Assembly (NCBI GenBank): GCA_902789415.1
Contig: CADAOD010000021.1
Span: 5,030-69,029 of the forward strand
Origin: an uncultured Prevotellaceae bacterium
GTDB lineage: Bacteria; Bacteroidota; Bacteroidia; Bacteroidales; Bacteroidaceae
Reading direction: 5' to 3'
DNA length: 64,000 nucleotides
Part shown: piece by piece, positions 1 to 64,000 of the stretch
Position numbering within the stretch: the first letter of the stretch is position 1
How the letters are laid out: the number at the start of each line of letters is the position of its first letter
Notes under the pieces: generated by a model
What the model was told of the DNA's origin: nothing
Database searches by the model: none
Seen by the model: only the letters and a program-made list of their open reading frames with translations
Made by a program: the position numbers and the translations under genes

Positions 1-1
1 C

Positions 2-328
2 GTGGGTGACATCGGTCATGCCATCGAGAAGCATTGTAAGAAATACGGCTATGGTATCGTTCGCGATCTGGCTGGACATGGCGTGGGTCTGAAATTCCAC
101 GAGGAGCCCGACGTGGAGCACTATGGACATCGTGGTACTGGTATGCTGCTGGTGCCTGGCATGGTGTTCACCATCGAGCCTATGATTAACATGGGCACCT
201 GGAAGGTGTTTATCGATGCCGACGACCCATACGGATGGGAGGTCATCTCGGAGGATGAACAGCCCAGTGCTCAGTGGGAGCATACACTGGTGATGACAGA
301 ACATGGTGTAGAGATACTGACGTACTAA
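2..328 (+). CDS. map: Methionine aminopeptidase, C-terminal part (5' truncated by window)
   Basis: GHGVG..FHEEP, FTIEPMIN and SAQWEHT metal-binding motifs. Confidence 0.92.
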   Translation: MGDIGHAIEKHCKKYGYGIVRDLAGHGVGLKFHEEPDVEHYGHRGTGMLLVPGMVFTIEPMINMGTWKVFIDADDPYGWEVISEDEQPSAQWEHTLVMTEHGVEILTY

Positions 329-329
329 G

Positions 330-1355
330 ATGAAGGATATATATATATTAGGTATAGAGAGCTCGTGTGATGATACTTCGGCAGCTGTGCTGAAGAATGG
401 TATCCTGCTGTCGAACGTTACAGCTTCGCAGGCTGTGCACGAGGCTTATGGTGGGGTGGTGCCTGAATTGGCATCGCGCGCTCACCAACAGAATGTGGTG
501 CCTGTAGTGGATCAGGCCATCAAAAAGGCTGGTATCACTAAGGAACAGTTGACGGCTATCGCCTTTACTCGTGGACCCGGACTGATGGGCTCGTTGCTGG
601 TAGGTGTTAGCTTTGCTAAAGGTTTTGCCCGCTCGTTGGGTATCCCTATGATTGATGTAAACCATCTGCAGGGACACGTGATGGCGCACTTTATCAAAGA
701 GAGCGAGGACGATGAGCATCAGCCACCATTGCCATTCCTGTGCCTGCTAGTATCAGGAGGTAACTCGCAGATTGTGAAGGTGAATGCCTACAACGATATG
801 GAGGTGCTTGGACAGACTATCGACGATGCGGCTGGTGAGGCTATCGACAAGTGTTCGAAGGTGATGGGACTGGGCTATCCCGGTGGTCCTATCATCGACC
901 GACTGGCGCGTCAGGGTAATCCTAAGGCTTATCAGTTTGCTGAGCCAAATATCCCAGGACTGGACTATAGTTTCTCGGGACTGAAGACTTCGTTCCTGTA
1001 TTCGATGCAGAAATGGGTGGCCGAGGATCCCGACTTTATCGAGAAGCATAAGGAGGATATCGCTGCCTCGTTGGAGTGGACCATTGTGGATATCCTGATG
1101 AAGAAGCTGAAGAAGGCCGTGAAGCAGACGGGTATCACGCATGTGGCTGTGGCTGGTGGTGTGAGTGCCAACAACGGACTGCGAAATGCGTTCTATGATG
1201 CCGAGAAGCGTTATGGTTGGACGATTTACATCCCGAAGTTCAGCTATACGACCGATAATGCGGCTATGATTGGTATCGTGGGCTATTATAAGTATCTGGA
1301 CAAACAGTTCTGCTCGATCGATGCGCCCGCGTTCTCGAAAGTGACGTTTAAGTAA
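330..1355 (+). CDS. tsaD: tRNA N6-threonylcarbamoyladenosine synthase TsaD
   Basis: LGIESSCDDTSAA, GGVVPELASRAH, GPGLMGSL, HLQGH, SGGNSQ, DNAAMI motifs. Confidence 0.97.
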   Translation: MKDIYILGIESSCDDTSAAVLKNGILLSNVTASQAVHEAYGGVVPELASRAHQQNVVPVVDQAIKKAGITKEQLTAIAFTRGPGLMGSLLVGVSFAKGFARSLGIPMIDVNHLQGHVMAHFIKESEDDEHQPPLPFLCLLVSGGNSQIVKVNAYNDMEVLGQTIDDAAGEAIDKCSKVMGLGYPGGPIIDRLARQGNPKAYQFAEPNIPGLDYSFSGLKTSFLYSMQKWVAEDPDFIEKHKEDIAASLEWTIVDILMKKLKKAVKQTGITHVAVAGGVSANNGLRNAFYDAEKRYGWTIYIPKFSYTTDNAAMIGIVGYYKYLDKQFCSIDAPAFSKVTFK

Positions 1356-1381
1356 TAATTAGAAAGAAAATAAAATAAAAT

Positions 1382-1897
1382 ATGGATTTTGAAAGTAAGA
1401 TTACAAGTAGAGAGATAAGTGAGATTCTTTGGGAGACGGAGAAGACGGTTGGTACTGCAGAGAGCTGTACTGGTGGTCGTATTGCCGAGGCTATCATCTC
1501 GGTGCCTGGCGCATCAAAGTATTTCAAGGGTGGCATTATTTCATATGTGAACGAGATAAAGGAGAATCTGTTGGGCGTTGATTATCAGTTGCTCGAAGAG
1601 AAAACCGCTGTATGTGAGGAAGTTGCGATTGCTATGGTAAAGGGAGCATGTAAAGCGCTGAATACCGATTATGCTATCGCTGCTACAGGTATTGCAGGTC
1701 CTACCGGCGGTACCAAAGAGATACCCGTTGGCACCATCTGGTTGGCATGTGGACGTCCCGAAAAAGTGGTAACCATGAAGTTGGAAGAAGACTATGGTCG
1801 CGACATCAATTTGGCCATTGCTACCAACCGTGCTATGGAGATGTTTTTGGAGTTCTTGAAGGAGGAAGATGCCCCCAGACCTACCCGAGAAGGTTAA
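1382..1897 (+). CDS. CinA C-terminal domain / PncC NMN deamidase
   Basis: TAESCTGG, ATGIAGPTGG..PVGTIW motifs. Confidence 0.9.
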   Translation: MDFESKITSREISEILWETEKTVGTAESCTGGRIAEAIISVPGASKYFKGGIISYVNEIKENLLGVDYQLLEEKTAVCEEVAIAMVKGACKALNTDYAIAATGIAGPTGGTKEIPVGTIWLACGRPEKVVTMKLEEDYGRDINLAIATNRAMEMFLEFLKEEDAPRPTREG

Positions 1898-2015
1898 AAA
1901 TTATTAATTCTTTGATTTTCCAGTCGTGTAATTATCTGAATCTCAATAAAATTGTGTAATTTTGCACGCTGTTTGGAATAAGTAAGTGTAAATCACAAGT
2001 AAAAAGTAGATAGAA

Positions 2016-2140
2016 ATGTCTTGAAGATTAGCGCTGCTGGTCTTCGTATGATTAATAAAGTAGGTCTGGATGCTGCCTTGAAGCAGGCTGTTGCCAAAGG
2101 ATTTGTAGACTGGAAGGACATTAAAGTGATAGGAGATTAA
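2016..2140 (+). pseudogene. rpmB: 50S ribosomal protein L28, only the C-terminal 39 codons present and out of frame with the ATG
   Basis: 2021-2140 reads [39 protein letters not shown], the Bacteroidota L28 C-terminus. It lies directly upstream of rpmG. The ATG at 2016 runs ATG TCT TGA (stop). Confidence 0.75.
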
Positions 2141-2144
2141 TATC

Positions 2145-2336
2145 ATGGCAGGAAAGAAAGCAAAAGGTAATCGTGTTCAGGTTATCCTGGAGTGCACTGA
2201 GCACAAGAATAGTGGTCTGCCCGGCACAAGCCGTTACGTTACCACCAAGAATCGTAAGAATACGCCTGAGCGTATGGAGCTGATGAAGTATAACCCAATC
2301 CTGAAGAAGATGACTCTTCACAAGGAGATTAAATAA
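2145..2336 (+). CDS. rpmG: 50S ribosomal protein L33
   Basis: [34 protein letters not shown]. Confidence 0.96.
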
Positions 2337-2348
2337 TACGACTGAAGT

Positions 2349-2504
2349 ATGGCAAAGAAAACCGTCGCTACCCTCCATGAAGGCTCAAAGGATGGTCGCG
2401 CTTACACAAAGGTAATCAAGATGGTTAAGAGCCCAAAGACTGGCGCTTACGTCTTTGATGAGCAGATGGTTCCCAACGAGGACGTTAAGGACTTTTTCAA
2501 GTAA
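2349..2504 (+). CDS. DUF4295-family small protein (51 aa, absent from ORF track)
   Basis: Manual translation MAKKTVATLHEGSKDGRAYTKVIKMVKSPKTGAYVFDEQMVPNEDVKDFFK; usual position after rpmG in Bacteroidota. Confidence 0.85.
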   Translation: MAKKTVATLHEGSKDGRAYTKVIKMVKSPKTGAYVFDEQMVPNEDVKDFFK

Positions 2505-2561
2505 ACGGCTCTTGCCGCTTACTGTCGAAGGGACGTAAGTAAATACAAAATAAAAGAAATT

Positions 2562-2595
2562 AGAGGTCGCAAGGAAATTTGCGGCCTCTTTTTTT
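2562..2595 (+). terminator. Rho-independent terminator of the rpm operon
   Basis: AGAGGTCGCAA/TTGCGGCCTCT stem followed by a T run. Confidence 0.85.
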
Positions 2596-2643
2596 GGTTG
2601 TGTCGTAAAATTTACCTATCTTTGCAATCGAAAATATTGCAAT

Positions 2644-3597
2644 ATGGGATTATTTGGATTTTTTAGTAAGGATAAAAAAGAGACGCTCGACAAGGGATTG
2701 GAGAAAACCAAAACGAGCGTGTTCGATAAACTGACTCGTGCCGTAGCCGGTAAGTCGAAGGTTGATGATGATGTATTGGATAATCTTGAAGAGGTGCTTA
2801 TCACCAGCGATGTGGGTGTAGATACCACGCTAAAGATTATTCAGCGCATCGAAGAGCGTGTGGCTCGCGATAAATATGTCAGCACTTCTGAACTTAACCG
2901 CATTCTCCGTGAGGAGATAGCCGAGCTGCTGGCCGAGAATAATTCGGATGATAACGATAATTGGGATTTGCCCACCGATCATAAGCCCTACGTTATCTTA
3001 GTAGTTGGTGTGAACGGAGTGGGTAAAACCACAACCATAGGTAAGTTGGCTTGGCAGTTCAAGCAGGCCGGCAAGAAGGTTTACTTAGGTGCTGCTGATA
3101 CATTCCGTGCAGCTGCTGTTGAGCAGTTGTGTATCTGGGGCGAGCGAGTAGGGGTGCCTGTGATTAAGCAGCAGATGGGTAGCGATCCTGCCAGTGTGGC
3201 ATTTGATACCCTACAGAGTGCCAAGGCCAATGGTGCCGACGTGGTGCTGATTGATACCGCAGGCCGACTGCACAACAAAGTGGGCTTGATGAACGAGCTG
3301 AAGAAGATTAAGGAGGTGATGAAGAAGGTGCTGCCTGAGGCTCCCGACGAGGTGATGCTGGTGCTGGATGGCTCTACCGGTCAGAACGCCTTCGAACAGG
3401 CCAAGCAGTTTGCTGCTGTGACCCAGATTACCTCGCTGGCCATCACCAAGCTTGATGGTACTGCCAAGGGCGGCGTTGTGATTGGTATTTCCGATCAGCT
3501 GAAAGTGCCCGTGAAATATATCGGACTGGGTGAGGGGATGACCGACCTCCAGTTGTTTAATAAACGTCAGTTTGTAGATTCGCTGTTCAATGAGTAA
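2644..3597 (+). CDS. ftsY: SRP receptor FtsY
   Basis: GVNGVGKTTTIGKLA, DTFRAAA, DTAGRL, TKLDGTAKGG. Confidence 0.97.
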   Translation: MGLFGFFSKDKKETLDKGLEKTKTSVFDKLTRAVAGKSKVDDDVLDNLEEVLITSDVGVDTTLKIIQRIEERVARDKYVSTSELNRILREEIAELLAENNSDDNDNWDLPTDHKPYVILVVGVNGVGKTTTIGKLAWQFKQAGKKVYLGAADTFRAAAVEQLCIWGERVGVPVIKQQMGSDPASVAFDTLQSAKANGADVVLIDTAGRLHNKVGLMNELKKIKEVMKKVLPEAPDEVMLVLDGSTGQNAFEQAKQFAAVTQITSLAITKLDGTAKGGVVIGISDQLKVPVKYIGLGEGMTDLQLFNKRQFVDSLFNE

Positions 3598-4903
3598 GAC
3601 GATAGATATCATATCTCTGGGATGCTCAAAGAATCTGGTTGACAGCGAGACTCTGATGGGCTTGATGGAGGCCAATGGCTTTCAGTGCACGCACGATAGC
3701 GACGACCCGCAGGGTGAAATCGTGGTTGTTAATACCTGTGGCTTTATCAACGATGCCAAGGAGGAGAGTATCAACACCATCCTGGAGTTTGCTCAGGCCA
3801 AGACCGAAGGTCGCATCGAGAAGCTCTTTGTGATGGGCTGCTTGTCGGAGCGTTATCTGGCTGATTTGGAAGCAGAGATTCCCGAGGTGGATGGCTGGTA
3901 CGGCAAGTTTAACTATAAGAAACTGTTGAACGACCTGAAGGGTGAGGATTATAACGCTTGCGAGGGTAGGCGCCATATCACCACTCCCCGTCATTATGCC
4001 TATATCAAGATTAGCGAGGGTTGCGATCGCCACTGTGCCTATTGCGCCATCCCGCTGATTACCGGTAAGCATCAGAGTCGCCCCATGCAGGAAATTCTCG
4101 ACGAGGTGCGTTATCTGGTTAGTCAGGGCACCAAAGAGTTTAATGTGATTGCCCAGGAGCTGACCTATTACGGTGTGGATCTTGATGGCAAGCAGCATAT
4201 CGCTGAGCTGATAGAGCAGATGGCCGATATCCCTGGCGTGGAATGGATTCGCTTGCATTATGCTTATCCCACGCACTTCCCTTGGGATTTGTTGCGCGTG
4301 ATTCGCGAAAAGCAGAATGTTTGTAAATATCTGGATATCGCACTCCAGCATGTGTCCGACCACATGCTCACCCGTATGCGTCGCCATGTGACTAAGGATG
4401 AGACTTATGAGCTTGTTCGTCGTATGCGCGAAGAGGTGCCTGGCATGCACATCCGCACCACCTTGATGGTTGGTTTCCCAGGTGAGACCGACGAGGATTT
4501 TGAGGAGCTCAAGGCCTTTGTCAAGTGGGCTCGTTTTGAGCGTATGGGTGCTTTCGCTTATTCGGAAGAGGAGGGAACCTATTCGGCCGACAACTTCGAG
4601 GATGATGTACCCGAGGATGTTAAGCAGAGCCGACTGGATAAGATTATGCGTATCCAGCAGAATATCAGTGCCGAACTCGAGGCAGAGAAAGTAGGAAAGG
4701 TATTCAAGGTGATTATCGACCGTCGCGAGGGCGATTATTATATCGGTCGTACCGAGTTCTGCTCGCCCGAGGTTGATCCCGAGGTGCTGATACCAGCTGC
4801 CGAGGCAAAACTTGCTATCGGCAATTTCTACGATGTGATGATTACCGACTCGGAAGAGTTTGATTTATATGGAACCACAATCATTAAAACATATGAACAA
4901 TAA
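3590..4903 (+). CDS. rimO: Ribosomal protein S12 methylthiotransferase
   Basis: SLGCSKNLVDSE, VNTCGFI, radical SAM EGCDRHCAYCAIP, C-terminal TRAM domain. Confidence 0.95.
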   Translation: MSKTIDIISLGCSKNLVDSETLMGLMEANGFQCTHDSDDPQGEIVVVNTCGFINDAKEESINTILEFAQAKTEGRIEKLFVMGCLSERYLADLEAEIPEVDGWYGKFNYKKLLNDLKGEDYNACEGRRHITTPRHYAYIKISEGCDRHCAYCAIPLITGKHQSRPMQEILDEVRYLVSQGTKEFNVIAQELTYYGVDLDGKQHIAELIEQMADIPGVEWIRLHYAYPTHFPWDLLRVIREKQNVCKYLDIALQHVSDHMLTRMRRHVTKDETYELVRRMREEVPGMHIRTTLMVGFPGETDEDFEELKAFVKWARFERMGAFAYSEEEGTYSADNFEDDVPEDVKQSRLDKIMRIQQNISAELEAEKVGKVFKVIIDRREGDYYIGRTEFCSPEVDPEVLIPAAEAKLAIGNFYDVMITDSEEFDLYGTTIIKTYEQ

Positions 4904-5180
4904 AGACTTTATCACAGAATTGGCACAACGCATGGGTTATTCGGCCGATGAAACCCAGCAGTTTGTGAATTGCGTAGTTGATGCCATGGGCGACCATTTC
5001 CAGGACGACGACTCGGTGCTGATACCTACCTTCGGTACATTCGAGGTTAAAAAGAAGATGGAGCGCATCATGGTTAACCCTTCTACAGGACAGCGTATGC
5101 TGGTACCCCCAAAATTGGTGCTTACATTTAAGCCAAATGTAAGTTGGAAAGAACGTGTAAAGAATGGAGGAGCTGAGTGA
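4893..5180 (+). CDS. HU-family DNA-binding protein (start moved to ATG 4893)
   Basis: [38 protein letters not shown]. Confidence 0.9.
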
Positions 5181-7333
5181 TGGGAAAGATTTCGATACAA
5201 GAATTAGCTAATGTGCTGGTTGAGCGCAGAAGAATGAACAAACGCGATGCAAGTTTGTTTGTAAGTGCTATGTTCGATATCGTACAGCAGCGACTTGAAA
5301 CCGATAAGTTGGTTAAAGTCAAAGGTCTGGGTACGTTCAAGATTATTGATGTTGAAGATCGCGAAAGCGTAAACGTAAATACCGGCGAGCGTGTGCTTAT
5401 CGAGGGTCACGGAAAAATTACTTTTGTGCCCGATGCTCTGATGAAGGAGTTGGTAAACAAGCCATTTGCCCAGTTCGAGACGGTGGTGCTGAACGATGGT
5501 GTGGATTTCGACGATGTTACAACCACATCTACAGATGAGCCCGAGCCCGAAGTGGATACAGAGCCTATCGTAGAACCCGATCCCGAACCAATTGTTGAGC
5601 CAGAACCAGAGCCTATCGTGGAGCCAGAACCAGAGCCCATCGCTGAGCCTGAACCCGAACCTGTTGTAGCGCCTGAGCCTGCTCCTGTGGTGGAGCCTGA
5701 ACCTCAAGTGAACATCGACGACAATCATGAGGCAATGCCATTGGTTGACTTTGGTGACAACGAGGAACCAGAGCCCATTGTAGCTCCTGAGCCTGTGGCT
5801 GTTCCCGAGCCTGTAGTTGAGCCCGAGCCCGTTGTTGAACCAGAGCCGGAACCTGTGGTAGAACCTGTAGCCGAGCCAGAGGATAACCCCGAGGCCGAAG
5901 CTAATGAGGTTGCGGATTTGGACGATGAGTTCGACGACGATATAGACGATGAACTTGAGGAGGAACTTAAGTTAGGTATGACTATTCGTCCTGAGACAAC
6001 AGTTCGCCCAAAGGAAGAACCAAAAGTTCTGGAAGATATCGCCGATGAAGATATTCCTGAATGGGTTATCGAGCCTTATGTTGCTTCGCCTGCCGAAGCA
6101 CCGGCAGAGCCAGCACCAGTCGTGGAGCCGGAGCCAATTGTAGCTCCAGAGCCCGAGCCTGTTGTAGAACCCGAACCAATTGTCACTCCTGAGCCCGAGC
6201 CAGTAGTAGAGCCAGAGCCAATTGTAGCTCCAGAGCCTGAGCCAATTGTCGCTCCTGAGCCTGTGGTTGAAACTCCAAAGCCTGCAATGAATTCTAATCT
6301 GCAATCGATTTTGAGTTCGTTCCAGACTATCAAGAAACCTGCTCCAGCTCCTGAACCCGAGCCTGCTCCAGAGCCAATCGTTGCTCCTGAGCCCGAGCCA
6401 ATCGTTGCTCCCGAGCCTGAGCCAGTTTATACTCCTGAGCCAGAGCCCGTTAGCCCTGTTGTAACCCAGCTCTCTGACGAGACCAAAATTACCGAGGAGT
6501 CGCTCCTTGATATGCCTGAGGATGAGCCCGAGCCAGTAGTGTTCCACGAGCCCGAGCCTGTGGTAGCTCCAGAACCAACTCCAGTAGTCGAGGAGCATAA
6601 GCTTACAGCTGATGAGGAGCTTGAGGCTGTTATTCCTGAAGAGCCCGAGAACGAGGAGCCTGAATACGAGTTTGAGTCAGCCCGTCCACGCAAGTCGGCC
6701 GGAAAATGGCTGTTGGCCTTGCTGGCATGTATCATTGGCTTAGGTTGTGGCTATCTGTTGGGTAATCATTATCCATATGCTAACTTCCTGCCTGATGAGA
6801 GCAGCGAGACCGTGATCCACGTTCAGAAGGAAGCCGCTCCTGAGGCACAGGCCGCTCCTGAGGTTGAAGCTGTAGTAGAGGAGACGCCTGCCGAAGTTGA
6901 GCAGCCAGCTGCCGAGTCTGATACCAAAGCTGCTGAAGCAAAGGCTGCCGAAGAGGCTAAGGCTGCAGAGGCTAAAGCCAAAGCAGATGCCGAAGCAAAG
7001 GCAAAAGCCGAGGCTGCTGCCAAGGCAAAGGCCGAAGCCGAAGCTAAGGCTAAGAAGGAGGCAGAGGCCAAAGCCAAAGCAGATAAGTACGATGCGATGG
7101 ACGCCAGAGTACGTCTTGGTGCCTACCGTATAGTTGGTACCGACCGCACAGTAAAGGTTAAGGAAGGCGAGAATCTTGTAAAGATTTCACGTCGTGTTTT
7201 TGGCCCCGATATGGAGTGCTATCTTGAGGTATATAATAACATCAAAGCCTCTACACCACTCAAGGTTGGTCAGGAAATCAAGATTCCAAAACTGGAGCTG
7301 AAGAAGAAAAAGAAGGCCACAACAGCCAACTAA
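5177..7333 (+). CDS. HU-domain protein with a long Pro/Glu-rich linker, one TM helix, an Ala/Lys/Glu-rich helix and a C-terminal LysM-like domain
   Basis: N-terminal [30 protein letters not shown]; (V/I)xxPEPEP repeats; [19 protein letters not shown]; [26 protein letters not shown]. Confidence 0.8.
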
Positions 7334-7477
7334 ATCAGCAAATAATGAAAAAGTTTCTTAAAACTTAGGTTTTGGGAAACTTTTTTAATATTATTTAGAC
7401 TGATAAAGTGCGGCAAAGTCCTTTAAAAAAAGTATTTTTGCAGTCAAATTTAGAAAACAATTAAAGATATAAATATT

Positions 7478-8473
7478 ATGGCAGAAGCTATTGATATCCG
7501 AGAGTTAAATATTCGGATTGAACAACAAAGCGCATTTGTAACAAATCTTGTAAGTGGAATGGACCGCGTTATCGTGGGTCAGAAACATCTTGTTGATTCG
7601 CTTTTGATAGGTTTGTTGAGTGATGGACATATTTTGCTGGAAGGTGTGCCAGGTCTGGCTAAGACTTTGGCCATTAAGACCCTTTCGCAGTTAATCGATT
7701 CAGATTATAGTCGTATTCAGTTTACCCCCGACTTGCTCCCAGCCGACGTGATCGGTACTATGATCTACTCGCAGAAGGACGAGAAGTTCCAGGTAAAGCA
7801 GGGCCCCGTGTTTGCCAACTTCGTGCTGGCCGATGAAATTAACCGTGCCCCAGCCAAGGTGCAGAGTGCACTGCTCGAGGCCATGCAGGAAAAGCAGGTT
7901 ACCATCGGTAGTCAGACTTTTAAGTTGCCAAACCCATTCCTGGTGATGGCTACACAGAACCCCATCGAGCAGGAGGGAACCTATCCTCTGCCCGAGGCAC
8001 AGGTCGATCGTTTCATGCTCAAGGTAGTGATTGATTATCCTACACTCGAGGAGGAGAAGAAGATTATCCGCGAGAATATCGCAGGCGAGATGCCTACTGT
8101 TACTCCTGTAACCACAGCCGATGAGATTCTGAAGGCTCGCAGCGTGGTTCGCGAGGTTTATATCGACGAGAAGATCGAGCAGTATATTGCCGATATCGTG
8201 TTCGCCACCCGTTATCCCGAGCGTTATGGCTTGAAGGATCTCAAGGATATGATTTCGTTTGGTGGTTCGCCTCGTGCCAGCATCAATCTGGCTAAGGCCG
8301 CTCGCGCTTATGCTTTCATTAAGCGTCGTGGCTACGTGGTTCCCGAGGATGTTCGTGCTGTGGCTCATGATGTATTGCGCCATCGTATCGGACTTACCTA
8401 CGAGGCCGAGGCCAGCAATATTACCAGCGAGGAGATTGTTTCGAAGATTATTAATAAGGTTGAAGTGCCCTGA
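7478..8473 (+). CDS. MoxR-family AAA+ ATPase
   Basis: LLEGVPGLAKT, RIQFTPDLLPAD, LADEINRAPAKVQSALLEAM, ATQNPIEQEGTYPLPEAQVDRF. Confidence 0.95.
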   Translation: MAEAIDIRELNIRIEQQSAFVTNLVSGMDRVIVGQKHLVDSLLIGLLSDGHILLEGVPGLAKTLAIKTLSQLIDSDYSRIQFTPDLLPADVIGTMIYSQKDEKFQVKQGPVFANFVLADEINRAPAKVQSALLEAMQEKQVTIGSQTFKLPNPFLVMATQNPIEQEGTYPLPEAQVDRFMLKVVIDYPTLEEEKKIIRENIAGEMPTVTPVTTADEILKARSVVREVYIDEKIEQYIADIVFATRYPERYGLKDLKDMISFGGSPRASINLAKAARAYAFIKRRGYVVPEDVRAVAHDVLRHRIGLTYEAEASNITSEEIVSKIINKVEVP

Positions 8474-9342
8474 TGGAAACCTCTGAGATCATCAAGAAAG
8501 TCCGTAAGATCGAGATCAAGACCCGCGGCTTGAGCTCAAACATCTTTGCAGGTCAGTACCACTCTGCCTTTAAGGGTAGGGGTATGGCCTTTAGCGAGGT
8601 GCGCGAGTATCAGTTCGGTGATGATGTGCGAGATATCGACTGGAATGTGACTGCTCGTTTCCATCGTCCATATGTAAAGGTGTTTGAAGAGGAGCGCGAG
8701 CTGACGGTGATGCTGTTGATCGACGTCAGCGGATCGCTTGATTTTGGCACCCAGAAGCAGATGAAGCGCGATATGGTGACCGAGATTGCTGCCACCCTTG
8801 CCTTCAGTGCTATTCAGAACAACGATAAGATTGGTGTGATATTCTTCTCGGATAAGATCGAGAAGTACATCCCGCCCAAGAAAGGCCGCAAGCATATCCT
8901 TTACATTATCCGTGAGATGCTCGACTTTAAGCCCGAGTCAACACGTACGGATATCAAGCAGGCCATTGAGTTCTTGTCGAGTGTCCAGAAACGTCGTACT
9001 ACAGCCTTTATCCTGAGCGACTTCTATGTGCGTAGCGATTTCCAGCAGTCGTTGCAGATTGCCAATCGCAAGCACGATGTGGTAGCCATCCAGGTGTACG
9101 ACCAGCGTGCACGCGAGTTGCCCGATGTGGGACTGATGAAGGTTGTTGATGCCGAAACTGGCTACGAGCAGTATGTGGATACAAGTTCCAAAAAGCTGCG
9201 CCAGGCTTACCAGAAATACTGGTTAACCCGCCAGGCACAGTTGCAGGATACTTTTAATAAGAGCAATGTAGATAACGTGAGCATAGCCACTAATCAGGAC
9301 TTTGTTAAATCGTTGCTGTTGCTATTTAAACAACGTAGTTAA
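8473..9342 (+). CDS. DUF58 (VWA-like) MoxR-associated protein
   Basis: GRGMAFSEVREYQFGDDVRDIDWNVTAR, KVFEEEREL. Confidence 0.92.
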   Translation: METSEIIKKVRKIEIKTRGLSSNIFAGQYHSAFKGRGMAFSEVREYQFGDDVRDIDWNVTARFHRPYVKVFEEERELTVMLLIDVSGSLDFGTQKQMKRDMVTEIAATLAFSAIQNNDKIGVIFFSDKIEKYIPPKKGRKHILYIIREMLDFKPESTRTDIKQAIEFLSSVQKRRTTAFILSDFYVRSDFQQSLQIANRKHDVVAIQVYDQRARELPDVGLMKVVDAETGYEQYVDTSSKKLRQAYQKYWLTRQAQLQDTFNKSNVDNVSIATNQDFVKSLLLLFKQRS

Positions 9343-10410
9343 ATGAAACGTATATTTCTTCTTATATCGCTGATTACTAATGCACTGCTGATTTCGGCAC
9401 AAGTGTCTGTCGAGGCTGAGATTGACTCGATTCAGATCTTTGTTGGTCAGCAGACTCACCTCAGGCTCACTACCCATGTGCAGCCCAATCAAAAGGTTGA
9501 GTTCCCTAAGTTTCAGCCCACACAGATGATTACACCTGGTGTCGAAGTGCTGAACTGCGAGGAGCAAACGCAGGATGGCGGCGATGGATTCGAAGCCCGC
9601 ACGATGGTGTACACACTCACCTCGTTCGACGATACCCTTTATTATCTGCCACCACTTACCGTTAAAGTGGATGGTAAGCAGTATAAGAGTAAGAGTTTGG
9701 CCCTGAAGGTGTTAACCATCGATGTGGATACCACTAAGGTCGATCAGTTCTTTGGTCCTAAGGATGTGCAGGACAACCCGTTCCTTTGGAGCGAGTGGAG
9801 CTTGCCATTCTGGTTGAGTGTGCTCATGCTGGTACTGCTGGCCCTGTGCTATTATCTGTACCTGCGTTTGCGCGACAACAAGCCCATCATCACCCATATC
9901 CGCATTGTTAAGCGTCTGCTGCCACATCAGAAGGCTATGCAGGAAATCGAGCAGATTAAGGCCGATAAGATGGTGGCTTCAGAGAACTCTAAGGAGTACT
10001 ACACCAAGCTTACCGACACCCTGCGTAAGTATATCGAGGAGCGTTACGGATTTAATGCGATGGAGATGACCAGTAGCGAGATTATCGAGCGCCTCACCGC
10101 TTCGCAGGATCAGAAGGCTCTCGACGAGTTGCGCGAGCTGTTTATGACAGCCGACCTGGTTAAGTTCGCCAAGCATTCTACACTCATTAACGAGAACGAT
10201 AAGAACCTGGTGAGCGCTATCGACTTCATCAATCAGACCAAGCTCGAGAATCAGCCTGTAGAAGAAAAGGTTAAACCACAACTCTCTGAGGAGGACCAGC
10301 GCACACAGAAGTCGCGCCGCCTGCTCAAAACCGTTATCACGCTTATCTCGGTGGTATGTGCCGGATTGTTCGGCTTTGTGGCTTACACCCTTTATCAGTT
10401 ATTGAATTAA
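9343..10410 (+). CDS. Bat-cluster membrane protein
   Basis: Signal peptide, two TM segments, YYTKLTDTLRKYIEERYG..AMEMTS..ADLVKFAK; lies between DUF58 and batA. Confidence 0.75.
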   Translation: MKRIFLLISLITNALLISAQVSVEAEIDSIQIFVGQQTHLRLTTHVQPNQKVEFPKFQPTQMITPGVEVLNCEEQTQDGGDGFEARTMVYTLTSFDDTLYYLPPLTVKVDGKQYKSKSLALKVLTIDVDTTKVDQFFGPKDVQDNPFLWSEWSLPFWLSVLMLVLLALCYYLYLRLRDNKPIITHIRIVKRLLPHQKAMQEIEQIKADKMVASENSKEYYTKLTDTLRKYIEERYGFNAMEMTSSEIIERLTASQDQKALDELRELFMTADLVKFAKHSTLINENDKNLVSAIDFINQTKLENQPVEEKVKPQLSEEDQRTQKSRRLLKTVITLISVVCAGLFGFVAYTLYQLLN

Positions 10411-10420
10411 AACAGAACAA

Positions 10421-11419
10421 ATGGAATTTGCCAATAAAGAATATCTGCTGTTGCTTCTGCTCATCATACCTTATATTATATGGTATGTGATGTACAGAAA
10501 GAAAACCGAGCCCACGCTGCGGATGAGCGATACGTTTGCCTTCCGCTATGCGCCCCGAAGCTGGAAGGTAACGTTGATGCCTCTCAGCATGCTGCTCCGA
10601 CTGCTGGTATTTGTAATGATAGTAATGGTGCTGGCTCGCCCTCAAACCCAGAACTCGTGGGATAGCAAAACCGTAGAGGGTATCGACATTATGCTGGCTA
10701 TGGACGTATCAACCAGTATGCTGGCCGAGGACTTGCGCCCAAACCGTATAGAGGCTGCCAAGCAGGTGGCTTCTGAGTTTATCATCGGTCGCCCTAACGA
10801 TAACATCGGCTTGGCCATTTTTGCTGGCGAATCGTTCACCCAGTGCCCAATGACCACCGATCATGCCTCGCTGCTGAATCTGCTGCAGAATGTGCGTACC
10901 GATATTGCCGCTCGCGGATTGATTGAGGATGGTACCGCTATCGGTATGGGACTGGCCAATGCCGTGAGCCGACTCAAGGATTCAAAGGCTAAGAGCAAGG
11001 TGGTTATCCTGCTTACCGATGGTAGTAACAACCGTGGTGATATCTCGCCATCAACAGCTGCCGAGATTGCCAAGAGCTTAGGCATCCGTGTTTATACCAT
11101 TGGTGTGGGTACCAATAAGCTGGCACCTTATCCTATGCCTGTGGCCGGTGGTGTGCAGTATGTGAATGTGCCCGTTGAGATTGATACCAAGACGCTGAGC
11201 GAGATTGCCAGCATTACTGAGGGCGATTTCTATCGCGCCACCAACACCAAGGAGCTGCGTAATATCTATAAGGAAATTGATCAGTTAGAGAAGTCGAAGC
11301 TCAACGTCAAGACCTTCAGCAAGCGTTACGAGGCCTATCAGCCTTTTGCACTTGTAGCTGTATTGGCGCTGTTGCTCGAGATTCTGCTGCGTGTAACTAT
11401 ATTTAGGAGGATACCGTAA
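10421..11419 (+). CDS. batA: BatA VWA-domain protein
   Basis: MIDAS DVSTSM, GTAIGMGLANAV, ILLTDGSNN; N-terminal TM segments. Confidence 0.9.
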   Translation: MEFANKEYLLLLLLIIPYIIWYVMYRKKTEPTLRMSDTFAFRYAPRSWKVTLMPLSMLLRLLVFVMIVMVLARPQTQNSWDSKTVEGIDIMLAMDVSTSMLAEDLRPNRIEAAKQVASEFIIGRPNDNIGLAIFAGESFTQCPMTTDHASLLNLLQNVRTDIAARGLIEDGTAIGMGLANAVSRLKDSKAKSKVVILLTDGSNNRGDISPSTAAEIAKSLGIRVYTIGVGTNKLAPYPMPVAGGVQYVNVPVEIDTKTLSEIASITEGDFYRATNTKELRNIYKEIDQLEKSKLNVKTFSKRYEAYQPFALVAVLALLLEILLRVTIFRRIP

Positions 11420-11421
11420 TT

Positions 11422-13122
11422 ATGTTTAGATTTGCTGACCCAATATATCTCTATCTTTTAGCGGTGATACCAGTGCTGGCCATCATCCGCTTTATCACGT
11501 ATCGCAATCAGAAGAAGCGGTTGCGTAAGTTTGGTGATCCCCAACTGCTGCGCTCGCTCATGCCCGACGTGTCGCGATTCCGTCCTGCTGTCAAATTCTG
11601 GATTCTGCAGGGCGCTTTGGCGTTGTTGGTGGTTATGCTGGCCCGTCCGCAATTTGGCACTAAGATCAGTAACGAGCAGCGTACCGGCATCGAGACCATT
11701 ATTGCGATGGATATCAGTAACTCTATGCTGGCCGAGGATATCACACCCAGCCGTTTGGACCGCAGTAAGATGATGGTCGAGAATCTGGTAGATCATTTCA
11801 CCAACGATAAGATTGGCTTGCTGGTATTTGCTGGCGATGCATTCGTACAGCTGCCTATCACCAGCGATTACGTATCGGCCAAGATGTTCCTGTCGAGTAT
11901 CGATCCATCCATGATGGCTACTCAGGGTACTGATATTGCCCGTGCCATCGATATGGCTACCCATAGCTTTACACAAGAGGAGGGTATCGGCAAGGCCATC
12001 ATCGTGATTACCGATGGCGAGGACCACGAGGGTGGGGCACTCGAATCTGCCAAGGCAGCTAAGGATGCCGGCATGCGTGTGTATGTGTTAGGTGTTGGTT
12101 CAACCCAAGGTGCACCTATCCCCATTCCGGGCACAGGCGATTATATGAAGGATAATACGGGCAACACGGTGATGTCGGCCCTTAACGAAGATATGTGTCG
12201 CCAGGTGGCTCAGGCCGGTGGCGGTGCCTATATCCATGTAGAGAACAACAGTGCTGCTCAGGACCAGTTGGATAACGAGCTTAACAAACTGGCTAAGAAA
12301 GAGACTACCAGCACCGTTTACAGCGAGTTCGACGAGCAGTTCCAGGCTGTGGCCATTCTGGCATTGCTGCTGCTCATTCTCGAAATCTGCATCTACGATC
12401 GTCGCAATCCGCTGCTCAAGCGTTTGTCGCTTTTCGGCTCAAAGAAGAAGGCCGCTGCTACCGTAGCTTTACTGCTGGTGGCTATCACAGCCAGCGCCCA
12501 GACCGATCGCCAGTATATCCGCGAGGGAAATAAGCAGTTCCGTGTGGGTCAGTACGATAAGGCCGAGGTGTCGTATCGTAAGGCAGTTGAAAAAAATCCC
12601 AAGAATCCACAGGCTGCCTATAACTTAGGTAATGCCCTGATGGCACAGAAGAAGGATTCGGCTGCTGTACAGCAGTTCGAGCAGGCCACCCGCATCGAGA
12701 CCAACCCACTGCGTAAGGCTGCAGCCTATCATAACATGGGTGTTATCTGTCAGACCCACAAGATGTACGGCGAGGCTATCGAGGCTTACAAGAATGCCCT
12801 GCGCCTGAATCCTAACGACGATGAAACCCGCTATAACCTGGTTCTCTGCAAGAAGCAGAAACAGAAGCAGGATAAGAACCAGCAGCAGAATCAGGACAAG
12901 AAGGACGATCAGAAGAAAGACGACCAGAAAAAGAACGATCAGAAAGATCAGAACAAAGATAAGAAAGACGACAAGCAGCAACAGCAGCAGAAGCCTCAGA
13001 TGAGTAAGGACAATGCCGAGCAACTCTTGAATGCCGCCATCCAGAACGAGAAGATGACGCAGGACAAGATGAAGAAACAGCAGCAACAGCCGCAGCGTCG
13101 TAATGTATTAAAGAATTGGTAA
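11422..13122 (+). CDS. BatB (VWA) - BatC (TPR) fusion
   Basis: DISNSM and ITDGEDHEG VWA motifs, then an internal signal-like stretch, TPRs (YNLGNAL) and a Q/K/D-rich tail ending RRNVLKNW. Confidence 0.85.
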   Translation: MFRFADPIYLYLLAVIPVLAIIRFITYRNQKKRLRKFGDPQLLRSLMPDVSRFRPAVKFWILQGALALLVVMLARPQFGTKISNEQRTGIETIIAMDISNSMLAEDITPSRLDRSKMMVENLVDHFTNDKIGLLVFAGDAFVQLPITSDYVSAKMFLSSIDPSMMATQGTDIARAIDMATHSFTQEEGIGKAIIVITDGEDHEGGALESAKAAKDAGMRVYVLGVGSTQGAPIPIPGTGDYMKDNTGNTVMSALNEDMCRQVAQAGGGAYIHVENNSAAQDQLDNELNKLAKKETTSTVYSEFDEQFQAVAILALLLLILEICIYDRRNPLLKRLSLFGSKKKAAATVALLLVAITASAQTDRQYIREGNKQFRVGQYDKAEVSYRKAVEKNPKNPQAAYNLGNALMAQKKDSAAVQQFEQATRIETNPLRKAAAYHNMGVICQTHKMYGEAIEAYKNALRLNPNDDETRYNLVLCKKQKQKQDKNQQQNQDKKDDQKKDDQKKNDQKDQNKDKKDDKQQQQQKPQMSKDNAEQLLNAAIQNEKMTQDKMKKQQQQPQRRNVLKNW

Positions 13123-15683
13123 TGAAACGTATAGCGATATTTATAGCAATGGTAATGACCACGGTTATGGCCGTGGCCCAAACATTAACAGCATCAGCAC
13201 CATCGCATGTAGCGGTGGGCGAGCAGTTCCGGTTGTCGTACACCATCAATACACAGAACGTGTCCGACTTTCGTGCTGGTAATATCCCATCCGAACTCGA
13301 GGTGCTCATTGGTCCTAACCGCTCCATGCAGTCGAGCTACCAGATGATAAATGGTCACACCTCGTCAACCTCATCTATTACCTATACTTATATAGTAGCG
13401 GCTACCAAGGGTGGTACATTTACCATTCCTGCAGCTTATGCGGTAGTAGATGGCAAGAAGATTTCCTCAAAAGCGCTTACCATCAAGGTGTCGGGCTCGG
13501 CTTCGGGCTCAGGCTCAAGCTCGCGCCAGAGTAGCGACGAAGGTGCCGAGATGCGCGATGCAGGTAGTCGTATTTCGGGAAGCGACCTGTTTATCAAGGT
13601 AAGCGCCAACAAGAAGCATGTTTACGAGCAGGAGCCCATTCTGCTCACCTATAAGGTTTACACACTGGTTCAGCTCACCCAGCTGCGTGGCGATATGCCC
13701 GACCTGAAGAGCTTCTATACCCAGGAGGTGGATCTGCCCCAGCAGAAGTCGTTCTCTATCGAGACGGTCAACGGTCGCCCATACCGTACCTGCACCTGGA
13801 GTCAGTACGTCATGTTCCCACAAACCACTGGTAAGCTGAAGATTCCAGCCATTACCTTCGAGGGTATCGTGGTGCAGCAGAATCGTAATGTAGATCCGTT
13901 CGAGGCATTCTTCAACGGTGGCTCAGGCTATGTCGAGGTAAAGAAGAAGATCGTGGCTCCAGGCATCGAGATTCAGGTAGATCCGCTGCCACAGCGTCCA
14001 GCTACCTTCTCGGGTGGAGTAGGTAAGTTCAATATCTCGGCTCAGCTCGATAAGACCGAGACTAAGGCCAACGACCCCATCACCCTGCGTGTGATTGTAA
14101 GCGGTACGGGTAACCTTAAGCTTATTAAGCAGCCTGTAGTCAACCTGCCTAAGGATTTTGATAAGTACGAGCCAAAGGTTACCGACCAGACCAAGCTGAC
14201 CACAGCCGGTATCGAGGGTTCTAAGATTTACGATATCCTGATTGTACCACGCCATCAGGGCCAGTACGATATTCCACCTGTAGAGTTTACTTATTTCGAT
14301 ACCGCCACCAAGCGTTACGAAACGGTAAAGAGCGAGGGCTTCCATCTCGATGTGGCCAAAGGGTCGGGTAGTGCTTCGGTAAGCGATTTCTCTGGTCAGG
14401 AGGATGTAGATGAGCTTAACAAGGATATCCGCTTTATCAAGACTGGCGATGCCGACCAGCACTTGACCAACGATTTCTTCTTCGGCTCAACCGCTTATTG
14501 GGTAATCATTGCTGCGCTGGTAGTAGTGTTTGTCACACTGTTTGTCATCTTCCGTCAGCGTGCCATCGACAACGCTAATGTTACCAAGATGCGTGGCAAG
14601 AAGGCCAACAAGGTTGCTACCAAGCGCTTGAAGTTAGCTGCCCGCCTGATGACCGACAACAAGCCTAACGAGTTCTACGACGAGGTACTGCGTGCCCTAT
14701 GGGGTTATGTGGGCGATAAACTCAATATCCCTGTGGCACAACTGTCGCACGATAACATCAGTCAGAAGCTGGCCGATCGTGGTGTACACCAGTCAATCAT
14801 CGATATGTTTATTGGTGCTATCGACGAGTGCGAGTTCGAGCGTTATGCCCCAGGCGATCCAAAGGGAAATATGAGTAAGGTTTACGATAAGGCCATGCTG
14901 GCCATCGAGAAGATCGAGGAGGTAATGAAGAAGGGTAGTAAGAAAGCCGCTACTTTGGTACTGTTACTGCTGTTGGCACCAATGGCAGCCAACGCAGCCA
15001 CTAAGGCCGAGGCTGATAGCGCCTATGTAAATGGCGAATACCAGACAGCCATCAAGGGCTACGAGCAGCTGCTTAAGCAGGGTGCTTCGGCCGAGCTGTA
15101 TTACAACTTGGGTAATGCCTACTATCGCACCGAGAATATCACCCGTGCCGTACTTAACTACGAGCGTGCCCTGTTGCTCTCGCCAGGCGATGCCGACATC
15201 CGTTTTAACCTGCAGTTGGCCCGCTCAAAAACCATCGATAAGATTGTGCCCGAGAGCGAGATGTTCTTCGTAACGTGGTACCGCTCGCTGGTTAACCTCA
15301 TGAGTGTAGATGGATGGGCACGTATGGCCCTTGTGTCGCTGGCCATCGTCATCGTACTGTTCCTGGTTTACCTGTTCTCGGCCCGTGTATGGATGCAGAA
15401 GTTAGGTTTCTTTGGTGGTATAGCCTTGTTGCTGCTGTTTGTGTTCAGCAATTTCTTTGCCTGGCAGCAGCGCCAGCAGTTGCTGTATCGCCAGGGTGCC
15501 ATCGTGGTAGCCCCATCGGTAGCCGTAAAGAGCACACCAGCCCAGAACGGTACCGACCTCTTTATTTTGCACGAGGGTACCAAGGTGGTCATCACCGATA
15601 GTTCGATGAAGAACTGGCGCGAGGTACGTTTGGCCGACGGTAAGAAGGGTTGGCTGGAGAGTAAGAAAATTGAAATGATCTAA
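13116..15683 (+). CDS. BatD - BatE (TPR + SH3) fusion
   Basis: BatD-type beta repeats followed by TPR (YYNLGNAYYR) and SH3 (LHEGTKV..W.EVRLADGKKGWL). Confidence 0.85.
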   Translation: MVMKRIAIFIAMVMTTVMAVAQTLTASAPSHVAVGEQFRLSYTINTQNVSDFRAGNIPSELEVLIGPNRSMQSSYQMINGHTSSTSSITYTYIVAATKGGTFTIPAAYAVVDGKKISSKALTIKVSGSASGSGSSSRQSSDEGAEMRDAGSRISGSDLFIKVSANKKHVYEQEPILLTYKVYTLVQLTQLRGDMPDLKSFYTQEVDLPQQKSFSIETVNGRPYRTCTWSQYVMFPQTTGKLKIPAITFEGIVVQQNRNVDPFEAFFNGGSGYVEVKKKIVAPGIEIQVDPLPQRPATFSGGVGKFNISAQLDKTETKANDPITLRVIVSGTGNLKLIKQPVVNLPKDFDKYEPKVTDQTKLTTAGIEGSKIYDILIVPRHQGQYDIPPVEFTYFDTATKRYETVKSEGFHLDVAKGSGSASVSDFSGQEDVDELNKDIRFIKTGDADQHLTNDFFFGSTAYWVIIAALVVVFVTLFVIFRQRAIDNANVTKMRGKKANKVATKRLKLAARLMTDNKPNEFYDEVLRALWGYVGDKLNIPVAQLSHDNISQKLADRGVHQSIIDMFIGAIDECEFERYAPGDPKGNMSKVYDKAMLAIEKIEEVMKKGSKKAATLVLLLLLAPMAANAATKAEADSAYVNGEYQTAIKGYEQLLKQGASAELYYNLGNAYYRTENITRAVLNYERALLLSPGDADIRFNLQLARSKTIDKIVPESEMFFVTWYRSLVNLMSVDGWARMALVSLAIVIVLFLVYLFSARVWMQKLGFFGGIALLLLFVFSNFFAWQQRQQLLYRQGAIVVAPSVAVKSTPAQNGTDLFILHEGTKVVITDSSMKNWREVRLADGKKGWLESKKIEMI

Positions 15684-15688
15684 GTACG

Positions 15689-16378
15689 ATGTTTGAAACG
15701 CTAATAGATTTAGATCGCGAGTTATTGTTGGCCGTTAACGGCAGCGATTCGCTGTTCCTCGACCGTTTGGTACGTTTGCTTACTAACGGTCTTACATGGA
15801 TACCGCTGTATCTGTCGCTGTTCTATATGGTCATGAAGAATAACGATAATTTCCGTCGTTTGCTGTATGTGCTGCTGGGTGCTGGGTTGTGTGTGCTGCT
15901 GGCAGGTACGGTTGATGACGAGATTGTTAAGCCCTTGGTGGCTCGTTGGCGTCCAACGCACGATCCTCAGATAGGTACACTGGTTGATATCGTGGATGGC
16001 TATCGTGGTGGTAAGTATGGCTTCTTCTCCGCCCATGCCTCAAACACCATGAGTATTGCCGTTTACTTTTGTTGGATGGTTCGTAGCCGTCGTTTGTCAA
16101 TAGCACTGGTCATCTGGTCGCTCATTAACTGCTGGACCCGCATGTACTTAGGTGTACACTTCCCAGGCGACATCCTGGTGGGCCTGTTGTGGGGCATCAC
16201 CGTAGGCACTGGTGTTTATTTCCTCTATCTTCGTATCACGCGTGGCATGTACACACCTCGTAATCTAAACCCTGCTCAATACACCACAGGCTGCTATCGC
16301 CGTCAGGACTGCAACTGGCCTGTAGGTGTGTTTGTATTCACATTAATTTTTGTATTTATTAAAGCTTGTATTATATGA
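15689..16378 (+). CDS. PAP2-family phosphatase
   Basis: K..VARWRP, FFSAHA, TRMYLGVHFPGD. Confidence 0.9.
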   Translation: MFETLIDLDRELLLAVNGSDSLFLDRLVRLLTNGLTWIPLYLSLFYMVMKNNDNFRRLLYVLLGAGLCVLLAGTVDDEIVKPLVARWRPTHDPQIGTLVDIVDGYRGGKYGFFSAHASNTMSIAVYFCWMVRSRRLSIALVIWSLINCWTRMYLGVHFPGDILVGLLWGITVGTGVYFLYLRITRGMYTPRNLNPAQYTTGCYRRQDCNWPVGVFVFTLIFVFIKACII

Positions 16379-17622
16379 ATTCCGATCCACGACATATTCG
16401 TATCAGCGATTATAACTATCCGCTGCCCGATGAGCGTATCGCTAAATTTCCTATTGCCCAGCGCGATCACTCTAAACTGTTGGTTTACCGCCAGGGCCAG
16501 GTATCGCACGATGTATTTTATAACCTGCCCGAGTATCTGCCCAAGGGTGCCTTGATGGTGTTTAATAACACCAAGGTTATCCAGGCGCGCATGCATTTCC
16601 GCAAGGATACAGGTGCCCTCATCGAGGTGTTCCTGTTAGAGCCCGCTCAGCCTTCGGATTACGAACTGATGTTCCAAACCACCGAGAAGTGCTCGTGGTA
16701 CTGTCTGGTGGGCAACCTGAAGAAATGGAAGGAAGGCACGCTGACACGTCAGGTGGAAGTGAATGGTGCTGAGTGGATTGTTAAAGCCACTCGCGGTCCT
16801 GTTCATGGCACCAGTCATCGCATTGATTTTGAGTGGGAGCCTGTAAACTCTCCACTGTCAACTGTTAACTGTCAACTGTCCTTCGCCGAGATTATCGACG
16901 CCATGGGCGAACTGCCCATTCCGCCATATTTGAACCGCGAAACCCAGGAGAGCGACAAGACCACCTACCAGACTGTTTACTCAAAAATCAAGGGTAGTGT
17001 GGCTGCACCTACTGCAGGTTTGCATTTCACCCCCGAGGTGCTGGCAGCGGTTGATGCTCACGGCATTGAGCGCGAGGAGCTCACCCTGCACGTGGGTGCC
17101 GGAACCTTTAAGCCTGTAAAGAGCGAGGAGATTCAGGGTCACGAGATGCACACCGAGTATATCTCGGTTCGTCGCGACACCATCCGCAAGCTGCTGGCTC
17201 ACGATGGCTGTGCCATTGCCGTAGGTACCACCAGCGTGCGTACCCTCGAGAGCCTGTATTATATGGGATTGAAGGTGATGCAGAACCCCGATGCTTCGGA
17301 GGACGATCTGCATGTAAACCAGTGGGAACCTTACGATACCGATACCCAGGTAAGCACCGTCGATTCGCTTACAGCCCTTGGTGCCTGGATGGATGCCCAC
17401 GGACTCGAAGTGCTGCACAGCAGTACCCAGATTATCATTGCCCCGGGCTATCAGTATCACATCGTAAAAATGCTGGTAACCAATTTCCACCAGCCACAGT
17501 CCACGCTGCTGCTCCTGGTGAGCGCCTTTGTAAAGGGCGACTGGCATAAGATCTACGATTATGCGCTGGCCAACGATTTCAGATTCCTGAGCTACGGCGA
17601 TTCATCGCTGCTCATTCCATAA
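16375..17622 (+). CDS. queA: SAM:tRNA ribosyltransferase-isomerase QueA
   Basis: FNNTKVI, PIPPYL, GSVAAPTAGLHFT, LHVGAGTF, VGTTSVRTLES, TNFHQPQSTL, FLSYGD. Confidence 0.96.
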   Translation: MNSDPRHIRISDYNYPLPDERIAKFPIAQRDHSKLLVYRQGQVSHDVFYNLPEYLPKGALMVFNNTKVIQARMHFRKDTGALIEVFLLEPAQPSDYELMFQTTEKCSWYCLVGNLKKWKEGTLTRQVEVNGAEWIVKATRGPVHGTSHRIDFEWEPVNSPLSTVNCQLSFAEIIDAMGELPIPPYLNRETQESDKTTYQTVYSKIKGSVAAPTAGLHFTPEVLAAVDAHGIEREELTLHVGAGTFKPVKSEEIQGHEMHTEYISVRRDTIRKLLAHDGCAIAVGTTSVRTLESLYYMGLKVMQNPDASEDDLHVNQWEPYDTDTQVSTVDSLTALGAWMDAHGLEVLHSSTQIIIAPGYQYHIVKMLVTNFHQPQSTLLLLVSAFVKGDWHKIYDYALANDFRFLSYGDSSLLIP

Positions 17623-17625
17623 CAC

Positions 17626-17666
17626 AAAAAAATAGGAGTTCCAATCATTTTCGGAACTCCTATTTT
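17626..17666. terminator. Bidirectional terminator between queA and the OmpH gene
   Basis: AAAATAGGAGTTCC/GGAACTCCTATTTT perfect inverted repeat. Confidence 0.85.
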
Positions 17667-17687
17667 AATTATAGAGTATTAATAATA

Positions 17688-18308
17688 TTACTTCTTCTCT
17701 TCAGCCTTCTTATCCTCGGCCTTCTCAGCAGCTGGCTTAGCTGTTGACTTGTAGCGCTTGTTCAGTCCGTTGATAACGTCCTGAGTAATATCCAGCTTCT
17801 TGTTGCCAATCAGGATGTTGTCGCCTGCCTTCGAGAGAATCAGGTCGTACTTCTTATCCTGGTTGTACGACTTCAGGAAGTTCTGCAGTGAGTCGCGCAG
17901 AGCCTCGTTGAACTTAGATGTCTCGTTGGCCAGTTCGTTCTCCAAACGTGCCTGCAACTCCTGCAGGTCGTTCTGCTGGCGCTGTATGGCGGCCTGCTGA
18001 CTGGCTGCCTGCTCGCGGCTCTGGAAACCGTTGTTGTTCAACTTCTGCTGGAAGTTAGCCATAGCAGCCTGCAGGGCGTTACCTTTCTGGTTCAGGGTGT
18101 TACGGGCATTGTTGCTCTTCTTCTGCAGGGTTACGCTGTAGTCCTTAGCAAATTTGTACTGAGTCATCAGCGAGTCAACCTCAACATAAGCAATCTTCAT
18201 ACCCTCGCCACTTGCAGCAGCGGGCTGGTCATCCATTTTAGGACTCTGGTTGTTGCACGATACCATCATAGCAGCGATGGCCAGTGCTGGAAAAATGTAC
18301 TTTTTCAT
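17688..18308 (-). CDS. OmpH/Skp-family chaperone (lipoprotein)
   Basis: Lipobox MMVSC, KIAYVEVDSL, coiled coil, YDLILSK..LDITQDVINGLN. Confidence 0.88.
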   Translation of the reverse strand: MKKYIFPALAIAAMMVSCNNQSPKMDDQPAAASGEGMKIAYVEVDSLMTQYKFAKDYSVTLQKKSNNARNTLNQKGNALQAAMANFQQKLNNNGFQSREQAASQQAAIQRQQNDLQELQARLENELANETSKFNEALRDSLQNFLKSYNQDKKYDLILSKAGDNILIGNKKLDITQDVINGLNKRYKSTAKPAAEKAEDKKAEEKK

Positions 18309-18401
18309 TTTCTGTTTTTAATTATTATTTTTTTAATTCTCAATTTTCAACTGTCAACTATCCGCTCGGCTTTGCCGCTTGGCTCTGCCAAGAACTGTCA
18401 A

Positions 18402-18608
18402 TTACTTCTCCGAGACAGCAAACGGACTTTTGGTGCGAAGCTCGCGATCCTGGTCCATCACACAGTGTATACCTCGGTCTTTCATCGCCTGCGAATCGTG
18501 GATATGCTGCGATGAGAACTCGCCGTTGCGCTTTAAAAGCACCTTTACGAGCAAAAATGCCATGCCTATAGCAATTATTAACGTGGTTATGAGTAGAGTC
18601 TCAATCAT
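18402..18608 (-). CDS. Small membrane protein
   Basis: N-terminal hydrophobic helix; co-oriented upstream of OmpH. Confidence 0.65.
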   Translation of the reverse strand: MIETLLITTLIIAIGMAFLLVKVLLKRNGEFSSQHIHDSQAMKDRGIHCVMDQDRELRTKSPFAVSEK

Positions 18609-18675
18609 TTTTTATATCTTTGCGGCTGCAAAGTTAAGCATTTTATATCGAAATCAAACAAAAAAAGCATTAATA

Positions 18676-20136
18676 ATGAATAAAAACGATTTAAAACCTG
18701 CAGTTGTGTTCGCAGAATTTGCGAAGATTAACGAAATTCCGCGTCCTTCTAAGCGCGAAGAGAAGATGATTGAGTATCTTAAGTCATGGGGCGAGAGCCA
18801 CAATTTGGATACCAAAGTAGATGAAACCGGTAATGTGATTATACGCAAGCCTGCCACCAAGGGTATGGAGAACTGCAAGACCGTTATCTTGCAGAGCCAT
18901 ATGGATATGGTGTGTGATAAGCTGGTTGATGTAGAGTTCGATTTTGACAAGGACGCTATCAAGACCTATGTAGATGGCGAGTGGCTCACCGCCGAGGGTA
19001 CCACACTGGGTGCCGACGATGGTATCGGTTGCGCCATCGAGCTGGCCATCCTGGCAAGCGACGACATTGAGCACGGTCCTATCGAGTGCGTGTTCACCCG
19101 CGACGAGGAGACTGGCTTGAGCGGTGCCGAGGGTATGAAGGCTGGTTTCATGACTGGCGATTACCTCATCAACCTCGACTCAGAGGACGAGGGCGAAATT
19201 TTTGTTTCTTGTGCCGGTGGTCGTAACACCACAGCCAAGTTCACCTTCAAGCGCCAGCAGGCCGCCCCAGGCAGCTTCTTCATGAAAGCCCAGCTCAAAG
19301 GTCTGGTTGGTGGTCACTCTGGTGACGATATCAACAAAAAGCGTGCTAACGCCATCAAGATCCTGGCTCGTTTCCTGTATCAGGAGATGAACCGTTACCA
19401 GGGCATCCAGTTGGCTCAGTTCCACAGTGGTAAGCTGCACAACGCTATCCCACGCGATGGTCAGTTCGTTATTGCCGTACCTCACGATGTAAAGGAGAAC
19501 GTAAAGGCCGATTGGAATGTGTTTGCAGCCGAGGTTGAGGACGAGTTCCACGTTACCGATACCCAGATGGTATGGAGCATGGAGAGCACCGATGCCGAGC
19601 CTGTTATCGATCCCGCTGTAGCCAAGAACTTTGTTTGGGCTGTTCAGGCAGTCGATAATGGTGTTTACGCCATCTGTCAGGACGAGGAGCTCGGCGGCAT
19701 GGTCGAGACCTCATCTAACATCGCCAGCATCCACACATCCGATGATACTATCGAGATTCTGTCGAGCCAGCGCAGTAACGTCATGTCTAACCTCGACAAT
19801 ATGTGTGCCACCATCCGTGCCGCCTTCCAGCTGGCAGGTGCCGAGGCTACATCGGGCGATGGCTATCCCGCTTGGAAGATGAAGACCAACTCAGAGCTGC
19901 AGAAGATTGTTCGCGAGAGCTACGTAAAACTGTTCGGTAAGGAGCCCGTGGTTCGTGGCATCCACGCTGGTTTGGAGTGCGGTTTGTTCTCAGAGCGCTA
20001 TCCTAACCTCGATATGGTAAGCTTCGGTCCCACATTGCGCTATGTGCATACCCCCGACGAGCGTCTGCTCATCCCAACCGTACAGATGGTATGGGATCAT
20101 CTGCTTGATGTACTTAAAAACATTCCACAGAAATGA
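18676..20136 (+). CDS. pepD: Aminoacyl-histidine dipeptidase (M20; start moved to ATG 18676)
   Basis: LQSHMDMV, GTTLGADDGIG, DEETG, IHAGLECG, VHTPDE. Confidence 0.95.
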   Translation: MNKNDLKPAVVFAEFAKINEIPRPSKREEKMIEYLKSWGESHNLDTKVDETGNVIIRKPATKGMENCKTVILQSHMDMVCDKLVDVEFDFDKDAIKTYVDGEWLTAEGTTLGADDGIGCAIELAILASDDIEHGPIECVFTRDEETGLSGAEGMKAGFMTGDYLINLDSEDEGEIFVSCAGGRNTTAKFTFKRQQAAPGSFFMKAQLKGLVGGHSGDDINKKRANAIKILARFLYQEMNRYQGIQLAQFHSGKLHNAIPRDGQFVIAVPHDVKENVKADWNVFAAEVEDEFHVTDTQMVWSMESTDAEPVIDPAVAKNFVWAVQAVDNGVYAICQDEELGGMVETSSNIASIHTSDDTIEILSSQRSNVMSNLDNMCATIRAAFQLAGAEATSGDGYPAWKMKTNSELQKIVRESYVKLFGKEPVVRGIHAGLECGLFSERYPNLDMVSFGPTLRYVHTPDERLLIPTVQMVWDHLLDVLKNIPQK

Positions 20137-20501
20137 TGCATGCGCGCGCGTACATTATAATTATAACCCTTTGCTTGGGTGTACTGCTTTTCGCCTCGTG
20201 CGGAAAGCAGTACGCCGCCGAGCAGACGGTGAAAGATTTTGTGGCTCAGAACATGCAGGATGGGGTAGAGACCTCGGGGGTTGATTTTGCTGATTTGGGC
20301 ACTACTCGACACATTACCGACTCGCTTGTGGCAAAAATGCGCAAAAATGGTGCGCAGCTGTATAAAAGCGGCATTCAGTATGCTAAAGCACCCGTTGGCG
20401 ACATGTATTATCTGAGAATGAGATACTTATACAAAGGCGACACCTTGCAAAACACCTTTTATCTCGACTCTACGCTTACCCAGGTAGTAGCGTTTAAATG
20501 A
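20133..20501 (+). CDS. Hypothetical lipoprotein
   Basis: Lipobox LFASC after a hydrophobic stretch. Confidence 0.7.
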   Translation: MMHARAYIIIITLCLGVLLFASCGKQYAAEQTVKDFVAQNMQDGVETSGVDFADLGTTRHITDSLVAKMRKNGAQLYKSGIQYAKAPVGDMYYLRMRYLYKGDTLQNTFYLDSTLTQVVAFK

Positions 20502-20610
20502 CTTTTTCGAAAAAAAGTAGGATAAAAATTTGGTGGAATCAAAAAATAGTCGTACCTTTGCACCCGCAATCGAGGAGATGCCCCAAGGTTTGGTACTCTA
20601 AGGTCCTTTT

Positions 20611-20700
20611 GGAAGGATGGGTGAGTGGCTGAAACCAGCAGTTTGCTAAACTGCCGTACGGGTTCCCGTACCGGGGGTTCGAATCCCCCTCCTTCCGCCA
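20611..20700 (+). tRNA. tRNA-Ser(GCT)
   Basis: Cloverleaf with long variable arm, anticodon loop TT-GCT-AA, GTTCGAATC T-arm, encoded CCA. Confidence 0.95.
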
Positions 20701-20736
20701 AAGGAGATCTCCGAGATTTGTCTTTGACATGCTGTT

Positions 20737-20808
20737 GGTCGATTCATCTAATGGTTAGGATACAAGATTCTCAATCTTGGCATAGGGGTTCGATTCCCCT
20801 ATCGACTA
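20737..20808 (+). tRNA. tRNA-Glu(CTC), copy 1
   Basis: Anticodon stem-loop CAAGA-TT-CTC-AA-TCTTG, GTTCGATTC T-arm. Confidence 0.93.
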
Positions 20809-20899
20809 CAACATCTTTTACATTTTGGTCGATTGAGTTTTCAACTCTATCTCCCTCGCGACTCGGCAATTCAAGTAAACTTGATTGCGCTCGCTGCTC

Positions 20900-20971
20900 G
20901 GTCGATTCATCTAATGGTTAGGATACAAGATTCTCAATCTTGGCATAGGGGTTCGATTCCCCTATCGACTA
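20900..20971 (+). tRNA. tRNA-Glu(CTC), copy 2; integration target
   Basis: Identical to copy 1 over 72 nt; 3' end duplicated at 54504-54518. Confidence 0.93.
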
Positions 20972-20972
20972 C
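20958..20972 (+). repeat. attL core
   Basis: TCCCCTATCGACTAC, same as 54504-54518. Confidence 0.9.
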
Positions 20973-20974
20973 TT

Positions 20975-20999
20975 AAAACCGCCTATTTAGGGCGGTTTT
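20975..20999 (+). terminator. Element-supplied terminator after tRNA-Glu
   Basis: AAAACCGCC/GGCGGTTTT inverted repeat. Confidence 0.8.
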
Positions 21000-21006
21000 C
21001 GCGTTT

Positions 21007-21027
21007 TTACACGCAGAATTACACGCA
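21007..21027 (+). repeat. Integrase arm-type site pair (TTACACGCA x2, 12-bp period)
   Basis: Same pair inverted at 21206-21226 and direct at 54356-54376. Confidence 0.75.
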
Positions 21028-21205
21028 GTTTTCTATATTTCACCTCTACTCAGCGAACATGATTATAGACTTTTCAAAGCAGTATAATCTCGTTTTTGGG
21101 TCTTTCAGATGACATATAATTATTATATGTAGGATTTTCGCGAATATAAAAATATGATTCTGGGTTGAACTGATGCCACGTTCAAGTTCACTATCCCCGA
21201 CATCA

Positions 21206-21226
21206 TGCGTGTAAAATTGCGTGTAA
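21206..21226 (-). repeat. Integrase arm-type site pair, inverted
   Basis: TGCGTGTAA at 21206 and 21218. Confidence 0.75.
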
Positions 21227-21656
21227 CCTGGTCTTTTCAGCAAGAAATCGACAAAATTACACTGTAATAGTGCATTTTCTTTAAAATTTTGCACTGCTTT
21301 AGTGCATTTAAGGATTACATTGTCATGGATGACATAGAATATGGCTCCGGCAGCATCATTACTCCTCCGGGCTTTCGGTTTGACCTACTGATTGTTTCAG
21401 AGGAACGCAGTTCCTCCCGTAGTTCTTTTCTTCCTTTGTCGTTTTCTTCCAAAAAGATTTTCATACATTGTCGCTTTAATACAATTTCTTCTTTCTACGT
21501 GTTCTTAATTAACAATAGAAGAAAGGGGGAAAGAAGAGTACTGAGTACCCTTCTCTTCTAAACCCCCTGCAGTAAGAGTTAGAGTACTCTTCTTGCGCGC
21601 GCGCACGAGGTTAATCGCCCTGTAAATCGGTGTTACAGCATATTTTTTGCTTCGAG

Positions 21657-21782
21657 TTTTCACTACTCGGCGCGGCATTTTCACTACTCGGCGCGGCATT
21701 TTCACTACTCGGCGCGGTGAGTTTTCACTACTCGGCGCGGCATTTTCACTACTCGGCGCGGCATTTTCACTATTCGGCGCGG
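21657..21782. repeat. Six iterons (19-bp core TTTTCACTACTCGGCGCGG, 21-bp period); candidate replication origin
   Basis: Units at 21657, 21678, 21699, 21722, 21743, 21764; no spacers; Rep-like gene nearby. Confidence 0.8.
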
Positions 21783-21826
21783 TAGTTAAATAATGTTTAT
21801 TTCTTGGATGTTAGAAATAATCTTTG

Positions 21827-22105
21827 TATCTTTGCCATCGCTTAACAGATGATAGTTCCTTCTATCCGGTAAGAGCAACAACCGTAACTGCTCAGCCTTC
21901 GGCTCGGGCTTTTTTGATGGCCAAGAGCCAGCGAGTATTGACTCGTAACATTGTGGGTAAATTGGTATAGTCAACATATAACGGCTGCCATCTCGTAGAT
22001 CAATCTGCTCTCCGGAGAAGACTACATCTGTTAAGCAACGGGATGTGCAGCCGTTTCCTTGTCACCGTACCAGCGGTACTGGTAAGCTTAACAGATGTAG
22101 CAAAA
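21827..22105 (+). promoter_or_regulatory. Promoter plus structured leader with an a / a' / a complementary triad
   Basis: -7 box TATCTTTG near 21827; GCTTAACAGATG 21840; CTACATCTGTTAAGC 22022; GCTTAACAGATGTAG 22086; hairpin plus T6 at 21890-21915. Confidence 0.65.
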
Positions 22106-22636
22106 ATGGAACAAAGAAAGAGCGTAGAGGATTTGAAAGATTTAGAGTCTTTCGAGAAAAAAGTCCTACAAGATGTTGAAAAACAAAAAAGAGAAGAAGC
22201 GAAGAATTACCTGAGACTTCTCACAAAAGGTGCAGAAAGTATATGGGCATGGTGGCACCCGTCATGTCTGACCAGCGAATTTCTGACGATACTCCCCCAA
22301 AAAGATTTCGCGGACGGAGGCACCATGTTCCCGTTTGGGATCGTGTGGCCTTCTGGTATGGCTATAAATTTGGTTAAGTTATCCCAGTTCATTGATTATT
22401 GCAAAAAAAGATTTGGTTCTGATGCCTCGATAGCCAACGGTTTCATTTGGAGAGAAAATGGCAGGATGTGCTACGTGTGGTATTTAAATGCTGGCATGCT
22501 TAACGGGTTGTCTGAACTTATCAAGAAAGCAGCAAAGATATATTCCCTTCCTATTACTCAAGAGTCAAATCAATGCCATAGTCTATCAGAGAAATCGAAA
22601 AGATGCAAAATAGTGGATTTAGATAAGGTAGTATAA
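22106..22636 (+). CDS. Hypothetical protein (start moved to ATG 22106), candidate element regulator
   Basis: ORF preceded by A-rich AAAAATG directly after the antisense target; no family recognised. Confidence 0.7.
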   Translation: MEQRKSVEDLKDLESFEKKVLQDVEKQKREEAKNYLRLLTKGAESIWAWWHPSCLTSEFLTILPQKDFADGGTMFPFGIVWPSGMAINLVKLSQFIDYCKKRFGSDASIANGFIWRENGRMCYVWYLNAGMLNGLSELIKKAAKIYSLPITQESNQCHSLSEKSKRCKIVDLDKVV

Positions 22637-22695
22637 AATGCAATTTTTCAGCAAGCAGAGCCCTGAAATGCCCATTTTACGGGCTGGAAAAATCG

Positions 22696-22762
22696 TAAAT
22701 GTGTTAAATCAAGACAAAGTTTTGAATTTTTATGGCGGTCAAAAATGTATTTCCGATCTTTG
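22696..22762 (+). promoter_or_regulatory. Conserved 20-bp box plus -7 promoter element (copy 1)
   Basis: TAAATGTGTTAAATCAAGAC 22696-22715; GATCTTTG at 22755. Confidence 0.75.
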
Positions 22763-22790
22763 CCTTAGAATTAATTAAAAAGGTGATAAA

Positions 22791-23153
22791 ATGGATACAC
22801 TACAGCAAATAACGAAGGACACTCCTGTTGCAATGATGACCTATGGTCAGCTGCAGGATCATCTTACAGAGCATCTTACAGAGCATTTTATGAAGAATCT
22901 CTTCCCACCTCCTCTCCTTGAAATCCTGGCTAAGTACACGGAAATAGAAGAGAAGAACACGAAGCGATATGAGTATGGTGTAGGCGGAATAAAGAGATTG
23001 TTCCATTGCAGCTACCCTACGGCCCACAAACTAAAAGAAACGATTCTCAAACCTGCTATTCATCAGCAAGGACGTGTGGTTCTGGTCGATGTTGATCTCG
23101 CTCTTAAACTGTTCAGAGAAGCGAAAACGGTTAACAGCATAAAAGATTTATAG
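22791..23153 (+). CDS. DUF3853-like excisionase/HTH protein
   Basis: VAMMTYGQLQ..YEYGVGGIKRLFHCSYPTAHKLK..AIHQQGRVVLVDVDLALKLF. Confidence 0.75.
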   Translation: MDTLQQITKDTPVAMMTYGQLQDHLTEHLTEHFMKNLFPPPLLEILAKYTEIEEKNTKRYEYGVGGIKRLFHCSYPTAHKLKETILKPAIHQQGRVVLVDVDLALKLFREAKTVNSIKDL

Positions 23154-23155
23154 GT

Positions 23156-24676
23156 ATGTCAAATATACAGCTATATCAAGACATGACTACTCTTTCCAAT
23201 ATTTTTCTCCGCCGAATAAGAGTTCCGACCGAGAAGAGTCTTGGTAAATTGTCGTCAGCTTTGTTGGATATTTTTATCGAGCACTATAAGGACAAAAAAG
23301 ATGAACTACTAAGTCTTCGAGAAAAAAAGATGCCAGAGGTCAATAGATTTCTCACCTTAAAAGTTACATTTGGAGATTTACATTTTGCGGCCGATAAAAA
23401 TTTACCACGAGCAAAAGATTACATAGAATCATATATACTTAAAATTACCGAATGCCCATGCATTATATGGGATGACAAAAAGCAAAAATACAAGACTCTT
23501 CCATTATTGAAAGCTGCTGATGTCGATTTAGAAGGGTATTGTAAAATAACTTTTAATGATGTCCTTCTTGAGCACTTACTTCCCAAAAGCGAGTACGGTG
23601 CCTATGAGCCTGAAATAATAAAAGAATTACAGAAGAAAAATATGTACGCAGGCTATATATATCAAGAGGCATGTAGCTGGGAAAATCTTTATAATCACGG
23701 TAGGAACCCCTTCTTTATCTGGACTCTTTCTGACATTCGAAAGAAATTCAGTTTTGATGAGATAATTATTTGTGAAGATGGAACAAAAATTAAAGTCACG
23801 GAACCAAAAAAGAAGATGAGGATAGATAATCTACTTGGCAAAGTCCTTAATCCAGCGATAAAGAACATAAACGACTTATATGATCAAGGAAAAATTAGAT
23901 TTTGGATTGGTGTAAGTTGTAGTTACACTGGCGAGAAAAAAACAGGTCGTTCTCCTAAGAACTGTTTTCGGTTTGAAATTCATAAGGAGAAGAAAAACAA
24001 CAACATAGAATCCTTTCAGTCTGCTGTTCAACAAGAAATACAATTTGACGAATGTATCATTCTGGATAATGTATATATGATTCATAATATATTGAAAGGG
24101 AAAAAAGTTCCTCAGTCAAAAATCGATAAGATAATTGGTCAAATTAAAGAAAGGGAAACAGCGGACAATAATTACAGTGAGCAAGTCCTTTCGAAAATAA
24201 GAACGGTCGACAGCAAACACGGCGATAAAGGCGACAAAGAATGGTGGTATATTATAGGTGCTGTACTCTGGAGAGAGTTTCATCTTGGTGTTCCTGGGAA
24301 AAAAGAACTGCAATCCATGACAAGCGGTTGGCCGGACACCATCGACGAAAAGATTAAGTTGATGCAGAAAAGCTGGGAGATCTGTGATAAAGCCATACGA
24401 GAATACCCTCATCTTAATCTAACCCAAGAAAAGGTGATAAGTATTCTGGGCAATGAGTTCAGGGAGTACTGTATAAAATCAAATCCCCCCAAAACTCTGC
24501 GAAACTGGGATGATGCAACATCATTATTTTACACTTTACTGGGCAAACCTTATTTTAACGAAAAATTGAATCATGGAACAGGGAATAATCAAACAACAGA
24601 CACAGGCCAGTCTGACACAGCTTCGAACAGAGCTGATGACTATTTTAAACGCCGAGGAAGTCAGAGAATCTTATAA
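23156..24676 (+). CDS. Replication initiator (Rep_3-like winged-helix N-terminus) with C-terminal extension
   Basis: Rep-type spacing (KITFNDVLLEHLL..Y....IIKELQKKNMYAGYIYQ..WTLSDIRKKF..VLNPAIKNIN); iterons upstream; dnaB downstream. Confidence 0.65.
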   Translation: MSNIQLYQDMTTLSNIFLRRIRVPTEKSLGKLSSALLDIFIEHYKDKKDELLSLREKKMPEVNRFLTLKVTFGDLHFAADKNLPRAKDYIESYILKITECPCIIWDDKKQKYKTLPLLKAADVDLEGYCKITFNDVLLEHLLPKSEYGAYEPEIIKELQKKNMYAGYIYQEACSWENLYNHGRNPFFIWTLSDIRKKFSFDEIIICEDGTKIKVTEPKKKMRIDNLLGKVLNPAIKNINDLYDQGKIRFWIGVSCSYTGEKKTGRSPKNCFRFEIHKEKKNNNIESFQSAVQQEIQFDECIILDNVYMIHNILKGKKVPQSKIDKIIGQIKERETADNNYSEQVLSKIRTVDSKHGDKGDKEWWYIIGAVLWREFHLGVPGKKELQSMTSGWPDTIDEKIKLMQKSWEICDKAIREYPHLNLTQEKVISILGNEFREYCIKSNPPKTLRNWDDATSLFYTLLGKPYFNEKLNHGTGNNQTTDTGQSDTASNRADDYFKRRGSQRIL

Positions 24677-25361
24677 TGACGAAGATTCTTTAATTAGATC
24701 TTTCTCACCATTATGCCATTATGACATCATCAAAAATGAGCATAATGTATGGTTCGGCGCATATCCTACCTTAGTTACAATTAACAATGTTTACCCCGAG
24801 ACCGCTGAGCGTCTTGTAAACATAATGCTGGAGGACTTGGAAATATATATATGTGCTAACAAAAAATTTGATGAAACACAGTATATTCAATTATCACAAA
24901 TAATAGTATCCGAGTTTTACTTTCTAAAAATTTCGGAGTTAATTTTATTTTTTTGGCGCGTAAAAAGTGGACACTATGGTAAGTTCTACGGTCAGATTGA
25001 TCCGCTCAATCTTATCGAATGGTTGAGGAACTTCGTGTATGAGTATAGGTGGAATGCTATTAACGCAGATATTCAGAAAATAGAAGACGCCTATGAACAA
25101 TGGCATAGTCAGAATGTAGTTAAAGATCGCAACTTAGGTCATGAACTGCCTAACATCATGAAGGCAATAAGTGACAAAGCCACCGAAGAAAATGCAGAAG
25201 ACACAGAAAACCCAGATTTGGTGCAGGAATCTGCCTTAGCCTTAGTAAATAACACGGCAAACCTTAGTCCGGAAGATTTGATGGAAGTCTGTAGGGTATG
25301 GAAAGCCAGACATGGATGCAATCCATATGAATTTGTAACAAAGAATAAGAAGGAGGGTTAA
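24573..25361 (+). CDS. Phage-type replication-associated protein (DUF6633-like); possible helicase loader
   Basis: LKISELILFFWRVKSGHYGKFYGQIDPL recalled from Bacteroidota phage replication modules; lies between Rep and DnaB. Confidence 0.55.
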   Translation: MEQGIIKQQTQASLTQLRTELMTILNAEEVRESYNDEDSLIRSFSPLCHYDIIKNEHNVWFGAYPTLVTINNVYPETAERLVNIMLEDLEIYICANKKFDETQYIQLSQIIVSEFYFLKISELILFFWRVKSGHYGKFYGQIDPLNLIEWLRNFVYEYRWNAINADIQKIEDAYEQWHSQNVVKDRNLGHELPNIMKAISDKATEENAEDTENPDLVQESALALVNNTANLSPEDLMEVCRVWKARHGCNPYEFVTKNKKEG

Positions 25362-25363
25362 AT

Positions 25364-26848
25364 ATGCCACAGAACAACAATAATAGAAGTAGATATAACC
25401 AGCGGCAGGTTGAACAAAATAATCGTGATTATGTCATGCCACAAGCGACGGATATAGAGAAAGCCGTACTTGGTGCTCAAATGATAGACAAGGATGCCAA
25501 TGCCACTTTTGCCAAATTAACGAAAAATGAGCCGGTCTATTATGAGCCCCGCAATCAGATGATTCAAGATGCCATTGATACACTTGCGAGGGATGGACAC
25601 CCCATCGATGTATGGACGGTTGTCAATCAATTGAGTAGCATGGGTAATCTGGAAGAGGTTGGCGGTCCTGGCTATGTGACGGAACTATCAAGTAAGGTCG
25701 CATCTTCATCTACAATTAAATACCACACTTTAGTGCTCCTCGAAAAATACAAAAAACGCCGGTTAATAACGAACGGAATTACCTTGCAAAATAAAGGATA
25801 TGATAACACCATCTTGGCTGATGAATTATTGTGCGAAGCAGATTCCGACCTTCAAGCCATCCGTAATATACAACTCGGCGAAGAAATAAAGGACTTAAAG
25901 GTTAGCATCAAGGAGGCCGTAGAAGAGATACAAGCAGCAGCTTCAAACCCAGACGGGATAACAGGCATTGCATCATTTATAAGCCTGGATGCGAAAACAT
26001 CTGGCTTTCAAGATTCCGATTTGGTCATTGTCGCTGCCCGTCCTGCAATGGGTAAGACCTCCTTCGCTTTGACAACAATAAAGAAGATTGCGGTAATTCA
26101 GAAAATTCCAACGGCTTTCTTCTCGCTCGAAATGTCTGCTGTACAACTAACCAAGCGTCTTATTTCTGACGTTGCCTCTGTTCCTGGACAGACCATCCTT
26201 CACGGACAACTAAGCTGCGACGAATGGGACAGACTGGATAAAACTCTAACACCATTGATTGATGCACCTTTGTATATAGACGATACTCCCGGACTGACCA
26301 TCGGCGAGTTCCGCGCTAAGGCAAAAAGGCTCGTAAAGGAAAAAGGAGTAAAAATTATCTTTGTTGATTATCTTCAAATGATGCACTATGGTGCTAAGAA
26401 CTTCAGTACTCGACAGGAAGAGGTGAGCAACATATGTGAATCACTTAAAAACATCGCGAAAGAGCTGAATGTACCAATTATAGCCTTAGCTCAACTCAAC
26501 CGTGGCGTAGAGAACCGTGAGGGTCTGGATGGCAAACGCCCACGTCTTAGTGACTTGCGAGAATCAGGAAGTATAGAGCAAGCTGCCGACTTGGTAATGT
26601 TCATTCATCGCCCTGAATACTACCATATATACCAGGACGAGAACGGCAGAGACCTGCGCGGTATGGCACAGATTATCATCGCTAAGCATCGCAAGGGTGC
26701 CACCGGCGACGTACTCTTGTCATTCAAAGGTGAGTTCACGCGATTCGAGGATCCGGAAGAAAACACTCTTAACAGTCCCCATCAGTCAACACAGAAGCCA
26801 GCTGACAATGAGACCACCTATCAGGAAGGTGGACCGACTCCCTTCTAA
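25364..26848 (+). CDS. dnaB: Replicative DNA helicase
   Basis: AARPAMGKTSF, FSLEMS, IFVDYLQMM, LAQLNR, SDLRESGSIEQAAD, IIAKHRKG. Confidence 0.95.
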   Translation: MPQNNNNRSRYNQRQVEQNNRDYVMPQATDIEKAVLGAQMIDKDANATFAKLTKNEPVYYEPRNQMIQDAIDTLARDGHPIDVWTVVNQLSSMGNLEEVGGPGYVTELSSKVASSSTIKYHTLVLLEKYKKRRLITNGITLQNKGYDNTILADELLCEADSDLQAIRNIQLGEEIKDLKVSIKEAVEEIQAAASNPDGITGIASFISLDAKTSGFQDSDLVIVAARPAMGKTSFALTTIKKIAVIQKIPTAFFSLEMSAVQLTKRLISDVASVPGQTILHGQLSCDEWDRLDKTLTPLIDAPLYIDDTPGLTIGEFRAKAKRLVKEKGVKIIFVDYLQMMHYGAKNFSTRQEEVSNICESLKNIAKELNVPIIALAQLNRGVENREGLDGKRPRLSDLRESGSIEQAADLVMFIHRPEYYHIYQDENGRDLRGMAQIIIAKHRKGATGDVLLSFKGEFTRFEDPEENTLNSPHQSTQKPADNETTYQEGGPTPF

Positions 26849-26952
26849 GTAATAATGCTCTCATCTCACATCTGAGGGTGTAGGCATGAGAGCATCTTAT
26901 TATATATAATGTGTACATTATTACATCGTAAACAAGTAAATATATTAGAGTT

Positions 26953-27621
26953 ATGAAACGAAGTGTCAAAGTTATTACGACCTCCATCAAGGGAGGTGTG
27001 GGCAAGACCCAGATTTGTGCTACACAAGCATTGTACATGGTGGAGAAAGGCATACCTGTTAAGGTGATAGATGCCGACATCCAACAGTCGTTATCCCGTC
27101 ACCGCCAGCGTGACCTCGAAGTCCACCCGGACGAATGGATTCCCTATAGTGTCGATTTCCTGAACACTACAGACATTAACATGGTTAAGGCTGGCATGGA
27201 GATGATTTCTTCACTACCCTGCTGCTTTCTGATTGACTGCCCAGGTAATATCAGTGACCAGGCACTCAGCGTTATCTACAGGGCAGCAGACTATGCCGTT
27301 ATACCCTTTGAACTGAATGCTGATAGTGTTGACGCAACAGTTATGTTTGCAGAGGTGTTCAAAGCAAACTTCTCGGCTAAGATGTACTTTGTTCCCAACA
27401 AGGTTTCACCTATTTATGAGAAGCGTGGCGAGGTGCGCAAAGCCCGTGAAGATGCCGAAGCAGCTCTTGGCAAACTTGGCATAGTAACGCCAGACATCAA
27501 GATGACAACCCATCTGAACGGGTATTCAACTCTCGAGCTGTTAGACAGAGATAAGCGCAGACATATCCTTGACGCTTTTCATCCTATCGTCGAACCAATT
27601 TGGAAAGTTTATAACCGCTAA
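26953..27621 (+). CDS. parA: ParA-family ATPase
   Basis: Deviant Walker A KGGVGKT, IDADIQ, IDCPG. Confidence 0.88.
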   Translation: MKRSVKVITTSIKGGVGKTQICATQALYMVEKGIPVKVIDADIQQSLSRHRQRDLEVHPDEWIPYSVDFLNTTDINMVKAGMEMISSLPCCFLIDCPGNISDQALSVIYRAADYAVIPFELNADSVDATVMFAEVFKANFSAKMYFVPNKVSPIYEKRGEVRKAREDAEAALGKLGIVTPDIKMTTHLNGYSTLELLDRDKRRHILDAFHPIVEPIWKVYNR

Positions 27622-27632
27622 ATATTAAAGCT

Positions 27633-27959
27633 ATGGCAACAAAAAGAAGAATAGAGAACATCGCTAATGATGTCGATTTGACAGGTGCCTTTCTGAAGAA
27701 AACAGAGAAAGACCAAACCGTCAACAACACCAAGAATCCAGGAACCACCACCCCTGATGGGAGCTGGGTACGTGCAACCTTCATCTGTTCAAAAGAACTT
27801 GTGGACAAAATCAAGTTCATCGCAGAAGAGGAGAATTTCAGCATTCGAGAAGTCGTTGAGAAATCATTCAGCAATACTATTAGCCGTTACGAGACTAAGA
27901 AAGGAAAGAAGATAGTTATCAAGTCCAAGAAGAGAAAGGACATTGATAGCATCATCTGA
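27633..27959 (+). CDS. Small ParA partner (ribbon-helix-helix like)
   Basis: WVRATFICSKELVDKIKFIA strand-helix-helix pattern directly after parA. Confidence 0.65.
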   Translation: MATKRRIENIANDVDLTGAFLKKTEKDQTVNNTKNPGTTTPDGSWVRATFICSKELVDKIKFIAEEENFSIREVVEKSFSNTISRYETKKGKKIVIKSKKRKDIDSII

Positions 27960-27978
27960 ACGCCATGATTTATGCTCG

Positions 27979-28012
27979 ATGCCAGGGTGCTGTGAAGTAC
28001 TCTGGCATTTTT
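27979..28012 (+). terminator. Terminator of the rep/par operon
   Basis: ATGCCAGGGTGC/GTACTCTGGCAT stem plus T run. Confidence 0.75.
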
Positions 28013-28044
28013 CCAGTTCAAGGCATTTATTCAGAAAAAAATCG

Positions 28045-28111
28045 TAAATGTGTTAAATCAAGAGGAACTTTCTCTTGAATTTGTACACTTTGGGGAATAA
28101 ATGTATCTTTG
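28045..28111 (+). promoter_or_regulatory. Conserved box plus -7 promoter element (copy 2)
   Basis: TAAATGTGTTAAATCAAGA 28045-28063; TATCTTTG at 28104. Confidence 0.75.
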
Positions 28112-28148
28112 CTGCAAATAGAAAGAATATGTTAAATATTTAACCATA

Positions 28149-30170
28149 TTGAAAGTTATGTCAGAACCGAGAAATAAGCAAATCTTTCAAGATTTAGAAT
28201 ATGTCTTTGACAGGTATTACAGGGAGAATATCGCCCCTGTGGTCAAGGGTCAGATGGACTACCTCAAGAAGAAGCAGTCCGAGGAATACGTGCGTATGCT
28301 TGATAGCCGTCCTGTTGCTCCTGGCCAGTCTGGTATGATGCATGCCTCCATGGTTGCTCAGGAGGCCCATCTTGTGGGCGAGTGGAATAGCAAGACCTCC
28401 GACGACCTCCTGAAGATGGTTGACGGTAAGCTTGGTAAAAACAAGAATCTTCAGCATGACTTTGAGGTGTTTGTTGATGCCTGGCGCTTGACTGCCGTAA
28501 AGGAGATGGGGAAGCAGCGTTATGCTGAGCTTTCCGCAAAGTGTCCTTCCAAGGATCTTGCTAAAGAGTTCATTTCTAACCGTTTTATGCAGTTGGAACT
28601 TGAACAGCTTGCCAAAGCACAGGTTCCCAAGTCCTCCTTGGAGTATATTATGAAGAAAGGCTTTGGTGATTCATTCCCAGCCTTTCTTTCTGGCATGTCC
28701 ATGCCGGAAGGTCAACATGACCATATAATCAAGAATCTCGCAGAGAAGATGTATGATCCAAGTTCTGCAGAGAAGCTTGCTGCCTATACTACCACCTTCG
28801 TTGCCGATACCGCTACCACTGGTGGCTATGGTTCATGGACGAAAGCGGGTGTCTGGCTTGGTTTCGAGGTTCTCGCCCGTTCTGGTTTGGCATTATTAGA
28901 TGACAATACGACTTTCGATCAAGTCTTGGGAAAGGAGTTATATGGAGACGAGAACGCCTTTGCTTCTATTCGGTCTAATGGCAAGAAGGTAAAAGTCGCT
29001 CAGTCAGAGATCGTTCACGCTGTCAATGACTGCCTAAACAAGCCCATGACTATTCCTGAGTACCGGCCTCTTTACAGTCCTTCATGGCAAAAGGCGCGTT
29101 GTGACGAGCTAACAAATGCAGCTGGAGGTGACGCTTCTCTTCACATGGAAAATGTGCTTTCTGTATCAAGGAAGTATGGATTGAAACCCTCTGCCGTCTC
29201 TAACGTGCCAGGATGGATGTTTCAGAAGAGCCAGCAACAGTGTATTGAATTAAGCAGCTATTTTCTTTCTACTGCCTTAACCATGCAGCGTAGCAAGATG
29301 AAGATGCAGACTATTAACGGCCAGAAGTTTACTTTTGACGAGATTATTCAGAGAGCATATGACTATGCCCGTGCTGCCGATCAGATGCAGAAACAGGCAG
29401 AGAAACCCCAGGTGCAGACTGCATCAGTTGCCGTTTCTTCTCAGCAGGCTACTGCACAAAGTCAGGAACAACGTCAGTATCAGCCACAAGTCCAGCAACA
29501 GCAATATGCCGTACAGCAGCAGTATCAGCAGGGACAGCCTTTGCCCCAGCAGATGCAGCAATCTGCTGTTAACTACCAGACAGAAGGTATGAATGGCTGG
29601 CATAGTATGATGAGCCAGTTAGGTCTATCAAATATGGGAGATATCGGTCATAACCTTGGTTATGTCATTGCCATGTTGCCTGATATGCTTGTTGGTATGC
29701 TGACGGGTAAGAGTAGTAGTCTTCGTCTGAATGATAATCTTCTGCCTTTCGGTGCCATCTTTGCTGGAATGTTTGTAAAGAATCCGCTTTTGAAGATGCT
29801 TCTGATTGGTCTTGGTGGTGCCAATATCCTTAACAAGGCAGGTCACAATCTCTTGGAGAACTCTGGAGTCCAGACTTCCCAGCAGCGTCCAAAGCAGTAC
29901 GTCCAGCATAAAGACGAATTACTTTCCGAGCGCATTGAGCAGCCTGCCATGAAGGGCAATGCCCTTTTAGCCACTATAGACCATAAGCCCTGTGTTATCT
30001 ATATCGACGAGCAGAGTGCCGATGCCTACTATCAGGGTAAGCTCCCTCTTAACGTTCTCTGTAATGCTGTTCTGAGGAAGTATGATGAACAACAGTCTGC
30101 TGTCAGAGATAATTATGACCGTAGTGTTTCACAAGGTCAGGAACGGCAACAGACTCTCGGAATTAAATAG
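28149..30170 (+). CDS. Conjugative-element-associated hypothetical protein with a Gln-rich linker
   Basis: GEWNSKT, GMLTGK..L..NLLPFGAIFAGMFVKNPLLKMLLIGLGGANILNKAG recalled from Prevotella conjugative elements; function unknown. Confidence 0.7.
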   Translation: MKVMSEPRNKQIFQDLEYVFDRYYRENIAPVVKGQMDYLKKKQSEEYVRMLDSRPVAPGQSGMMHASMVAQEAHLVGEWNSKTSDDLLKMVDGKLGKNKNLQHDFEVFVDAWRLTAVKEMGKQRYAELSAKCPSKDLAKEFISNRFMQLELEQLAKAQVPKSSLEYIMKKGFGDSFPAFLSGMSMPEGQHDHIIKNLAEKMYDPSSAEKLAAYTTTFVADTATTGGYGSWTKAGVWLGFEVLARSGLALLDDNTTFDQVLGKELYGDENAFASIRSNGKKVKVAQSEIVHAVNDCLNKPMTIPEYRPLYSPSWQKARCDELTNAAGGDASLHMENVLSVSRKYGLKPSAVSNVPGWMFQKSQQQCIELSSYFLSTALTMQRSKMKMQTINGQKFTFDEIIQRAYDYARAADQMQKQAEKPQVQTASVAVSSQQATAQSQEQRQYQPQVQQQQYAVQQQYQQGQPLPQQMQQSAVNYQTEGMNGWHSMMSQLGLSNMGDIGHNLGYVIAMLPDMLVGMLTGKSSSLRLNDNLLPFGAIFAGMFVKNPLLKMLLIGLGGANILNKAGHNLLENSGVQTSQQRPKQYVQHKDELLSERIEQPAMKGNALLATIDHKPCVIYIDEQSADAYYQGKLPLNVLCNAVLRKYDEQQSAVRDNYDRSVSQGQERQQTLGIK

Positions 30171-30173
30171 ACA

Positions 30174-30218
30174 TGACATATTGCTACTCCTTATTTAGGG
30201 GTAGCGATATGTCTTTTT
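30174..30218 (+). terminator. Terminator
   Basis: GACATATTGCTACTCC/GGGGTAGCGATATGTC plus T run. Confidence 0.8.
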
Positions 30219-30299
30219 ATTGATGCATAAAAATATGGAATAAGCTTTTTCTCATTCTGCTTTTCTCTTGATTAAGACAATTTAAGACGATGAAATTTC

Positions 30300-30366
30300 T
30301 AAATGTGTTAAATCAAGACAAAGTTTTGAATATTTTATCGCGTGTGTTATATAAAAGATAACTTTG
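30300..30366 (+). promoter_or_regulatory. Conserved box plus -7 promoter element (copy 3)
   Basis: TAAATGTGTTAAATCAAGAC 30300-30319; TAACTTTG at 30359. Confidence 0.75.
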
Positions 30367-30404
30367 TCAGAAACAGGAAAATATTAAACTAAAATAAATA
30401 AATT

Positions 30405-31256
30405 ATGTCAGTAGGTTTATTTGCAAAATTAGCGAAAGAGGCAGCTCCGATATTAGAAAACCAATCGGCGCTAAAGGCTGCTGGTAAGGTTGCTAAATAT
30501 GGTGGGATTACCCTTGGAGTAGGTGGTTTCGGAATCTATCATATGATTACCGGCAAGGGTCTTGTTGACGTTGCTGGTAATACCATCCTTGGTGAAGAGT
30601 ATGAGAAGGAAGGCCTTGCAGGTGTTGTAAAGAAGAAAGCCACTGGTACCGCTGGAGCCGACAAAGGTCTTGTAGAAGGTGTTACGGATGCTGCAATGGG
30701 TGCAGGCACCTATCAGAAGATTGGCGATACTGCCGATCAGGTAGTTGACTCAGTAGGTAACGGTGTTCGAGCCGCCCGTGATGCAGCAGGAAATCTTATT
30801 TCCGGTGCTGCCGGAGCTGTTCAGGGTATGGCTGGCGGTGGTCAGCAGCAGCCGACGTATGCCGATCCCAATACAGGCTATGTTCCCCAGCAGACAATGA
30901 TGAATGGCGGTGCAAGTCAGTTTACAGGCATGTTCAACAGCGTTCCTCAGATGATAGGTAATATGACAGGCAGCAATGTCACATTGACAAATCTTGCAGG
31001 TCTTATTGCCTCTGCTTACATGATGATGGGGCCTTTTGGTTGGATGGGTAAGATTGCCAGTCTGTTGACAGGTAATATGGCATTGAAGTCCATGCGCCAG
31101 CAGCCTGCATATGCGATGCCCCAGCAGGGCTATTACCCCCAGATGCAGCAGGGCTATTACCCCCAGATGCAGCAGCCCTATTACCCTGCTGCTCAACCAT
31201 CTCCGCAGCAGCAACAGGAAGACAATAATCCCGTTTATCGTTCAAGACATCTATAA
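30405..31256 (+). CDS. Gly/Ala-rich putative membrane protein with QQGYYPQM repeats
   Basis: ORF track; hydrophobic Gly-rich segments; 24-bp tandem repeat at 31122-31186. Confidence 0.7.
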   Translation: MSVGLFAKLAKEAAPILENQSALKAAGKVAKYGGITLGVGGFGIYHMITGKGLVDVAGNTILGEEYEKEGLAGVVKKKATGTAGADKGLVEGVTDAAMGAGTYQKIGDTADQVVDSVGNGVRAARDAAGNLISGAAGAVQGMAGGGQQQPTYADPNTGYVPQQTMMNGGASQFTGMFNSVPQMIGNMTGSNVTLTNLAGLIASAYMMMGPFGWMGKIASLLTGNMALKSMRQQPAYAMPQQGYYPQMQQGYYPQMQQPYYPAAQPSPQQQQEDNNPVYRSRHL

Positions 31257-31266
31257 TTTGAATACT

Positions 31267-32046
31267 ATGAACTCTATAAGATTATATAGTTTCTTCATTC
31301 TTTTCTCTGTGTCATTACTTTCGCACGGACAGATGACCTATAACCACGATCCTGTGGTGATGAACCAGTTCATGAAGGCTGAGATCGGTTCCGGTACCCT
31401 TGGTGCAGGTTATTTTTATGCAGAACAGGTTTATTATGGTCAACTGCACAAAGGATATCGTAATATGGCCAATAATCCAGCCAATAATAAGCTTGCCAGC
31501 AGAACGTTGACCTATGCCGAAGTCTTAAAGCAGGAAAATTATGCTCTTCAGATAAAGGACTCCTTAGAGAAACGTGCTGAGATAGAACTCCTGAACATGG
31601 CAGATCGTCAGCTTGATGTAGAGTGGTTGGTAGAGAAAGAAAAGATTGAACGTCAGCAAGCCATATTCAAAAAGAGCATCCAGGATATTGTCTATTACGG
31701 TGGAACATCCTCTGATAAGACAAACTGGACAACCATTTATAATATGGTCCAGGAAAGTCTTGATGCTGCCCACGATGCTTATATGCCCAATAGCCAGCGT
31801 AAGGCTGTTTATCTGCTCCTTTATAAGGACTTGTGCACTTACAATACCACTCTTAATGAATGTAAGGCAAAGTGGTGGGCAGCCCGTTCCGTCCGCAATA
31901 ACGAAGGTGTTTCGCAGAAATTTACCAAGAATCGCTCCATGATATCTGATTGTTATGGACGTTGGAAGCTGGCATGGGCAGGTAAGAAGGGTAACGCCGG
32001 TGGCGTTCCTGGTAGTGGTGCCATCGGTATTGATGCTGGTAAATGA
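31267..32046 (+). CDS. Secreted conjugation-associated protein, DUF5045-like (start moved to ATG 31267)
   Basis: Signal peptide; TYNHD..KRAEIELLNMADRQLDVEW..DAYMPNSQRK. Confidence 0.65.
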   Translation: MNSIRLYSFFILFSVSLLSHGQMTYNHDPVVMNQFMKAEIGSGTLGAGYFYAEQVYYGQLHKGYRNMANNPANNKLASRTLTYAEVLKQENYALQIKDSLEKRAEIELLNMADRQLDVEWLVEKEKIERQQAIFKKSIQDIVYYGGTSSDKTNWTTIYNMVQESLDAAHDAYMPNSQRKAVYLLLYKDLCTYNTTLNECKAKWWAARSVRNNEGVSQKFTKNRSMISDCYGRWKLAWAGKKGNAGGVPGSGAIGIDAGK

Positions 32047-32062
32047 TACAAAAGAATATAAT

Positions 32063-32755
32063 ATGAAACAATTCCTTTACATATTGATTTTGTTTTCTTT
32101 GTGTCTGACTGCAACGGCCCAGACTGTTTCTGAGACAAATGGCACTCAGATAGCTGCTATCAGAGGTCTCGGCGGAAAAATCAGCAAGGAGATATCTAAG
32201 CAGACTACTTCACAGACCAAGACGGACCTGTTGGCAGGTGCCATCGGTACGGAGTTCCTGGCCATCAAAGGCTGGGAAGGAAAGTATAACTCATATCTGA
32301 AGACGGCACAGGGTTATGCAGAGGGCCTGAAAGGGGCTGTTACGCTCTATGCCGAAGGGGTGACAACGCTTCGTCATCTGTATGAGATAACGAAGGCCAT
32401 CAAGAATAACCCCCAAGGGGTGATGGCTACCGTGTCGATGAACAACCTCTATGCCGAGACAGCAGCAGAGCTGATTAAGGTATATAACGTTCTGAAATAC
32501 ACAATAGCCGTAGGCGGTAAGACAAACATGCTGACAGGCGCAGAGCGTACCGAGCTGTTATGGGAAATCAATGACAGCATGCAGGACTTTAACCGGAAGC
32601 TTCGCCAGCTGGCTCTCAGTATCGCATACTATAACATGACGGATGTCTGGAACAGGGCGACAACAGGACTGATAGAGCGGAACCACGGCGAGATAGCCCG
32701 TCAGGCCTACGGGCGGTGGGTAAGAGCACAGACGGCATATAAGAACCTTCAATAA
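32063..32755 (+). CDS. Secreted helical conjugation-associated protein (start moved to ATG 32063)
   Basis: Signal peptide; WEGKYNSYLKTAQGYA..NPQG....SMNNLY..NMLTGAER recalled from Prevotella tra regions. Confidence 0.65.
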   Translation: MKQFLYILILFSLCLTATAQTVSETNGTQIAAIRGLGGKISKEISKQTTSQTKTDLLAGAIGTEFLAIKGWEGKYNSYLKTAQGYAEGLKGAVTLYAEGVTTLRHLYEITKAIKNNPQGVMATVSMNNLYAETAAELIKVYNVLKYTIAVGGKTNMLTGAERTELLWEINDSMQDFNRKLRQLALSIAYYNMTDVWNRATTGLIERNHGEIARQAYGRWVRAQTAYKNLQ

Positions 32756-32761
32756 AATATT

Positions 32762-33847
32762 ATGGCAAAGAAAAATATAATTGCAACAGACCAAGACACC
32801 CAAGAATTAAAGAAAAAAGTGAAGACAGAGAATAAGGGTGATGTCGAGCAACCAAAGATTTACCAAACGGACATGATGGTAAATAATGGTGGTGGCAAGC
32901 GATTAGCCACTATCAGCGAGGAGGCAGTGCTTCGTACCCAGAATCTCAATGTTGCCACCATTACTTCTCATAAAGGAGATGGACATACCTTTGAGATTAG
33001 CAATATGAGTGTTGAATCTGCCATGGAGGATCTTGACAGGGCGTGTAATTATCGTACTGGTGGACAATATTCCGATGACATCAAAGCGTTATTGAATGAC
33101 AAATATCTACTCCATGCGCTGGTGGACGGACAGGATGTCCAGATGGTTATATCAAAGGAAGATCATGACCGTTTCCTTAAAGCTAACGAAGAGAACCGCC
33201 TTGAAATCGTCCGTCAGATTCTTGACATAGATCCTGGTCATATTAAAAGAGGTCAAGATGTTGAAAATCTGGTAGTTCAGGTTAAATCTACAGACGGGAA
33301 ATTATCTACGTCTCACCATGTCTTTGACGATGAAGGGTTACGTCGTTATGAAAATGAACTGGGACACAAACTTATACCGCCCAAGCCACAAATAATTGAG
33401 GATGCAAAGACAAGCATCCAAAAACAAGAGAATGATTATAAATTGACTATTATCTTGGACGGTAAAGTCTATAACGCCACAATGACACAGCAGCAGCACG
33501 ACAAAATGATGGCCTTGGATGATCGTCAGAAAGTCAACTTCCTCCAAAAGCTGTTGCCGGAAGCAAACATCAAAGGACAGTCAACCGACACACAACAAGC
33601 CATCCTGCAAACTCTGAATAACTCCCTCTATAATATACAGCCTAAAGCAGAGGTATATGCCTCGGCTACGCAAAGCCAAGGTAATCAGCGGACTGCGCCC
33701 AATGTTCAAGAAAGACTATCCGAAAACCAATCTCTTAATTCATCCCTTCACACAAACCTGTCAGAGATGACTGCAGCCTGCTTTGAACAGTTAGACAGAG
33801 ACAGCCAGGAGATTGCCCAGTCAGAACATAGAGGTCTTAGCATGTAA
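32762..33847 (+). CDS. Conjugative-element-associated hypothetical protein
   Basis: EEAVLRTQNLNVATITSH.GDGHTF..MEDLDRAC, with an internal duplicated domain (ISKEDHDRFL / MTQQQHDKMM). Confidence 0.65.
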   Translation: MAKKNIIATDQDTQELKKKVKTENKGDVEQPKIYQTDMMVNNGGGKRLATISEEAVLRTQNLNVATITSHKGDGHTFEISNMSVESAMEDLDRACNYRTGGQYSDDIKALLNDKYLLHALVDGQDVQMVISKEDHDRFLKANEENRLEIVRQILDIDPGHIKRGQDVENLVVQVKSTDGKLSTSHHVFDDEGLRRYENELGHKLIPPKPQIIEDAKTSIQKQENDYKLTIILDGKVYNATMTQQQHDKMMALDDRQKVNFLQKLLPEANIKGQSTDTQQAILQTLNNSLYNIQPKAEVYASATQSQGNQRTAPNVQERLSENQSLNSSLHTNLSEMTAACFEQLDRDSQEIAQSEHRGLSM

Positions 33848-33849
33848 TT

Positions 33850-35076
33850 ATGGTACACCCTGACAACATATCAAGCAAACCAGATTTCAGAGTGATTATA
33901 GCTGGAGGACGTGACTTCAATGACTACGCTCTTCTCAAAGCCAAATGTGACAACATATTGGCTGAGAAAACGGCTACACATCGGATAGTCATCGTGTCTG
34001 GAGCTGCCAGAGGTGCTGACAGCCTCGGTGAACGGTATGCCCGTGAACATGGCTATACTCTCGACTCTCACCCTGCCGACTGGAATACTCACGGAAAATC
34101 TGCCGGATATGTTAGAAACGCTCAGATGGCAAACAGTGCCGATGCCCTGATAGCATTCTGGGACGGTCATAGTCGAGGAACCAAGCATATGATTGACACA
34201 TCAGTCAGAAATGGGCTGTCAGTGAGAACAATATTATACGCAAATCAGATAACAAAGAATAATATGGAAGTAAAACAACAATCACACTCCGATATAGACT
34301 ATCTTATAGATGAAGACAAGAACGAAGTTATTGTCGAAGCGGATGAAATAGAAACCGATGAATTATGTAGCATCGGTAAAGCAATGGGAGGACAATTAAG
34401 TACGACAAAGAATGGTCGCATCATGTTTACGTTTAATACGCTGCAAGAAGGTCACCATTTTGGTTCGACTATGGTAGAACTTGCCAAGGCCAGAGCCATC
34501 GGAAATAAGAATCTCGCCGATAAAATTCTTGAAAAGGCGTATTCCTCCAATAATCAAAGCTCACATTCTTCCCAGGATACAGAATTGGAATCGTTAAAAA
34601 ACAAGGTGAGTCAGTACGCTATCGAGCATATAACTGGTAAGGGTTCGCACAGTGGCATAGCCTGGTTCCGCGACTCCTTCAATGAGTACTGCGATGCGAT
34701 AGGTGCCAACGAGTACGATCCCGATGACCTAAGTTTTGAAATTGAAGATCTCGTAGATAACATAAAAAAAGCCCCATGGGTGGCTGAAATAGCAGGCAAA
34801 CCAACAGATAAACGCACTACGGCTGACATTGACCGTGTTGTCAAAGATTTCATCTGCGAATATTGGCTGATGCAACCGGAAGAGGTAACCACCAAGAATG
34901 TTGCCGACGTCCTGAAAGTTGCAGATCCACTCAGCCACCGTCATCTTGTAGGACAGAAGATAGCCATCGATTGCATCCATGCGCTCAACCAGGAGCAGTT
35001 ACAGCAACTCGATGCTGTTCTGCGAGATCTCGAGAAAAATCCCAACCTCGGCAAAACAAACGAATTAAAAATATAG
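33850..35076 (+). CDS. SLOG-superfamily (DUF2493/YspA-like) domain fused to an uncharacterised C-terminal region
   Basis: RVIIAGGRDF, VSGAARGAD..GERYA, DW..HGKSAGYVRNAQM..ADALIAFWDG.SRGT.HMI. Confidence 0.85.
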   Translation: MVHPDNISSKPDFRVIIAGGRDFNDYALLKAKCDNILAEKTATHRIVIVSGAARGADSLGERYAREHGYTLDSHPADWNTHGKSAGYVRNAQMANSADALIAFWDGHSRGTKHMIDTSVRNGLSVRTILYANQITKNNMEVKQQSHSDIDYLIDEDKNEVIVEADEIETDELCSIGKAMGGQLSTTKNGRIMFTFNTLQEGHHFGSTMVELAKARAIGNKNLADKILEKAYSSNNQSSHSSQDTELESLKNKVSQYAIEHITGKGSHSGIAWFRDSFNEYCDAIGANEYDPDDLSFEIEDLVDNIKKAPWVAEIAGKPTDKRTTADIDRVVKDFICEYWLMQPEEVTTKNVADVLKVADPLSHRHLVGQKIAIDCIHALNQEQLQQLDAVLRDLEKNPNLGKTNELKI

Positions 35077-35098
35077 GTTTATAATAAGTGTATAAATT

Positions 35099-35797
35099 AT
35101 GAAGAAAATAGTGTTATTTATAATGCTAATGCTGCCGATGGCAGTCATGGCACAGAAGGATGTAACGACGTTCTTGGGTATTCCTGTTGATGGCACCAAA
35201 GATGCCATGATTCACAAACTTGCCCAGAAAGGATTCAAGAAAGCTCCATATGGCAAAGAATATGATATGACGGGTGAGTTTAATGGGGAAAAAGTAGAAC
35301 TTAACATCGTTACATACAAGAATAAGGTCTGGAGAATCGCCGTTGCCGATAAAACAATACGACCAGAATCTGACATAAGAATTAGATTCAATAACTTGGT
35401 AGATCAATTCGACACCAACAACAAATATATACCTGTAAATTTCGGCCAGCAAAATTTTAAGATTCAGTTTGACGAAAATATTTCTTATGAAATGATGGTG
35501 AATAATAAACGTTACCAAGCTGCATATTATCAGATAGTTGACGTCAGCAAAATAGACACGCTGGAAATCCAAAACAGTATTCTCCAGACCCTGATAAAGA
35601 AATACGGAGAATCAGCAGTTGAGAAGAAGGAAACTGCAGTGGTAACAGAAGCCCAGAAATTGGCAATTGAACATTATACCGATATCCTGGACCATAAACA
35701 TGTCTGGTTTATGATTAACCGGCAAGGTTATAATAATTACAGCATATTTTTATATTATGACAACGAGTATAACCACTTTTCCAACGAGGATTTATAA
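35099..35797 (+). CDS. Hypothetical secreted protein
   Basis: Signal peptide MKKIVLFIMLMLPMAVMAQ; TFLGIPVDGT. Confidence 0.7.
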   Translation: MKKIVLFIMLMLPMAVMAQKDVTTFLGIPVDGTKDAMIHKLAQKGFKKAPYGKEYDMTGEFNGEKVELNIVTYKNKVWRIAVADKTIRPESDIRIRFNNLVDQFDTNNKYIPVNFGQQNFKIQFDENISYEMMVNNKRYQAAYYQIVDVSKIDTLEIQNSILQTLIKKYGESAVEKKETAVVTEAQKLAIEHYTDILDHKHVWFMINRQGYNNYSIFLYYDNEYNHFSNEDL

Positions 35798-35805
35798 TCA
35801 TTATT

Positions 35806-36258
35806 ATGGAAGTATACGAAAACTATGTGCGTAGCATAGAAGTAACAACATCTGACTGGCTTGTCTTCTACGAAGAAATCAAAAATCATATCGTATCGAC
35901 AATCGAAAAGAATGTCGGGAAGGGTAAGATTGAAAAGATTAATTTGGGAATAGACTTTCATGACCACCCCCTTCTTGAAATCACCGTTTTGTTGACATGG
36001 GGTAATGATGGGTGTAAACCTAATGAAGAAGTGAAGAAACAGGTTTATGGACTTCTGACAGAATTACATATTCATTATAAAAACGGATGGAGAGATTATA
36101 GAGCAAAAGATTATTATAATTACCCGCATTCTACATCGGAAATCAAAGGTGTCTTAAGTATGTGTCCCGATGAAATTGAATATGCCATCCTGAAGGAGAA
36201 AGGATATATTCAAATTGAAAATAAAACGGAATTAAAAACAAGTTTTTTAAGAAGATAA
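35806..36258 (+). CDS. Hypothetical protein
   Basis: 150-aa ORF in a tightly packed operon. Confidence 0.6.
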   Translation: MEVYENYVRSIEVTTSDWLVFYEEIKNHIVSTIEKNVGKGKIEKINLGIDFHDHPLLEITVLLTWGNDGCKPNEEVKKQVYGLLTELHIHYKNGWRDYRAKDYYNYPHSTSEIKGVLSMCPDEIEYAILKEKGYIQIENKTELKTSFLRR

Positions 36259-36262
36259 TATT

Positions 36263-37279
36263 ATGATAGTAAAGGACAAACATTTTAATGCAGCACTTTT
36301 CGCTGGTAATTTAAATGACGGCATCCGAGATTTGGACGCTGCCGACGTACCTACTTTGAAAGAACTTTCAAAGATTGAGGACCATTATGTTAATGTGCTG
36401 AATATTCATGACGTCACATGTTCGAGGCGGTTTAATCCTATTCAACACAAGTATATTCCAACCCTTCAGGATGCTCTTATCCTTTCAGAAAGGATAACAA
36501 GCACATTTTGGAATGAAGAGGATTGTATGCCCAGATATTTTCAGCTCTACAAGGAAATATCGTCTGACATCCTTGCCGCTTGCATATGGTTTTTCGTAAA
36601 CTACAAAAAAATGCCATACGACAAAGATAGAAGACAGCTATACCCTGAATACTGCAAGGACATCGAGACGGGTAACATGAAGCCGACTGGTCGAGTATTT
36701 GACTCAGAAGCGAATATGATTCCCACAACACCAGACTATTGGCTCGGGAAATACTCCGACTTACCACATATTCTTTCCTTCCTGTGTCATGACTATAGTG
36801 AAATCATTGATATTCTTAAGACAGTTCCAGAAATTTATCCATTAATTACACCACTTATATCCAGCTGGCAGGACAAGACTATGGATCTGGTTGAATTGTT
36901 TACCATACCTCTCAGGACAATGTTAAACAAATTCTGTACTCCGGAGGCCTACTGGGTATTTCATCGTGACGGCGATGATTTCGACCTGAGAAGGAACGAA
37001 AACCTTCTTATCATAAACTGTCGCGAAGGATATGAGAAGGCTATGAATATGATGTCGATTCTTGTTACAGGGAAAGTTCCCGAACAGAGAATTATGGAGA
37101 TAAGCAACAAATATCCTTGGCGCGATACCATAATTGGAAATTTGACAGCCAAAATCTATGATTTTCGCCCTTACGAAACGAAGGAGAAAGTTCTTCTCGA
37201 AAACATGGAAAATGTTAACAGAGATGTGAACAATCTTATTTGTGAAATTCAGCAAGTATACAAATTTTTATATAAATAG
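36263..37279 (+). CDS. Stand-alone all-alpha-domain homologue of a VirD4/TraG-type coupling protein
   Basis: SRRFNPIQ.KYI, LAACIWFFVNY, KPTG.V.D, YWLGKYSDLPHILSFL, YWVFHRDGDDFDL match the recalled Prevotella T4CP core; no Walker A, Walker B or TM segments. Confidence 0.7.
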   Translation: MIVKDKHFNAALFAGNLNDGIRDLDAADVPTLKELSKIEDHYVNVLNIHDVTCSRRFNPIQHKYIPTLQDALILSERITSTFWNEEDCMPRYFQLYKEISSDILAACIWFFVNYKKMPYDKDRRQLYPEYCKDIETGNMKPTGRVFDSEANMIPTTPDYWLGKYSDLPHILSFLCHDYSEIIDILKTVPEIYPLITPLISSWQDKTMDLVELFTIPLRTMLNKFCTPEAYWVFHRDGDDFDLRRNENLLIINCREGYEKAMNMMSILVTGKVPEQRIMEISNKYPWRDTIIGNLTAKIYDFRPYETKEKVLLENMENVNRDVNNLICEIQQVYKFLYK

Positions 37280-37282
37280 ACC

Positions 37283-37603
37283 ATGTACATCATATGGATT
37301 CTTATAGTAGGTGCTGCAATTAGTGGAGTCATAGAAGGCTTTACCAAAGCTCGTCGCAAAAGAAATCAACGCAGGGAGTATGAGAAATACAAATATAATC
37401 CTTATACGACTCGTGGCTTTAATACATTATATGTATTTGAATCGAACGGTTCTTTCTGTGTGAGTGGCGATCCAGAATATTATCTACATTCTTCCCCAGA
37501 AGAAGATTTTGAACTTCCGATAGATTTACCTCCAGATGAATACCATGAATCAGCTGATGTGTGCACGGATGAGGAAGAAATAAGCTCCATCAAATATAAA
37601 TAA
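37283..37603 (+). CDS. Small single-TM hypothetical protein
   Basis: MYIIWILIVGAAISGV followed by a basic stretch. Confidence 0.6.
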   Translation: MYIIWILIVGAAISGVIEGFTKARRKRNQRREYEKYKYNPYTTRGFNTLYVFESNGSFCVSGDPEYYLHSSPEEDFELPIDLPPDEYHESADVCTDEEEISSIKYK

Positions 37604-37605
37604 GT

Positions 37606-37911
37606 ATGACTGACAGCAAGCGACTCTCTATATATAACAGGTATCACGGTCACTGTGCTTACTGTGGTCAGTACATGAAGCAAAAGAACATGACTGTTGA
37701 TCATTTGATACCTCAAAGCAAAGGCGGAGGCAACAACATTGAGAACCTAATGCCGTGTTGCAAGAGTTGTAACAGCATGAAAGCTGCTGACAGTCTGGAG
37801 GTATTTCGTCTCCGTTTCTTCTGGGGCACCCTGCATCCATCGGAACTGTCAACATATGACAATATGATCTCGGTCATGAAAAAGAAAAATTTCTATTTTG
37901 AGACAGAATAA
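37606..37911 (+). CDS. HNH endonuclease
   Basis: CAYCG..TVDHLIPQSKGGGNNIENLMPCCKSCNSMK. Confidence 0.92.
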   Translation: MTDSKRLSIYNRYHGHCAYCGQYMKQKNMTVDHLIPQSKGGGNNIENLMPCCKSCNSMKAADSLEVFRLRFFWGTLHPSELSTYDNMISVMKKKNFYFETE

Positions 37912-37928
37912 CAAGCAATATTATAGCG

Positions 37929-38297
37929 ATGGGAAGAATGGCAAAATGGCGTAAAGATGAAAAGATGTACACCACATTGATTGACCTCATGCGGAAATAT
38001 CTTAGTCATTACAACACCCCGAACATTGACTGTCAACTGAAGGATCAGTTTAACAGTTACTTTGCTTGGCATGAAAACAACTTGGAGGGTGGACACATCG
38101 AGAGCTTTGGCGGACCAGCAGGGAGCCTGCAGAATCGTTATATTCTTGCAGGGAAGCTCGCCCTCGATGCCCCAAGGTGCCTTCCTGGTCCTTCTGACTG
38201 GATGAAGCCCGGACGTCTGGCATCCCTCATAAAAAAGCTCAGGGACATCGCCTATGATATTGATTTAAGGAGCACGGAAATTGTTCGCAAAGTATAA
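37929..38297 (+). CDS. Hypothetical protein
   Basis: 122-aa ORF, last gene of the operon. Confidence 0.55.
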   Translation: MGRMAKWRKDEKMYTTLIDLMRKYLSHYNTPNIDCQLKDQFNSYFAWHENNLEGGHIESFGGPAGSLQNRYILAGKLALDAPRCLPGPSDWMKPGRLASLIKKLRDIAYDIDLRSTEIVRKV

Positions 38298-38371
38298 TCT
38301 TTTATTGAATGTTTCTGAAAAAAAATAGAAGAATCCTTTGGTCATTTGAATTATTCTTCGTACCTTTGCAC

Positions 38372-38557
38372 CATAAGACAAACGGACAGCAGTGTGAAAG
38401 GTCGCGATAGTGGCGTAATGTGAGGCACCTGTCTGCTGTTGGTTCCTGGACATGAGCATGGTAACTGGCTCACTTCTTTGCAGGGTAAAGTCCAGACGAT
38501 TTCAGAAGAACTGAAGGGAAAGACCACAGAGATCCACGGGATTTCTGTGGTCTTTTT
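38372..38557 (+). ncRNA. Candidate ~185-nt structured small RNA or terminated leader
   Basis: Consensus promoter TTTG(38337)-N20-TACCTTTG(38361); several stems; 17-bp terminator hairpin 38519-38557. Confidence 0.6.
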
Positions 38558-38678
38558 GCGTGTATACCCCAGTGGTGCGTAGCGGCCCACGGTGAAAAAA
38601 TAAAATAATAGTCATGCCATCTCGGCTCCGGGTGTCCGCTACCACCCGTCCGGGGTGGCTAACTAATTTTTTATAGTT

Positions 38679-39140
38679 ATGAGAAAATCAAAGTTCAGAA
38701 TCATAACCAAAAAGGAACTTCGGGAAGTAACTGAACGTTTCTTTGGAGAGTGTGTATTTGTCTATAACCATGAACACAAATGGATACACGTTTATGTGAA
38801 AGAGCCTGTTGTTACAGCTAAAACATTCAAGAAGTGGCTCAAAGAATGTTTCGGCGAATATCTTACCCAAAATCTTCCTTGGCATCCCCTTGATAATGAG
38901 AAGAAAGAAGACCAGGCGAAACGACTGGGTTTCTCTGAATGGGAGCCTGGTGAATATTACAAGTTAGGCCGAAAGATAGAAGAGAAAGATGCCAACTTTA
39001 TGATTGACCAGTGGTCTGACTGGGCAACAGAACTTCACAAACGGTCCGTTATCTATCTTTCGAAAGAAATTGTAGAAAGCTGTATCAAGGAGTACCGTAT
39101 AAAGGCTCAGAAAGATATGATTGATAGACTCTGGGACTGA
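38679..39140 (+). CDS. Hypothetical protein
   Basis: 153-aa ORF with A/T-rich translation initiation region. Confidence 0.6.
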   Translation: MRKSKFRIITKKELREVTERFFGECVFVYNHEHKWIHVYVKEPVVTAKTFKKWLKECFGEYLTQNLPWHPLDNEKKEDQAKRLGFSEWEPGEYYKLGRKIEEKDANFMIDQWSDWATELHKRSVIYLSKEIVESCIKEYRIKAQKDMIDRLWD

Positions 39141-39267
39141 TAGAATAGAGAGTAAAAACATAGGGATTTCCCTTTGATATATAGGGATATTCCATTGATA
39201 ATCAGGAATTTATTATGTATCTTTGCAATAAAGAACAGAAGTATTAACCAATTTAAAACTAACAATT

Positions 39268-39801
39268 ATGAAAAAGAGTATTTTTCTGAATTTGATGACA
39301 GTAGCCATGATGGCTGCTATGTGTGTAACCTTTACAGCCTGTGGCGGTGATGACGGTGACAGCACGCCAGGTAAGCCAGACGGTCCGTCAGGACAAACAG
39401 GCAGCACAGAGTATGTAACCCCGTGTCTGGACTTTGGCAGCTCTATAGCACATGTGAAGGAGTATATGTCCGGCACCATCTGGCAGCTGAACGAGAACAG
39501 TAACGACGCTGTTCTGCTCTACATGAACAACCAGGCGACGACAGTGGTAAACTACATGTTCATCAACTCTAAGCTTCACATGACAACTGTTACCTATAAC
39601 GGCGGCGGTGAGAGCAAGGCAAATGCCTTCAAAGCGGAGATAGAGAAATTGTATGGCGTGACGATGACGCGCGAAAATGACCCCGACAACCCTGCCCAGT
39701 TCTCATATCATTGTACGGTAACCGTCAACCAGAAGAGCGTTGTTATCATGATGACCTGCTACGCACAAGGAATCAACATCCTTTATAGTTTGCCAGATTG
39801 A
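39268..39801 (+). CDS. Hypothetical lipoprotein
   Basis: Lipobox TFTAC-GGDD; promoter TATCTTTG near 39219. Confidence 0.75.
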   Translation: MKKSIFLNLMTVAMMAAMCVTFTACGGDDGDSTPGKPDGPSGQTGSTEYVTPCLDFGSSIAHVKEYMSGTIWQLNENSNDAVLLYMNNQATTVVNYMFINSKLHMTTVTYNGGGESKANAFKAEIEKLYGVTMTRENDPDNPAQFSYHCTVTVNQKSVVIMMTCYAQGINILYSLPD

Positions 39802-39920
39802 GACATGAAGAATGACAATATGAGCAGGCGTGACAATGAGCATGATGCCGACTACCTGCGACACCTCGACGAAGTGCTGCAGGAAGAGGAACAAGCACAC
39901 ACAGACTATCTCGACTGATT

Positions 39921-40118
39921 ATGGATGCCAACTACTATAGCAGCTATCTGAAGGTATATCTTACCGATGCCGGTGATGCCCGAAAGGATGATGAAGACTT
40001 CATCAGTTCCAGGGCCGATGCAGCATCAGAAGAGTATGAGGTGCAGCGCCGTGCCGGTGCTCCACCCCCATGTGCCCAGGAAATGGCAATGTCAGTCCTG
40101 ATGGTAGGGTTAGAATAG
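39921..40118 (+). CDS. DUF1896-like small protein
   Basis: YYSSYLKVYL..FISSRADAASEEYE....G.....AQEMAMSVLMVGL pattern of Bacteroidota conjugative elements. Confidence 0.7.
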   Translation: MDANYYSSYLKVYLTDAGDARKDDEDFISSRADAASEEYEVQRRAGAPPPCAQEMAMSVLMVGLE

Positions 40119-40127
40119 CGATCTTTG

Positions 40128-41297
40128 AAACACTGAGATATAGCCTGGCATGCGGCACTTGAGCGATGGGGTTACGCTATTAAGTTAAGTGTTCTGTGAT
40201 TCCATGAGCGTAGCGGTGCCAGGCCCTTATATCGCCGAAGGACTGGATAACGGTTACTGCACCTATTTCTTCTGGAGCATGACTCCGTTTGTGATGGATG
40301 CAGGTTAAGACGTCGAGCTTAGGGGGCGTTCATACGAACGAGCATCTATGACCAGTGAAGGCGATTACTACTGGAGGTTATGCTGTCATTGTCATTATAG
40401 GATTGAATTGCATTAGCAAGGTCTCTCCGCGACGCAGCATATACCTCCATTTTGGGACTTGCGGAGGGGTTCGTCAACAACTGCCCCTGTATGACCATCC
40501 CATGAGCGAGCGGTGCCAGGTTCCTATGGGGAATGTCGGCACTTGAGCCTCCTTTTTGGTGAGCGTTGCGATTCCCCGTCATGGGAAAAGCGGGTGAGAG
40601 TCCCGCACAAGGGGAATGGCAGTTGCTTTGAAAGGTGATCCCACACCCGGTACGACGATTCCCCGTTCTTCTTGGAGGGTTGCGCCAGAGCGTCAAGGGC
40701 GTAAGGAGTGGGGCAAGTACATCACTCGCTGAGAGGCCCCTCCATCTACTGGAGAGTGCAGTATAGGTATTCACAGGTGCTACGGCACGTCTGCGAGGGT
40801 CTGAGGCAAACGCCGATAACGACTGGAAAAACGGCTCTCCATTCTTCTGGGAGTCATTGCCATTATAGGATAGAATTGCATCCGCAAGGTCTTTCCGCGG
40901 CGCTCCCATCTTCTCAGGACGGATGTAATAGTCCTGAAGCTGCACACTGCCGGGTGGAGTAGTTCCCTGCATCCGGGTTCTTCCACTGAAGACAAGCCAG
41001 ACAGGAGTGCAGCATTTTTGGAAACGCCATGTACGCCTCGGCGGAATCGGACTGCCGTCGATCTTGGGTTTCCATCGGGAGGATATTCACGGGAACTGTG
41101 TCCGTGCAGAAGTGCCTCCCGACCTATTGGAGAGTGCGGATATAGGCGAATCCGGGTGCTTCAATGGCACGTCTGGGTGTCCCTGAGATAGCATCAATAA
41201 TGGGTGGAAAAACGGCTCTCCAATCTACTGAGCTGCTGCCGTTGGCTACGCGATTAGGTTCGTGTTCTGTAGTTCGACGGTGGCAGTGTTTTTTTTG
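40128..41297 (+). ncRNA. Candidate large modular structured RNA (or RNA-motif array)
   Basis: No credible ORF; duplicated motifs with compensatory changes; G-U pairs favour the + strand; ends in a hairpin plus T8 at 41235-41296. Confidence 0.6.
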
Positions 41298-41455
41298 ACT
41301 CTGTGCTTTTTGGACAGGACGTCGGCGAATCTGCAAGGGGTGCTGCTCGATGGGAGGAACCCTTTCCAATTCTTTCCAATTCTTGCAAAATTGGAAAGAA
41401 TTATATATATTGGGCGCAGTCCGCTATTACCGATTCCAGAGAGAATAAAGACTTG

Positions 41456-41546
41456 TTAACAATTATCAGCCGCTGGCTGGGAATTATAAAAATATGTAAA
41501 AGAACTGTTGAAAAGTTGTTTTACATTAACTTTTTCGTAACTTTGC
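41456..41546 (+). promoter_or_regulatory. 91-bp promoter cassette, copy 1
   Basis: 85/91 identical to 42681-42771; ends in a TAnnTTTG box. Confidence 0.8.
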
Positions 41547-41604
41547 ACTCAAAGAACGTGGACTTGATGCTCCACAACCATTGTATATTCAAATATTTGA
41601 TAAA

Positions 41605-42285
41605 ATGAAACATGTACTTTTATTATTAGTGTTTTTTGCCATTCCTGCTATCAGTATTGCCCAGGGAGCAGATGATTTCTTCACCAGTCCTGAATTTAAG
41701 GCAGACATTCAAGAGTACAACAAGACAACGAAAGGCAGTAACAAGAAGCGTTGCCAGATGTTGATGAAGTTAGAAAATCATATGAACGATGAAGGTGAAA
41801 TCCAATATCAGTACGTGTTTCATGCCAAGGACACCCTGAATAGAGCACAGCTCATGGAGATTGTCAAGCGATGGGCCAAGACGAATTATAAGAATCTTGA
41901 GAAATCGACTATCAGCGAGACGGACAGTACCGCTGAATATACAGGCTATTTTATGAATGTCGGTCAGGTTATGGGTGCTTTTAAGGCCGTCATCATCAAT
42001 GCAATTTCGTATGTCCTCATCGAAGCCAAGGCCGACAGGATTAGAGTGACGGCTACCGTCAGACACTACTCCCTGGCACAGGGAAGTGTTTCCGGTGCCA
42101 AGACTGCCCTAACCTTACCAAAAGATGTTTATCCATATGCTGATTCATCTAATCAAAGTACCTATGCTCAGGCATATATTAACTGTCACTATAATCTTAT
42201 AACAACAGTTGCCGGTATTCTGATGTATCTTAACAAGAATTACCCTTCTTTCCCTGCTAAGGAAAAGAAGAATGATGATTGGTGA
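41605..42285 (+). CDS. Secreted DUF4468-like protein (start moved to ATG 41605)
   Basis: Signal peptide; YQYVF..LNRAQLMEIVKRWA..IEAKADRIRVT. Confidence 0.6.
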   Translation: MKHVLLLLVFFAIPAISIAQGADDFFTSPEFKADIQEYNKTTKGSNKKRCQMLMKLENHMNDEGEIQYQYVFHAKDTLNRAQLMEIVKRWAKTNYKNLEKSTISETDSTAEYTGYFMNVGQVMGAFKAVIINAISYVLIEAKADRIRVTATVRHYSLAQGSVSGAKTALTLPKDVYPYADSSNQSTYAQAYINCHYNLITTVAGILMYLNKNYPSFPAKEKKNDDW

Positions 42286-42328
42286 TTAGACCGCTAAGTC
42301 ATTATACGAGGCTGAAACTGCCTATTTC

Positions 42329-42360
42329 AGGTGTCGCATCATATCGATGCGGCACCTTTT
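42329..42360 (+). terminator. Terminator
   Basis: AGGTGTCGCATC/GATGCGGCACCT plus T run. Confidence 0.8.
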
Positions 42361-42680
42361 CTTTGAAATATAACAGGTTATCTTGCCTATTTGGGTAAGA
42401 TTATCTTACCCATGTACCCTGTATCAGATCAGCCTACTAAAATATAAGGTGCTCCTTGTATTTTACATCAATTTTGATGTATTTGAAGGTGTAAAGATAT
42501 TTTATTTCGCCCGATTTTAGGGGGATATAACTACCTCACCTGCAGTCTGTTTCGCGTTCTACGGGCTTTATATGAGGTCATTTTCTCCGTCGACATCGGT
42601 AAAATGCCCGTTTCGGCAAAATACTTGACAATATTCAGTTGGCGTATCTTTTACCGATGCAGGAAAGGAATTTGTACCTA

Positions 42681-42771
42681 TTAACAGTTATCAGCCACTG
42701 GCTGGGAATTATAAAAATATGTAAAAGAACTGTTGAAAAGATGTTTTGCATTATCTTTTTCGTACCTTTGC
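42681..42771 (+). promoter_or_regulatory. 91-bp promoter cassette, copy 2
   Basis: Direct repeat of 41456-41546; ends in TACCTTTG. Confidence 0.8.
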
Positions 42772-42793
42772 TGTCAGATAATAACTCTCAGCA

Positions 42794-45562
42794 ATGAAAT
42801 CAGACAAACAAATCGCCAAAGATGCTGCTGAATTTGCAGACCGTTGGCAGGGAGAAGGGTACGAAAAAGGTCAAAGCCAGATGTTTTGGAGTGACCTTCT
42901 GACGAAAGTTTATGGGATAGAAGATCTTACGTCTTTCGTCCGTTTCGAGGAACAGGTGAAGAGTGATATATCAACCACCAACTTCATCGATGTTCGTATT
43001 CCATCAACGAAGGTGTTCATAGAGCAGAAGTCCATCAACAAAGACCTACGTGCTCCCATCAGGCAAAGTGACGGTAATTTCCTGACACCATTTCAGCAGG
43101 TGAAGAGGTATGCCAACGATGTAAGCTATTCACAGCGTCCACGTTGGATAATTACCTGCAATTTCAAAGAGTTCCTGGTCTATGACATGGAACAGCCGAA
43201 CAGCGAGCCAGAAAGTATTTTACTGAAAGACCTCGGTACCGATTATTATCGTCTGAAGTTCCTCGTCGATGAAAAGAGCGAGCATATCAGCAAGGAGATG
43301 GAGGTTTCAATGGCAGCGGGAGAAATTGTAGGACGTATCTACGATGCGCTGCTGAAGCAATATGATGACAATTCACCAGAAGCTCTGCGATGGCTGAATA
43401 TCCTTTGTGTCCGCATTGTGTTCTGTCTGTATGCTGAGGATGCTGGCATCTTCAGCCGAGACCAATTCCATAACTATCTGGCGAAATTTGACGCAGAAGG
43501 AATGCGGCAAGCACTACTGCAGTTATTCCAAACGCTGAACACAAAGGAAGGTAACAGGAGCAAATTCTTACGAGACGACCTGAAAGCATTCCCATATACC
43601 AATGGAGGATTGTTTGCTGCTGAAATCGAGATACCTCAGTTTACGGATGAGCTGCGTAAGGTTTTATTGCATAATGCCAGTCTCGATTTCGATTGGAGCA
43701 AGATATCCCCCACCATCTTTGGAGCCGTTTTTGAATCGACATTGAACCCGGAAACGAGACGTGCAGGAGGTATGCACTACACCAGTATTGAGAATATTCA
43801 TAAAGTCATTGATGCCCTATTCCTGAATACACTCAGGAAGGAGTTCGAGACCATTCTTGAAGAGAAAGTAGAGAAGACCAGGAACAGGCTGCTTGATGCC
43901 TTTCAAGACAAGCTGGCCAGTCTGGTTTTCTTCGATCCCGCTTGTGGCTCCGGCAACTTCCTGACGGAAACATACCTAAGTCTGCGCCGTCTGGAGAATG
44001 ACGTCATTCGTGCCAGATATCACGGACAGGCATTTATTGGTTTTGAAGATAATTCGCCCATCAAGGTAAGTATAAGCCAGTTCTACGGCATAGAGATAAA
44101 CGACTTTGCCGTGACAGTGGCCACCACTGCCCTTTGGATTAGTGAGGCCCAGATGTTGGCTGAGACAGAGAAGATTATTGACTTTAATGATGACTTCCTT
44201 CCACTAAAGACCTACACGAATATTACGGAAGGTAATGCCCTACGCATAGAATGGAAGGATGTAGTTCCTGTAGAGCGACTGTCATATATCATCGGCAATC
44301 CTCCATTTGTTGGCCATCAATGGCGCAATGAGACGCAGCAGGAGGACATGAATCTTGTATTCGCAGATGCAAAGAAACATGGGAAACTTGACTACGTAGC
44401 TTGTTGGTATAAAAAAGCAGCTGATTTAATGCAGAACACACACATCAAATGTGCTTTCGTTTCAACAAACAGTATAACACAAGGTGAAAGTGTGGCGGCA
44501 TTGTGGGAATTGCTTTTTGGGCAGTTTTATGTGGAAATTCAGTTCGCTTATCGAACATTCAACTGGACAAGTGAGGCTTCTCTTAAAGCAGCCGTGCATT
44601 GTGTCATTATAGGTTTTACATGTTACCACGATAAGGAGCAGAAGATTCTTTTTGATAACGACAAGCTATCTTATGTTGAGCATATCAATGGATATCTCTT
44701 AGCGGCTCCCGACATCTTCATTCAGTCAAGAGGGAAACCCCTCAATGCTGATTTACCCATTATGAGCAAAGGAAGTCAGCCAACAGATGGAGGAAATCTG
44801 ATTCTGTCGGTAGAGGAGCGTGAGGAACTAATAAAAGCCTTTCCTGATGCTGAAGTTTTCGTCAAACGTTACATGGGAAGCGATGAGTTTATAAATAACA
44901 AGTATAGATATTGCTTATGGCTAAAGGGGGTCGCACCATCTGATTATAGGAAGATTTCCCCAGTTATGGAACGTTTAAAGAAGGTTGCTGAGACAAGATC
45001 CAAGAGTCCAACGGCATCGGTGAGACGCGATGCAGATATTCCCATGCTATTCACTCAGATTCGACAACCCGAAAGTAATTACCTTGCTGTTCCTGAAGTT
45101 TCTTCACAACGTCGTAGGTATATTCCTATAGGATATATGTCACCAGATGTCATATCGAGTAGTAAACTTATTCTGATTCCCGATGCTTCCATTTACATGT
45201 TTGGCGTGATGACGTCTAATGTTCACATGGCATGGATGCGTGTTGTTTGTGGGCGTTTGAAAAGCGATTATAGCTATTCTCCAGCCGTTTACAACAACTT
45301 CCCATGGCCATCACCCACGGATGAACAGAAAGTAAAGATTGAGCAGACTGCGCAAGCTATACTCGATGCCCGTGCGCTTTATCCGGAAAGCAGTTTGGCA
45401 GATCTCTATGACGAAGTGGCTATGCCACCAGAGCTGCGAAAAGCGCACCAGGCTAACGACCGTGCCGTCATGGAGGCCTATGGATGGAAAGCTGACAGGA
45501 ATTTCACTGAAAGCGTTTGTGTGGCTGAACTATTCAAGCTATACCAGAATTTGGCAAAATGA
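42794..45562 (+). CDS. MmeI-like (Type IIL/IIG) fused restriction endonuclease - N6-adenine methyltransferase
   Basis: N-terminal nuclease (FIDV..VFIEQKS), GMHYT, FDPACGSGNFL, IGNPPF, C-terminal TRD (H.AW.R.VCGRLKSDY.YS...YNNFPWP). Confidence 0.9.
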   Translation: MKSDKQIAKDAAEFADRWQGEGYEKGQSQMFWSDLLTKVYGIEDLTSFVRFEEQVKSDISTTNFIDVRIPSTKVFIEQKSINKDLRAPIRQSDGNFLTPFQQVKRYANDVSYSQRPRWIITCNFKEFLVYDMEQPNSEPESILLKDLGTDYYRLKFLVDEKSEHISKEMEVSMAAGEIVGRIYDALLKQYDDNSPEALRWLNILCVRIVFCLYAEDAGIFSRDQFHNYLAKFDAEGMRQALLQLFQTLNTKEGNRSKFLRDDLKAFPYTNGGLFAAEIEIPQFTDELRKVLLHNASLDFDWSKISPTIFGAVFESTLNPETRRAGGMHYTSIENIHKVIDALFLNTLRKEFETILEEKVEKTRNRLLDAFQDKLASLVFFDPACGSGNFLTETYLSLRRLENDVIRARYHGQAFIGFEDNSPIKVSISQFYGIEINDFAVTVATTALWISEAQMLAETEKIIDFNDDFLPLKTYTNITEGNALRIEWKDVVPVERLSYIIGNPPFVGHQWRNETQQEDMNLVFADAKKHGKLDYVACWYKKAADLMQNTHIKCAFVSTNSITQGESVAALWELLFGQFYVEIQFAYRTFNWTSEASLKAAVHCVIIGFTCYHDKEQKILFDNDKLSYVEHINGYLLAAPDIFIQSRGKPLNADLPIMSKGSQPTDGGNLILSVEEREELIKAFPDAEVFVKRYMGSDEFINNKYRYCLWLKGVAPSDYRKISPVMERLKKVAETRSKSPTASVRRDADIPMLFTQIRQPESNYLAVPEVSSQRRRYIPIGYMSPDVISSSKLILIPDASIYMFGVMTSNVHMAWMRVVCGRLKSDYSYSPAVYNNFPWPSPTDEQKVKIEQTAQAILDARALYPESSLADLYDEVAMPPELRKAHQANDRAVMEAYGWKADRNFTESVCVAELFKLYQNLAK

Positions 45563-45669
45563 ATATCTATACTTTGTATAAGAGTTGCCCCACATCACGT
45601 GAGACAACTCTTTTTTTATTTTATAATTTTTATATAGAATATCTGCATCGGTAAATAATAGTGGCATGT

Positions 45670-47631
45670 TCATCTTTTTTTTGTCGTTTTCTGGCTCTGT
45701 GACGAAGATCTGCGAGGTAAGAACATGTTGAACATATTCTGCCACCATCTATACTTGTCATCGCTATCCTTGGGCAGTTCATTATTTTCCCCACCACCGA
45801 CACCCGTACTCTGCATAGCAGAGAGTATCATGCCAAGATATCCCTTCACTACATTATCCCTGACTTCTGAATAGATATTATTTTTGTATGGCGTATACCC
45901 CTCTATCTCGTTAATAAGATGCCGCGACATCAATTCCAGGGTAGGCAGATGTAAGATATCCATTTTTTCTTCATAACCTCGAGCGACTATACCCTTTGCT
46001 ATCCCAATTATATTTTCTTCGAGTATTTCTTTGCGCGAGAAAGGATCCTTGAACATATTCTCAAATATATTTCTTGCATTCTCAATATCATCAAGACACT
46101 TTTCGTGTATTGTCGGCTCGGTCTGTACTGGGGTATGATGATGAGCAGGACGCGTAGAAACCGGCTTCTGAGTGACCATAGGAGTCGGTTTGATAATCTG
46201 CTTCTTTTTCTTTCCCATAGCGACATAATTAGCATATGCTACAGCGGCATCAGCAGTCTTTTCGGCTTCTTTTCTATCACCATTATCATTTTCGTAGATA
46301 GCTTTATCCAACAAATATAAGGCTTTTTCTCTTGCTTCTTCAACCGTCATTTCCAGATCATCAAGGTTAGGTGAATATATACCATTGGTTGAGACATAAT
46401 TTCTATCGCATTCCTCTATAATATACTCTGCTAATTCATAATCCCGAATAGTACTACGATCAAATGGCTCTTCATCGAGATATGCCATTTCGTCATCTGG
46501 TATCTTTTCTGATTGGATGACATCTACTGTATGGGCGGCTTCATTTGAAGATATGACAGTTCCTTTCTCCTGTCCTTTTCTCCATTCTGGATTAAGAAGC
46601 TGCTCCAATGGCATAATATCACTGCCCTTGAATACAATTTTCTTATTATTATCAACTATAGTGTAGCCTTTGACTTCACCGTCCCACTTCGAGAACACTA
46701 CAGACAGTCCGAATTTCGCTTTCAATTCCTCCAGGAACTGCTTAAACTGTGCCTTTCTGATACCCTTGATGTCTTCACCCAAGGCGTTCTGGCCATCGAA
46801 AGCAGCCCCCTTTACACCCTTCTTACTGTCAGTAGCAGTATGCTTTTTCCCCTTCTTTGTCTTCACGACTTCCGGGTCATCCACCAGGTAGTCCATCGAC
46901 CTGCGCCGGTGGTCAAGTATGATACCTTTAAGCTGCTTGATACGATCCTTCTCGTTATCTTTATTCTTGCCTGTTGCTTCTATCTGGTTATTTATTTCTT
47001 CATCGGTAAAGTTAGTAAGAACCTCTTGAGCACGCCTTACGTGTACCACGCCGAGTTCACTATTGTAGTATGACTGACGATATCCTACAGCGCGTAGTAG
47101 ATTAAGAAACTGTTCCCTCGACTCGAACTTATATTTCAGTAGATTCTCCAGCTTATCTTTTTTGTTATACCCTAACAATTTATCGAGTATGCGCCGGGCT
47201 TTTATGCCCTCGCAGTAATTGTCTATCCATTCTCCTGTAGTCTTGTTAACTGTCACCGTGGCACTATGTATATGGTAATGACCAGAGTCAAGATGCCCCC
47301 AGAACACCATTGGTTGTCCTGCATATCCCATATCTTCAAGCACCTTGATCCCCAGTTCCAACAATCGTTGTTTATCCTCTTCTGTCGGCTTTCCGGGCAG
47401 GGAAAACATCGTATGTTTCTGTGGGTGCACTACCTGAGGATTACGGTCGGCTATCTTCTTTAAATACCTACTTAGCACTACCGGAGAATGTATATTATAC
47501 TTCTCCAGCTCACCGAAATTCTTCATTCCGAGGAATATCGCTTTACCCTCTGCTACCTTCTTCTCGTTGTAGAAACAGGCCGCGAAAGTAGTAGCATCAT
47601 TCCCCAATATTTTCACGTTTGCTCTATCCAT
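45670..47631 (-). CDS. MOBP-type relaxase
   Basis: Motif I ACFYNEKKV; motif III VFWGHLDSGHYHIHS. Confidence 0.88.
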   Translation of the reverse strand: MDRANVKILGNDATTFAACFYNEKKVAEGKAIFLGMKNFGELEKYNIHSPVVLSRYLKKIADRNPQVVHPQKHTMFSLPGKPTEEDKQRLLELGIKVLEDMGYAGQPMVFWGHLDSGHYHIHSATVTVNKTTGEWIDNYCEGIKARRILDKLLGYNKKDKLENLLKYKFESREQFLNLLRAVGYRQSYYNSELGVVHVRRAQEVLTNFTDEEINNQIEATGKNKDNEKDRIKQLKGIILDHRRRSMDYLVDDPEVVKTKKGKKHTATDSKKGVKGAAFDGQNALGEDIKGIRKAQFKQFLEELKAKFGLSVVFSKWDGEVKGYTIVDNNKKIVFKGSDIMPLEQLLNPEWRKGQEKGTVISSNEAAHTVDVIQSEKIPDDEMAYLDEEPFDRSTIRDYELAEYIIEECDRNYVSTNGIYSPNLDDLEMTVEEAREKALYLLDKAIYENDNGDRKEAEKTADAAVAYANYVAMGKKKKQIIKPTPMVTQKPVSTRPAHHHTPVQTEPTIHEKCLDDIENARNIFENMFKDPFSRKEILEENIIGIAKGIVARGYEEKMDILHLPTLELMSRHLINEIEGYTPYKNNIYSEVRDNVVKGYLGMILSAMQSTGVGGGENNELPKDSDDKYRWWQNMFNMFLPRRSSSQSQKTTKKR

Positions 47632-47633
47632 TG

Positions 47634-48332
47634 TTACTCCTCTTCTTTATTATATCTACTTTCAAGTTCATCTATTAACAGATAAACAGGCAGCTCGCCA
47701 TAACCATCAACATTCCCACTGATATAGTCCTGTAAAGCTCGTAAAAGTTGTCCTACTTTCACTTTAAAATTTCCTACAGGAGGGAATACCAGGCATCTGG
47801 TAAGCAGCTCATCTTCCTTTAAAAGAATATCCGAAATAGCGTTTTTATCGTTCACTACAGTTTCTTTATATTCCCTTATAAGAGTTCGTATAGATGCCAT
47901 ATTTTCAAGGGTGCCATCCCTGAACTGTAGCAATTCTCGACGTTGTTCTGATACCTCCGTTCCGTTTTCCTCAGCCTTCAACATCAGCAGATTTATCTTC
48001 TTCGCTATCTGGTTGACGTTGTTTCCGAGGCGGTTAATCTCTTCTATTATTCGCCTGAAGTCTGCTTCGAAGGTCGCGAGAACCATACGGTTATCAGCGA
48101 TACATTTTACCAGAGAGTCAGCATCTTTAAGACTCACTCCGACGCCATCATCCATGTGGTTTACTGCGTACCTTATCATATTACTAAGGGAGTATTTGGG
48201 CTTGCCGAAACCGTTCATAGATCTCGCAACCCATTTCCCCTTATCCCTTTCACGAAGGTGTATCTGGTTATCATTTCTCTTCTTTCCAGATACCCTTACC
48301 GGCTTCATTTTTTTGTCTTCCATCATCATCAA
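47634..48332 (-). CDS. MobC-like relaxosome accessory protein
   Basis: EINRLGNNVNQIAKKIN motif; directly upstream of the relaxase. Confidence 0.85.
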   Translation of the reverse strand: MMMMEDKKMKPVRVSGKKRNDNQIHLRERDKGKWVARSMNGFGKPKYSLSNMIRYAVNHMDDGVGVSLKDADSLVKCIADNRMVLATFEADFRRIIEEINRLGNNVNQIAKKINLLMLKAEENGTEVSEQRRELLQFRDGTLENMASIRTLIREYKETVVNDKNAISDILLKEDELLTRCLVFPPVGNFKVKVGQLLRALQDYISGNVDGYGELPVYLLIDELESRYNKEEE

Positions 48333-48365
48333 TATTAAAAAAATGAGTAATACATTATGTTTGAA

Positions 48366-48396
48366 GTGCCCGACTAAGAGGGCACGTTACCCCTGC
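48366..48396 (+). other. Candidate oriT/nic
   Basis: Inverted repeat GTGCCC/GGGCAC followed by TTACCCCTG^C, resembling the MOBP YATCCTG^Y nic; upstream of mobC. Confidence 0.5.
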
Positions 48397-48511
48397 AAGG
48401 GCGGGATGGGAAGGTGTACATAATGGCATCGTTAGAGGCCGTTGTGTACCACCTGCCACTTCCCGCCTACTTCTGGAAATTCTGGCAACGCCGGATTTCC
48501 TTGAAGTACTG

Positions 48512-48660
48512 CAAAGATACGTAGTAGCTTTGTGGTTGCCGAAATTCGGCAAACATTCGTCTTGATTTAACACATTTAAGACGGCGAAAATTCTAAATGA
48601 GTTAAATCAAGACAAAGTATGTGTTTTTTTAGGGTATCTGAAAGATTTTTTCGACCTTCG
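48512..48660. promoter_or_regulatory. Divergent promoters with an inverted pair of the conserved box (copies 4 and 5)
   Basis: Reverse box 48559-48578 with TATCTTTG (minus) at 48519-48512; forward box 48594-48613 with GACCTTCG at 48653. Confidence 0.75.
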
Positions 48661-48727
48661 CAGAAAAGAAAAAACGGGCCGACTGTACGGCCATAATATA
48701 TTAAAGTATAACATAAATATTATAGAC

Positions 48728-49789
48728 ATGGAAGAAATGAAAATAGAGATACCTTGCAATCGTAAGGTTCGCGAGTACACAACTCGCCAGGTGAAAGCTT
48801 TAACTGGCTTGACAGTAAGCCGTGCATACGAGCTGTTGAGAGAGACTGGCAGCTTACCGGTTAACGAGAGTTCCGACGTCATCAAGCGAGGTCGACAACT
48901 CTTGAAGTTGATTAACTCCTTCAAGTTCCCGTCATCAATTCCTGTCCGACCGGTTGATGATCGCCACATGTGGCAGTTCCGGGAGAGATGGGCCAAGTAT
49001 TTACAAGGTCAGCTCGATAAGGTTGTGGGGTCATCGAAGCCAGTTTATCTTGTCGATGAAGTGAACAAACAATTAAAGCGGCGGAAGTCGAACATCACAT
49101 GCATACGCATACATCTTATGTGGTATCTTGATGTGTATGGTGAAGACAATATGACACCAGAAAGTATTGCTACCGCCATCATCAAGTTTGGCGTGAGTGA
49201 CTGGAGTCAAGTACAGCCGCTTGTCAACAATTCAAAGTATAGCCTCGTTCTGGCTGGCGACGTTGACAACATAGACCAGGAAGAGTTTGCGCAGATGGTC
49301 GAGTTCATTTGGTTAGTTCCCAAGCCGAAGATTCAGGATGACTTATTGTCGAAGTTTGAGAATGACATCAAGGTCATGCAAGAATTTTACAAGTTGTGGG
49401 AGTCCTCACCAACGACCTATGACTACAAGAAGATTTTCGAAGAATATGTATGTCGCCTGCAGACTTTACCTCCTTCAAAGAAAAGGGTATCACTGAAGAA
49501 AGAAGTTGATATTGAGTCACGTTCTGGCGTTGAGGAAGACAGAACTGTGACACGTTACAATGAAGTGATAAGTTTTCTCCAGGATCTCACCGGTGGTGAT
49601 TACTTTGCAAAAAAAAGAATAGAGGAACGAGACGAGTCCGTCCGATCTTTCTGCAAACTCTCGAACTTCGACGAGTGTTTTAACGACGTTAAAGCTGCTG
49701 TTACGCACTCTGAAGTACGATATCCAACGACTACCGCGATAGGGCTGATGGAACAGCATGTAAAGAACAATGGGATTATTTTGAAATAG
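48728..49789 (+). CDS. Hypothetical protein, possible N-terminal HTH
   Basis: 353-aa ORF; TRQVKALTGLTVSRAYELL suggests an HTH (weak). Confidence 0.6.
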   Translation: MEEMKIEIPCNRKVREYTTRQVKALTGLTVSRAYELLRETGSLPVNESSDVIKRGRQLLKLINSFKFPSSIPVRPVDDRHMWQFRERWAKYLQGQLDKVVGSSKPVYLVDEVNKQLKRRKSNITCIRIHLMWYLDVYGEDNMTPESIATAIIKFGVSDWSQVQPLVNNSKYSLVLAGDVDNIDQEEFAQMVEFIWLVPKPKIQDDLLSKFENDIKVMQEFYKLWESSPTTYDYKKIFEEYVCRLQTLPPSKKRVSLKKEVDIESRSGVEEDRTVTRYNEVISFLQDLTGGDYFAKKRIEERDESVRSFCKLSNFDECFNDVKAAVTHSEVRYPTTTAIGLMEQHVKNNGIILK

Positions 49790-49804
49790 TTAAAATATGA
49801 TAGT

Positions 49805-50077
49805 ATGGCAGCAAAAGATTATGTAATAGTAACAGGATGGCAGAACGCCTACCTGGCAAAGAAAAAGAAGCCCACCAAGAAAGGGCCACAGACAATGAGT
49901 ATGGATCGCCGTCCCATCACAGAGGGCGAAATGATTGGACTCTTCGAGTTCTACCTTCGCAAATGGTGTGAGGAACACGAGGGTGAAGATACGGTAGTCA
50001 TCTCCAACAGCGACGGTAAGAAGATTTTCGAGGCGACACTGTTGGATAAGGAACCGGAAGCTGGAGAAAATGACTGA
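49805..50077 (+). CDS. Small hypothetical protein
   Basis: 90-aa ORF directly after 48728-49789. Confidence 0.6.
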   Translation: MAAKDYVIVTGWQNAYLAKKKKPTKKGPQTMSMDRRPITEGEMIGLFEFYLRKWCEEHEGEDTVVISNSDGKKIFEATLLDKEPEAGEND

Positions 50078-50191
50078 CGGCAAGCGATAGGCTATCCTTC
50101 TATCATGGCATCATGAGATAACCGATGAAGGCGAGATCAGCCAGTAGTGCAGCACTGGTCACCCAGAGTAGTACTATGTTCAATGTCCTGT

Positions 50192-50485
50192 TCATATCTT
50201 CGACAATTTAAACGGCACGATTCCGAAGGTAGCCATCCTCAGAACTGGAGCCTTGGCTTCCGGGACAAAGTGAATTAACTTGAAGTAAACATCCCGTCCA
50301 TCCTTGCGGTCAGCAGCACAGCAAGGATGGCGGTCATAGACGGCACCTGAGCAAGCACCACCGGTAAGGGTAGCAAAGGCACAGTCCTTGCACCCGTCAC
50401 CGGCAACGGTAATCACCTTTGCACCATCGATCGAGTCTATCCAGACCTCGCCAACTGCACGTTCTTGTCCGTAGTTCGTAATCAT
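50192..50485 (-). CDS. Small Cys-rich hypothetical protein
   Basis: CKDCAF..C..HPCC..RKDGRDVYF, phage-like Cys cluster. Confidence 0.55.
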   Translation of the reverse strand: MITNYGQERAVGEVWIDSIDGAKVITVAGDGCKDCAFATLTGGACSGAVYDRHPCCAADRKDGRDVYFKLIHFVPEAKAPVLRMATFGIVPFKLSKI

Positions 50486-50608
50486 GACTTGCGGGTTTTG
50501 AAGTTTTTCAGATAAACATTCTTGATGAAGGCATTGAAGCCGAAGCAGTAGGTGGCGATAGATGCGCCAACAAGAATAAGTTCAAAATCAGTTAGATGTC
50601 CCATAACA

Positions 50609-50833
50609 CTAATATTCAATTTTAGATGTTGCTACTTCATAAATGCTACTGTCAGCCAGTTTGACGTATTCACGTCCTGCCAGAGCTGCCAGACGGCTCT
50701 GTTGTTCCATACTCTCGTAACCCGTCTCAATCCGTCGCTGCATCTTGTCGATGGCGCGGTCGAGATCTTCCTTTACGCTGTCGAGTGTGCGCTGCACCTC
50801 CTTCAGCTTCTCTATATACTCTTCTGGTGTCAT
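50609..50833 (-). CDS. Small coiled-coil hypothetical protein
   Basis: 74-aa helical ORF. Confidence 0.55.
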   Translation of the reverse strand: MTPEEYIEKLKEVQRTLDSVKEDLDRAIDKMQRRIETGYESMEQQSRLAALAGREYVKLADSSIYEVATSKIEY

Positions 50834-51010
50834 ACTCTCTACGCCTGTTTCTATCCCGTCGGCTGCGGTTTTGGTGAATATTGTTTGTGACGCTGTTGTT
50901 TTGAGTTATCGGCTGAGAGGAGTTTTAGATCTTTCTTCCTTAAATCTTTTCTTACCTGAGTCAGCCGTGTGTTTCAAAATTTTCAGTCGTCATCGACTTC
51001 GTATCGCTTT

Positions 51011-51202
51011 GAGTCTTTTTCCTTGCTGGTATCAAAGTAGCAGACACCAAGGGAACTAAGCCAAGAAATTCTGCGAGAAATTTCGCGGAATACCCAGATT
51101 GTGCGCAATCTGCGGAAGGCTGCCGTGATAATTTCTCCCAGAACGTAGCTTGTTTATTGGTATGGCCCCGGTCTGCACTACCTTTGCAAGGGAAAACGGC
51201 TC
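51011..51202. promoter_or_regulatory. Long fold-back element 1 (candidate ssDNA promoter)
   Basis: Nested complementary arms; TACCTTTG at 51179 pairs with CAAAG-TAG at 51033-51040. Confidence 0.6.
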
Positions 51203-51366
51203 ATCAGAAAGCGATATGAACCTATGAGGTGAAAATAACACACGGACAGGACGAAGGTAAGCCAGAAAAGATTTGCATCACCGCGTAGCGGCTTGCACAG
51301 TTTACTGTGGTTCATGTGTGATACTTCCTGATTCTCTTTGGCGGCAACGCCCCAATCTAAGCCCAC

Positions 51367-51401
51367 AAAAAACTGGAACCTGACATTTGCCAGGCTCCAG
51401 C
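51367..51401 (-). terminator. Terminator after ssb
   Basis: CTGGAGCCTGGCA/TGTCAGGTTCCAG plus T6 on the minus strand. Confidence 0.75.
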
Positions 51402-51423
51402 TGTAGGTTATAGGAAGGAGGCC

Positions 51424-51771
51424 TTACGCCTCCTGAGTCTCTTTCTTCTCAATCTTCTCGATGGCTGTAGCCTTCCAGACGATGGTCTGATGTTCCTTCT
51501 CGTCCTTGCCGACGTACTGGTTGACCTCGAAGAATCCTTCGATCTTGACGAGAGTGCCTTTCTTCAGCAGGTCCAGCTTCGGGCTGTCAGCCTTGGTGCC
51601 TACCTCGATGTTCTGCAGGGCAGAGATCTTCTTCTCGTTGCCGTCCTTGTCCTTCTTGGTGGTACGGATGGAGAGTGGGAACCGTGCGAAAGCACTGCCG
51701 TTGTTGTTCTTTACTACGTTAGCGTCCATTGCTACGAAACCAGTCACTGTGAAATTGTTGTTAGTTGCCAT
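51424..51771 (-). CDS. ssb: Single-stranded DNA-binding protein (start moved to ATG 51771)
   Basis: NNFTVTGFVAMDA..ARFPLS..LLKKGTLVKIEG OB-fold pattern. Confidence 0.8.
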   Translation of the reverse strand: MATNNNFTVTGFVAMDANVVKNNNGSAFARFPLSIRTTKKDKDGNEKKISALQNIEVGTKADSPKLDLLKKGTLVKIEGFFEVNQYVGKDEKEHQTIVWKATAIEKIEKKETQEA

Positions 51772-51839
51772 AATCTTTAATTTTAAAGGGTTTAACTTAT
51801 AATTTTTACGTGCAATACAGAGCCAACAAGAAACAGTCA

Positions 51840-51996
51840 TGCAAAGACAAGGAATTACAAGCAAATTTTGCGGAATACCCCATTTTCTTTAGGCGTGCCG
51901 TTAAGAAGAAAATGCGGAAGGCTGCTGGAAAATTTGAGCAGGAATAAGGAGCCGTGCGACTGGTACTTGACGAATGACGCTTGGGCTACCTTTGCA
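51840..51996. promoter_or_regulatory. Long fold-back element 2 (candidate ssDNA promoter for ssb)
   Basis: Shares GCGGAATACCC, CGGAAGGCTGC and CTACCTTTGCAA with element 1; TGCAAAG/CTTTGCA arms. Confidence 0.55.
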
Positions 51997-52913
51997 AAGG
52001 AAAAATATGAGTGCAGACCCGCCCAGAAAAGGAAAGAGGCAACCCATAACAACAATCAGTGACGCATCACAGCATAATGGATGCAGTAGGCCCATGAAGA
52101 ACACCAGGCATCCGTAGTGAGGTTTCCCCGTCAGTACGACCAACGAACCAAGGACAGGAAGAATCAGCAACAAAGAAGAGCACAGTCCGCTATCAGGAAC
52201 GTCCACCATGCCTGACGGCGCTGGAACAGAGAAAGAAGAAAAGCTGTCAAGTTCCAAAGGATGAGTCAAACAACAAGGCGAGAGTGACAATTAGAGAGGA
52301 ACACCTTTGTCTGCAAGGCAGCAACATGATTGAGAGCCGAAGGAAGAGAGTACCAGAGGTTAGGGATTCATCCCGTCGTGGAAGCCGGATAGAAATGTCT
52401 GGTTGAGTTTTTCCATGGTGAAGTAATAAAAGCGTCCTGTTCACTATTATATCTTCAGGACGTTCATGTCATTCTCTGGCGAACCAGCAGGGAGCCTGTC
52501 AGCGTTCGGCGGCAACCAAGCAGGCACACGTACAGCTGATGGTGGTTCTCCAAGCTCCATGAGCTGCCGAGAATGAACAGCAGCCGTGCATGATGCCTGT
52601 GCCAAGCGCGGACGGATGCCGACAAGTGACCAGTGCCGAGAGTGAGAACATGACATATAGTTATTATTTGTCAGATATGAGCAAATAATTATTGTATTAA
52701 ATACAGAAAGGTAATATCGTTTTTGTCGTGCGAGCTTTACGAGGTAAACAAGATTTCATGTAAACCTTATCCACATATGCTAATGTTTACATTGAAAACA
52801 CATAAACATTTATTCATTGTACGCATATTTAATATGTACGCACGTGTACATATTATATTTAGTTTACATGGTTACATGTCAATAAGTTGTTGTTGTTTAC
52901 ATATGGGGAACTT

Positions 52914-54263
52914 CTATTGCTTGTCAAACAATAACATTGCATCCTCTTTAGCCTTGTCAGCTATTTCAATGTATGGTTTCATGGCCGAATAATCGCTGTG
53001 TCCTGTCCATTTCATCACTATCTGAGGGGCGATGCCAAGCATCAGAGCGTTACAGATGAAGGTTCTACGTCCTGCATGAGTGGACATCAGCTGATACTTA
53101 GCATAGACTTCGTCTACACGTTGGCTGCCACGATAATAAGTGACAGGAATAGCCTCGTTAAAGCCAACAATCTCAGCCATCTCCTTCAGATAGTCATTCA
53201 TTCGCTGGTTGCTGATAACAGGAAGGACCTTATCATACGGAAAATTATCCTTTCGGTATTTGTTCAAGATAGCTTTGGCATACTTGTTCAATTCGATCTT
53301 CAAGGAGTCACCGGTTTTTACGGTCGTTATTTGAATATAGCCAGGGAAAAGATTGCTTCGCTTTAGGTTTTCGACGTCAGAATAACGTAAAGAAGTGAAA
53401 CAGCAGAAGCAGAACACATCCCTAACACGTTCAAGAGTGGACTTTTCAAGCCCCACACGCTTCTCGTATTCATATCCGTGGACATCGACAAGGGTCAGCT
53501 TCGTTCCGACGTCAGGAAAGCTAAATTCATAGAGCTTCATCAGTTCGTCCCAATCCAGGAAGACGATAGGTTTCTTAGTCTTCTGAAGTTTTGGCCTAAA
53601 ATTGGCCTTTATGGACGTGTAACCTTTATTTTCTGCCCACCGGATGAAGTATCGCAGACGGCTTGTGTATTTTTCAATCGTAGAATTACGTAGAAACTTT
53701 ACCTCACGAAGAAAATCTACAAAGTACGTAGTTCCATCTTCGTTAAAATAATCGATGGAGGTTACATGTTTATAGTCAAAGAAATCAGTCATGTGCTTCT
53801 GGAACGACTTCATACTTTTGCTCGTTGCCAAACGCCAGCTATTTTTGTCTTTCTGTTCTTCCAAGAAATCTGACAACCGTTTTCTGATGTCATCTGGTAG
53901 TTCTTCTTTCTCTTCAGTTGTTTCTACCTTCTGCTTTTTGAAGTTCTCGTTATAGATGCTTTTCAGGTCACCCACAGTCTGACCATTTCTCCGTAGTTCG
54001 TCCTCATATTCACTAAAAAAGCTATCTATACGTTTCAACTTACTGTTTAACTCGCGGGCAGTAAGAGAACCTATCATCACTGGTTTACCAGCGTATGAAA
54101 GTAGAATTCTCTGAGTGTCCTGATTCCAGTACTCAGGTTTTATAGAGAAACCTGCAGTCGTGGTGAGGCGCTTGCCTTGAATACAGATAGCACATCTCAC
54201 TGTAACGTCGCCATCTCCACGCTTCTTCTCTCTGGTTTTATCTAAGAAAAATCTGACTGACAT
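52914..54263 (-). CDS. Tyrosine integrase
   Basis: Arm-binding N-terminus; SLRYSD, TVKT, HAGRRTF, WTGHS..MKPY catalytic R-K-H-R-H-Y. Confidence 0.95.
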   Translation of the reverse strand: MSVRFFLDKTREKKRGDGDVTVRCAICIQGKRLTTTAGFSIKPEYWNQDTQRILLSYAGKPVMIGSLTARELNSKLKRIDSFFSEYEDELRRNGQTVGDLKSIYNENFKKQKVETTEEKEELPDDIRKRLSDFLEEQKDKNSWRLATSKSMKSFQKHMTDFFDYKHVTSIDYFNEDGTTYFVDFLREVKFLRNSTIEKYTSRLRYFIRWAENKGYTSIKANFRPKLQKTKKPIVFLDWDELMKLYEFSFPDVGTKLTLVDVHGYEYEKRVGLEKSTLERVRDVFCFCCFTSLRYSDVENLKRSNLFPGYIQITTVKTGDSLKIELNKYAKAILNKYRKDNFPYDKVLPVISNQRMNDYLKEMAEIVGFNEAIPVTYYRGSQRVDEVYAKYQLMSTHAGRRTFICNALMLGIAPQIVMKWTGHSDYSAMKPYIEIADKAKEDAMLLFDKQ

Positions 54264-54355
54264 TGTTTTTGGGGCTTATAATTTGCATATTTCACCGATA
54301 ATTCATACCTTTGCAGCAGTCATTGAGGTGACTAAGCTGGCATCGGTGTTTGAAT

Positions 54356-54376
54356 TTACACGCAAAATTACACGCA
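54356..54376 (+). repeat. Integrase arm-type site pair overlapping the int -7 box
   Basis: TTACACGCA at 54356 and 54368; TAATTTTG on the minus strand at 54370-54363. Confidence 0.7.
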
Positions 54377-54503
54377 TTTTTCGAAATATGCAAGTTTTTA
54401 GCCAGTTTTAATCAGTTATTTTAAATTTATTTAATTAACTGAATATTAGTAATTTAGGAAAAGAGGCTTTAATGTGGTTCGAAATTAGACCCTCCTTGGA
54501 GAG

Positions 54504-54518
54504 TCCCCTATCGACTAC
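54504..54518 (+). repeat. attR core
   Basis: tRNA-Glu 3' end TCCCCTATCGACTAC followed by a terminator-like hairpin at 54524-54554. Confidence 0.9.
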
Positions 54519-54774
54519 AACTCAAGAGCTTCCGTTTTCACGGGAGTTTTTTTTATTCCCTAAAACTAAGTTTTGTATGATGTTTCCCGAAGTACATAAC
54601 AGCGCACAGCTCACCGAGCTAATTAGCAGCATAGGTTTCACACCTTATTTATATAGGTGAAATGGTGTAGAAATAACAAATTGTGGCAGAAATCGCAAAA
54701 TTTCTGCCATTTTATTTGTTTATTTCACAAAAAAGCTATACTTTTGCAGTCGTAAACAATAAAACGAAAGAATT

Positions 54775-54852
54775 ATGTCACAGTTGAATAGTTATTTTTA
54801 CGGTTATTACTTTTACTTTGCAGGGCACTGTGAAGCGGGAAGTTGCGTATAA
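54775..54852 (+). CDS. Tyr/Phe-rich leader peptide (25 aa)
   Basis: MSQLNSYFYGYYFYFAGHCEAGSCV; 5 Tyr + 3 Phe within 9 codons. Confidence 0.85.
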   Translation: MSQLNSYFYGYYFYFAGHCEAGSCV

Positions 54853-54927
54853 TATTCAACTTATGACAATGGAAGATAAAACAACAAGGTCCCGCTTCAC
54901 AAACAAGTGATAGCGGGACTTGTTTTT
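54829..54927 (+). promoter_or_regulatory. Transcription attenuator of the aromatic amino-acid operon
   Basis: TGTGAAGCGGGA (54829) is complementary to TCCCGCTTCACA (54890), which is the 5' arm of terminator 54883-54927. Confidence 0.85.
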
Positions 54928-54970
54928 AACGAGATAATTAAGAATTGAGAATTAAGAGACGAGATAAAGG

Positions 54971-55813
54971 ATGAAGAGAATTGCAATACAAGGATTAATC
55001 GGGTCGTTCCACGATATCGCGGCACACCTTTACTTCGAGGGAGAACAGATACAGTTGATTTGCTGCTCAACCTTCGAACAGGTGTTTGAGGAGATGAAGA
55101 AGGATCCTACCGCCATAGGTATGCTGGCTATCGAGAATACGATTGCGGGCAGCTTGCTGCACAACTACGAGTTGCTGCGCGATAGCGGTACAGCCATCGT
55201 GGGCGAGCATAAGCTGCACATCACGCACAGTATCTGCTGTTTGCCTGAGGATGATTGGGACACCATCACCGAGGTACACTCGCACCCCGTAGCCCTGATG
55301 CAGTGCCGCAACTTCCTGGCACAGCACCCACAGCTTAAGAATGTGGAGGCCGAGGATACCGCTGGTAGTGCCAAGATGATAGCCGAGGGCAAGAAGCGCG
55401 GATGGGCAGCCATCTGTCATGCCGAGGCTGCCAAGCTGTACGGACTGAAGGTGCTTGAGGACCATATTGAGGACAATAAGCATAACTTTACCCGATTCCT
55501 GGTAGTGAGCAATCCTAACAAGGCCGATATGATGCGTCCGCTTACCGAGACCAATAAGAGCAGCATGGTATTCTCGCTGCCTCACGAGCAGGGCTCGCTG
55601 GCACACGTACTGGCCATTCTGTCGTTCTATCACATCAATCTTACCAAAATACAGAGTCTGCCCATCATCGGCAAGGAGTGGGAGTACCTGTTTTACGTAG
55701 ATGTGATGTACGAGGATTTTACACGATACCGTCAGGCTGTGGATGCCATTATCCCGCTGACAAAAGCTTTAAAAATTTTAGGAGAATATAAAGACGGCAA
55801 ACAAACGAATTGA
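54971..55813 (+). CDS. pheA: Prephenate dehydratase with ACT domain
   Basis: IAIQGLIGSFH, IENTIAGS, SHPVALMQC, NFTRFLV, NLTKIQSLP. Confidence 0.93.
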   Translation: MKRIAIQGLIGSFHDIAAHLYFEGEQIQLICCSTFEQVFEEMKKDPTAIGMLAIENTIAGSLLHNYELLRDSGTAIVGEHKLHITHSICCLPEDDWDTITEVHSHPVALMQCRNFLAQHPQLKNVEAEDTAGSAKMIAEGKKRGWAAICHAEAAKLYGLKVLEDHIEDNKHNFTRFLVVSNPNKADMMRPLTETNKSSMVFSLPHEQGSLAHVLAILSFYHINLTKIQSLPIIGKEWEYLFYVDVMYEDFTRYRQAVDAIIPLTKALKILGEYKDGKQTN

Positions 55814-56985
55814 GCATTATGATACAACCAGCAGATAGATTAAGTTTGGTACAGGAGTACTACTTTAGTAGGAAACTGAAGGAGGTGGCGCAGATGAACG
55901 CCGAGGGTAAGGATATCATCTCATTGGCTATCGGTAGTCCCGACATGCCACCATCGGAGCGCACCATTAACACACTATGCGAGGTGGCTAAGCAGCCCGA
56001 TGCACACGGCTACCAGATAACAGTGGGTACACCCGAACTGCGCGAGGCGATGGCCAACTTCTACAAGCGTTGGTACAACGTGGAGCTTGACTGGAAGACC
56101 GAGGTGCTGCCACTGATTGGTTCGAAGGAGGGTATATTGCACGTAACCCTGGCCTTTGTAAACCCTGGCGACGAGGTGCTGGTGCCCAATCCCGGCTATC
56201 CCACCTACACATCGCTCAGCAAGATTTTAGGTGCTAAAATCGTGAACTACAACCTGCGTGAAGACAACGGTTGGCAGCCCGATTTCGATGAGTTGGAGAA
56301 GATGGACCTGAGCCGAGTAAAGCTGATGTGGACCAACTATCCCAATATGCCTACAGGTGGACGTGCCCGTATGGAAACCTACGAGCGACTGGTGAAATTT
56401 GCCCAGGATCACAATATTGTGGTGGTGAACGATAACCCTTACTCGTTTATCCTGAGCGAAGAGCACTTGAGCATTATGCAGGTGCCAGGCGCCAAGGACT
56501 GCTGTATTGAGTTTAACTCGATGTCGAAGAGTCATAACATGCCAGGTTGGCGTGTGGGTATGTGTCTCTCGAACCCACAGTTTATCCAGTGGATACTGAA
56601 GGTGCAGAGCAACATTGAGAGTGGCACTTTCCGTGGCATACAGTTGGCTGCTGCCGAGGCGCTGAACAACAACGAAGAGGCTTGGCATCGCGAGTTCAAC
56701 ATTGATAACTACAAGCGTCGCCGCCAGTGGGCCGAGAAGATTATGGATGTATTAGGTTGTACCTACGATAAGAACCAGGTGGGTATGTTCCTGTGGGGAA
56801 AGATTCCTGCTGACATCCAGAACGTTGAGGACCTGACAGAGCGTGTGCTGCACGAGGCTCGCGTGTTTATCACCCCAGGTTTTATCTTTGGTAGCAACGG
56901 CGAGCGTTACATCCGCATCTCGCTCTGTGCCAAGGAGGAGAAAATCAAAGCCGCCCTGGAGCGCATCGAGAAAATAATTAGATAA
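55810..56985 (+). CDS. Class I/II PLP aminotransferase
   Basis: NYPNMPTG, DNPY, SMSKSHNMPGWRVG. Confidence 0.92.
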   Translation: MSIMIQPADRLSLVQEYYFSRKLKEVAQMNAEGKDIISLAIGSPDMPPSERTINTLCEVAKQPDAHGYQITVGTPELREAMANFYKRWYNVELDWKTEVLPLIGSKEGILHVTLAFVNPGDEVLVPNPGYPTYTSLSKILGAKIVNYNLREDNGWQPDFDELEKMDLSRVKLMWTNYPNMPTGGRARMETYERLVKFAQDHNIVVVNDNPYSFILSEEHLSIMQVPGAKDCCIEFNSMSKSHNMPGWRVGMCLSNPQFIQWILKVQSNIESGTFRGIQLAAAEALNNNEEAWHREFNIDNYKRRRQWAEKIMDVLGCTYDKNQVGMFLWGKIPADIQNVEDLTERVLHEARVFITPGFIFGSNGERYIRISLCAKEEKIKAALERIEKIIR

Positions 56986-57018
56986 AAAGAACAGAAGAAA
57001 CATAAAAAAATTTACGAT

Positions 57019-58083
57019 ATGGAATTAGAATTATCACCATTGAATTTACCAAGTGACAACGAACGTCCCTTTGTGATTGCAGGACCTTGTAGTGCTGAGA
57101 CCGAGGAACAAGTGATGACAACCGCTAAGCAGCTGGCTATGAAGGGCTGCCACAACTTCCGCGCTGGTGTGTGGAAACCCCGTACCAAGCCCGGTGGCTT
57201 TGAAGGTCATGGCGAGCCCGCTCTGGTATGGCTGGAGCAGGTAAAGAAGGAAACCAAGATGCTGGTATCTACCGAGGTGGCTACACCTGAGCACGTAGAG
57301 TTGTGCCTGAAGCACGGTGTAGATATCCTGTGGATTGGTGCCCGTACATCGGCCAACCCCTTTGCCATGCAGGCTATTGCCGACTCGCTGAAGGGTGTGG
57401 ATATCCCCGTGTTTGTAAAGAACCCCGTGAACCCCGATCTGGAGCTTTGGATTGGTGCCTTGGAGCGTATCAACCAGGCTGGCGTAAAGCGTCTGGGAGC
57501 TATCCATCGTGGTTTCTCAAGCTACGAACAAAAGATTTACCGTAACGCACCTATGTGGCAGATTCCTATCGAGTTACGTCGCCGTATTCCTGAGCTGCCT
57601 ATCATCAGCGACCCAAGTCACATTGGTGGTCGCCGCGAGCTGATTGCACCTCTGTGCCAGCAGGCTATGGACCTTGGTTTCGACGGTCTGATTGTGGAGA
57701 GCCACTGCGATCCTGACAAGGCTTGGAGCGATGCCAAGCAGCAGGTAACACCAGATGTACTTGACTACATTCTGAGCTTGTTGGTTATCCGCGACGAGAA
57801 GACCACTACCGAGGGTATCACCCAGTTGCGTAAGCAGATTGACGAGCTTGACAACCAGTTGATGGAGCTGTTGGCAAAGCGCATGCGCGTGTGCCGTGAG
57901 ATTGGTCAGTACAAGAAGGAGCACAACATGACGGTACTACAGGCCAACCGCTACAACGAAATTCTGAACAAGCGTGGTGCCCAGGGCTCGCTGTGCGGTA
58001 TGGACCCAGAGTTTGTAGCACACGTATTCGAGAATATCCACGAAGAGAGCGTTCGCCAGCAGATTGAAATAATAAATAAGTAA
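57019..58083 (+). CDS. Bifunctional DAHP synthase / chorismate mutase
   Basis: IAGPCSAE, RAGVWKPRT, WIGAR, DPSH; C-terminal CM domain LRKQIDELD. Confidence 0.93.
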   Translation: MELELSPLNLPSDNERPFVIAGPCSAETEEQVMTTAKQLAMKGCHNFRAGVWKPRTKPGGFEGHGEPALVWLEQVKKETKMLVSTEVATPEHVELCLKHGVDILWIGARTSANPFAMQAIADSLKGVDIPVFVKNPVNPDLELWIGALERINQAGVKRLGAIHRGFSSYEQKIYRNAPMWQIPIELRRRIPELPIISDPSHIGGRRELIAPLCQQAMDLGFDGLIVESHCDPDKAWSDAKQQVTPDVLDYILSLLVIRDEKTTTEGITQLRKQIDELDNQLMELLAKRMRVCREIGQYKKEHNMTVLQANRYNEILNKRGAQGSLCGMDPEFVAHVFENIHEESVRQQIEIINK

Positions 58084-58105
58084 TTCGTGCCAAAATAAAA
58101 AAGCA

Positions 58106-58900
58106 ATGAAAATATTAGTAATGGGTGCAGGAAAGATGGGATCGTTCTTCATCGACCTGCTGAGTTTTGACAACGAAGTGGCTGTGTTTGAGCGCGATCC
58201 CAAACGCATGCGATTTACATACAACTGTCAGCGTTTTACCACCTACGATGAGATAAAGGAATTTAAGCCCGAACTGCTCATCAATGCGGTAACGCTGAAG
58301 TACACCATACCCGTGTTTAAAGAGGTGATACCTTACCTGCCTAAGGAGTGCATTATCAGCGATATTGCCAGCGTAAAGACCGACCTGAAGGAGTTTTACG
58401 AGCAGACAGGCATGCGCTACGTTTCTACACACCCCATGTTTGGTCCTACCTTTGCCAACCTGCAACAGTTGAGCGAGGAGAATGCCATCATTATCCAGGA
58501 GGGCGACACACTGGGACGCTGCTTCTTTAAGGATTTGTACAGCAAGTTAGGCTTGAACATCTACGAGTACACCTTCGAGGAGCACGATAAAACAGTGGCT
58601 TACTCGCTGAGTATTCCATTCGTATCAACGTTTGTGTTTGCCGCTGTGATGAAGCATCAGGATGCACCAGGTACCACTTTTAAGCGCCACATGCGTATAG
58701 CCAAAGGTGTGCTGAACGAGGACGACTACCTGCTGCAGGAAATCTTGTTCAACCCCTACACGCACGACCAGGTGGCACAGATTCGTACCGAGCTGAAGGA
58801 GCTGCTGGAGATTATCGACAATAAGGATGCCGATGGTATGGGTCGGTATCTTACCAAAATTCGAAATAACGTAAGGCGCGACATCGAGATTAAACGCTGA
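58106..58900 (+). CDS. Prephenate dehydrogenase
   Basis: GAGKMG Rossmann fold, DIASVK, THPMFGP. Confidence 0.9.
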   Translation: MKILVMGAGKMGSFFIDLLSFDNEVAVFERDPKRMRFTYNCQRFTTYDEIKEFKPELLINAVTLKYTIPVFKEVIPYLPKECIISDIASVKTDLKEFYEQTGMRYVSTHPMFGPTFANLQQLSEENAIIIQEGDTLGRCFFKDLYSKLGLNIYEYTFEEHDKTVAYSLSIPFVSTFVFAAVMKHQDAPGTTFKRHMRIAKGVLNEDDYLLQEILFNPYTHDQVAQIRTELKELLEIIDNKDADGMGRYLTKIRNNVRRDIEIKR

Positions 58901-59017
58901 TACTTTTTTATCAGTTTCGAATATCTGTTGGTAAGATTGACAGAAAAATAAAACGAAAGTTTGCAGGCTGTGATTCTTTTTTGTATTTTTGCGCAAAAAT
59001 CAGAATCACAGCTTTTT

Positions 59018-62000
59018 ATGAAGTATCTTGCAACCTTTTTATCGTGTATCAACTTGTGTGCTGTAGCTGCACCACAAGGCAATGATTACACGCGTGGCAT
59101 CGGACGTTATCCGGGTGCCCCCAGTGAGTATTATGCACCTGCACTGAGTTGGGTGGATAATGGTAATAAACTTACAAATGTGGCTCGCCATCGTGCGGCT
59201 TGGGCATCGTCGACTATCGATTACAACCTGACAGCGCACTTAGTAACTGATGGTATCTGCGACACGGCCGAACCCATCATGCTGAAGGTATCGACCCAGG
59301 ATGGGGTGCTGCCCCGAAAGGAGGCAGAGTGGGCCATTGATGGTGGTATCTACTCGAAGAACATCCTGATGGGCGAGAAGACCTGGCTGCAGTACGACTA
59401 CAGTGGCGCTATGAAGATAAAAGCCGCCGGGGTGCGTGTGGCAGGTATGATGGCCTATAACGACCAGTTGGCTACCGAGGGCTACAGCATTCGTTGCGAG
59501 GCTTCGGAAAATGGCAAGGACTGGCGTGTGGTTGGCGAGCTGAAGGGCGACAAACTGCCAGGCAAACCACTGTATTATAAGTTGCATTCCGACCCTAATA
59601 AGCAGACCGAGGAGAGTCTGTTGCCAGCCCGCCAGTTAGACGAGATTATCAAATTCAAGACGCCTGTAAACACCCAGCACCTGCGTGTGGTAATGGATAT
59701 GACGGGTGCAGCCCACTGGGACGTGTACGAGTTGCAGTTCCAGAATGCCATTGGCGAGTACGTAGAGCTGTTGCCATCGCAGCAGTTCAGCAGCGTGTGG
59801 ATGAGCGATGGTGGTGGCGAGCAATGGATATACACCGATTTGGGTAAGAGTCTGCCCATCCAGCAAATCCAGTTGGATTGGCTATATGCCCCCAAAAAAG
59901 GCATCATCCAGATATCCGACGATGCCCAAACCTGGAAGAACATCGCAGATATAAATATTCAATCTTCAATTTTCCGCTCCAGCTTTGCTGGCTTGCAAGG
60001 CAAGAATCTTCAATGTAAAGCCCGCTACGTGCGCTTACTGCTGCAGGAGCCTGGCGAGGCTGGTTGCTATGCCCTGCGCGAGATGGAGGTGCTATCAAAC
60101 CAGAAGCAGGTTTACACCCCGCATGCGTTGGCTGGCATGAAGAACGGACGCTACGAGTTGAGTGGCGGCCTGTGGCAGTTGCAGCGTGCATCGGAGGTGG
60201 ATGCCCGTGGCGAAAAGATTGCATCGGCCGACTATGATAGCCGTAGTTGGGTGCCCGCTACTGTGCCTGGTACCGTATTAGCTTCGTATATGAACATTGG
60301 CGCTGTGCCCGATCCGAACTATGCCGACGATGTGAATCAGATTTCGGAATCGTACTTCCGCTCTAACTTCTGGTATCGCAACGAGTTCGAGGTAAATAGT
60401 ATCGACGGCGAGCAGCAGTGGCTGAACTTTGATGGCATTAACTGGAAGGCAAACGTATATCTTAACGGTCAGCGCTTAGGGCGTATCGAGGGCGCCTTTT
60501 TGCGTGGCAAGTTCAACGTTACCGGACTTCTGCGTAAGGGTAAGAACTACCTGGCAGTAGAAGTGGAGTGCAACAAGTACTTTGGTGCCGTAAAGGAGAA
60601 GGACCGCAATACCACCCAGCTGAATGGTGGACTGCTTGGTGCCGATAATCCTACTTTCCACGCTACGATTGGTTGGGACTGGATTACCACCGTGCGTGGT
60701 CGCGAGGTGGGTATCTGGAACGAGGTTTATCTCACCTCTACTGGTAATGTTACTGTGAGCGATCCATACGTGAACACCAAGTTGGCTGCCGACGGAAAGA
60801 CAGCCAGTGTTAAGCCCGCTGTGTTTGTACGTAACAACGATAACAAGCCTGTTACCGGTACCCTGAAGGGCTGGATTGGCGACGTGAAGTTCGAGAAGCA
60901 GCTCACACTGCCAGCTAATACTGAGCAGGAGGTAAGCTTCTGTCCGCATTGCAACAAGCAGTTGACGAGCAGCGACTTTAAGTTGTGGTGGCCTAATGGC
61001 TATGGCGAGCCTTATCTGTACCAGGCTGGCTTTACCTTTACACCCGATAACGGCCAGGCTACCACCATTAACTATCAGGCTGGTATCCGCGAGATGAAGT
61101 ACGAGGGACTGAAGGATTCGCTCATCATGTATATCAATGGTCGCCGCTTTATTCCATTAGGTGGTAACTGGGGATTTGACGAGCATAACCTCTTATATCG
61201 CTCGCGTGAGTACGATATTGCTGTGGGCTACCACAAGCAGATGAACTGCACCATGATACGTAACTGGGTGGGCCAGATTGGCGACGAGGCTTTCTACGAG
61301 GCTTGCGATAAGCATGGTATCATGGTATGGCAGGACTTCTGGTTGGCTAACCCTGCCGACGGACCTGATCCTCACGACGATGTGCTGTTCCTGAGCAATG
61401 CGCAGGATTATCTGCGCCGTATCCGCAGTCATGCCAGCATTGGTATCTGGGTAGGACGTAACGAGGGATTCCCTCCCGAGGCTATCGATCGTAAGTTGCG
61501 CGAGTATGTACACACCCTGTCGCCTGGATTGGAGTTTATCTCAAGCTCGGCCGATGATGGTGTAACGGGTCACGGTCCGTACTGGGCACTGCCTATGAAG
61601 GAGTACTTTGCGCGTCAGAGTGGAAAGATTCACACCGAGCGTGGTATGCCTAACGTGATGAATATCGAGAGTTTGAAGCGTACGTTGAGTCCCGATTCGC
61701 TCTGGCCACAGAGTGTACAGTGGGGTATGCACGATTACACCCTGTTAGGTGCCCAGCGTGCCCGCGAGTTTAACGGACTGGTTGAAGAGGGACTTGGCAA
61801 GGCTACCAGTGCCGAGGAGTTTACCCGTTGGGCTCAGCTTATTAACTACAACGGCTATCGTGGCATGTACGAGAGTACCAGCAAAAGTAGGGCAGGACTG
61901 CTCATCTGGATGAGTCATGCTTGCTGGCCATCGATGGTTTGGCAGACTTACGATTACTATTTCGAACCCACAGCGGCTTACTTTGGTGTGAAGAAGGCTT

Positions 62001-62578
62001 GCGAGCCCTTGCACATACAGTATAATGCCCTGACCGACAGCGTTGAGGTGGTGAACCACTCGGCAGGCAACGTATTAGGCATCACCGCTACCGTAGCTGT
62101 TTACAATTTGGATGGTAAGAAGGTGCGCCAGCAGAAACTTCGACTGAATAGCAACGAGGATACTACCAAGGCTATCCTGAAGTTAGCTAAATTGCAGCCA
62201 CAGGCACCATCGGATGTATGGTTCTTGCGTTTGACACTGGCCGATAAACGTGGTGTGATTTCGGAGAACGAGTATATCATGGGCAAAGAGGAGAACAATT
62301 TCCGTGCCCTGAATACGCTGCCAAAACCTGCGTTGCAGCAGAACGTAAAGATAACGGGTACCAAGGCTGTTGTAACGCTGAAGAACGTGGGTAAGAGCGT
62401 AGCACCATTCCTGCGCATCAATCTGAAGGGTGCCGATGCCGAGCAGATTCTGCCGGTTATCTACAGCGATAACTACTTTACCTTGATGCCTGGCGAACAG
62501 AAGGTGGTTACCATCGAATGGAAAGCCGAAGATAGTAGAGGGCAGGCGCCTGTGATTGAGGTTAAGCCGATTAATTAA
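59018..62578 (+). CDS. GH2 glycoside hydrolase (beta-mannosidase/exo-glucosaminidase-like) with discoidin domains (start moved to ATG 59018)
   Basis: Signal peptide; FDGINWKANVYLNG, GGNWG, MIRNWVG, GIMVWQDF, SHASIGIWVGRNE, HTERG. Confidence 0.85.
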   Translation: MKYLATFLSCINLCAVAAPQGNDYTRGIGRYPGAPSEYYAPALSWVDNGNKLTNVARHRAAWASSTIDYNLTAHLVTDGICDTAEPIMLKVSTQDGVLPRKEAEWAIDGGIYSKNILMGEKTWLQYDYSGAMKIKAAGVRVAGMMAYNDQLATEGYSIRCEASENGKDWRVVGELKGDKLPGKPLYYKLHSDPNKQTEESLLPARQLDEIIKFKTPVNTQHLRVVMDMTGAAHWDVYELQFQNAIGEYVELLPSQQFSSVWMSDGGGEQWIYTDLGKSLPIQQIQLDWLYAPKKGIIQISDDAQTWKNIADINIQSSIFRSSFAGLQGKNLQCKARYVRLLLQEPGEAGCYALREMEVLSNQKQVYTPHALAGMKNGRYELSGGLWQLQRASEVDARGEKIASADYDSRSWVPATVPGTVLASYMNIGAVPDPNYADDVNQISESYFRSNFWYRNEFEVNSIDGEQQWLNFDGINWKANVYLNGQRLGRIEGAFLRGKFNVTGLLRKGKNYLAVEVECNKYFGAVKEKDRNTTQLNGGLLGADNPTFHATIGWDWITTVRGREVGIWNEVYLTSTGNVTVSDPYVNTKLAADGKTASVKPAVFVRNNDNKPVTGTLKGWIGDVKFEKQLTLPANTEQEVSFCPHCNKQLTSSDFKLWWPNGYGEPYLYQAGFTFTPDNGQATTINYQAGIREMKYEGLKDSLIMYINGRRFIPLGGNWGFDEHNLLYRSREYDIAVGYHKQMNCTMIRNWVGQIGDEAFYEACDKHGIMVWQDFWLANPADGPDPHDDVLFLSNAQDYLRRIRSHASIGIWVGRNEGFPPEAIDRKLREYVHTLSPGLEFISSSADDGVTGHGPYWALPMKEYFARQSGKIHTERGMPNVMNIESLKRTLSPDSLWPQSVQWGMHDYTLLGAQRAREFNGLVEEGLGKATSAEEFTRWAQLINYNGYRGMYESTSKSRAGLLIWMSHACWPSMVWQTYDYYFEPTAAYFGVKKACEPLHIQYNALTDSVEVVNHSAGNVLGITATVAVYNLDGKKVRQQKLRLNSNEDTTKAILKLAKLQPQAPSDVWFLRLTLADKRGVISENEYIMGKEENNFRALNTLPKPALQQNVKITGTKAVVTLKNVGKSVAPFLRINLKGADAEQILPVIYSDNYFTLMPGEQKVVTIEWKAEDSRGQAPVIEVKPIN

Positions 62579-62589
62579 AGTCGATAAAT

Positions 62590-62632
62590 AAAAAAGAAAT
62601 CTCCTCCAGTTTGCTTGGAGGAGATTTTTTTT
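62590..62632. terminator. Bidirectional terminator
   Basis: AAATCTCCTCCA/TGGAGGAGATTT flanked by A and T runs. Confidence 0.85.
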
Positions 62633-62635
62633 GTG

Positions 62636-64000
62636 TTAGAACTGCCAGCGACTGGGTAGCTGTCGCTCGGGCCATAGGTGCTTGGCGTATTTGTAGTTGT
62701 ACTTCTCGAAGAGTGAAGTGAATCGTGTAAGGCGCTCCTTAAAGGCCTCGTAATTCTTTTGCTCGGGCTGTGTCCAAAGCACTTCGGCTAAGGCCGACAT
62801 GCGGGGCAGTGCCTGATATTCAACCATTCCCTCGGTAAAGATATACTCGGTCCAGATATTTGCCTGTCCGCCCAGGATATGCTTGCGAGCTTCGGCAGGA
62901 ATGCTATCGGGAGCGGGATCGAGCGAGTAAACCTTTTCTACAGGAATATAGCCGCTGCAGCGACTGGGCTCGTGCTCGGGCTCCTGACTTTGCTGGTAGT
63001 CGAAGTAAACATGCGTTGTAGGCGACATTACCACGTCGTGACCTGTCTTGGCTGCCTGTGCTCCAGGGGCGGTGCCGCGCCACGACATAATCATGGCATC
63101 GGCCGGACTGCCTTCCAGAATCTCGTCCCAACCCAATACACGGCGGTGATGAGCGGTGATGAAATCGAACACACGTTTGGTAAAGTAACCTTGGTAGGTA
63201 GTGCCGCTCAGGTTGAGTGCATTGCATTTTGCGCAGTGCTCCCACTTCTCGGTAGGTGCCTCGTCGCCACCGATATGAATCACCTCGGATGGGAAGATGT
63301 CCATAATCTCAGCCAGTACACCCTCTACAAACTCGTAAACCTTAGGATTACCTACGCACAGCACATCCTTATAAACACCCCAATAATGGCCCACCTGGTA
63401 AGGACCGCCTGTGCAGCCCAGTTCGGGATAACAAGTCAGTGCTGCCAGCATGTGTCCGGGCATGTCGATCTCAGGAACTACGGTGATGTGACGCTGCTGA
63501 GCGTATTTTACAATGTCGCGAGCCTCCTGCTGGGTGTAGAATCCACCATGGGGGATGCCATCATCCAAATCGGAGTTTGTGCCTAAAGTGGTACCCGAAC
63601 GCTGCGAACCGATGGTGGTGAGTTCGGGATACTTTTTGATTTCGATACGCCAACCCTGATCGTCGGTAAGATGCCAGTGGAAGGTGTTCATGTTGTGCAT
63701 GGCTAGCAGGTCGATGAACTTCTTCACAAAATCCACGCTCCAGAAGTGGCGCGAGCAGTCGAGATGCATGCCTCGCCACGAGAATCGGGGTGTGTCCGTG
63801 ATGGTGGCTGCAGGCAGACTGGCTCCTGTGTGCTTGCCGCACTTGCAGGCGATAGGCAACGACTTGCGCAGGGTCTGGATGCCATAGAACACACCAGCAG
63901 CGGTGCCGCCCTGGATGGTAACACCCTTCTGGTTGATGGTCATCACGTAACCCTCGGTAGCAGTAACCTTAGGCGATACGGCCAACTCGATATAGCGCAC
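62636..64000 (-). CDS. GH20 beta-N-acetylhexosaminidase (5' truncated by window)
   Basis: RGMHLDCSRHF, HWHLTDDQGWR, PEIDMPGH, HIGGDE, GGQANIWTEY. Confidence 0.95.
   Translation of the reverse strand: MRYIELAVSPKVTATEGYVMTINQKGVTIQGGTAAGVFYGIQTLRKSLPIACKCGKHTGASLPAATITDTPRFSWRGMHLDCSRHFWSVDFVKKFIDLLAMHNMNTFHWHLTDDQGWRIEIKKYPELTTIGSQRSGTTLGTNSDLDDGIPHGGFYTQQEARDIVKYAQQRHITVVPEIDMPGHMLAALTCYPELGCTGGPYQVGHYWGVYKDVLCVGNPKVYEFVEGVLAEIMDIFPSEVIHIGGDEAPTEKWEHCAKCNALNLSGTTYQGYFTKRVFDFITAHHRRVLGWDEILEGSPADAMIMSWRGTAPGAQAAKTGHDVVMSPTTHVYFDYQQSQEPEHEPSRCSGYIPVEKVYSLDPAPDSIPAEARKHILGGQANIWTEYIFTEGMVEYQALPRMSALAEVLWTQPEQKNYEAFKERLTRFTSLFEKYNYKYAKHLWPERQLPSRWQF

Follow-up and report, generated by a model that had tools for sequence, protein, structure and literature searches.

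Two short strings lie close together in the 64-kb window (the whole stretch of DNA that was analysed), and on the plus strand they occur in both possible orders. Half A, the 12-mer CGGCACTTGAGC, is found at 40153-40164 and again at 40537-40548. Half B, CATGAGCG(T)AGCGGTGCCAGG, follows the first copy of half A as CATGAGCGTAGCGGTGCCAGG (40203-40223) and precedes the second as CATGAGCGAGCGGTGCCAGG (40501-40520). A preliminary description read the two halves, named motif C, as one two-strand internal-loop motif in two circular permutations, held by a GGCAC/GTGCC core helix and possibly forming a new catalytic or processing module. Natural circular permutation is known in hammerhead (types I-III), twister (P1/P3/P5) and hairpin ribozymes. 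Is motif C a permuted ribozyme of this kind, or part of some other RNA?

An exact string check places all four strings where they had been described, on the plus strand, and GGCAC and GTGCC are indeed complementary by their letters in both copies. We find that chance does not account for the motif C strings in the window. Both the 12-mer CGGCACTTGAGC and the 11-mer GCGGTGCCAGG are confined to two places each in the 64 kb when both strands are checked. With up to one mismatch, the 12-mer has three matches against 0.29 expected, and none of 100 shuffles reached three. Several elements had, however, been overlooked: a third B-like strand, TGAGCGTTGCG (40560-40570); the clamp strands GCCTGGCA (40143-40150) and TGCCAGGC (40217-40224); and GGGGAAT (40528-40534) with ATTCCCC (40571-40577). 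This third strand and the two clamp pairs change the parse of motif C.

The locus lies in a mobile element

A rumen Bacteroidales bacterium carries the RNA within an integrative mobilisable element, and DNA runs trace the sequence to bovine rumen metagenomes. The chromosomal genes in the window are those of Bacteroidota (BatA/BatD, GH2 and M20), and the integrated mobile element lies after tRNA-Ser/Glu/Glu at 20.6-21.0 kb. The element codes for a DnaB-like helicase, for a type IIG (MmeI-family) restriction-modification enzyme (42794-45562) and, on the minus strand, for a MobA/VirD2 relaxase and a MobC-like protein. Its only recombinase is a tyrosine integrase (52914-54263), 12 kb away at the end of the element. 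The ORF directly upstream of the RNA (39921-40118) is the N-terminal half of a DUF1896 protein. For the ORF on the downstream side (41581-42285), Pfam, PHROG and PADLOC gave no match, and the gene for the type IIG enzyme comes next.

Motif C is part of a recurrent hairpin domain

The halves of motif C very probably face each other across a large internal loop, asymmetric and rich in purines, within an RNA hairpin domain that recurs. From 5' to 3', such a domain would consist of P1, YG(N), strand A, P2, strand B and P1'. The 5' strand of P1 is CCUGGCA or GGGGAAU, and P1' is UGCCAGG or AUUCCCC. Strand A reads CRGY, 4-9 variable nucleotides and GAGCC; strand B reads UGAGCK, 1-2 nucleotides and GCKG. 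P2 can be as small as a 2-bp mini-hairpin or as large as one or two "M" modules (UUGGGA..UCCCA) of ~50 nt each.

Searched with a covariance model of the domain, the window and 13 related loci yield ~20 separate instances, all on the RNA strand. In every one of these ~20 instances, including three in the window, A lies 5' of B inside one clamp-closed hairpin. The idea of a two-strand internal-loop motif therefore survives, as a recurrent loop between two helices, whereas the idea that it exists in two permuted orders does not. The presence of UGAGC on both loop strands is also real and is seen across the domain class.

In all likelihood, three of these domains follow one another head to tail in the window, each A-then-B, and form the 5' end of a modular RNA (Table 1). 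All three model matches are on the plus strand, the one to domain II (40432-40521) without training on its sequence. Domain I has a fold z of -2.64 on the plus strand versus -0.92 on the minus strand, and domain III one of -2.73 versus -1.5. Domain III has the same loop strands as domain I, closed by a wholly different yet complementary clamp. It is kept in related loci (L203/L214/L226/L239, L230/L242/L268 and L244) in four sequence variants and with any upstream sequence; the variants include a G-U clamp (GUUCCCC) and another A strand, CGGCUGGUGAGCC.

Table 1. Features of the candidate RNA gene and its 5' flank, in window coordinates.
Feature	Position	Strand	Description
Promoter-like 5' flank	40120-40142	+	gATCTTTG, then ~15 nt to P1
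Whole candidate non-coding RNA	40135-41296	+	~1.15 kb
Domain I	40143-40224	+	Covariance model 64.2 bits
Domain I, P1	40143-40151 with 40216-40224	+	GCCUGGCAU with GUGCCAGGC
Domain I, inner parts	A1 40153-40164; P2 40166- with -40205; B1 within 40203-40223	+	P2 is AUGG.. with ..CCAU
Domain II	~40432-40521	+	Model 23.1 bits, E 0.008; sequence outside the training set; degraded
Domain II, M module	40452- to 40498-40502	+	UUGGGA to UCCCA
30-base difference, window versus sequencing runs	40452-40454	+	TTG direct repeats
Domain II, strand B2 and clamp 3' strand	40501-40520	+	
Domain III	40528-40577	+	Model 48.1 bits (match 40526-40579)
Domain III, P1'	40528-40534 with 40571-40577	+	GGGGAAU with AUUCCCC
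Domain III, inner parts	A2 40537-40548; mini P2 hairpin 40550-40559; B3 40560-40570	+	B3 is UGAGCGUUGCG
Domain IV	40611-40664	+	GGGGAAU/AUUCCCC clamp, other insert (GCAGUUGCUUUGAAA, hairpin, CGGUACGACG)
G domain, copy 1	40736-40850	+	UGGAGAGUGC ... AAAACGGCUCUCCA
G domain, copy 2	41114-41232	+	Internal repeat of copy 1
Terminator domain	41232-41296	+	Stem GCUGCUGCCGUUGG / CGACGGUGGCAG (to 41287), internal hairpin, U8 41289-41296

What had been taken for a second, permuted copy of motif C is the B strand of domain II together with the A strand of domain III, and not one unit. The true partner of A2 is the third B-like strand, TGAGCGTTGCG. The apparent permutation arises because B2 sits 7 nt 5' of the domain III clamp, and 16 nt 5' of A2, in the window. 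This spacing is not conserved at the boundary: elsewhere, B and domain III are separated by ~110 nt (L226) or ~310 nt (L203), and L244 has no B at all. With three tandem copies that are all the same way round, there is thus no evidence here for a permuted ribozyme.

The look of a permutation is further exaggerated because the 5' clamp strand and A strand of domain II, coded by 30 bases, are absent from the window. Four DNA runs otherwise match positions 39900-41500 at 97% or more (X1 with no mismatches, X2 and X4 with one each, and X3). All four have 30 extra bases at 40452, X3 by way of loose ends. The 30 letters are identical in contigs of the other three runs (X1, X2 and X4), with a depth of 122 in X1. 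The inserted sequence, AGCCTGCCTGGCATGACAGTGTGAGGAGCC, stands between 40454 and 40452 and can be read as AGCCTG-CCTGGCATG-ACAGTGTGAGGAGCC; it is domain II's own clamp strand plus an A-type strand. The same arrangement is present in an RNA contig (X28, record 25), where CATGACAGTGTGAGGAGCC is followed by 40452-40650. None of the four near-identical DNA runs shows the junction that the window has at 40452, so the window's version may be an assembly slip; otherwise, the absence of the 30 bases may reflect a deletion between the TTG direct repeats. In the window's exact molecule, B2 is left without the strand it normally pairs with, and a local fold with A2 would be possible.

The clamp and P2 helices behave as structured RNA

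A model of P1 and P2 leaves 98% of cells paired across 12 aligned domains, with five pairs changed on both sides. Its covariation is 0.315 versus 0.127 in shuffles, and 0 of 500 shuffles reach its score. Controls in which the model was slid along the alignment are at most 49% paired. The aligned domain sequences are related and mosaic, and there are few independent P1 events because the double-sided changes stem mostly from one exchange of the clamp, in three sequences, and from the outermost pair; P2 hardly varies. With two variants of the clamp 5' strand, CUUGGCA and UCUGGCA, pairing to the invariant UGCCAGG is possible only via G-U, which points to RNA of the plus strand. P1 and P2 thus show the compensatory and wobble changes of a structured RNA, in a strand-specific manner and with few independent events.

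The GGCAC/GTGCC helix proposed earlier does not hold up under the same comparison. Only 74% of its cells are paired, it has no compensatory changes, and 500 of 500 shuffles are as good. In relatives, GGCAC is swapped for GGCCCC, GGUCUG, CAGUGU or GGCUGG, and the letters of GUGCC belong to the covarying clamp P1.

The loop nucleotides are strongly conserved among the aligned domains. Across the related loci, strand B and the clamp show hardly any change, in contrast to strand A, P2 and the surroundings, which are variable. Of three pairing registers tried within the loop, none is consistently kept across variants: CUUG:UGAG, UGAGC:GCGUA with CGGC:GCGG, and a 2-bp GY:GC from RNAalifold.

The domains belong to a candidate non-coding RNA gene of ~1.15 kb

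There is no credible ORF in 40120-41300, and the candidate RNA has a G+C content of 53% versus 43% for the rest of the element. The minus-strand ORF at 40346-40972 (208 aa) was rejected as a gene; it has no family match and only fragmentary, nucleotide-driven similarity in relatives.

The 5' flank resembles a promoter. The -7 box of Bacteroidota is TAnnTTTG, from which gATCTTTG differs by one mismatch. The flank is kept as TCTTTGAAA..GAGATAaA before GCCTGGCA in L001/L119 copies a and b, and perfect boxes (TAtcTTTG or TAacTTTG) precede the same domain in L202 and L397. Judged by these letters, 40120-40142 probably acts as a promoter.

Domain III is followed by a fourth clamp-closed domain, whose fold z is only -0.42 and whose insert is closed by CCUGGCA/UGCCAGG in L238, L219, L304 and L203. 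Beyond it lie the two copies of the G domain, in which GGUGC/GCAC covaries to GGUAC/GUAC in six of the sequences (13 variants aligned). The terminator domain has a fold z of -5.02, with 0 of 200 shuffles as stable. In L397 the same terminator stem is capped by a UUCG tetraloop, and in L119 it encloses other inserts. As an intrinsic terminator, it marks the plus strand as the transcribed one.

We show that modules of this RNA are present, and over-represented, in rumen metatranscriptomes. Eight runs from several studies were covered; seven contain several module contigs and X55 contains one. Contig depth in the seven runs with usable coverage mostly exceeds that of the flanks. Depth is mostly 7-41 over the RNA versus 0-3 on most flanks, in assembled contigs that have neither strand nor ends, so that DNA carry-over is possible. 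No site was reported in them at which many molecules start or stop. A search for antisense targets in the rest of the 64 kb found no complementarity at BLAST sensitivity.

Related RNAs are mosaics of shared modules

Relatives of the RNA are found in twelve rumen metagenome contigs, in rumen Bacteroidales MAGs (RUG14681, in two places, and RUG14617), at a further genome locus (L598) and in an IMG/VR contig (L001/L119) that has four separate RNA genes. They share modules that differ in order and number, and their RNAs range in length from 0.26 to 1.15 kb. The shortest complete RNA, of ~265 nt (L119, 1797-2070), combines a single clamp domain and a single G domain with the terminator domain. Each RNA shows the motif C module between one and three times.

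Across loci, the general clamp domain takes the form N-CCUGGCA-YG ... RCGG-UGCCAGG-N, with interchangeable inserts. The related loci hold at least 17 clamp-closed domains with at least four insert classes. The smallest A-B domain is 58 nt long (L378, 118-175), and its P2 is a 4-bp hairpin. Breakpoints between relatives often fall directly after GCGGTGCCAGG, in the loci as well as in RNA and DNA contigs. We infer that recombination at the invariant clamp sequences exchanges modules, which would thereby be reshuffled.

Pattern scans were made with AAAACGGCTCTCCA, with GCCTGGCATG..GGCMC..GAGC, from clamp to clamp, and with TGAGCK..GCKGTGCCAGG. The matches listed are mostly chance, and in four of the five scans the lists are incomplete; their counts are therefore no gauge of abundance. 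A BLAST screen of the matches listed kept L001/L119, the twelve rumen metagenome loci and four genome loci. GenBank phage records gave no BLAST match, and a protein-based locus search with a 65-aa ORF returned only the same IMG/VR contig. The known distribution of motif C RNAs is so far narrow.

Alternative explanations

A self-cleaving or processing ribozyme with two natural circular permutations and a GGCAC/GUGCC core helix would make sense of the complementarity of the halves over 5-6 bp, of a local B2-A2 hairpin that is mildly stable (-17.5 kcal/mol, z = -1.7) and of the strong conservation of the loop. Motif C domains also resemble permuted small ribozymes in having a conserved two-strand core between helices and variable peripheral stems. 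They differ from them in that motif C has one topology only and that the proposed core helix is without covariation. That helix is matched by its shuffles, its GGCAC strand is not conserved, and its GUGCC strand is taken up by the covarying clamp P1. Furthermore, the B-to-A spacing at the "permuted" copy is 7, ~110 or ~310 nt where there is a B, and ~20 of ~20 instances are A-then-B. No Rfam ribozyme or other family was found at E up to 10; the hammerhead, twister, twister-sister, hairpin, pistol, hatchet, HDV-like, glmS and VS ribozymes were rejected for want of a match to their Rfam models. We regard a permuted ribozyme as barely credible, and the same holds for the loop as a new processing or catalytic site. 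A related proposal concerns the orphan B2 strand, which might pair with A2 or with the distant clamp at 40143 to give a lineage-specific fold with its own role. Minimum free energy folds of 40501-40548 and of 40143-40521 do use such pairings, and the window as given lacks B2's normal partner. However, that junction is found in none of the four near-identical DNA runs and is a possible assembly slip, the pairing would disrupt the conserved clamp of domain III, and it has no conservation of its own. A separate fold of this kind is very unlikely.

The repeats might also act as DNA, with CCTGGCA...TGCCAGG serving as recombination sites or hairpins in the manner of attC, REP or MITE sequences and the transcripts being incidental. 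The mosaicism is extreme, and its breakpoints fall right at GCGGTGCCAGG both in loci and in RNA or DNA contigs; this fits such a role, as does the position of the locus in a mobile element beside variable cargo. On the other hand, the repeats share a single orientation and are limited to one locus in each element (in the 64 kb, none lies beyond 40120-41300), and there is neither an integron integrase or RAYT-type gene nearby nor an attC R'/R'' consensus. The G-U-only substitutions are strand-specific; UNCG tetraloops, the promoter-like flank and the intrinsic terminator are present; and the region is enriched both in G+C and, in metatranscriptomes, in RNA. It is thus highly improbable that the repeats work at the DNA level. 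A role in cis, as a leader (riboswitch or HK022 put-like antitermination) that controls read-through into the cargo genes, is unlikely. It would fit L119 copy b and L598, where only ~25-40 nt separate the terminator from a metallophosphoesterase gene that has the same orientation, and most genes of the element run in one direction. Downstream genes in the window and in L119 copy a, however, are preceded by TAnnTTTG promoters of their own, 190-280 nt past the terminator. The genes 3' of the RNA also vary by locus (a restriction-modification enzyme, a UvrD-like helicase on the opposite strand, a phosphoesterase or a relaxase), and copy number and module content vary freely.

Comparison with known RNAs

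A cmscan of the whole window against Rfam 15 at the gathering threshold found tRNAs only. Relaxed searches of 39800-41700 (E up to 10) and of L119 1700-6100 (E up to 5) returned noise matches only, such as snoRNA, miRNA and a 12.5-bit group II fragment. The literature on structured RNAs of the rumen and Bacteroidales, on FopS and DUF1896, and on non-coding RNAs of conjugative transposons, yielded no description of the motif C RNA.

ROOL and GOLLD are large, ornate non-coding RNAs of bacteria and phages (Weinberg et al. 2017, PMC5737381). Motif C RNAs share with them their length, G+C richness, multi-domain build, occurrence in rumen metagenomes and link with mobile DNA. They differ from ROOL and GOLLD in matching no Rfam model, in being strings of interchangeable hairpins with variable copy number and no fixed architecture, and in being so far restricted to rumen Bacteroidales.

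As a matter of functional speculation, the RNA can also be likened to the CsrB/RsmZ sponges, which likewise present a short, conserved, purine-rich motif on tandem hairpins that vary in repeat number. In contrast to those sponges, motif C lies in an internal and not an apical loop, and its sequence (UGAGCG..GCGG) differs. We know of no CsrA-like partner in Bacteroidota.

Motif C recalls kink-turns and C/D boxes in that both strands of an internal loop beside a helix carry a GA dinucleotide. A kink-turn was rejected for both P1 and P2, where there is no 3-nt bulge directly before GA and no GA that abuts a C-stem. On the P2 side (alignment A1), only a U separates P2 from the GA of strand B, and the GA of strand A is 4 nt off; on the P1 side of the same alignment, the adjoining residues are CGG and GCGG, not GA. 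The ToxI-like RNAs of type III toxin-antitoxin systems are near-identical, tandem direct repeats of ~34-36 nt directly upstream of an endoribonuclease toxin gene. A ToxI-like reading was set aside, the units here being hairpins of 50-95 nt with differing inserts and the downstream ORF having no family match. Loop E, retron and tRNA-like readings were ruled out on sequence or context.

Meaning of the motif C module

Here, we describe a string of hairpin domains in place of a permuted ribozyme, and we are confident of the structural parse itself, in which the domains stand in tandem and each runs A-then-B. What the repeated module does is a more tentative matter. The RNA may be stable and act in trans, with its clamp-plus-loop hairpins as a multivalent set of docking sites to which a protein binds or through which RNA-RNA tertiary contacts form. 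Such a docking or scaffold function is suggested because strand B and the clamp stay near-invariant while everything around them varies, because one RNA shows the module up to three times, and because the RNA genes have their own promoter and terminator; we nonetheless consider it possible rather than probable. The chances are somewhat short of even that these RNAs form a new modular, recombining family of non-coding RNAs on rumen Bacteroidales integrative elements, with motif C as its docking or self-assembly module.

Natural variation already defines a minimal construct of 52-58 nt, given that the same loop occurs with two clamps and with a P2 that extends from 2 bp to two 50-nt modules. The RNAs of mobile elements in Bacteroidota are poorly known. 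The RNA described here is a candidate for a new class of structured RNA outside Rfam 15, carried by rumen mobile elements beside variable, defence-type cargo. If the docking reading is true, a protein of the host or of the element would have the motif C RNA as its sponge or scaffold, and there might be a link with the adjacent variable defence cargo. The partner of the motif C module could thus reveal a new layer of interaction between mobile elements and their hosts.

Modular architecture of the RNA

The stem of the terminator (GCUGCCG../..CGGUGGCAG) is itself a clamp, like those that close the hairpin domains of the RNA. In L397, one of the related loci, it closes a bare UUCG tetraloop; elsewhere, it encloses structured inserts of 30-40 nt (GAUUAGU-loop hairpin). 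The same stem also ends two short promoter-driven RNAs in L119 that do not contain motif C, the two-strand internal loop of the hairpin domains. A second insert class, consisting of GCAGUUGCUUUGAAA, a hairpin, and CGGUACGACG, forms domain IV in the window and has relatives in L238, L219, L304, and L203. This class occurs in both clamp types (CCUGGCA/UGCCAGG and GGGGAAU/AUUCCCC), and thus clamps and inserts combine independently.

Domain II differs between the window and the sequencing reads. Four DNA runs match positions 39900-41500 at ≥97% (one of them, X1, without mismatch), apart from 30 bases (AGCCTGCCTGGCATGACAGTGTGAGGAGCC) that all four carry and the window lacks. Since TTG direct repeats flank this site, the window represents either a naturally occurring deletion variant or the product of an assembly slip. 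A nearby hairpin, AAGCGGGUGAGAGUCCCGC, bears a likeness (12.5 bits, E = 8) to the beginning of the D1-D4 model for group II introns, which is almost certainly noise. Its loop, of the GNGAGAGUC type, may nonetheless be a motif for tertiary contacts.

Coordinates of features in and around the RNA
Feature	Locus	Position
tRNA cluster	window	20611-20972
Short DUF1896 ORF	window	39921-40118
30-base difference, with TTG repeats	window	40452-40454
AAGCGGGUGAGAGUCCCGC hairpin	window	40587-40605
Second insert class	window	40611-40664
Second insert class	L238, L219, L304, L203	
Terminator stem	window	41232-41296
Terminator stem	L397	4858-4886
Terminator stem	L119	5595-5665; 5978-6045
Inverted repeat	window	41368-41402
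106-nt direct repeats	window	41451-41556; 42676-42781
Promoter boxes	window	41537 (cgTAACTTTG); 42761 (cgTACCTTTG)
ORF downstream of the first repeat	window	41581-42285
Type IIG restriction-modification enzyme	window	
UvrD-like helicase (~870 aa)	L378	1458-4067 (-)
UvrD-like helicase (~870 aa)	L238	10569-13181 (-)
Calcineurin-like phosphoesterase	L119	4758-5393
Calcineurin-like phosphoesterase	L598	3287-3934

Genomic context of the RNA

On its left, the integrated element is bordered by a tRNA cluster, likely its attachment region: tRNA-Ser(GCT) followed by two tRNA-Glu(CTC) genes that lie 163 nt apart and have identical Rfam-matched stretches. The RNA gene of L397 is likewise the first feature to follow a tRNA-like sequence. 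Immediately upstream of the RNA, a 65-aa ORF covers no more than positions 6-68 of the DUF1896 profile, which has 142 positions, as if the 3' half of the gene had been replaced by the RNA locus. This short form also precedes the RNA in L119, L219, L224, and L238 (80-85% identity).

Approximately 70 nt past the RNA terminator lies a perfect 14-nt inverted repeat (AATTCTTTCCAATT ... AATTGGAAAGAATT). It is terminator-like by score and might serve as an operator or as a terminator in both directions. Further downstream, two 106-nt direct repeats (89% identity), each with a Bacteroidota TAnnTTTG promoter box, stand upstream of an ORF with no family match and of the type IIG restriction-modification gene, respectively. 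The repeat has the look of a promoter cassette that can be reused for cargo genes.

The gene beside the RNA varies among elements: a restriction-modification enzyme in the window, a phosphoesterase in L119 and L598, and, in L378 and L238, a helicase encoded on the opposite strand. The RNA seems to lie at the edge of a cargo slot whose content varies.

Follow-up and report, generated by a model that had tools for sequence, protein, structure and literature searches.

The window analysed here, a stretch of 64,000 nucleotides from an uncultured Prevotellaceae bacterium, contains an element that carries its own DnaB-like helicase and relaxase genes and ends on the right in a tyrosine integrase gene (Table 1). 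No type IV secretion genes were recognised on this carrier element, which is mobilizable and not self-conjugative. The oriT-like region is 96% identical in the loci L240 and L166, where its flanks are ~79% identical, and its conserved inverted repeat followed by CCCCTG/C suggests a putative nick at 48395/48396. The + strand is the putative transferred strand, to judge from the conserved inverted repeat of the oriT-like region and from the rule that the relaxase gene enters last. Two long fold-backs, termed element 1 and element 2, lie 2.6-3.4 kb from the oriT-like region, which separates them from the relaxase gene. The integrase gene lies 1 kb from element 2, and ssb and two small genes, orf74 and orf97, are found on the minus strand next to the elements. 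The ssb gene is followed by a terminator of its own, so that transcription of the genes beyond it requires element 1 as the head of a separate unit. Searches of Pfam and NCBIfam gave no match for orf74, for orf97 or for the two ORFs that lie on the + strand between the hairpins and oriT.

Table 1. Positions of the hairpin elements and neighbouring features in the window
Feature	Position	Strand	Remarks
MobA/VirD2-type relaxase	45670-47631	-	PF03432; co-oriented with ssb
MobC-like accessory gene	47634-48332	-	PF05713; co-oriented with ssb
oriT-like region	48360-48470	+	Inverted repeat GTGCCC (48366-71)/GGGCAC (48380-85), then GTTACCCCTG/C
orf97, Cys-rich protein	50192-50485	-	Commonest cargo of el1-type hairpins (33 loci)
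orf74, first gene downstream of element 1	50609-50833	-	Family conserved in 10 loci
Element 1, full fold-back rod	50979-51240	+	Single-stranded DNA fold; covariation of four helices
Element 1, apical domain	51078-51134	+	AAATTT, GGAATACCC, covarying tip hairpin, GGAAGGCTGC, AATTT; invariant blocks
Element 1, -33 TTG	51157-51159	+	Pairs with CAA of ACCAA (51046-51050)
Element 1, -7 box	51179-51186	+	TACCTTTG; TAnnTTTG match
Intrinsic terminator after ssb	51371-51402	-	14-bp stem and T run
ssb, gene that the folded element 2 would read first	51424-51774	-	PF00436
Element 2, fold-back paralogous to element 1, immediately upstream of ssb	51765-52042	+	5' base overlaps ssb start codon
Element 2, apical domain with long tip hairpin	51863-51936	+	Consensus fold of 32 el2-type copies
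Element 2, -33 TTG	51967-51969	+	Spacer 17
Element 2, -7 box	51987-51994	+	TACCTTTG; TAnnTTTG match
Tyrosine integrase, right end of element	52914-54263	-	PF17293, PF00589, PF13102

Extent and fold of the two elements

Folded as single-stranded DNA, element 1 forms a rod of ~260 nt with a free energy of -53.2 kcal/mol (z = -6.8), a value equalled by none of 200 dinucleotide shuffles, and four of its helices covary among 69 homologues. The initial annotation had placed the hairpin at 51011-51202 and listed seven pairings; all seven occur in the minimum-free-energy fold and the hairpin is real, the proposed limits being too short and enclosing its inner part. Transcription would start at a predicted +1 of 51191 on the 3' arm, with C51021 on the 5' arm as the template base. 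The conserved apical domain of the hairpins contains an invariant internal loop, AATA/AAGGCTG. The conserved 5' flank CAGTCGTCATCGAC was considered as the C-terminus of a peptide and rejected, as variants in the alignment, judged by eye, have an in-frame stop.

Element 2, which shares the core blocks GCGGAATACCC, TGCGGAAGGCTGC and CTACCTTTGCAA with element 1 as had been noted before, is a diverged paralogue of it. Over 51763-52042 its free energy is -34 kcal/mol (z = -1.7) and 11 of 200 shuffles are as good, which makes the fold marginal when taken alone; within the narrower limits first assigned to it (51840-51996) the fold is no better than those of shuffled sequences (z = -0.78). The AAATTTT/AAAATTT stem proposed for this element was recovered and is conserved, and the proposed pairing of TGCAAAG (51840) with CTTTGCA had to be dropped, as homologues vary there without compensation. 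In the conserved register TTTTTACGTGCAA (51803-51815) pairs with TTGCAAAGGAAAAA (51992-52005), an arrangement that recurs in distant relatives and gives a predicted +1 of 51999 with the template base at ~51809-51811, ~35 nt before the ssb ATG. Compensatory changes were found in the tip among the 32 el2-type copies, while the lower stem showed no covariation among el2-type copies because these are too alike. The DNA of element 2 is 84-94% identical in loci whose SSB identity is only 74-77%.

Co-evolving arms and the folded strand

Both elements belong to a family with more than 100 distinct copies from rumen and gut metagenomes and a median z of -5.7; in 99 of 102 copies the strand with the box folds more stably than the complementary one. 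Arm positions are paired in 94.5% of cells, compared to 82.6% after shuffling and 48-55% when the arms are slid. Covariation among homologues, which the initial annotation had suggested as a check, is present in the form of compensatory changes at 16 of the 27 pairs between the arms. Likewise, in an arm-swap comparison the native arms reached -46.3 kcal/mol and chimeras -33.3, so that natives were better by 13 kcal/mol. Across the hairpin pairs G.T outnumbers A.C by 153 to 25, and this excess indicates that one specific strand folds. RNAalifold on MAFFT alignments recovered only part of the rod, since indels misalign its middle; the covariance model built from this partial fold (R1) was therefore nearly without structure and was used as a sequence profile. 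A looser pattern scan of genome contigs (18 specified bases) gave 120 matches, all due to chance and none real. Blastn of 50978-52042 against 72,556 PLSDB plasmids returned no match, a search with Rfam 15 gave only tRNAs at the gathering threshold and nothing credible at E<=5 in 50400-52900, and we found no paper describing these hairpins.

Covarying structure, together with unstranded metatranscriptome contigs that cover the whole of element 2 (51801-52045), could also be read as signs of a structured RNA, which would be a non-coding RNA of + sense or a 5' leader of the minus-strand mRNAs. However, a minus-sense RNA would have C.A mismatches where the folded DNA has G.T, and it is the less stable one in 99 of 102 copies, and a + sense RNA spanning element 1 would be without an upstream promoter. 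Moreover, an RNA fold does not explain why TA..TTTG is invariant while nn is free, why a TTG stands at promoter spacing or why the box is never paired, and Rfam gave no match. We regard a structured RNA as extremely improbable.

Promoter motif and orientation towards neighbouring genes

The two TACCTTTG boxes at 51179 and 51987, to which the initial annotation had drawn attention as -7 elements, are real and are the sole matches to TAnnTTTG on either strand between 48533 and 53269; on the minus strand no such box occurs between 48512 and 54363. TAnnTTTG with free nn is present in all 106 copies, and all 39 representatives have a TTG 17-20 nt upstream of it. Thus the hairpin motif agrees with the consensus of Bacteroidota sigmaA promoters, a -7 TAnnTTTG with TTG ~19 nt upstream (PMC9723704, PMC4747536), in which the -7 box is placed at -12 to -5 (PMC9723704). 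The host uses this promoter consensus as well, with 64 matches where 42 are expected, many of them just upstream of genes. Within the hairpins the pairing probability is ~0.85 at -33, 0.38-0.58 at AnnTTT and 0.95-0.99 from the G to +2, with the -33 element base-paired (CTTGG/CCAAG) and the helix closed again over the predicted start site. The complement of the -7 box was found on the 5' arm in none of 102 copies, the box never being fully paired.

The argument that a box in the 3' arm, once the hairpin is folded, reads into the minus-strand genes is geometrically correct, and this arrangement extends to the family. All 151 hairpin-gene pairs have the hairpin opposite its neighbouring genes, and in 75 of 93 copies an antisense ORF starts at a fixed distance; in the ssb type this is ~17-19 nt, in the el1 type ~150-178 nt. 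In 20 el2-type loci the first gene on the opposite strand is ssb. The relaxase gene lies on the strand opposite the hairpin in 33 of 33 pairs and on its 5' side in 31 of 33, a geometry that holds for two unrelated relaxase families (PF03432 and PF01076). Elements have two to three hairpin copies, each of which stands at the head of a transcription unit, and a terminator separates the units; the copies are co-oriented in all 25 multi-copy loci. In addition, four other ssb lineages have unrelated hairpins of the same geometry: in each of seven such loci one opposite-strand box is located 158-204 nt upstream of ssb inside a hairpin with a z of -3.9 to -6.8, and none of the seven has a box on the ssb strand.

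Since the -33 and -7 elements are intact in duplex DNA, they might simply be ordinary duplex promoters for rightward, + sense RNAs, antisense to ssb in the case of element 1 and directed towards the 3' end of the integrase gene in the case of element 2, with the palindromy serving something else. A weak terminator-like site on the + strand at 51416-51434, the presence of genes downstream in the rightward direction at the loci L270 and L139, and unstranded RNA contigs at 52157-52438 are in line with this explanation. A duplex promoter, however, needs none of the compensatory arm complementarity that extends ~45 nt past +1 and throughout the upstream region, and the G.T bias is that of one folded strand. 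Furthermore, downstream ORFs on the sense strand are inconsistent, occurring in 41 of 95 cases at scattered distances, and most ssb lineages are without a divergent gene, so that we consider duplex promoters alone to be quite unlikely.

The same orientation is reminiscent of the classic layout of Bacteroides invertons, in which a TAnnTTTG promoter lies between inverted repeats and in one state faces away from the gene, and the elements could accordingly be invertons caught in the OFF orientation, their arms being the inverted repeats at which a site-specific recombinase, for instance the neighbouring tyrosine integrase, would act. In contrast to invertons, the elements described here are palindromic throughout and show strand-biased wobble, and the inverted orientation was seen in 0 of 151 hairpin-gene pairs, from more than 100 metagenomic loci. 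Four DNA runs were likewise free of strand-changing joints and inverted contigs, a comparison at the level of contigs from which rare variants could escape. Neither the covariation of interior helices nor the G.T:A.C ratio is expected for recombinase repeats, and the plasmid-like locus L138 carries the elements with no recombinase within 6 kb. Together these data make invertons a very unlikely explanation.

A candidate single-strand promoter of Bacteroidota

Single-strand promoters explain how protective genes are expressed before a plasmid has become double-stranded. To our knowledge they have been documented experimentally for enterobacterial plasmids only, and Frpo of plasmid F and ssi, the single-stranded promoter of ColIb-P9, were reportedly described by Masai and Arai in 1997 and Nasim in 2004. 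The Frpo/ssi literature also includes Couturier 2023 (PMC9849209) and Samuel 2024 (PMC11541004), and in plasmid F Frpo occurs twice, with one copy lying upstream of ssb (PMC9849209). We propose, with a probability of roughly 65%, that each of the two elements is a single-strand DNA promoter, a counterpart of Frpo/ssi for the Bacteroidota housekeeping sigma factor. According to this model, the + strand would become single-stranded upon entry into a recipient after the nick at the oriT-like region or during relaxase-driven rolling-circle replication, and would then fold into the ~260-nt rod. The 3' arm would serve as the non-template strand of a TTG-N17-20-TAnnTTTG promoter, with the -33 element in duplex, the -7 box in a pre-opened mismatch or bulge, and duplex again across +1. 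RNA polymerase may thus start without melting and exit at the rod base, with the 5' arm and the sequence that flanks it as the template, and element 2 would give rise to an ssb mRNA and element 1 to an orf74-orf97 mRNA. Once the DNA is duplex the promoters would face away from ssb and orf74-orf97, and expression of these genes would be timed to the single-stranded phase.

As in Frpo1 and Frpo2 of F and ssi of ColIb-P9, a long imperfect hairpin of one strand, evident for element 1 and the family and weak for element 2 alone, rebuilds in silico a host housekeeping promoter that points outward from the stem base into putative leading-region genes. Similar to F, two diverged copies are found within a few kb of the putative oriT, one of them immediately before ssb, and the genes downstream of the hairpins are co-oriented with the relaxase operon as in the F leading region. 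The elements differ from Frpo/ssi in having no sequence similarity to them (PLSDB, which gave no match, includes F and IncI plasmids), in a promoter of the Bacteroidota TTG/TAnnTTTG type in place of -35/-10, and in their apical domain, which is conserved and contains an internal loop that does not vary. In addition, they are carried by integrative mobilizable elements whose relaxases are of the MobA/VirD2 or the Mob_Pre type. A Frpo-like promoter in Bacteroidota had been suggested by the initial annotation, and the co-evolving strand-specific hairpin, the -33/-7 elements in its 3' arm, the gene and relaxase geometry and the independent ssb lineages lend it comparative support; the accompanying label of the small ORFs as anti-defence candidates is unsupported, as they have no family matches, the 61 homologues of orf97 include none with a name, and the AlphaFold model of orf97 (23 homologues) is unusable at a pLDDT of 47.

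Besides the marginal fold of element 2 alone and its lower stem without covariation, several observations fit the single-strand promoter model less well. The full coverage of element 2 by RNA contigs counts against it, since a transcript started inside the hairpin would not give that. An intact promoter in duplex DNA should fire in the opposite direction, which the model leaves unexplained, and it gives the invariant apical loop no role. Hairpins that adopt promoter form are also known as priming sites. In ssoA-type single-strand origins (sso) of rolling-circle plasmids a short primer ends at the conserved loop motif CS-6, and at the minus-strand origin of f1/M13 a single-stranded DNA hairpin mimics a promoter whose upstream element is paired and whose downstream element is partly unpaired; unlike the hairpins described here, the f1/M13 origin is phage-borne, makes a primer only and depends on sigma70. 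The sso of rolling-circle plasmids (ssoA/ssoT/ssoU) and sso1 of ICEBs1 act through a folded promoter (PMC4595007), and, as predicted here, are orientation-specific folded single-stranded DNA that provides a promoter for host RNA polymerase. The hairpins might therefore be single-strand origins only, recruiting RNA polymerase, or primase via the apical loop, to make a complementary-strand primer, with expression of neighbouring genes incidental. Their orientation and strand specificity on an element with a DnaB-like helicase and a relaxase would suit such a function, and priming might be signalled by the invariant apical loop. In contrast to sso, however, which makes a short primer and is not placed for gene expression, the promoter here faces outward, away from the loop and into genes at fixed distances. 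Moreover, two to three copies per element with their own transcription units and a terminator between, and an ssb association that recurs in unrelated hairpin lineages, argue for a role in gene expression, and an origin-only function is in our view unlikely. By analogy with Frpo the two roles would be compatible, and under the single-strand promoter model the same RNA may also prime complementary-strand synthesis.

More tentatively, and with considerable doubt, the hairpins might act as a strandedness-sensing switch general to Bacteroidota elements, in which the folded strand would drive ssb and establishment genes leftward, and the duplex would produce a rightward RNA, antisense to ssb and convergent with the integrase gene, that shuts the early programme off. 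The apical loop AATA/AAGGCTG could then be a dedicated docking site at which a protein of the host or of the element would nucleate folding or bring in polymerase or primase.

Bacteroidota dominate gut and rumen communities and exchange DNA intensively. Beyond enterobacteria, searches for single-strand promoters have relied on similarity to Frpo or on the sigma70 consensus (PMC11541004), and since the promoter grammar of Bacteroidota differs, such searches would miss their elements. The hairpins provide a testable sequence rule, TTG-N19-TAnnTTTG in the 3' arm of a rod with -33 paired and -7 unpaired. If this rule holds, it would show directly from sequence which strand of a Bacteroidota element is transferred and where its leading region lies, and the genes expressed first would be flagged. 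Among these are ssb and the genes for a Cys-rich protein of 96 aa, which is widespread, and for further small unknown proteins. Such hairpins may also offer a natural part for transient, recipient-only expression in Bacteroides genetics.

Fold and distribution of the elements

When folded as single-stranded DNA, element 1 (50978-51240) adopts the rod described in the initial annotation, which extends further than noted there and reaches -53.2 kcal/mol (z -6.8; equalled by none of 200 dinucleotide-preserving shuffles). Element 2 does have the exact blocks GCGGAATACCC, TGCGGAAGGCTGC and CTACCTTTGCAA in common with element 1, but across the extent first proposed it has no folding advantage over shuffles (z -0.78), and over 51763-52042 the fold is marginal (-34 kcal/mol, z -1.7). 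The TGCAAAG/CTTTGCA pairing once assigned to it is possible in the window copy and not conserved among homologues. The base stem that homologues do conserve joins TTTTTACGTGCAA (51803-51815) to TTGCAAAGGAAAAA (51992-52005); it corresponds to TTTTTCCTTGC/GCAAGGGAAAA of element 1 and was found again in the same register, with compensatory changes, in distant relatives. The apical internal loop (AATA / AAGGCTG) is invariant. The two TACCTTTG boxes are indeed the sole TAnnTTTG matches on both strands of 48533-53269, no minus-strand box occurs across 48512-54363, and a covariance or sequence model search of the window returned just these two copies. In three runs, DNA contigs of high depth pass directly from 51919 to 51986 and omit the 66 nt that separate GGAAGG from the -7 box; this junction has an anchor of just 21 nt and probably reflects a different family member or a k-mer artefact.

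SSB homologues led to loci with element 2-like sequence upstream of ssb and element 1-like sequence downstream, in which the element 2-like DNA is 84-94% identical, whereas the SSB proteins are merely 74-77% identical. A stringent pattern (AAATTTNNNGGAATACCC-N12-42-GGAAGGCTGC) matched at least 119 metagenomic contigs and two 'viral' contigs; among the matches listed there are 106 distinct instances of two subtypes, the apical hairpin being short, like that of element 1, in 70 copies and long, like that of element 2, in 32. A looser pattern gave chance matches only in a scan of genome contigs. A model search of 100 related loci recovered 124 copies, co-oriented in 25/25 loci with two or three of them. 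The box is kept in 11 of 13 diverged copies. Neither Rfam nor the PLSDB plasmids contained a match to the hairpins, and no Bacteroidota single-strand promoter was found in the literature searched; a survey based on Frpo similarity and the -35/-10 consensus does not mention Bacteroidota (Samuel et al., PMC11541004).

An embedded promoter on one folded strand

In all 106 instances among the matches listed, TAnnTTTG follows the apical core on the 3' side at a distance of 45-75 nt, with TA and TTTG invariant and nn free (CC 71, AC 17, AA 14, AT 2, CA 1, GT 1). These boxes fit exactly the sigmaA -7 consensus, which is TAnnTTTG at -12 to -5 (PMC9723704, PMC4747536), and TTG stands 17-20 nt upstream in 39/39 dereplicated representatives (at 19 nt in 22). 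The host follows the same Bacteroidota promoter grammar, with TAnnTTTG occurring 64 times vs 42 expected (0/100 shuffles as many), often just upstream of genes. Ensemble predictions show the -33 TTG as paired (~0.85) via a conserved CTTGG/CCAAG stem, the AnnTTT bases within the -7 box as largely unpaired (0.38-0.58), and the final G of the box as paired, along with the bases that follow it over the predicted +1 (0.95-0.99). Since the complement CAAAnnTA was found on the 5' arm in none of 102 copies, no copy has its -7 box paired over the full length, and there is no mirror-image promoter toward the genes in duplex DNA. Judged by general sigma-factor mechanics, this pattern would suit a polymerase that starts without melting: a duplex -33, a pre-opened -7 and duplex past +1 could together allow initiation on folded single-stranded DNA.

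The initial annotation had proposed covariation among homologues as a check, and the arms do co-vary, 16 of 27 pairs having compensatory double changes (208 cells vs 55 expected in 69 el1-type copies, those of the element 1 subtype). In the alignment of these copies four helices are 94.5% paired, compared with 82.6% for shuffled partners (0/500 shuffles as high) and 48-55% when partners are slid by 1-3 columns; in the middle stems, which MAFFT misaligned, compensatory changes can be seen by eye (e.g. ATTTCAC/GTGAAAT vs ATTCTG/CAGAA). Across the family, 99% of copies fold more than 2 sd better than mononucleotide shuffles (median z -5.7). In an alignment-free arm-swap test with 34 diverged representatives, native 5' and 3' arms gave a mean of -46.3 kcal/mol and chimeras -33.3 (sd 5.3), and the native partner ranked first for 19/34 5' arms, nearly all of the element 1 subtype, the test being uninformative for element 2-type copies because these are too alike. 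In 99/102 copies the strand with the box folds more stably than the reverse complement (median 4.9 kcal/mol), and G.T pairs outnumber A.C mismatches 153:25 in the covarying helices; as cells are phylogenetically non-independent, a nominal p-value carries no meaning here, but the direction is clear. Fold, covariation, strand stability and G.T evidence together rule out a symmetric duplex signal and a minus-sense RNA.

A plain duplex promoter would leave both the strand bias and the co-evolving arms past +1 unexplained, and is improbable. An inverton, the most serious look-alike in Bacteroides, seems still less probable, as interior helices covary, the G.T bias is present, inverted copies number 0/151, and contigs from four DNA metagenomes contained no inverted contigs or strand-changing joints. 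A structured RNA is the least probable of these, its weakness being the promoter signature. With respect to transcripts, unstranded metatranscriptome contigs show that ssb RNA is present; in the one clearly rRNA-depleted run they stop near the start codon and leave the 3' arm uncovered, while in other RNA runs element 2 is covered over its full length by an unstranded contig, a pattern suggestive of carried-over DNA or of transcription reading through from the integrase promoter.

Genes probably served by the hairpins

The earlier proposal that the folded box is aimed at opposite-strand genes holds for 151/151 hairpin-gene pairs (ssb, orf97-like, orf74-like). An opposite-strand ORF begins just past the 5' rod base in 75/93 cases, at distances clustering at ~17-19 nt (ssb type) and ~150-178 nt (element 1 type), compared with just 41/95 cases and scattered distances for ORFs in the duplex direction. 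Since ssb has its own strong terminator, element 1 would head a separate unit comprising orf74, orf97 and any following genes. A priming role like that of sso is compatible with a single-strand promoter and may coexist with it, yet it leaves unexplained the outward orientation into genes, the fixed gene distances and the presence of one copy per transcription unit.

The same design recurs in a set of distant Bacteroidota-element ssb genes, some beside PcfK/PcfJ, whose products are 42-60% identical to P0081 and ~45% to the window SSB. Seven loci of four lineages (L129/L268, L270, L272 twice, L273/L274) had enough upstream sequence, and all seven carry exactly one TAnnTTTG opposite ssb, 158-204 nt upstream, and lack the motif on the ssb strand over 420 nt. 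Each of these boxes belongs to a long hairpin (z -3.9 to -6.8; L129 -6.07 with dinucleotide shuffles), where it occupies the 3' arm and has its TA(nn) part unpaired. The L129 and L270 hairpins have no apical motif in common with the window family, and L272 and L273 retain only GAATAC...GGAAG. Such narrow, repeated placement is not background, because in the window an opposite-strand box lies within 300 nt upstream of only 9/50 genes, and on the opposite strand only for 4/50.

The 'anti-defence' label given to orf74 and orf97 is unsupported; orf97-like proteins, the commonest cargo (downstream of element 1-type hairpins in 33 loci), have no family or usable structure model. The protein of orf97 (50192-50485, minus), for which no Pfam family was found, is Cys-rich, 96-97 aa long, with invariant C32, C35, C45, H53 and C55, and may bind a metal. 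A near-invariant mini-hairpin, CAGTCGTCATCGAC (50984-50998), stands at the 5' base of element 1-type rods and would belong to the 5' leader predicted for orf74 mRNA; a coding role was rejected in view of an in-frame stop in variants. Downstream of the element 2 promoter in the duplex direction, the 870 nt up to the integrase (52043-52913) are without convincing ORFs, and some RNA-library contigs map at 52157-52438.

Positions of predicted starts, hairpins of other ssb lineages and element features (window coordinates unless another locus, L, is named)
Feature	Location	Strand	Remarks
Element 1 predicted start	51191 (non-template arm); template base C51021		188 nt before orf74 ATG
Element 2 predicted start	51999 (non-template arm); template base ~51810		~35 nt before ssb ATG
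Hairpin, L129	1040-1235	minus	TTG-N19-TAnnTTTG in 3' arm, opposite ssb
Hairpin, L270	3858-4133	minus	TTG-N19-TAnnTTTG in 3' arm, opposite ssb
Hairpin, L272	1261-1497	minus	TTG-N19-TAnnTTTG, opposite ssb
Hairpin, L272	3306-3537	minus	TTG-N19-TAnnTTTG, opposite ssb
Hairpin, L273	2270-2547	minus	TTG-N19-TAnnTTTG, opposite ssb
ssb terminator	51402 to 51371	minus	strong
tRNA cluster	20611-20971		left neighbour of element
Tyrosine integrase	52914-54263	minus	PF17293/PF00589; opposite end from tRNA cluster
MobA/VirD2-type relaxase	45670-47631	minus	
MobC-like protein	47634-48332	minus	
MmeI-like type IIL restriction-modification gene	42794-45562		complete; adjoins relaxase inside mobilizable element

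The mobile element and its putative transferred strand

The hairpins are located near the right end of a ~33 kb inserted element, which lies beside a prephenate dehydratase gene. The element also encodes a DnaB-like helicase, a ParA-like ATPase and DUF3853; genes for type IV secretion were not recognised in it, and we read it as integrative, mobilizable and plasmid-like. Its presumed left boundary is marked by two identical tRNA genes (20737-20808 and 20900-20971, 163 nt apart) with a third alongside, and GC changes from ~0.50 to 0.38-0.44 past 21 kb. The public runs in which the sequence occurs are gut metagenomes of cattle and sheep. A ~60-nt palindrome, TTCGTCTTGATTTAACACATTTA ... TAAATGAGTTAAATCAAGACAAA (48556-48616), occurs three times in the element (also 30266-30324 and 22689-22735) and in many related loci, and could be a bidirectional terminator or operator.

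Upstream of the mob operon an intergenic inverted repeat, GTGCCC (48366-71) / GGGCAC (48380-85), is followed by GTTACCCCTG|C, and two loci match 48360-48470 at 96% identity, compared with ~79% in their flanks. The usual rules for MOBP/MOBQ systems place the repeat 5' of nic on the strand that is nicked and make the relaxase gene the last to enter. By these rules the + strand would be transferred from near 48396, as the initial annotation held, and the hairpins would enter after 2.6-3.4 kb. The relaxase gene lies opposite the hairpin strand in 33/33 cases and on the hairpins' 5' side, 1.8-6.5 kb off, in 31/33, with the same geometry for PF03432 and PF01076 relaxases, which are unrelated families. 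The leading region of F has the same order as found here, with ssb, small genes, oriT and mob genes all co-oriented, and F likewise has Frpo in two copies, of which one precedes ssb (PMC9849209). The hairpins have no sequence relation to Frpo.

In summary, the Bacteroidota element, which has no earlier description in the literature and databases searched, is a real, widespread, strand-specific fold-back in which a Bacteroidota sigmaA promoter is embedded and whose geometry is that of Frpo-type single-strand promoters. It very probably functions as folded single-stranded DNA on the + strand, and we place the probability that it acts by a single-strand-promoter mechanism at roughly 0.65.
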